A stretch of DNA of 64,000 nt, taken from contig OZ218962.1 of NCBI GenBank assembly GCA_965112735.1, positions 868,001 to 932,000 on the forward strand. Reading direction: 5' to 3'. Below are positions 1 to 64,000 of this stretch, piece after piece. The notes under the pieces are model-generated. The model made no database searches, was not told the DNA's origin, and saw only the letters and a program-made list of their open reading frames with translations. Source of the DNA: Phaeosaccion multiseriatum. Taxonomy: Eukaryota; Protista; Ochrophyta, other classes. Position 1 is the first letter of the stretch; the number at the start of each line of letters is the position of its first letter. A program made the position numbers and the translations under genes.

Positions 1-172
1 CCCTCCCTCCACCTCTCCCCCCCCTCTCGATCTCTACTGGTCCCATATGCCTCCGACCTTGGTGGTGTGTACGCACACACTCTCCTCCCCCAACACACGC
101 CCACACCCACACACACACACACCCACACCCACCCACACACACACACCCACACACACACACACCACAGATCCA

Positions 173-20313
<20,141 letters not shown>

Positions 20314-21012
20314 CCTCGCACCACACACAGCCATACAGAACCCTTCATACTTCGTTCACGTCAATAGACATGTGTGTGTATAACTTTGCCTGGCATGCGG
20401 TGGCCCCTCCGGCCCGCCCCTCGGGAGCACACTCCAAAAGCTGAGCAGACCCGAGGGGGCATGTCGCCCATTCATTGCCATAGGAGTAGTGGTCGTCGAT
20501 CCCTTCTCTCCCTTCTCCCGCGCGCGCGATCTGTGCGTCGCCCACGAGAAGAAAACAAATACGGCGTTGCCACCCTTCACATGACCGCAAAACATACCCC
20601 ATCGCTGCTGGTTAAGAGGATTGACTCCCGGACCATCCAAGCGCCGTATGTTTTGTCTTCTCGGGCTGCCCCAGGCGCACGGGCCTTGCGAGGTGACGCG
20701 CAGTGGGGTAGAAGACGAGGGGAGGAGGTGAAAAGTGGGACGGTGGGAGACAGACTTAGCCAGTGATGGAAGCATCATGACGCAGACCATCGCAGCAGAA
20801 TCTGAGGCCAAGCAATCGATGGAAGGAAAAAAGAAAGCTTATTATTGGATTAGTTTCATCTCAGCCTCCGGAGCCAAGCAATATGTACGATCCCTTGTCG
20901 CTCTTTCTTCCTACTGTGTCGCTCTTTCCCCCTACTCTGGCTATGCACGAAGCCCTGCCAAGAAGCTTGTTGACCAATGGTCGCTCTGGCTAGCGAGGTA
21001 GAAGTAGATCGC

Positions 21013-21898
21013 TCACCAGCCGCCATATTCGTGGCCTCTGCGCCATCCGTGCCCTCCACCCCATCCACCGTGCCGTCCACCGCCCCAGTAGCTATTGCCG
21101 GCCGGAGGTCGTCATTCGAAATGGAACGGAGGAGTAGGGCAGCGCAAACGATCCGGGCAGATGGATGAAGCGGCAGTCCATGATGGAGCGTAGTTGTAGC
21201 GGAGTGGAAAGGACGGCGGGCGGGGAAGGGACGAAGCACGAGCGGAGGGCGGGGTGGAAGATGATGTTGTCGGGGAAGGAAGCGCAGAGCCGTGGGAGGA
21301 GCGAGAGTGTGAGAGTGGAGAAGCAGAAAGGCAAGAGTCGGACGTGAGTAGTTGAGCGAGGGCCCTTCGGACATTGCTTGAACTTACAGCTTGCGCTCCT
21401 CCCCGTCCCTGTAGTCGACGTGAAGACCGGGCATGAAGTAGCCGAGTGGTGCCCGTCGAAGGTGAAGAGGGTCGAAAGGAAGAACGAAGCCGGAGCGGAG
21501 GCCAGAAGGAAGAAAAAAATGTTGAAAAGAAGGAAGGGAGGAGGAGCAAGCGATGGGACAGAAAAATCAGGGTTAACAGCTGAGATGGGGGGGGGGGTAG
21601 AAAGGAGATGCGCGGGAGCCCGAGACGGAACGCGAGTCGTGTAGGAGGGCCCAAGACCGAGTGTAGCTCACTGAGACGACAAGATATGGCTAAAGAAGGG
21701 GAGGATCTCGGCCGCCACGTGCACTGACACTTACAGCTTGTCCTTAAGCTCGTCCTTCTTGTCCCCAAGCTTCTCCTCGAGCTCGTCCTTCTTGTCTCCA
21801 AGCTTCTCCTTGAGCTCGTCAGGATCAGGGGCTTGAGCAGCGACGGAGAGGATCGCCACAAAGAGCAGGGCGAGAGTGAGGATGATGCGGCGAGTCAT
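21013..21898 (-). CDS. Small secreted prepropeptide (87 aa): signal peptide, 11-aa D/E/K repeats, EERKL, and a Gly/Trp/His/Arg-rich C-terminal peptide
   Basis: Exons 21898-21735, 21408-21388 (21 nt) and 21091-21013. Donors are GTAAGT, acceptors are CAG/TAG, and both introns are phase 2. Translation: MTRRIILTLALLFVAILSVAAQAPDPDELKEKLGDKKDELEEKLGDKKDELKDKLDGEERKLYWGGGRHGGWGGGHGWRRGHEYGGW. Absent from the ORF track. Confidence 0.8.
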
Positions 21899-22934
21899 GA
21901 TCTGCTCCACTCAAATGCTTGCGGCGAGTATCTCTGGTCCTGTTCAGTTTGCCGTATAGCGAGTATCTGAGCTCATGTGGCAAGAGTCGAATCCTTGGAG
22001 CCCTTTTCGTATCGTGTCACTGCAACTGGAAACCCTGTTTGGCTGACAAGAGGAGCATCGCGATAATGAAGGACAGATAAGTTGTGATGGTTAGGACATG
22101 CAGGACCGCATGCGTGCTGGGCGCGGCGACGCAAAGGCAGATGCCGGCAGCGCATTGCTCCACGAAGAAGATCGTAGGGCCCTGCGGCTGCTGTCAATTC
22201 CCGCACAGCTGCGATCGATGATTCACGCGTGCACGCCAGGGTCGCTCATAGCGGGCAGCACTCGCGCGGGCAGCTGGTCCACTTCTCGCTTTGGACCTGA
22301 GTGCGTGTCTCGACCAGGCTGTCATCCGCCTGCATGTGAAGCCAATTTGGAAGGAAGACACAGTCCCGAGTGTGGGTTGTCCCATGGAGGATGAGGACGG
22401 GGCAGCCGGGAAGGCAAAAGGGGGGAGGGCCAGAGCGACAAGCACAGGTGGAGGGCACGGCGACTGACTGGGTACAGGAAATGTGCGATACAATCGGCCC
22501 AAGGCTTGGAGTGAGAAGCTCTGTATCAAGAACGTGAGCCTGCCTTCTTCAAACGCTCGAAGCTCGGGAGCGCACGGATCAGCAGGGAGAGATTGCCCGA
22601 GATGCTGGCAATAGCATGACGAGGCCCTCAGTCAGGTCTGCAGAGCGCCAGAGCCCAACTCGGCACGATGTACTCACTTCGTTTCTCCTCTGACCTGAAG
22701 CTGAGCTTCTTCAACCAGTCATCTTAGACGCAAAGGCTGTGCCGCAGTGGCACCATGAGCCATAGCCCTACCCTCCCCCCGCACGCAAGCAATGCCAATG
22801 CGACATTCCCTCCGCCCGACGCTTGAGGGGTTTAGCTAGAAAAGTGAGCCACTGTGGACACTTACCAGTAGCTGCAATGACTTGATTCCCGCAGCTCTGC
22901 TCACGCAGAGTACAGGCTCATTGGCGAGCAGCGC

Positions 22935-24095
22935 TCAGTCCTCGCAGTCGCAGGGATGTCCGTTTGCATGCACCCACCGCTTAATCTCCTCGAAGGCGCC
23001 ACCCCTCTCAATGTCCCCAAAATCCATGCGTAGTATCTGCTCTGGGCACGAGAACCTGTCCCACCCACACAGAACTCTCTCCGATCGCAGCCACTGCAAA
23101 GTGGCCAGGCTCCCCCCGCAAACGGCATTGAAGCAAACCCCGCCGTCCCAATGGCACAGGTCGCGAGCGTTTGCATGCAGCCAGCGCAACACCTCCAGCT
23201 GTCCCTCACGCGCTGCACAGTAAGCCCCAAATCTCCATTTGCTGCCATCATCTGACCCTGCCGCTTCGCTGCCTTCCTCGTCCTCTGCTTTTTCCAGCTC
23301 AGGGCTGACCTTGGGGTGGGCCAGAAGCATCTCCAGCACACTGATGTGCCCACCCTGCACGGCCCCTTCCCAAACCGTGTGGTCGAAGGGGCTGTTTGCT
23401 TCATCTGACAGAAGCCATGCAAGCATACCCATGTCCCCCCGCCAAGCGGCTTCATAGCAAGTCATCGCGTCCCACGGACAAGGCCTCTTCCCAGCAGGGA
23501 GGGCAGTGGAGCAGATTCGTTTGAGCAGGCCCTGCTTGGCGGGTCGGTCTTCGGAGCGGAGCCACTTGAGAATACTGAGGCCGTGTTTGGCATTGCGCGC
23601 AGCCATTTGGCACACGCACTCGGTGCATCGGAGGAAGTCCCAGGGCCACACGAGGTGGAGGGCCTGGCAAATGCTCACGTCTCCCCATCGCACTGCAGCC
23701 ACCATCGTATTGCAGCTCAGGAGGCGGCCGCCCTGCATCGGCCCCTTGATCACCCACTCGACGCACTCGACGGACCCCACCACGCTGCGAAGACGGGTGG
23801 TCAAGGCGGGATGAGCGGCACTGTACAGCCTCCTCCAGTCCCTGCATACCCCCGCGACAAAGAGATGATGCCCCTCCCCTAGGATGCCCATGACCTTCGT
23901 CATCGCGTCTTGCTGAGCCAGGACATTTGTCCGGGCTGAAAGTCCCTCCTGGGCATTGCCCCTCAGAACCCTCCACCCTACTGCGGCGTGCAAGGCCCGG
24001 TGCCAGTTTCTCACGGTGTCCATGACCGACGCCATCACACCTTCCTCTCCTTCCGGAGCCGGTCGCACGCGCTTCCTCCCCCCCTGCTCAGCCAT
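22935..24095 (-). CDS. Intronless ankyrin-repeat-like protein of the L.vL.WL...gCPWd class (algal/giant-virus type) with an F-box-like N-terminal FVAxVCRxWR motif; copy 1
   Basis: Single ORF with repeats such as AARNAKHGLSILKWLR, CPWDAMTCYEAAWRGDMGMLAWL, AAREGQLEVLRWLHAN and GSLATLQWLRSE. ATG taken at 24095. Confidence 0.75.
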   Translation of the reverse strand: MAEQGGRKRVRPAPEGEEGVMASVMDTVRNWHRALHAAVGWRVLRGNAQEGLSARTNVLAQQDAMTKVMGILGEGHHLFVAGVCRDWRRLYSAAHPALTTRLRSVVGSVECVEWVIKGPMQGGRLLSCNTMVAAVRWGDVSICQALHLVWPWDFLRCTECVCQMAARNAKHGLSILKWLRSEDRPAKQGLLKRICSTALPAGKRPCPWDAMTCYEAAWRGDMGMLAWLLSDEANSPFDHTVWEGAVQGGHISVLEMLLAHPKVSPELEKAEDEEGSEAAGSDDGSKWRFGAYCAAREGQLEVLRWLHANARDLCHWDGGVCFNAVCGGSLATLQWLRSERVLCGWDRFSCPEQILRMDFGDIERGGAFEEIKRWVHANGHPCDCED

Positions 24096-24820
24096 ATCCT
24101 CTAGCGATGCCTCCGTAAAAGATTGAAGCAAGGAGGCTATTAGCCGCGCTAAGCTCTGTGCAGCTGCTGCTGTTGCCGCAGGAATGCGCAGCTACGTGCT
24201 GGAGTAGCGCGGCTCGGCGGCAGCTATGCTTGTCTTCAGACAGAGCGCGGCGCTAACAGGTGTGCGAAGAGCAAGGAGAGGAGTTTCCCTTGGCAGCGGC
24301 GGCCAGTTACATTTGCTGTGTGGACTTGGGTCTGGGAAAGTGGGCTCGCTTCTCAATTACCTTCATTTAGACCATACACTTGATTAAATACACCCGCTCA
24401 TTGCTACCTCGGCTTGGGGCAGGAGGAGACCGATTCGAAAGGAGCCCATCCCCCCGCGGCACGGCCCCCGCCCATGGCACATCTCTGCACCACAGCCGCC
24501 ACGGGACCTCAAGGGACAAGGTAAGAGCAAGCACAATAAATTAGGCCCACCGGCCGGTCTTCGAGGGAGTGAGGGCTCCTCCCCTCCCCCCTCCTACGGC
24601 CGCATCATACTCACGCACGCCTCACTGTTGCCGAAAAGCGCGCCCTCCTCAGTCACGCTTGGCCCCCCAGGCAAGCAAGGCGGCCTTCCCACCGCCTGGC
24701 GCCTGGGAGGTTGACAAGCGAATCAATCACTGTCGATGCTCACCACCAGCTGAAATGACTTCATTCAAGCACACTCACAGGCGTATTCCGCTTCTCGATG
24801 GGCGGAGAAGCGAGCGGCGC

Positions 24821-25817
24821 TCAGTCCTCGCAGTCGCAAGGGTGCCCGTTAGCGTGCACCCACCGCTTGATCTCCTCGAAGGTGCCGTCCTTCTCCATAT
24901 CTTCCATCCCGGCATTGAGGAGCACCTGCTCTGGGCACGAGAGCCCGTCCCACTCACACACGACGTCCTCCGACCGCAGCCACTGTAACATGGCCAAGCT
25001 TTTAGCTTCACGGACGGCATACTCACACACCTCGCTGTCCCAGTCGCAGAGGTCGCGAGCCGTTGGCATGCAGCCAGCGCAGCACCTCCAACCTGTTCCC
25101 GAGCGCGGCGGCGTAAGCCCCCGCTCGCCACCCTCGCCCTGGCTGCCCCGCTTCCAATGAAGCTCGCACCTTGGGACAACTCAGAAGCGCTTCCAGCACA
25201 TTGATGTGCCCGGCCTCTGCAGCCCCCAGCCACATGCTGTATGCGAAGGGGGCGCCCGCATCGTCCGACAGTAGCCATGCGAGCATTTCCACTCTCCCTT
25301 GCCGCGCAGCTTCGTGGCACACGCGATTGCTCCATGGGCACGGCGGCTTGTCGGAGAGCGCGTCCGATCGGAGCCACTTGAGAATGCTCAGGCCATGCTT
25401 GGCATTCCTGGCCGCAGCGCAACAAACATACGCGTCGCGCTTACAGCCGTGGCCATCGAGGGCCCTGCACACGCTCACATCTCCATACTCGGCCGCGGCG
25501 ACAAAGGTCCAAGTGCTGAGCGGATACTGAGCCTCTCTGATGGCCCAGTTGAGGCACTCCACAGACCCTATTACGCTTCGGTGAGTGGTGCTCCGCGCGG
25601 GGTGAGCGGCGCTGTACAGTCTTCTCCAATCGATGCTCACTTCCGCGACGAAGATGTATTGCCCCTCACCCACAATACCCATGACTGTCCTCATCGTGTC
25701 CTCCAGCATCAGCACCTCCTCGCGAGGACATCTCCCCAGAGCCGACTCAGAAGCACCGGCCTCCGCCTGTTGGGCAGCGCGGCCCAGAAGCATGTCCAAC
25801 AACCGTAGCGGGGCCAT
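24821..25817 (-). pseudogene. Intronless ankyrin-repeat-like protein, copy 2, interrupted by a 1-nt insertion near 25060 (pseudogene or sequencing error)
   Basis: Paralogous to 22935-24095 along its length, with the same C-terminus EIKRWVHANGHPCDCED. Copy 1 reads CAT GCA AAC GCT CGC GAC; copy 2 reads CAT GCC AAC G GCT CGC GAC. This splits it into ORFs 25023-25904 and 24821-25069. Confidence 0.65.
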
Positions 25818-26444
25818 TTTGCGACCCGCACCTCTCAACGTCGTGAAAGAGGAACACACATCACGAGCGGTGTGCGGGGGAAGCGCGGTCGAGGTTACAT
25901 ACATGAGGAGCGAGAGGGCTCTGCCCTGCGCCGACTATTATTTAGTTTTAACTCCCTCCCGAACCCTGGAACCTTTTTTCTTTGTATCACCAACGTGGAA
26001 AGGTGTACACGCACCACAGCCACACGTCACGTCTGTGTGTGCTGTGGCGGCCTAGCTGTGGTGCCAACCGTGGAAGACAGAGCCGCCCCTCTGTTCGGTT
26101 GCAGCAGCTCTGCCACCAGGCGCCCGTTGCTGCTCACAAAAATCATATTCTATTTGTTAATTTATTGCTTGTGAACGCATTAAGACCCAATCACTACCAC
26201 GACACCGCCCTGCGCACGAGTTGCCTACGCAACTCCTCAGTCCTCCAGGTCGTCGTTGGTCACCTCCTCCTCCCCGTCCGCCTCCTCTGAACCAACGAGA
26301 CAGGCTGCTGCTTGCTCATTTGCTTGGCTCTTCTGCTCTGCTCTGCGCAATGGAGAGCGTACCTCTGTCCCTGCCGCACGGCCGCTTCCATCGCACACTT
26401 CTTGCCCGGGAGAAGCATCCACCTGCCTATCCCTGCCCCTGAGT

Positions 26445-26575
26445 TCAGCACTGGCATCGATCCGCTTCTACCACCTCCCTCAGCGCTGCGATCACCGCAG
26501 GCCCGCATTCACAGCACCCTCCCACTCCCCTGGCGCCAGCTCGAATCCACCTGCACCAGTTAGTGACATGGTGGT

Positions 26576-26617
<42 letters not shown>

Positions 26618-28994
26618 GTGAGCACTCAGTAAAGGACCGAGCGGTGCGTCGCAGTCAAAGGTCCAGATACAATACCATCGAAGACTTAATAAATAGTCTA
26701 GCAGCAGATCGATGCAATCCTCGCCTCATTCCCTTCTCGCTCTTACCCACCTCCGCGCGTAGTCATGGCAGGTCTCCGTCCTCCGCATGCTGCCCTCGCT
26801 CCCCTCCTTGCGGACCCAGTCCTTGGCCACTTCATCCCACGCGTCGCCCATGTTAGGGTACACCAAAACAGGGCGCTTTGCCTTGCCCATATCCTCCTCC
26901 TCCTCCTCGTCGTCTTTTTCGTCGTCGTCGTCGTCGTCGTCGTCTTTCTTGTTCCGCACCTTCTGCTCATCCTCCTCCTCATCTTCATCCTCCCCCTCTC
27001 CTCCTCCTGTCTGCATCACCCGAATCGCTTCTTCGATAAACTGAGGCTCTGTGCAATTCACACCAAAAGCCACAACAAGCTGACGTTGATTCTCTGGCGA
27101 CGACTCGCTGAAAGTAGCCTCCCCAGTAGCAGCGTCAGCAGCAGCTGCAGTGTGTTCGGTGGTGGTCCGACACGAGCCCCCTGGGGGTGGGTAAGCGTCC
27201 GACTTGTACGGATCTAAAGCATCCACGAGGCGCACAAGGTCTGAGAGGGGCTCTCCGCTGGTGAGGTGTTTACCGTCTTTGCACACCGCAGACAGCCATG
27301 CCGGGGGCAAGCCACTCCCAGAACTTGAGTAGACACATAAGCCACCAAGAGTAGTTGAGTGAGTTGGTTTCTGTCCCCGCGTATTTCTGTGAGTGATCTG
27401 GATTCTAGTGCTGATACTTGCGTAGCGGTATATGTGGAGGAGGACAAAAGGGAAGGGAGCGAACGAAATGTAGCAAACAACCCCTTCTAATGCCACTACT
27501 CACTTGCCATCCTCCTCTTGGCTGAGCTCTCTCAGCAAGCGGAGCAGCGCGTCTGCCTCGGCCAGGCACGGGATAGTCTCCAGTGCCAGCAGGTCCGGTC
27601 CAGCCTTGTCCAGCAGCAGCGGAAGCGAGGTGCACACACGCACAGCAGTGGGTACGTGTCCAGACACACGGAGGGTCCGCACGGGGAGTAAGGGGGGGGG
27701 GAAGCCGGGGGGAGCGCACAAGAAAGCCCGGCGCCACCTTCAGAGAGATATATGTGTCTGTCTACAGACAAAGACACGACATGCAAGGAAGCAAGCATGG
27801 TGGCCAAAAGACGCTGGTTGTCCTCCCTACAGACGTCTCTAACCTTCTTGTGCGAGTTTCAGTCCCTCCGCCTTTCCTGACCCTTACGTATCCTCAAGTA
27901 CCTGAGCGAGCACTCGGAGACGGGGACGATGCCACTCCATTAGGCTCAAAACAAGTGCCTCGTCTGTCCCTTTCCTTCTCCTCCTCCTCCCCCTCCTCCA
28001 TCCCGCCTTGCCCCTGCCCCCACTGCTGACGCTGCTGCTCTGCTCGGGGGTCCTTCCCAAGGCCTGCGAGTAATCGCCAGTGTACTCCGCTCCGTTGGCG
28101 AGGAAGGCGCCGTAGCAGCCGATACTCGCGGCCACCAGTGGCTGCCGCAGGGATGGAAATACATGCACGCATTGAAGAAGAAACGTGAGAAAAGAGGCAG
28201 TTCGCTCCGCTTTCTCTCCATTTTGCTTGTGGTATCTTGCCATCCCACCCACCTTCAGTCTGGTGGGGCTCTCCCCCTTCTCCGCCTCCCAGAATGCGTC
28301 TCTCGCTTGCTGAGCGAGCCGCACGCTTAGCACCATCAAACTCTCCGCATACGCCTCGTCTGCACGCTCGCAGTCAGACGCAATCCCTCCCCCCTCCTCC
28401 CCCCCCTGCTTTTGCTGCTCGGAGGGTGTCTTGTCCTCCCTCGTCGCTTCGCTGCCGATTCTCTGTACGCCGCTGCATCGTCGTTCGGCTGCGAGGCGCC
28501 GAAAGCCCACAAAAGAGGCTTGGTAAGAAGCGGTGATGGCGACGTCGGCACCGGCCTTCTCGTCATAGCGCACAGAGGAGTCATGTCGGGGATTGTACGA
28601 GAGAAAGGGTAGTCAATAAATGGGCATTCCCTCTGTCAGCGCCTCGGGGTTCAACCTAGTTACTCGGGGCTGGCCTGTGCTTGACATCTATGCAACACCA
28701 TGGTTCGCCCATCTCCTCAGCTCACCTGAAAGTACTCCAGGTGGACCGCACGAATAAGATCGGGGTCGTCTGCGAGCAGGCGAGCCGACCACAGAGAGTC
28801 GTCGATTTCAGCCCCCTGACGAGAATGCGAGAGAAAGGGATCAGTCGCTGAACAAAAATCTGCGTCTCTCTCTGTCTCTCCTTTGAACGCACCCTGGCTT
28901 GCAGCTCCGAGCCCAGGCCTCCGTCGATGACGAAAATCCTTTGTCCACTCTGAAGGAACGGAGAGATGGGGCTGTTCACGTTGGCTGCTGCCAT
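26445..28994 (-). CDS. HMT: Homocysteine S-methyltransferase (MmuM/HMT family), about 7 exons
   Basis: Motifs across exons: VIDGGLGSEL, LWSARLLADDPDLIRAVHLEYF, AGADVAITASYQAS, VAASIGCYGAFLANGAEYTGDY, DLLALETIP, GVNC and VYPN. A last exon (about 26550-26445) gives the Zn-binding GGCC (WIRAGARGVGGCCECGP). Confidence 0.93.
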
Positions 28995-29298
28995 TCAAAG
29001 GTTGCGGTGCCGCAGCTATGAATGACGACAAAGGAAGGGGGCGTGTTGGTTGTTCGGTATCACAGGGGGTCGACGCTCTCATATAAAAATCATAAACTCT
29101 AAAATCACGATCTGATCCCACCCCAAACGAGAGAGCTGCTGGACCTTTCAACCCACAGACTGCTGATCAAGCAGGCCACGGCTTCTCGCTCCGACCAATG
29201 CGCTTGGCTAGGATCCTTCTTTAAATCGGAAAAAGTAATCGCTCTTTGAGATGTGAGATTGAGTCGTGAGAGAAGCAGCCCGTGGGTAGCCGTCGTGA

Positions 29299-29790
29299 AT
29301 GCGGCTGCTTGTTCTCAGTCTCAGCCTCTTGCTGTCCTGGTACGCGGGAGGAGAGGCGTTCTCCTCACTGGCACCGCTGCTCTCGCAACCTCGAGGAAAG
29401 GAGGCAGGAGCATCAGCAGAACAGCACCACCACTACCAGCGATGCAAGCGGCCACAGGCTCGGCTCAATCTCTTCAGAGGCAGCGTTACTAAGCAGCAGG
29501 ATCAGCAACAGGAGCAAGAGGGAGGAGAGGAGGGGAAGGAAGGAGAAGTACCGCCTTCCGACTATCCGGACCCCGGCACTACAATGAGTAAAGACGTGTT
29601 AAGCACGTACCCCATGGAGGACCCATACGACTTCATCCTGACGGGGAACAAGCTCCTCTCGAGGTCCCACCGCACCACTCGCTTTCTGCACCGAGTGCTC
29701 CCTATTGCCTTGCAGCGCAAGATGCGGGACAGGTGCGTGCGCGTTTCCTATAGATGGGGGCGAGAAACTGACTTGACGGCCCTTGGTCAA

Positions 29791-29833
<43 letters not shown>

Positions 29834-32033
29834 GGGGAGAGAGAGAGGAGAGAGAGAGAGAGATAGAGACAGTTAGACAAGGGAAAGTCGATTCTTTGAA
29901 GGAGAGGAAGGGGAAATGCATGAGGAATGGTGGGTAAACAGGCCCAATGCCGAGCGTCGTTTCCGCACCAATCAATCGATCAAACACAACCTCAGCCCTC
30001 CAATGAAGCGGGGGCTCAGAGGCCTTTCGAGGACGGTCTTTCTTCTCTTCTCCCGTACCAAGTGCTGTGCTCAACCGCCCTGTCCTCCTCGTGTTCCTCT
30101 CCTCTCCTGTGCAGTGGCTTCACAAAGGGCGTCTTCAACTACGGTGCCTCGGTGCTGGCGGGGGGGATGGCCCTTTCCAAGCCCGCTCTGGCATGGCGAC
30201 ACATTCGGGCGGGAAGACTGGGGACCATCCACCGCTACGGGCCTGACCCTAAGCAATTCGTCGAGGTGCTGCCCTGCAAAGGTAAGCAAAGGGCGTGTCG
30301 AAACATACGTCAGGCCTGCCTGTGTGATGATGGTGATGATACTGCTGCTGCTTCTATACGGTTCATGCGGGCCGGCGCTCAGGCGATGCCCATTGAATCC
30401 AATTGCCAATCGCCCCTGTTCTCTCTCTTGACTTCTCGGCCCTCCTCCTTGATTCTCCTCCTCCTCCTCCTCCTCCTCCTCCTCCTCTCGCTCCTCCCCA
30501 TGCTCCTGCTACAGCGCCAGACAGCTCTCGCTTGCTCGTGTTTGTACATGGTGGAGCGTGGGGTAGCGGCGCCCCCTGGCTCTACCGCCTGTACGGAGAG
30601 CAGCTCACGCACTTGGGCTTCACGGTCGTGGTGGTGGGCTACAGGTGCGTGTGGGCGCGTGCGCGCGTGCGCATGTGTGTGTGAATGCATGTTTGTGTAA
30701 GTGTGTGAGAGTGCGTCTGAGTGCTTGTGTGTGTGTGTATGTGTGTGCTCCCGTGCCGTGCCGCGCCGTGTCGGAGCCAGTCGTCGGAGTAGTAAGTCCG
30801 TCTATCGCGACCGACACTGATAGCGGCCTTTTTTCTTCTCAGCGAATGGACGCTCACACCTCTCACAATCCTATTTGTGGTTTGTTTGTTTATCATGTTC
30901 CATCTTCCTGCCTGTTGTCTGCTGCGTTGTCCGCCCACTCCGATACTCTGAGCAGATACTACCCAGAGGCTGGCGCTGATATCCAGGTGGACGACCTCGG
31001 CCGCGCCCTCGTTTGGGTGGAGAACCACCTGCCTCTCTTGGGGTCCGTATCGTCGTCGCCATCAGCATCATCTGCATCACCAATGCCCTCGCTCTACTTG
31101 TGCGGTCACTCATCGGGAGCGCACATCATCGCCCTCTACCTCCTTCGCCGAGCCTCTCTGGCGCCCTCCTCATTGACTTACTCTCCCTCTTCCTCTTCCT
31201 CGTCCTCCACGGCGGAAGCAGCTACCCAAGGGGGTGGAACAGGGGCAGGGGCAGTTGGGGATCGGCTCACAGGGGAACAAAGCAGGGGGGGGGGAGAGAC
31301 GGGGTGTTTCACCGCGACCTTACAGTGACGGGCTTCATCGGTCTGAGCGGTGTGTACGATATTCACAAGCATTACATCTACGAGTCCAGCAGGTAACGTA
31401 ACGTACAAATCATTTTTTTCTTTCTCTCGCCCTCTTGCTCTTTAATCCTTAGCTCCTCCCCCCTTGAACAGTTTTGTTCATGCTTCCAAGGTGGAAGCTA
31501 CCTAGACCTCCCCCAACCCTCCGTCCTTGCCCCCGTGTCCCGTCCCGTGCATATGTCCCGTTGTCCAGGGGAGTTCACGAGGTGTCTCCAATGAAGGAAG
31601 CCAACGGCGGCGGTGCACACAAGTTTGCTCAGTACTCACCATCGCGCATCGTGCAGAGCCGCTTCACGAAGGAGCAGGCTATGCGAGAGCTTCCAGACAC
31701 GCTCTTGTTGCATGGGTTGAAGGTAGGTAGAGTGACAGTCACCCGACAGTCCGGCAACAGTCAGGCAACAGTCAGGCAATAGAGGAGGCAAGGGGGGGCG
31801 TTTGCTGCTGTTGGCTGGCTGTGAGGTGTTTGGCCGTCGGGTGTGTCAGGTGTCAGGTATCAGGTGCTTTACTTTTTGGCGCTGCGCTTTGGGTACCACT
31901 TGTCCTTCTCGCCCACTTGTCCTTCTCGCCCACTTGTATCCTCCTGCCCCCTTGTCCCGACTTCTTCCTCGACTACTTACTGCTGGTGGTGGTGGTGCTG
32001 CTGCTGCTGCTACTGCCACCACTACTACTACTG

Positions 32034-32092
<59 letters not shown>

Positions 32093-32888
32093 GACTGCTA
32101 CTCCTACTGCTGCTGCTGCTACTAACTCCTACTACGTCTACTCTTTCTATTGCTGCGACTGCTCCCATTCGTTCAGGACGAGACTGTGCCCTTCTCCACC
32201 ACCGTGGAGTATCACTCCGTTCTCGGCAACGCGGGCGTGTACTCCAGATGCGTATTGTTTCCAGAAGGGGACCATTTTGACCCAGGTAGGGGAAAGTTAC
32301 GTTGTTTTAAGTCACACTATTGACCCTCGAAGTCCCCATTGAAAGTCGAATATCGATACTGAAGGTCGGGGAGGCATGCAAGCTCACGTGCTCCTTGCCT
32401 GCTCTGTGCCGACGCTGGTCTCCCCCCTCTCCTCCTCCCCCTCCTCCTCCTTCTCCTCCTCCTCCTCCTCCTCCTCCTGCTGCTGCTCCTACTCCTGCTC
32501 CTCCTCGTCCTCCTCCTCCTCATCCCCCACCTCCTCCTTCTTTCTTCCCCTTCCTCTTTTTCTCCTCCTCCTCCTCCTCCTCCTTTTTCTTCTTCCTTCC
32601 CCTCCTGCTCCTCCTTCTCCTCCCTTCCCCTCCTCCCCTCTCCTTTGGTGCCCCTTCCCAGTGGGGGATGTAATGATGGACCCCCACAGCGAGCCTGCCA
32701 CCATTCTGCTCAGCTTCTGTCATGACGTGGAGCGACGAGCGGCGACAGCAGCAGGAGTAGAAGGCGGAGGCGGAGGCGGAGGAGGGGAAGCAGCTCCTCA
32801 AGAAAGAAAAGGACGAGGAGAAGGGGTTATACGCCCCAGGGCTGTTGAGCCGACGACTGAGGGAGGGAGAATACACTCCAGGCTGTAG
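29299..32888 (+). CDS. Alpha/beta hydrolase resembling isoprenylcysteine methylesterase (ICME-like), 7 exons; apparent frameshift at a G10 run (31285-31294)
   Basis: Oxyanion motif VFVHGGAWGSG, nucleophile motif GHSSG, and further motifs GLSGVYDIHKHYIYESSRGV, LLLHGLKDETVP and DHFD. Hydrophobic N-terminus. Confidence 0.8.
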
Positions 32889-33279
32889 TCAGAGGCACCG
32901 CTCACTATACAATTTCCTTTTTTTTTTTTCCCCTTCTTTATTCTATTTTTTTTTTTATGAAAAGGTACTCCTATGGTATATATGTATGTATTATATACGC
33001 GTTGTGCATTAGCTGCCATCCCCCACACTTTGCAATCAGCACAGCATGATACCCAAGACCTGGAGAAGTTTCGCTCTCGTCGTGTATGTACAAGTCATAA
33101 GGGTGCTGCAGACCCCCCCCCCTGGATACGTCCCCTCCCGCTCCCACGCCATTCGCCACAATGGCATATGCCTCGGGAGACCTTGAAAGGCCTCCATACG
33201 TCTTGGTGGGCCCCGGTAGGTCTCGAAAGGCCTCGACAGGCCTCGGTAGCTAGGCCCAAGTAGGCGCCTATCGTCAGAT

Positions 33280-34626
33280 TCAGCCAAAGTAGTCTCCCCC
33301 GTTGCTCTTCCCGTTATTGCCGAAGACCATGGAGCTGTCTTTGAGGTTCATCTTCCAGTAGTTGAAGTACAGAAGGTAGTCCTCCAGCACCTGTAAGGAG
33401 GCAGGCAGGTTGGTTACGCACACACACACACATATACATATACATATACATATATATACACACACATATATATACATATACATACACACACAGCGTGTCC
33501 GCAGCAGAAAATGGGGGGGTTGTTCGGAAGCAGCCCACAAAACACACACACATACATATATAATATATATATGCACACACGTACGCACACACACGCACCT
33601 ACCCACACTACTACTCACTCACACACGAACACCGACCCACCTTCTCCCATGTCTTGGCAACGTGCAGATAGGCGTTGGTCTCTGTGTGGACGAGCAAGTC
33701 GTAGTGCATCTTCTCCCACCCCTCCAAGTTCACCTCCCGCACGTCCTTGGTGGAGAACAGAAGTCGCAGGGTGTTGCCTCTACGCTCAATCTGCCAACCC
33801 CAGAGTGTGTTGGAATGGTGTGTGTGGCAAGGACAAAGGGGGAGGGGAGGGGAGGGGAGGCGGGCAGTGGAGGAGGGGGGGGGGTGGGCAGGGCAGAGGA
33901 GGGAGCGGGGAGGTGAAAGGCGGTATGCATCTTCCAATGGCATGATGTGGGAGGGGGCAGAGAGGACGGGGGCAGAGCAGAGTGGAACAGGGGAAGAGGA
34001 GAGAGTGGAAGCAAGGAGACGGTTGCTGAGAGAGAAGTACCGTACCTGATTGTTGATCTCTGTGGTGCTTGTGAGCACGCTCTGCAGGCCCGAGGAGAGG
34101 TAGTCCTGGAAGTCCTGAATCTTGATGCGGTGGGCCTCCGCAAAGGCCTGCTCGTTGGCGGGCAGGCACAAGTCGCACCAGTTGATAAGCAGCTCCAAGT
34201 GCTCACGACACTCTGCAGGGGAGAGAGAGGAGGGGAGGGGAGGGGAGGGGAGGGACGGACGGCGTCACACAGAGGCGAAGCACGGGAACAGCAGCGCTTC
34301 GACAGCAGCGACTAGGCTAGTCAACACGTGCAGTGATGTGAGACCATAGTGCCCCATACTTCATGCCCCTGTGGGCCACCACCAACACCCGTATTCCTTC
34401 GAAAGGCCTCCAGATATCGGTCTCGACTATCCCATGTTCTTTTTCTCTCTCCGGTCACCTCCTCACCGTCGAGCACGGCGAGCATCTCCTGACTGACAGC
34501 AAACACGTCCTTGGTCTGGAAGAACTCGCCCTTGGTGATGGCCTTGCTAAAGTACTCAAACACCTGAGGGGGGGGAGGGAGGGAGGGAGGGAGGGAGGGA
34601 GGGGTAGAGGGGTAGAGGAGAGACAT

Positions 34627-34657
<31 letters not shown>

Positions 34658-35336
34658 ACACATGAGTGAGTGAGTGAGTAAGTGAGTGACTGAGTGAGTG
34701 AGTGAAAGGACGAATCAATGGTAGCACAAAGAGTGAGTGCCCATTAAAAGACTGGACAGAAGAGTGGCGGGGGCGGTCGAGTCTTGCCGCAAGGCAGGGG
34801 AAGTGCGGTGCACACCAAAGAGCGCCTCCACCTCCACCTCCTCCTCCTCCTCCTCCTCCTGTATCACCAACTGCTGCTACTAACAACCGCGGCCTATTGA
34901 AACCTACCTTTGTTCTCCTTGCCCTGGCGTGGTCGTCGTGAGCAAAGATGGTGAAGGTTCGCTCGTAGTCCTCCTTCCTCCTCACACGCAAGTCGTTGAA
35001 CAGCTTCATCGTCTCTGAGATGTTGCTCTCGTACACCTACTCACATGGCAACGACGGATATAAGCGCTATGCGTCACAAATATGCCTCAGACCACCACCA
35101 GGACATTAGCCCCACTGAGTGAGGCTACGAACCACGGGGACGTTGATCGGCATCCTCCCTTCAGGAGCGATACATTTCCGCCCCTCCCGCACCTCACTCC
35201 GCCGTTTTTGAGTTTTTGCCCCGCTCACCTTGATTTCTGGCTCATGCGTCAAGCTGCGCTTCATTCTCTTCGGCGGCTGCGAGGATATTGTGGCATCGCT
35301 CGACTCCATCGCTACTGCTTCCGCGAGTCCCGCCAT
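33280..35336 (-). CDS. About 253-aa protein with a PA28/11S-REG proteasome-activator-like helical domain (divergent), 6 exons
   Basis: Approximate exons 35336-35229, 35036-34908, 34563-34467, 34212-34026, 33792-33643, 33390-33280, with consistent phases. The pattern ECREHLELLINWCDLCLP...IQDFQDYL...INNQIERRG...YLHVAKTWEKVLEDYLLYFNYWKMNLKD matches by eye the PA28 consensus (W..l.iP, IQ, R, Y...Y......KN). The gene is solid; the family call is tentative. Confidence 0.55.
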
Positions 35337-36075
35337 CTGATATGCGGCCCCCTGCTGTTGATTCCCCCCCCGCCTCCCCGATTCCTCCAGTTTGGAGAGG
35401 CCTTCGTTTGCGGCTGGCACTTCCTCTCTTGCTTACGGCAATGAATCTCCAATTCCTTGCGCAGGTGCTATAAGATGGCGCGAGGCGATGTTTGTTTTGT
35501 TGATCTTGGCGCTGAAGGAGAGGAATGGGGAAAGAGGAAAAGTGGAATGTGAGTTTCAGATCCTTTCCCCCTCCTAAAATACGAGTTTCAGATCCTTTCC
35601 CCCTCCGCTTCGTGCTGTAAAGTTTCTTTGGCCCCCTTCTTCCCCTCCTTATGGCCTCTGCTCTGGCTCATATCATTGGATGACTTGTTGATGTAGGGTA
35701 GCGAAGGGTGGGTGCGCGAAAGGCTGTCATCTTCAGCGTGGCCCATTGTTGAGAGGTTCCCATTCTTCAACACGTGGAGTCGTTCAAACAAAATACACAG
35801 GGGAGTAGAGAGAGAGAGATAGAGGGCGAGAAGAGAACGCACGAAGAGGAGGAGTGGAGTACCTAGGAGGAAGGGGGTGGTGAGAGAGGCTTGGCGGTTG
35901 TTTCAAGTTTGTTTTCCCGCATTCCACTTGGAGGACCCTTCCGGGCACGTGCATCAGAAAAGCAACACCGGGCAAGGAAAAAGATAGAGACGGGAGGGAA
36001 AGAGAGGGACGAGGTGGGGGGCGGGGAAGGGACGTGGAGGTCCTCTTGCGAAAGCAAGCCTGCCCAAAAGGCCCA

Positions 36076-43970
<7,895 letters not shown>

Positions 43971-44559
43971 TCACTGCTGCTGTGAGAAGGAGTGGGCATG
44001 TGAGGATAAGAGGATAGGAGGGAATGGGCACAGAAGTAGGGGGGAAAGGAGGGAGGAGAGGGAGGAGGAGGAGGAGGAGGAGGAGGAGGAGAAGGAGACA
44101 GGGAGGGCCTGTGATTGTTGCCATCCACTGCCATCCGTTGCCATGCATTGCACCAGTGTAGACAGACACGACTTGCTTTAGAGGAAAGTTACACCCCCAG
44201 TGTCGAGGCTGATCCGTGTGTGTGGAAGGATTTGAGTAGAGAGGGTTGTTACCCGTCAGCGACGCAGCAGCGGGTCTCTTCCACAGAAGGAAGCGCAGCG
44301 TTCGATGTATGGTGGGAGTGGAAGGATCGAGGAGGGGATGGAAATGGAGGTGTGAGTGTAGCGAGCGAGGAGAGGAGGGATGTGCATGTGTGGTTGCGGT
44401 GTGTCAGCCTCTATTTGGATGGGGGGGGGTGCAGGGGGGTGAGAGGTGAGAGGTGCCTGCCCAGGGTGGACTCGTGTGTGATTGTGTGGTGCGGTGCAGC
44501 GGACGGACGGAACATCAAAACCATCATCAAAGCAGGACCACTCGTGTTATTTGTAATTA

Positions 44560-44633
44560 CGGCTATGGCAGTTACATGGCCTGGGCTATGGCAGTTACAT
44601 GGCCTGGGCTATGGCAGTGACATGGCCTGGCTA
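44560..44633. repeat. 24-bp tandem repeat GGCTATGGCAGTTACATGGCCTG(G) x3, intergenic upstream of IQUB
   Basis: Read directly. Confidence 0.88.
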
Positions 44634-45197
44634 CGACCTATCCGTCTACCTACTGGTGATGGTCGGACTAGTCATTACATCGTTAGTGTAAGTGAAGGCC
44701 ACTCAAAGGGGCGGGAGATTCGAGAGCGAGCGAATCGGCTCTTTGCGGCGGAGGCGAGGCAGGCAGGGAGAAGGGGAGGAAGGAGTCCTCCAAGGAGGGA
44801 GTTCACAGACTCCCTTTCCCACTTTCAACCACATTGTTTATCACCAGTGTGTAATGGGGTAAGGGGGAAGGAGGAAGAAACTGTGCTCTCCTCGACTCGA
44901 AAATCAGTTGATGTGAAACAGAAATTTTGAGTCGACATCGAAGCTTCTGTGCCTACTCCAAAGGAGCAGCGTCTGAAGACTCAGGAGGGAAAACCGTGTG
45001 TGCACGTTGGATATCATGCTAATAGGGCTGGGCCGAAAAAAACAAAAAAACAAGAAAAAAGAAAAACCTCTACCACAGCTGGCGACTAGCTAGTGGATGA
45101 ACAACAAGTCCCATTCGAAACTGAAACGGAAACTAAATGTAACTGTTTTTTTTTGGGGGCAAGAGGATAGACAACAATTTGTGAGAGTGGGGGGGAT

Positions 45198-46734
45198 ATG
45201 CAGCAGCAGGTAGAGGCAGAGCCAGACGTGGGAGAATCCAAGGAGGAGGAGGTGGAGGAGGTGAAGGAGGAGAAGGAGGACATGAAGGAGGAGGAGCAGG
45301 AGGAGAAAGAAGAACAGAAGGAGGAGAAGGAGGAGGAGAAAGAGGAAGAAGCAGCAGTAGCAGAAGAGGCTCAGGGTTCAGACGAAAATCAGCCTCTACA
45401 AGCCAAAGATGAAGGCCAAGAAGAAGAATCCATGCTGAGACCAGCAGAGGTGGAAGCGGGAGAGGAGGGCGTGGGAGAAGAGAAGCACGAGGAGAAGCCA
45501 GAGACGGAGGAAGAGCAGCCATTAGAGACAGGCACGGGCGGGTTTGGAGGTGGCATGGCTATGGATTCTACAGAGACCATGAGTGTAGCCGAATCAAAGG
45601 GGGGGGCTGAAGGAGGCGCCAGCTACGGTGAAGATGGTGAAGGAGGAAGAGGGGGCGGGAGGGAGGATAAGGAGGGGGGTAGTGGGGGCGCAATGACCAA
45701 CTCTGCCGCATTTTCAAATCAGAGCGACGAGCAAGACGTGAGAGGTGGTCAGGCAAAGGGTCCGGTGGTTGTGGCGCCTGAGTGGCCGGCCTATTGCGAC
45801 CCCTCCTACCGCATGCCTGAGGCTCTGGAGGTGAACATGCTCATGGAAGAAACAGGGGAGGAGCGCAGATTCGCAGTGGCCATCGACCAAAGCTCGCAAA
45901 AGACCGACAAACCTTTCCTCGGCGGATACCGACACCGCCAGAATGGTTTGTTGTTCCACCATGCCTCTTGCCAGTTCAATCAGGGAGGGGGGGGTAGAGC
46001 GGAAGAGGCAGAAACAAAGGGGCGGCGCAAGAAGCCGTCAGGAGTGAGCAGAGACACACAGACCACAGACGTCAAGACTCGAACGGCACAGACTACGAGA
46101 GAGAGCGGCACGCAGATGGAGAGGAAGGGCCTCTTTCTGGACGGCAAGGGAGACACTGTCATAGTGGCGGGGGAGTATCAAACGGCAGGGCAGCTGTGGA
46201 CGCTGCGTGTGCGGAGCATCATTGCCCTTCAACGCTACTGGAGGGGTTACAGGTGTGTGTATGTGTGTGCGTGTGTATAGTGTGTATGTATGTGTGTGCA
46301 TGTGTGTGTGTGTGAGGAGCAGGGAGAGAGGTGGTTGGTATAGGGTTTAGGGGTGGGGGGAGAAGCGGGGCAGAGAGACAGGAACACGGAAGGAGAGAGA
46401 GGGGGGGCTGAAAAGAGAGAGAGGAAGAGAGGGAGGGGGGGGGGGGGGAGTCCCTCCCTCTCTTCCTTTCCGTCCATCCGTCTGTCTGTCTATCCGCACC
46501 CTCCTTTCTCTCTCTTCCCTTCGTACTCTTCTTACTTCTTAGTCCACTTCTTTTCGTGCCCTTCTTTCTGCCCCTCCGTCCCAGTGCTCGCAAGCGTGTG
46601 TGGGAGATCCGCGAGAAGCGCTGGCGCAAGGTAGAGGCGGTGCAAAGGGCAAGGCGAGACCAGAGCACCAAGGAAGAGGCGGGCAGACAGCGGGAGATGC
46701 AGAGGAGAATGGACCCCAGAACAGTGCAGGTGAG

Positions 46735-46773
<39 letters not shown>

Positions 46774-48636
46774 AATGTTGGCACTTCCAAGCCCACCATC
46801 CCCTCCCCCCCATCCACTGCTATCCCCTCCCCCCCCATCCACTGCCATCCCTCCGCCCGATCCATTGCCACCCCCCCCCCCCTTTCTCCACCGCTGTCTT
46901 CCGGCGCTGTCCGTTGTCTCCCCCGCTCCCCTCCTCCCCCCTCCTCGTTGCTCACACTGAAATCGTGTCGTCAACTAACCCTTCTCATCCACTACCATCC
47001 CCCCTCCCTCCCTTCTCATCCACTGCCATCCCCCCTCCCTTCCCCATCTCAGGACTTCGAAGTGCTCTTTAACGAATTGCATTCATGGCGGGAGGCCGAG
47101 GCGGCACGAATCAAAGCGGACGTGGTCATGGACCAAAAGGAGAAGATGGCAGCCAAAGCGCAGCTGCTGCTCAAGGAGACGAGGCTGTTGCAGACCATCG
47201 ACGGACTAAAGACACAGGCCAGCAAGGTGGGGTGGAGGGTAGGGTAGCGTGTACGGTGGTTGGTGATATGATGCTCACTGACGTATTACTCACCTTCCTG
47301 ATTTTTGTACCAAGCTGATTGACTTGAGCAGTACAAACTCACTTACTCACTCACTCACTCACTCACTCACTCACTCACTCACTCACTCACTCACTCACTC
47401 ACCCACTCACTCACTCACCCACTTTTGCTTGCTTATCCCCACCCCCTCCCCTCTCCCCAGGCGGGTCGACAGGAGCGCATCCGCCAGATGCTTGCGCTCA
47501 TGAGCTCTCCCAAGAAGTGGGAGATGAGTGACGGAGAGGTAGGTTAGAACAAATATATAAATATATTATTGACTTACATGAGGAATCAACCTAAGAATTA
47601 CGTAATTTTGTGTGTGCGTTGTGTGTGTGTGTGTGTGTGAGACAAGAGGAACTCGAACTGACTAAGCAGAGGTGGTCGGTAGTAAGTCAATGGGTGGGTA
47701 GTAAGTCAATGGGTGGGTATGTAATTAGTCAATGGGCCATCTATGCTACAACGGGTACCTAATCTCGATACCCCGATGCCAGCCAAACTCACGAAGCCCC
47801 ATTCATTGACTTATGACATCCACATACATAAATCACAGGTGGCGGAGATACACACTCCCTTCACCAAACGAGCAAAGGAGCTCCAGGAGCTACACGAGGC
47901 CTTGGACACGCCCCTACTCAGTGTAGATGAGCGGCTGGACGTGTTATTGCATGTCAAATGGACAGTCAAGGAGTTTGACTGCAGGCTCACACAGGTGAGA
48001 GAGGGGAGAGGGTGGGGAAGGTGGTGGAGGGGGAGGGAGGGAGGGAGGGAGGGAGGGAGGGAGGGAGGGAGGGAGGGAGGGAGGGAGGGAGGGAGGGAGG
48101 GATCCTGAACCAATCACCAGGAGATCGAATCGAATACTCTGACTCACAGCCACTGCCATCCCCCCCCCCACCTGGCCTCTCCCTCCCTCCCTCCCTCCTC
48201 CCTCCCTCCCTCCCTCCCTCCCTCCCTCCCTCCCTCCCTCCCTCCCTCCCTCCCTCCCTCCCTCCCTCCCTCCCTCCCTCCCTCCCTCCCTCCCTCCCTC
48301 CCTCCCTCCCTCCCTCCCTCCCTCCCTCCCTCCCTCCCTCCCTCCCTCCCTCCCTCCCTCCCTCCCTCCCTCACACCCTCCCACCCTCACCCCCCACCCC
48401 CCCCTCTCCCCTCCCTGCAGGAGATTGTCGAACTGATCGACCGTGAGGCCGACCTTCTGAACCGCGGCCGTAGCGAGAAGTCTCTCAAGGGACTCCGAGC
48501 CCGCATAATGAGTCTCTTCCTGCGCTTCATAGAGACGCCGGACTTCAACCCCGAGGCGTCTCGCTTCATGCGAGTTCCGCCACGCTACCAAGGTGTGGCT
48601 GGAGAGGCCACCAAGAGACTCATGACCATGGTGTAA
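45198..48636 (+). CDS. IQUB: IQ and ubiquitin-like domain-containing protein (IQUB/FAP253; axonemal radial spoke), 6 exons
   Basis: Motifs KPFLGGYRH...HHA, SRDTQT, TQM, IQ motif [67 protein letters not shown] and FIETPDFNPEA. Confidence 0.9.
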
Positions 48637-48935
48637 AGGTGTTTAAGGTGGGCCAGTTGGTGATACAGCAGGTGTTGTAGGTAGTAGGTAGTAGGCGAGT
48701 TGGTGATAACATGCAGTGGTGGAGGGGCCACCAAGAGATTCATGACCATGGTGGGGTGGTGAAGGAGCGTTTGGTGATTCAGTAGGTGTGTAGGTGGCCG
48801 AGTTGGTGATACATCAAGTGCTACAGCAGGCGTGTACGTCGGTAGGCCAGTTGTTGATGCAGCACTGGTGGAGATACAACAAAGTCATGACCATGGCGTA
48901 GGAGTGCAGGCAGGCCAGTTGGTCATACAGCAGTT
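48593..48935 (+). repeat. Three degenerate 125-150 bp tandem units beginning in the last IQUB codons
   Basis: CATGACCATGG recurs at about 48621, 48741 and 48886, each time followed by TTGGTGATA-like motifs. Confidence 0.8.
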
Positions 48936-49187
48936 GTGGGGGTAGGCCAAATGGTGATTTATCATGCGGCTGCTCAGCAAATTGCTGTCTGTTGTCGAAC
49001 TGCTCCAGCAGGGGCTCTAAAAGACATTAAGTACTCTTACTTAATGGGAGGGCTGTTGGAGCTTAAAAGGTCAATACATGAAAGCCCTTTGAATTGCTTT
49101 TATTCTTTTATTCTTTTTTTTTTCTTTCTTACTTTCTTACTAATAATTAGTACTTTACTTCATATTACTTACATTACTCTTCCAAAG

Positions 49188-49744
49188 CTAGAGCACGACG
49201 CGCTCCAACGCCTCGAGGTAAGCGCAAGGAAACTCCACAGGTAAAAGAGTCGCCTCCTCCTCCCCCTCCCCCCGCCCCATGTGGACCGGTTGGTAGTACG
49301 CAGCTGGCACCAGGTACGGGTTGGCGGCCGCCCCCCCCGCCTGTTTGCAAATGTGCTGTGCCGACTCCGCTGCCCACATCCAAATGTGCCCCTCCTCCTC
49401 TGTGCAGCCTTGCCCGGAGAGGGCCACACCCTGCAGCAGCCCCACCACGTCTCGGGTGAAGCTTCGCGGACAGCGCATCGTATCACCAACTGCTGCTGCT
49501 GCTGCTGCTGGTGCTGCTGCTGATGTAGCACCAACAGTTGGTGATACAGCAGCAGTTCGAGGGTCCTTATCGTACGAGGGCCCCGGTCCGTCCCTTACCA
49601 CGTGCAGTATAAAGCACACAGCGTACGCACACACCACTCTCCACCGCCCGCTCTCCACCTCCGCCAACGCTGCCGCCATCCTCCTTCCTCTTCCCCCTTC
49701 TGATCCTTCTCCTCCTCTTCCTCCTCCACCTCCTCTTCCTCCTC

Positions 49745-49778
<34 letters not shown>

Positions 49779-52700
49779 TGCCCCCCACGGTACCGACCCC
49801 CGTTGTGCCACGAGCTGAGCAGCACAAACCGCCAACCTGGCCACCTGGGGCAAAGCTTGCGTGAGCTTGGGGTGGCCGAGCACACTGTGGGCAATGACGG
49901 GGTAAGTGAGAGGGTCGGGGCAGGGAAGGTGCCCTGCCCGAGACACAATGTTAACGAGCAAGCTGCATGCAAACGCCAGAGGCTCGCGCACCGTGTTTAC
50001 AGATGCCGTAAACTCCATCTCCATCGCTGCCACCGCCCTTGCCGCTGCCTCCCCACCTCCCTGCGGTGTCCTCAACTTGTTCTGCTGCCGCCATCGGAGG
50101 AGCCTTGCCTCCAGCACCACCGCCTCCTCCCCAACCCACCCAAGCACACGCAGAAAGGCCCCCGACTCCACGAGTGCACAGAGGGGCGTGTCGTCGTAAG
50201 ATAGAGCCACCCAGAAGCGAATCAATGCCACCAGCAAATCTCTCTCCGCCATCCCTGTCCCTGTCCCTGATCCTGACGCTGACCCGGGCCCCTTTCTCGC
50301 CGGGAGGGTCACCGGCAAGAATGCTCGCGTTGGAGGCGATCTCGCTGATGCTCCTGCTGCTGCGGTTCCTGCCGCTGTTGTTTCCTTTGTGTCGCCAACT
50401 GCTGCTGCTACAGGTAAAGGTGGTGGCGGCGGAGACACCTTGTCTTCCCCAACCTCTTCTCCTTCTGTTTCATCATCAGAGTCCGGTCCCTCAACGCGTA
50501 CTGCTGCTGCTGTACCACCAACTGCTAGTGCGGCATCAATGTCTGCGGTCGCGCCACCCTGCTCTTGCTGCTGCCCTTGCTGCTTCTGTTGCCCCTGTAT
50601 CACCAACTGGTCATAGTAGGCCTGCGGATACACCACCGGCGAGGCCAGCAGCACCAGCACAGGCAGCGCATCGAGCAAGGTGTCCCTCAAACTCTCGCTA
50701 TCCTCGGCAGCGTACACCCCCAGCGCTTTACCGCACTCCTGCCCAATGTAGCGAAGTACCTCCAGCCGGCCCGTGTCCACCTCCATGGACGCATCAGATC
50801 CATCACTGGAGCATTGTTGTTCAATGAGCACGAGGCGATGCGCGAGCTTCCCGCCCCCGTCTGCCCCGCCCGCCAAGTAGGGTGTGAGCTCAGAGAGAAA
50901 CTCGATGACTGTCTGGAATACATTGTCCAAGGAGGTCTTAAGGTCAAGCAGCACGAGGCCTGGGAGATGTTCCCAAGCCCCGCTGCTGCTGCTGCTACTG
51001 CTGCCTCCATGCTGCTTCTGCTCTTCCTCTTCCTCTTCTTCCTCCTGCATTTGCCCACAGAGAAAGGCAACGAGCGCCTCCACGATGCCCAGGCACACAG
51101 GAAGTACCTGTAAAGAGCGTTGCAGACGCTGCTGCCGACTCTGGGGAGAGCCGAAGGAGCTGAACCCCTCCGACTGAGACTGAGATTGAGCCTGGGACTG
51201 ACATGGCTTGCCCTCCTCACCCACGTCCTCAATAGGCCCCACTGCCTTGCTGCAAATCACCTCTCCGTCGACGGGCAGCAGCAGAGCCAGAGTCTCTTCC
51301 AGCAACAGCCGCACCTCCACGCCCACGGCCTTCATCGCCAGCAGCACGAAGCTTCCCCTCATAGGCTCCCCTCCTCCTCCTCCTCCTCCTCCTCCTCCCC
51401 TTCCTCCTCCTCCTCCTCCCGCCTCGATGGCCCACGCCTGCCCAGCGACCTGAAGCATCATGGCGAACAACGCCAGCGCGGAGTCCCTCCATGGCTCCGG
51501 CGCCGCACCGTGTAGCACTTGCGTGAGTCCGTCGCGGAGGGGGGCAGAGAAGGCTGCACTTCGCACCAGCAGCAGCCGGCTCTTGTGGTGCTGTGCCACC
51601 GCCAGAGCGGCCAGCGAAGGAGAAGAAGAGGAGGAGGAGGAGGAGGCGGTGCCCTCATCATCATCCTCCTCCTCCTCCCTACCATCACCACCAGTAATTC
51701 TCATGCGGCCAACCAACAGCTCAACAAGCTCTCGATCACCGGCCTCCGCCTCCTCACCACTCTGACCCCCACCACCACAACCTCCTCCTCCTCTTCCTCC
51801 TCCTCCTCCTCCTTCCTCTTCTTCACCTTGACCTTGACCTCGACCGTGCGTTTCAGCTTGACCGGCCCTGGCCATCTGTGACACAAAGACGAGCAGTAGG
51901 TCCAGCCACCCGCCCTTCGTTTGCGCCGTTCTTGCCTTGGCCAGAGAGGTGGCTAGACTCAGCACCTGCTGGTCCGTAGTGAGGCACGCCCCTCGTGTGG
52001 CGGACATACACTGAGACACGAACGCAAAGGACGCTGATACCCACGCCTGCTGCTGTTGCTCCTTCTTCTTCTTCTTCTTCTTGTCCTTCTTATCCTTCCC
52101 CTCCTTCTTATCTGTCGTCTTCTTCTCCTCCTCCTCCTCCTCCTCCCCCTCTTGTTGCACGGGTGTTGTTTGCTGTGACTTCTTCGTCTCCGATCCCGCC
52201 TCCTTTTCCTCCTGCTCCCGTGCCTCCTGCTGCTGCTCCTGCTGCTCCTGATCGTCGTGCTGCTGCAGCCTCACTAGCACCGCCGCCACCGCACCTGCAG
52301 AATCGAGCCTCAGCAGCCCTCTTTTGCCCAATGCCGCCACTGTGCTTAGGCATGTCAGCGCATCCTCCACCACCTCGTCCTCCCCGCGGGAGTGCTGCAC
52401 GAGCCACACCAGTTCGGAGGAGAGGGGCACAACGTCCACCGCCAAGGCCGGGTATTGGCAGAAGCTGCAGAGGACTCCGGCGGCGATGGCCTAGGAGATT
52501 TGGAGGGAGGGAGGGAGGGAGGGAGGGAGGGAGGGAGGGAGGGAGGGAGGGAGGGGGATGATTAGAAGCCTGTGGATGGGGGAGAGGGAGAGGAAGATGA
52601 GGAGAGACAAGGAAAAGGGAAGTGTTCATTCATTTCTGGGGTGCGAAAACGCATGGGTACATTACGTACAGCATCGCGCTCAACGTCGGCTGAGGCTCAG

Positions 52701-53283
52701 GAGAAGAGCCCGTGGACAACCCCTGCAACCCAGCCCCTCCCCCCCCCCCCATGCACACACTTGCAACTCTCACCTGGAAGGGGCTGTGAGGCGATGATGC
52801 CTCACCTTTCGCCTCTCGCCCCTCTCCTCCTCCTCCTGCTGCTGCTGCTGCTGCTGTTGCTGGTGCGGCGGCGGCGCCCGGGGTGTCCGTTGTGCGCAAG
52901 AGCCGCTTGAGGAAGCGCATCCCCACTGCATCTCGCACTTTTCGGAGCAGTGCCTCACTCACACATTCCGCAGGCACGTGCTTCACGAGCATGACCAGCC
53001 CTGCGAAGCGGTGCTCATCGCTAGGTCCACCCAGCAGTGCCAGGCTTGACGCGAGGGCGGCATCCACGCTTCCTCCTCCTCCTCCTCCTCCTCCACCACC
53101 ACCACCACCACCACCACCTCCTCCTCCTCCTCCTCCTCTTCCTCCTCCTCCTCTTCCTCGCGCAGGGCCTGCTGATGCCGATCCCGCTGTTGGAGGAGGG
53201 GTCGGGGGCACTTCCCTTGGCGCGGAGCCTGCGGGTGGAGAGCCTCGCGGTGAAGATGGGGTTCGCCGTGGTGAAGGCTCCAT
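49188..53283 (-). CDS. Neurochondrin-family armadillo-like protein, 2 exons (53283-52774 and 52490-49188)
   Basis: N-terminal family signature LALLGGPSDEHRFAGLVMLVK...DAVGMRFLKRLLRT. Further conserved-looking blocks FVLLAMKAVGVEVRLLLE and LPVCLGIVEALVAFL. Confidence 0.8.
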
Positions 53284-53675
53284 CGTGGTTTTTTTTGCCC
53301 CTCCTCTGTGTCCTATTTTGGTGTCCTCTCTTCGGACGGAAGAGACTTGGCGCGGCAGCAATCGTTGACTTAGAATAATCTCACGCGTGCGGTCGGGCGT
53401 AAAATCTGGACTCAAGCAAGAAAAGCCCACAGAACACAGTATCAAGAGCAGCTGCATCGAGGAGTTGGCAGGCGTAGTGGGCTGAAGTTCCTGCAGGCAA
53501 AGCTTCTCGCGCGGAAGGAAAGTTGGTTGGCCAGAGAGCGGAAGAGGAGGAGGCTGAAGGGGAAGGGGGTGCCCATCGAAGCCACGGGGAAGAAGAAGAC
53601 ACCAAGGACAGACAGGAGCGGGCGACGAGGGTACAAGTAGAAGAAGGAGTAGCGGCAGCATCGGCAGCAGCCAGC

Positions 53676-54966
53676 ATGGCGCACCCTCTGCAGAGGAGGT
53701 GGACTCTGTGGTGTGACAATCCGAAACTCAAGCGAAAAGAGGAGGTGCGTAATACGAACAAGAAGGCGAGGGGACTGCGGCATGTGTCCATGTCCTGCTT
53801 CTCTTTCCTCCCGACACCTCGACGCCCCTTCGCCTCTCGAGTCGCTTCACCAGGGACACTCGCTCTTGTCCTTTACTCGCGTGTCACAAATCGCACCCCT
53901 CGCTCACCACGCTCTCTCCTGTGCGCTTCTATCGATGGGTGTGTGTATCATGTGCGTAACAACAAAAGACGTGGGAGGACAACCTGAAGATGATCTTCAA
54001 CTTCGCCAGCGTGGAGGAGTTTTGGGCCGTGTACAACAACATCGTGCCCCCCTCAGGCTTAGCGGTGGGATCCAATTACCACTACTTTATCGAGGGAGTC
54101 AAGCCCATGTGGGAAGACGAAACCAACAAGGAGGGCGGCAAGTGGGTCCTCACCGTAGCAAGGTGAGGGTGGGAGGGAGGGGTGGGGTTGCAAGGTGTGT
54201 TTGGTTGTTGGGGGGGGGGGGGGGGCAGCTTTGGTGTGGCTCGTAATTTGAGGGATTTGAACATTGCCTCACTTACACTGTCACAAGCTCAACTCTCTTT
54301 TTGAGGCTGGCATCCACCCTTCCATCCTCTTGCTTCACCCCATGTCCTCCTTGCCTGTCAAGCACCCCTCCTCCACACCTCCCCATACATACCCTGTGTC
54401 CTCAACACCCCCTTCCTTCTCCCCCTCGACGCATATGGATGATCGGCAGAGGTCAGCGCAAGAAGCTCGATGAGTGGTGGATGCGCGCCGTCCTTGCCGT
54501 CATTGGCGAAAGTATCGACGAGGATGGAGGCAGCGAGGTGTGCGGGTTGGTTGTCAGCATTCGTAAGTCACAGGACCGGATATCCCTCTGGACCAAGACC
54601 GCCACGGCCGGCCAATTGCAGCAGACGATAGCACAGCGCCTCAAGAAGGCTCTGGAGCTGCCCCCCAACCAGTTGCTCAAGTTTCAGTGTCATAATGATG
54701 CACTGGCCACCGGCTCCAGCTTCAAGAACGAAGCGTGAGTACCTTGTAGTGAAGTGACAAGTGAGGGGAGTGATGAGCATAGGTCGGGACCGATAGATCC
54801 GAGGGCTTGACTGACCCACTCATGTTGATGGTGATGAGAGTGAGGTTGACGTACATATATATATACATGGGGGGGGGGGGGGGGGTTGGGTGGGTGTATT
54901 CTCTTTTTTTTGCCTTGTTTGGTCTTCATCCAATCAGTCACACACACACCCACCCACACACCCACA

Positions 54967-55031
<65 letters not shown>

Positions 55032-55162
55032 GTCTCATCCTCTCCTCCGCCCCGCCCCGTACATAATTCTTCGGTTGATTCCAATAAGTCACTAAACCCG
55101 TCCCCTCCACCCCACCGCCCCCTCCCTCCCTCGCGCGTGCCCTCAGACTGTACGAGTGCTGA
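53676..55162 (+). CDS. eIF4E: Translation initiation factor 4E (cap-binding, class-I-type tryptophans), 4 exons
   Basis: Motifs HPLQRRWTLW, WEDNL, SVEEFWAVYNNI, GVKPMWEDETNKEGGKW, LAVIGE and VCGLVVSIRKSQDRISLW. Last small exon 55147-55162 encodes LYEC*. Confidence 0.95.
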
Positions 55163-55866
55163 GATTAGTACCTAGACAGGCCGCGATATACATACATAAT
55201 ACATACGTATGTATATGGGTGGATTGATAGATGGGTAGGTGGGTGAATAGACACGAGAGTTAAGAAGCTCGGTTTGTGAGGCTTGATTAACAAGCACGCG
55301 AGGCCATACTGTGCCATGGGGTGCAACAGCAGGACGAGAGCTTGGGAGCGGAGGAAGTGTAAGTGTGAGTGTGGGGGTGCATCATGGATTACACGTATAG
55401 TAGTCAGGAGAAAAAAAAGGAGAAAAAGGTGTATCCTTTCCCTCTCTAGGCCCGTCCAAGGGTACTTAAGAAAACAACCGTCCAGGAGGCATCAACGCTC
55501 TGCAACGGCTACGCGATGGCAGGCATACCGCTTATCCTTTACCTCTCAGACGATGGCAGGCGTACGCAGCGACTCAAATCAACAAAAACGACAAGAAAAA
55601 AAGTGCCACAGTCAAGAGAATGACTGACTGATCCGTGTTGCATGTTTCCCCCTCTCGGTCTCTCTTCAAAATTATCTTTTATCAATCTGTTTTCCGTCCA
55701 CGTGTGTGTGCGCGGTTGGGTCTAGTGTAGTGTAAAATCGGGCGGCAAGTAAAGTAAAGTCTAGTCATCATTCATCTATCGAGTGCCACAACATTGTATA
55801 AGTGTGCGTATAACCTAGAGCTAAGCAAAACTGACCATCCCTTCAGCGTACTGCGTGTGGATACGC

Positions 55867-58423
<2,557 letters not shown>

Positions 58424-59298
58424 GTTGGTTAGAAAGAGAGAGAAAAAAAAGATAAACAGAGAGACCGGAAATGGAGGGTTAGGCACAAGCGATTGCTGAG
58501 TGGACTATTCCCCGGGGGGTAAGCATGGGGTCCGTAATACCCGTATACCCGTCGCTTTGTCACATGGTTGGCGACGCAGAATCGGGATCCCTTTCTCTGA
58601 CCTACAACGTATACCCTAAGAGAACATGTATATATGGAAAGGAGGAGTAGGAGGAAGGAGGAACCACCCTTTTAGCAAAGACTTGTGGCCAGGGGTACAA
58701 GGTCCTGACCAGGCACACACAGGCGGCACAGGCGTATGGGCAGATCACACCACGTCAGCCCCACACAGCTAGCAGCATTGCCCATGGACGAGAGCTGTGG
58801 CGGAGACAAGGGGTGTGAACATCCTATTAGCATGCCGTTTATGGTGGTCCTCCTTTCCGATTCCCTTCTCTATAGCGGGGAGCCTTGCCTCGCCTTGAGT
58901 GCCCACGTCACTGCCCGCGTCAGTGCCCTCGTCCTTCTGTCCCACGTCACTCCCACCGTAGTCCCATACAGCGACACCCACGCCCCCCCCCTGGAGGCGA
59001 GAGAGAGAGCCACTCTCTCGGGCCCCCTCTTCCTCTCTCTCTCCTCTCCTCTATGCACCTCGATTGAATCGTCGACCACGTGGGTGCGTGCGTGCGTGCG
59101 TGCGTGGGTGCGCGCGTGTGTGCACGTGCGTCCTTCCCATACCAACGAATCATGTTTCTCCGTCACTGTTGATCACTCCCTCTCTCTTACCTGCCACGCT
59201 ACACGCATCCATTCCAAAGCCCTTTCGAGCCCCGATTTGAATCGAATCGCTCCCCCCCCCCCCCCTCCTCTACACCCCACCCTTCTTAATATTCCTCC

Positions 59299-60221
59299 TC
59301 TTCTTCTTCTTCTTCTTCTTCTTCTTCTTCTTCTTCTTCTTCTTCTTCTTCTTCTTCTTCTTCTTCTTCTTCTTCTTCTTCTTCTTCTTCTTCTTCTTCT
59401 TCTTCTTCTTCTTCTTCTTCTTCTTCTTCTTCTTCTTCTTCTTCTTCTTCTTCTTCTTCTTCTTCTTCTTCTTCTTCTTCTTCTTCTTCTTCTTCTTCTT
59501 CTTCTTCTTCTTCTTCTTCTTCTTCTTCTTCTTCTTCTTCTTCTTCTTCTTCTTCTTCTTCTTCTTCTTCTTCTTCTTCTTCTTCTTCTTCTTCTTCTTC
59601 TTCTTCTTCTTCTTCTTCTTCTTCTTCTTCTTCTTCTTCTTCTTCTTCTTCTTCTTCTTCTTCTTCTTCTTCTTCTTCTTCTTCTTCTTCTTCTTCTTCT
59701 TCTTCTTCTTCTTCTTCTTCTTCTTCTTCTTCTTCTTCTTCTTCTTCTTCTTCTTCTTCTTCTTCTTCTTCTTCTTCTTCTTCTTCTTCTTCTTCTTCTT
59801 CTTCTTCTTCTTCTTCTTCTTCTTCTTCTTCTTCTTCTTCTTCTTCTTCTTCTTCTTCTTCTTCTTCTTCTTCTTCTTCTTCTTCTTCTTCTTCTTCTTC
59901 TTCTTCTTCTTCTTCTTCTTCTTCTTCTTCTTCTTCTTCTTCTTCTTCTTCTTCTTCTTCTTCTTCTTCTTCTTCTTCTTCTTCTTCTTCTTCTTCTTCT
60001 TCTTCTTCTTCTTCTTCTTCTTCTTCTTCTTCTTCTTCTTCTTCTTCTTCTTCTTCTTCTTCTTCTTCTTCTTCTTCTTCTTCTTCTTCTTCTTCTTCTT
60101 CTTCTTCTTCTTCTTCTTCTTCTTCTTCTTCTTCTTCTTCTTCTTCTTCTTCTTCTTCTTCTTCTTCTTCTTCTTCTTCTTCTTCTTCTTCTTCTTCTTC
60201 TTCTTCTTCTTCTTCTTCTTC
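59299..60221. repeat. (CTT/GAA)n microsatellite, about 307 perfect units, between NMT and GapC1
   Basis: Read directly; source of spurious polyL/R/K ORFs. Confidence 0.98.
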
Positions 60222-60789
60222 CTTTCCCTACCCGCAGAAGTGCCCTCCACCCCTCCACCTGCACACACACAAGCGAACATCGGGTGGTAGCAGCAGCAGC
60301 AACAACAGCAGCAGTAGACCCGCCCACCACGCCCCCCACCAAAAGCAGTAGCAGCTACAGCTATGTCCTATCCAATGGTAACGCCTTTCTCGGGACCTTC
60401 CCAGGACCTTCTCAGGACGAAGTCTCCACCCCCGGGCTGTGAATCGCAGTAAGGTAGGGCGGCTTGCACACACACACGCACGCACGCACGCACACACGCA
60501 CACACATACACGTACGCATACACAGCGACTTCAACAAATAGTCGACATGAAACCCATTTAAAAGTACGCACACAGGCGCGCCTCAGAGCAGAATCAGGCC
60601 CACTTCGTTGTGCCCATCCAGTACCTCTCATAACCGTCCACTGCCATCCCCCCTCATACCCCTCCACTGCCATCCCCCTCCTCCTCCTCCTCCTCCTCCT
60701 CCCCCTCCTCCTCCTCCTCCTCTTCTTCTTCTTCCTCCTCTCCCTCCTCCTCCTCCTGCTGCTGCTGCTGCTGCTCCTCCTCCTCCTCC

Positions 60790-61578
60790 TCAGAGCAGCA
60801 CCAGGCCCACTTCATTGTGCTTCATCTCCGGACAAGCCCAATTGTAGAGGTAGTACTGCAGATGACCATCCCCAATGCCGAACTTTAGCGCCTCAAGGTA
60901 GTCCAAATTGTCCTGCAGATTGAGTGCGTTAAACACATCCATGCCCTCGTCCCTACCCAGCACCAGAGCGTCTTGCATCAGGTCCGCGAGAGGGAGGGTG
61001 GTGGCCACATTGTAGAAGGCGTAGGCCGCGTTGAGGGTGGTGTATGTAGGGTGGCCGATGATGGAGCTTGGCAGGTGGTAAAAGCTGCACATATCAGTGA
61101 CAGTGCCGTCTGCGCTGGCCACCACGAAGCTGTCCACCTGTTGGTGATATAGCAGAGGTGGGGCGGGGAGGTGGGTGGGTGGGTGGGACGCGCACACACA
61201 CACACACGTACACACGTACACACGTACACACGCGTACACATATACGTTCACACACACACACATACACACACACACAACACACGCACACACACACGCACAC
61301 ACACGCACACACACACACGTACACACGTACACACGTACACACGCGGACACAAATACGTTCACACACACACACATACACACACACAACACACGCACACACA
61401 CGCACACACACACACACTCTCTCTCTCTATAGAGCCACACACGTACCACTCCTTTCCTTGGCAGCAGCCAGTGGGCGATCTCCTCCTCGTCCATCAGGGG
61501 CGACAGCTTGAACTTGCTCAGGTACTCCATCAAGAGGGAGTGGACACCGGGCACATCTGTGAGTGGGTGGCCCAAGGT

Positions 61579-61614
<36 letters not shown>

Positions 61615-64000
61615 GGGAGGGAGGGAGGAAGGAGGATAAGGGGAGGGGTGAGGTGTGTGGGCGAATGCGTGGAAGAGGGTAGGGTGACTGCTGCGAAAGG
61701 AAAGGCTTGTGTGCAGCAAGTGTGTCAAAGCAGGAGGACTTGCTAGCAGGCGCAGAGGTGTGGACAGGTGAGTGAGTGAGTGAGTGAGTGAGTGAGTGAG
61801 TGAGTGAGTGAGAGAGTGAGAGAGTGAGTGAGTGAGTGAGTGAGTGAGTGAGTGAGTGAGCGAGTGAGCGAGTGAGGCCAATTCTACATGAGAGAACAAA
61901 CATGTATAGGGAAAAGAGAGACGTAATAACATTTCAAGAGAGATGACGATGCCCAACGACACTCCCCCTCTGCCTCCTCCCTCCCTCCCTCCCTCCCTCC
62001 CTCCCTCCCTCCCTCCCTCTCTCTCTCTCTCCCTCTCTCCCTCCCTCCCTCCCCTCCGTCTCTACATACATATCCCGCTCTCTCCCTCCTTACCCTCCTT
62101 GGTCATGGGGCGGATGGTGGTGACGGGCTTGTCAGGAAGTTTGTACAGCTTAATCTGGCGGGCCATTGTCATCCTCGGGGGGAGGCGACTGAAGCCCACG
62201 TCTATGAGCTTCTTAGGATTGATGGAGCGGTGGTAGTAGCGACATGAGGACACTGGCTTGGGTAGCACGACTCCGGCGGTGTAGACGGCCTGACGAGGAG
62301 GAGGAGGAGGTGGGGGTGAGGAGGGGGTAGGGGGAGGAGGAGGAGGAGGAGGAGGAGGAGGAGGAGGAGGAGGAGGAGGAGGAGGAGGAGGGGGTGTGGG
62401 TAAGATTGCTCGTTCTCGGTTCTTTCTGTTCTGACTGACTGACTGACTGACTGGCCGACTGACTGACCGACCGACTCACTGAATACCTGATTGATTCCAT
62501 CACTGATCAACTACCTGGCTAACTCTCCCTGCCTCCCTGCCTCCCTCCCTCCCTCCCTCCCTACCTGCCAGACGCCCTGCCTGTTGACCCTTCTGGTGAT
62601 CTCCTTGATGAGTACAGGGGCGAGGCGCTTGCTGCGCAGCCTCTTGTGCACGCACAAAAAGTTAATCTCCACCGTCTTGATTTCCGTGCCGTGGACCTTC
62701 ATGCTGCGAGGTTGAGAGAGGGAGAGTGAGCACACAGGTGGAGAGAGGAGAGCCGACAGAGTGAGCGAGGGAGACCAAACATGGGGAAAGGCAAGGGGGT
62801 GGAGAGAGGGGGAGAGAGGGGGAGAGCGTGAGAGTGTGTGAAAGAGAGAGAGAGAGAGACGGGAGAGCAAGAGGGAGAGAGGAGGAGAAGCAGATGATCT
62901 AACAGCGCGTATCGTACACACACACACTCACATTGCCGGTATGCCCGTGATGAAGCCCATGAGCTTGCCGGTCTTGGAGCTGCGCACCCCGACGTGGAAG
63001 TCCTTGCGGAACCCGGGGGGGGTGAGGGCCCACAGAAGAAAGTCAGCGGAGTAGTCGAAGCGGAACATGTTGTCGTTGTCCTCCACGTAGTTCTCGGAGA
63101 GTAGCGTGTACACCTCCTGCAGTTGGAGTTGGAGTTTTGGCGATGATTGCGGTGTTTTAAAGTTTTAGGTGAGAGGGGGGGGGGGGGGCTCTCATGTCCG
63201 GGCTTTTGTTCGCTCTGGCTGCCTGACTGACTACCTGTCAGCCTGACTGATTGCCCGACAGCCTACCCACCTATCTGCCCGTGCATGCATCTGTCTGACT
63301 GACTGATATGGTATGGTACAAGACAAGCAATCAAACAAGGCCGCTCACCTGCATCTCCTCTTTGCTATTGACGTCCATGTCACTCCACTCAAAGCCACTG
63401 GGCATGTTGTAGGGTGTGTCTCTAATGTCCTCAATTGTCTTGGTGTCAATCTCTCCTGACGTTTCAGGGGTCTCGCCAAGCTGGGGCACTGGCTGCGTGT
63501 TCCAGAATCTGATGAATGGCGATGGGTGGAAGAACGAGAGAGGTTCCGTGAGATATTCAGAGCAAGACGAAGAGTTGGGTTCAGGAGACGACAAGGATGA
63601 GTAAGACCAAGGACGAGTGGAGACTAGTCAGAGATGCGTGGAGATTTGCGGAAGGGAAAGGAGGACAGAGAAGATGACAGACGGCCTTCCTTTCCCCTTC
63701 ACTCTCTCTTTACTCACTTGTGCTCCTTCTCGGGCTGCTTTTCCCTCCTCCTCTGCATTTCCCTCAGCTGCCCCCTCTGCATTTCCTTCAACTGCTCCTG
63801 TCGAAGAGGCTGTGCGATTTGGTCGCCTCCGTTGGACGCCGCCCCTCCGGCTGCTGCGGCTGCTGCGGCCGCTGCGGCCGCTTTGGCACCCCTCTTGCCC
63901 TTCTTCTTCCCTTTCTTCCTATACCCCCCCCCTACGCCCCCGGATGAAGGCGCTTGCGCTATTGTTCCGTTGCTCCCTGTTGCTGGCGCCTTCCCCTCCT
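60790..64000 (-). CDS. NMT: Glycylpeptide N-tetradecanoyltransferase (N-myristoyltransferase); 5' end lies beyond the window
   Basis: Motifs [79 protein letters not shown] and [16 protein letters not shown]. Confidence 0.97.

Follow-up and report, generated by a model that had tools for sequence, protein, structure and literature searches.

The minus strand at positions 21013 to 21898 of the window raises the question of whether a small gene spread over three short exons encodes a secreted precursor and, if so, which peptide is released from it and what role such a peptide might play. The window, i.e., the whole stretch of 64,000 nucleotides that was analysed, spans C13:868001-932000 in a genome of 67.1 Mb and 22 contigs; since this genome harbours at least 50 light-harvesting-protein matches, the host is a photosynthetic eukaryote, an alga. 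The features of the proposed gene are as follows:

21898-21735, minus strand: exon 1, 164 nt (54 codons plus CT), with the ATG at 21898 and the donor AAGCT/GTAAGT
21830-21898, minus strand: initiator codon and predicted signal peptide, covering residues 1-23 (a basic M-T-R-R, a hydrophobic core of 15 residues and A-Q-A)
21735-21820, minus strand: 33-nt tandem repeat, 2.6 copies (TRF: 90% matches, score 144), encoding D-E-L-K-E-K-L-G-D-K-K units
21409-21734, minus strand: intron 1, 326 nt, GTAAGT...CTACAG, sense strand 71% pyrimidine
21408-21388, minus strand: exon 2, a micro-exon of 21 nt encoding D-G-E-E-R-K plus parts of two Leu codons, with the donor AAGCT/GTAAGT
21092-21387, minus strand: intron 2, 296 nt, GTAAGT...AATAG, sense strand 69% pyrimidine
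21091-21013, minus strand: exon 3, the terminal exon, with the last base of Leu62, 25 codons and the TGA at 21015-21013

When the minus strand was read from 20800 to 22100, the coordinates, splice sites and frame that an earlier, sequence-only reading had put forward were matched base by base. The joined reading frame of 264 nt (87 codons plus the stop) is continuous through both GT..AG introns, which are in phase 2 and lie within a Leu codon each (junction codons CT/G and CT/C). Pyrimidines account for 69-71% of the sense strand in the introns and 33-48% in the exons. From its sequence features, the small three-exon gene is apparently real. It is plausible that standard gene callers miss it; the ORF at 21910-21731 ends at a TAA within the first donor. 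As the length of exon 2 is a multiple of three and the exon lies between two phase-2 introns, its skipping would preserve the frame. Downstream, ~170 nt past the stop, AATAATAAG is found at window positions 20838-20846; this possible polyadenylation signal is kept in the 3' flank of the paralogue described below.

The predicted product opens with a signal peptide of the classic n/h/c layout, the core of which has a mean Kyte-Doolittle hydropathy of 3.05; the AF2 model places a helix at residues 2-20. The hydrophobic leader proposed earlier is thus present, although it had been given 21 residues, whereas the likely signal-peptidase site, placed by the -3/-1 rule only, falls after A-Q-A at residue 23. 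Exon 1 continues with P-D-P and the 11-residue units. Three such repeats had been described, and the units can indeed be recognised, but the third shares only 7 of its 11 residues with the first two and has D-G-E-E as its last four where they have G-D-K-K. The pro-region as a whole comprises 39 residues (16 acidic and 11 basic, net charge -5) and is modelled by AF2, from the single sequence, as one helix (residues 26-53, pLDDT 71-88). A strongly amphipathic, lipid-binding helix was considered for this region and dropped, as the hydrophobic moment of the repeats is modest (0.24-0.26 per residue).

Exon 2 holds both candidate cleavage sites, E-E-R and R-K-L. The tail had been said to occupy an exon of its own, and the translation of exon 3 is exactly the 25-residue peptide in question, with 12 Gly, 4 Trp, 3 Arg, 3 His, 2 Tyr and 1 Glu (net charge +2), and with neither Lys nor Ser. 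The sequence hence bears out the proposed prepropeptide layout (signal peptide, charged spacer up to R-K-L, and a Gly/aromatic peptide with its own exon), and the precursor probably releases the 25-residue Gly/Trp peptide.

The inverted paralogue and its pattern of substitution

A look for paralogues had been suggested as a check on the gene, and a genome search returned one close exon-1 paralogue at C13:848358, 41 kb away and on the other strand, with an exon-1 protein that is 94% identical. In this copy the start codon, all four splice sites, the frame and the stop are retained. The two copies are part of an inverted segmental duplication of ~5.8 kb (window ~20445-26285 versus C13:844491-849888), the flanks of which are 90-98% identical between the copies. 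Exon 1 aligns with 94.5% identity and no gaps, intron 1 with 88.9% identity and 35 gap columns, intron 2 with 93.2% identity and 52 gap columns, and exon 3 with 83.5% identity and a single 3-nt indel, which keeps the frame and leaves the stop in the same place. In exon 2, 20 of the 21 nucleotides are identical; the lone change replaces Leu by His at the junction codon. The junction of the paralogue consequently reads RKH/CWGGG, while E-E-R is kept in both copies. The peptide of the paralogue is a 26-mer with 14 Gly, 6 Trp and a net charge of -1. Since the paralogue has R-K-H and a net charge of -1 in its peptide, neither the Leu of RxL nor the positive charge is conserved.

The substitutions between the copies are unevenly distributed. 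Exon 1 carries nine, apportioned as 5.5 synonymous and 3.5 non-synonymous (pN/pS 0.19, binomial P ~0.006), a pattern that points to purifying selection. In exon 3, none of the 36 sites at Gly positions 1-2 and in Trp codons is substituted, as against 10 of 27 at the other nine codons (Fisher P 6.6e-5). This second proportion is higher than the rate of 0.079 measured for the non-coding DNA as a pool (P 2e-5), with the non-scaffold positions of the tail changing ~5x faster than the introns; the alignment of exon 3 near the indel is uncertain, and in the first 19 codons, which precede the indel and align unambiguously, 5 of 18 sites are changed (P 0.011). A conserved prepro part together with a fixed scaffold and fast positions in between constitutes a coding pattern and not a neutral one. 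Furthermore, as the second genomic copy keeps the whole structure with substitutions of the coding type, the gene structure is more than chance. Because the 5.8-kb segment is a young duplication, all of these selection tests draw on one pair and few substitutions, and the fast change of the tail could alternatively reflect gene conversion or a mutation bias in the G-rich tract.

Certain other features of the duplicated segment are worth recording. The paralogue has a 42-nt tandem duplication (L002:2024-2086) comprising the micro-exon plus 21 nt from the start of the next intron; it yields two identical donors, the second of which would lead to an in-frame TAA. The segment also bears two intronless ankyrin/F-box-like genes (the window ORF at 24131-22935 encodes Ank repeats), and its identity is mosaic, amounting to 87% in the peptide-gene part and 97-98% in the ankyrin part. 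Just downstream of the end of the segment, a microsatellite run of (TC)n, (TG)n and (CTG)10 occupies window positions 20046-20193.

A leader-sharing family in the genome

Relatives of the gene were sought in databases with the exons used singly as queries and not with the joined 87-residue product. A word search with exon 1 against 5.8 billion proteins, in databases that may omit the annotation of this genome, gave no match. Exhaustive HMMER comparison of exon 1 with 1.84 billion representatives returned three weak matches (E 1e-6 to 5e-4), all of which were rejected as repeat or coiled-coil look-alikes. P0003, a JGI metagenome protein of 159 aa named YhcB-like, carries six G-K-K-T-D-E-L-N-D-K-L units after a membrane anchor and is 58% identical to the pro-region over 37 residues (E 5e-4); it has neither the Gly/Trp tail nor the common leader and is probably a case of convergent 11-mer periodicity. 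A leader-profile scan of metagenome contigs matched once, to a signal peptide on a bacterial periplasmic binding protein; this match was discarded as chance. Pfam returned nothing above cut-off (the best match, Tom37_C, scored 16 bits against a cut-off of 22.5 bits, and the tail exon gave nothing), the ESM Atlas score of 0.81 is at chance level, and Rfam returned nothing for window positions 20000-23000 on both strands. Searching the host genome with the tail exon retrieved the self-match only, this query being too short and simple to retrieve even the known paralogue. The gene is assigned to no described family, as the comparisons made beyond its own genome established no membership. In these searches no homologue was found outside the genome, and the family appears in this genome only; the in-silico case for a real, orphan, selected gene is good.

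Within the genome, the leader identifies a family of at least 15 members. Searched as a single sequence it reached E 0.02, and a profile that included the query recovered 15 members at E < 2e-4, distributed over the following branches:

Branch A, contig C13: two copies, the window gene and its paralogue
Branch B, contig C2: six copies, leader ending A-R-K-L
Branch B', contig C2: one copy, leader ending A-R-S-L
Branch C, contig C10: one copy
Branch D, contig C2: five copies, leader ending A-R-E-L-Q-E

Aligned with its counterparts in branches B, B' and C, the window leader shows 59-70% identity, and 17 columns are invariant (branch D is absent from this alignment); the motif common to the family is M-T-R..L-T-L..A-L-L-F-V-A-x-L-S... 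At the DNA level, only the leader exon and one upstream element align between branches, the latter being:

21996-22007, minus strand: the 12-mer AAAAGGGCTCCA, 97 nt before the ATG, a candidate shared promoter box

This 12-mer occurs 20 times in the genome (67 Mb), as compared to 11 times for a reversed-pattern control. Eleven of the 20 occurrences sit 90-100 nt before family ATGs, and both C13 copies have it; downstream of the other nine, no signal-peptide ORF was found. We infer a regulatory role for the element.

The family resemblance extends to the junction before the peptide. In branch B, the leader exon is followed by a micro-exon that ends in R-K-L and has its donor inside the Leu codon, and the terminal exon opens with C-TAC-CAC-TGG-GGC-GGA, giving RKL/YHWGGW; this terminal exon is homologous to window exon 3 at the acceptor and over the first codons. 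Branch B' passes directly from R-S-L to the peptide (RSL/YGRGYY), and branch A reads RKL/YWGGG. As branches A, B and B' share a phase-2 intron in the Leu codon of R-x-L/Tyr, ahead of a Gly/aromatic peptide, this arrangement can be regarded as a family trait. The C13 pair has in common with the C2 and C10 branches the leader-exon homology, the 12-mer and a terminal exon beginning with Tyr and then Trp/Gly. Three features are confined to the pair: a 33-nt repeat inserted into the leader exon, a micro-exon encoding E-E-R-K-L, and a peptide that contains His and Arg, lacks Lys and spaces its W-G-G-G irregularly. The sister branches encode (W-G-G)n-K and Gly/Tyr/Arg/Lys peptides. On sequence grounds, the C13 pair is a further branch of the leader-sharing family.

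Every intron of branches A and B is in phase 2, and the internal micro-exons measure 21 and 48 nt (the latter at L017:1818-1865); exon skipping or shuffling among family members would therefore keep the frame. In the signal-peptide codons (window 21830-21898 compared with L017, L018 and L021), synonymous divergence between branches is just 0.26-0.30, and pN/pS is 0.41-0.60, which is not significant. Such low synonymous divergence of the leader beside DNA that does not align suggests constraint at the DNA level, gene conversion or recent exon exchange. On C2, peptide genes belonging to branches B, B' and D have relatives of the ankyrin genes of the duplicated segment as neighbours, at the following positions:

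C2:2100875-2101792: ankyrin relative
C2:2102292-2102367: ankyrin relative
C2:2106015-2106190: ankyrin relative
C2:2215764-2216507: ankyrin relative

In view of this adjacency, an ankyrin gene plus a peptide gene may form a recurring unit of duplication.

Proposed cleavage of the precursor and possible role of the peptide

The explanation favoured here, to which we assign a probability of about 0.5 as a whole, is that the locus encodes a lineage-specific small secreted prepropeptide, cleaved at an RXL/EER site to yield a Gly/Trp peptide with an outward-facing role. The signal peptide would bring the product into the ER and would be cut off after A-Q-A (residue 23). Import into the complex plastids of algae typically involves an aromatic residue or Leu at position +1; the residue at +1 here is Pro, neither aromatic nor Leu, from which we infer the secretory route. 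The charged pro-region would then carry, and possibly mask, the sticky C-terminal tail, and a secretory-pathway endoprotease would cut after Leu62 of R-K-L to release the 25-residue peptide or, alternatively, after Arg60 of E-E-R to release one of 27 residues. The cut after Leu62 is favoured because the R-x-L/Tyr junction is found family-wide, while the site at Arg60 stays a candidate since the paralogue has lost the Leu and retains E-E-R. In the final and weakest step, the peptide would present a fixed Gly/Trp scaffold with fast-evolving positions in between and may act in defence or surface interaction.

Precedents for such cleavage exist among stramenopiles. In diatoms, many biosilica proteins have a short domain ending in R-x-L after the signal peptide, which is removed proteolytically, although the RXL protease has not been identified (PMC5525289). 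In Phytophthora, cleavage takes place before secretion, after the Leu in the case of RXLR and after the Arg in that of EER (PMC11754927). The resemblance of R-K-L to the diatom motif, already pointed out in the sequence-only reading, holds, as the layout of the window gene agrees with the described 'RXL domain' (PMC5525289) and R-x-L/Tyr recurs in the sister branches. By analogy, the precursor would work like a classic prepropeptide with an RXL-type pro-domain.

With respect to the role of the released peptide, divergence of the variable positions at a rate above that of the introns favours an outward-facing function in defence or at the surface (antimicrobial or microbe-binding) over a purely structural one. 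Such a function would also be in keeping with the small size, the secretion, the multi-copy clusters and the fast change outside the scaffold. A simple cationic-antimicrobial reading is weakened by the R-K-H paralogue, in view of its net charge of -1.

Alternatively, the peptide could be a building block or glue of the cell covering, which the pro-region keeps soluble until release and which afterwards undergoes self-association, coacervation or cross-linking via Trp/Tyr/His, possibly with metal ions. Glycine-rich wall and adhesive proteins typically have a Gly/aromatic/Lys-like composition, as is seen in the (W-G-G)n-K and Gly/Tyr/Arg/Lys peptides of the sister branches. An invariant Gly/Trp scaffold with a charge that changes between +2 and -1 suits a material rather than a cationic membrane-active peptide, and the multi-copy arrays on C2 suggest that the product is needed in bulk. 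Nevertheless, 25 residues are very short for a structural unit, and structural proteins are not expected to outpace introns at their variable positions. Overall, the charge switch and the compositions of the sister branches would fit a wall, coat or glue equally well, and this role is a tentative possibility that we rate only somewhat below defence.

The defence reading, for its part, can be extended to a co-regulated arsenal of secreted defence peptides, governed by the box at ~-95, with a fixed Gly/aromatic scaffold, positively selected variable positions and an R-x-L/E-E-R code that would be ancestral to the stramenopiles and common to diatom silaffins and oomycete RXLR effectors; in this full form it appears doubtful.

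It is unlikely that the gene does not work at all, i.e., that it represents a decaying or never-expressed offshoot of the C2 family with a frame that is open because the duplication is recent. Consistent with decay, the databases searched hold no such protein, the segmental duplication is young (introns and flanks are likewise 89-98% identical), and one copy has lost the Leu of RxL and acquired the 42-nt duplication. However, synonymous changes are over-represented in exon 1 (P ~0.006), and none of the 36 constrained Gly/Trp sites carries a substitution (Fisher P 6.6e-5). Moreover, the sole exonic indel is of 3 nt as against 35 and 52 gap columns in the introns, and neither copy has lost its splice sites or the upstream 12-mer.

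There is very little likelihood that the pro-region is never cut from the tail, so that the whole 64-residue secreted protein works, as a charged helix with a Gly/Trp anchor, or that an unspliced message gives a 55-residue product. The uncut protein would agree with a paralogue devoid of the RxL Leu and with a repeat region that is itself under purifying selection and modelled as one long helix; the unspliced product would agree with the closure of the ORF at 21910-21731 by the TAA of the donor. Against an uncut product, the R-x-L/Tyr junction before the Gly/aromatic part is kept in three branches, which argues for a cleavage code, and the second candidate site, E-E-R, is kept in both copies. 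A silica-forming precursor of the diatom silaffin/cingulin type is the most improbable proposal, for although diatom biosilica proteins, too, combine a signal peptide with a short RXL-terminated domain (PMC5525289) and the Trp-rich and Tyr-rich branches recall W- and Y-type cingulins (PMC9650480), a search of the 67-Mb genome for the silicon transporter PF03842 gave no match, the peptide is devoid of Lys and Ser, and the product is similar in sequence to no protein in the databases searched.

If the favoured reading holds and the gene is expressed, the alga possesses a processed Gly/aromatic peptide family with a common leader and promoter box, and the R-x-L cleavage code of diatom wall proteins and oomycete effectors would extend to a third stramenopile setting. 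To our knowledge, hardly any small secreted peptides have been described from algae, since genes with micro-exons are passed over by gene callers. A short, abundant and easily tagged substrate of this kind would aid in finding the diatom RXL protease, and the peptides could themselves serve as antimicrobial, metal-binding or self-assembling materials. Should the arsenal reading prove true, such an alga would yield its first described family of gene-encoded antimicrobial peptides.

Comparison with known systems

Among peptides of similar composition, shepherin I and armadillidin, from plants and arthropods respectively, are Gly-rich with His/aromatic residues and show metal-enhanced activity (PMC10698721, PMC5031766). 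Unlike the window peptide, they have regular G-G-H or G-G-G-F-H repeats, no Trp scaffold and other precursors. The best-studied compositional analogues, the Gly/Tyr peptides of the nematode NLP/CNC families, are clustered, fast-evolving and antifungal (PMC2453101). The NLP-29/CNC (caenacin) peptides resemble the window peptide in being small, secreted, Gly/aromatic products of diversifying clusters, and the window peptide also ends in Y-G-G-W; this likeness is compositional only, as the lineage and the gene structure are unrelated, and it is for the nematode peptides that antifungal activity is shown.

The diatom RXL biosilica proteins (silaffins, cingulins and silicanin-1) share with the window gene a domain ending in R-x-L after the signal peptide. 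In the window gene, 39 residues ending in R-K-L follow the 23-residue signal, while the paralogue has R-K-H in this place. Both are low-complexity, aromatic-rich products, although the window product is much smaller, lacks clusters of Lys (KXXK) and Ser, and has no sequence similarity to the diatom proteins. The host differs from diatoms in that its genome gave no silicon-transporter match (PF03842 being the family searched).

The RXLR-EER leaders of oomycetes likewise belong to stramenopile secretory proteins with R-x-L and E-E-R soon after the signal peptide. They are defined by an R-x-L-R no more than ~40 residues away from the signal peptide, with E-E-R after it, whereas the window gene reads E-E-R-K-L-Y. 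Here E-E-R comes first and overlaps with the R-K-L, the Leu is followed by Tyr and not Arg, there is no effector domain, and the host is an alga that, to current knowledge, is free-living. By analogy, the window gene could provide a possible link between the cleavage codes of diatoms and oomycetes.
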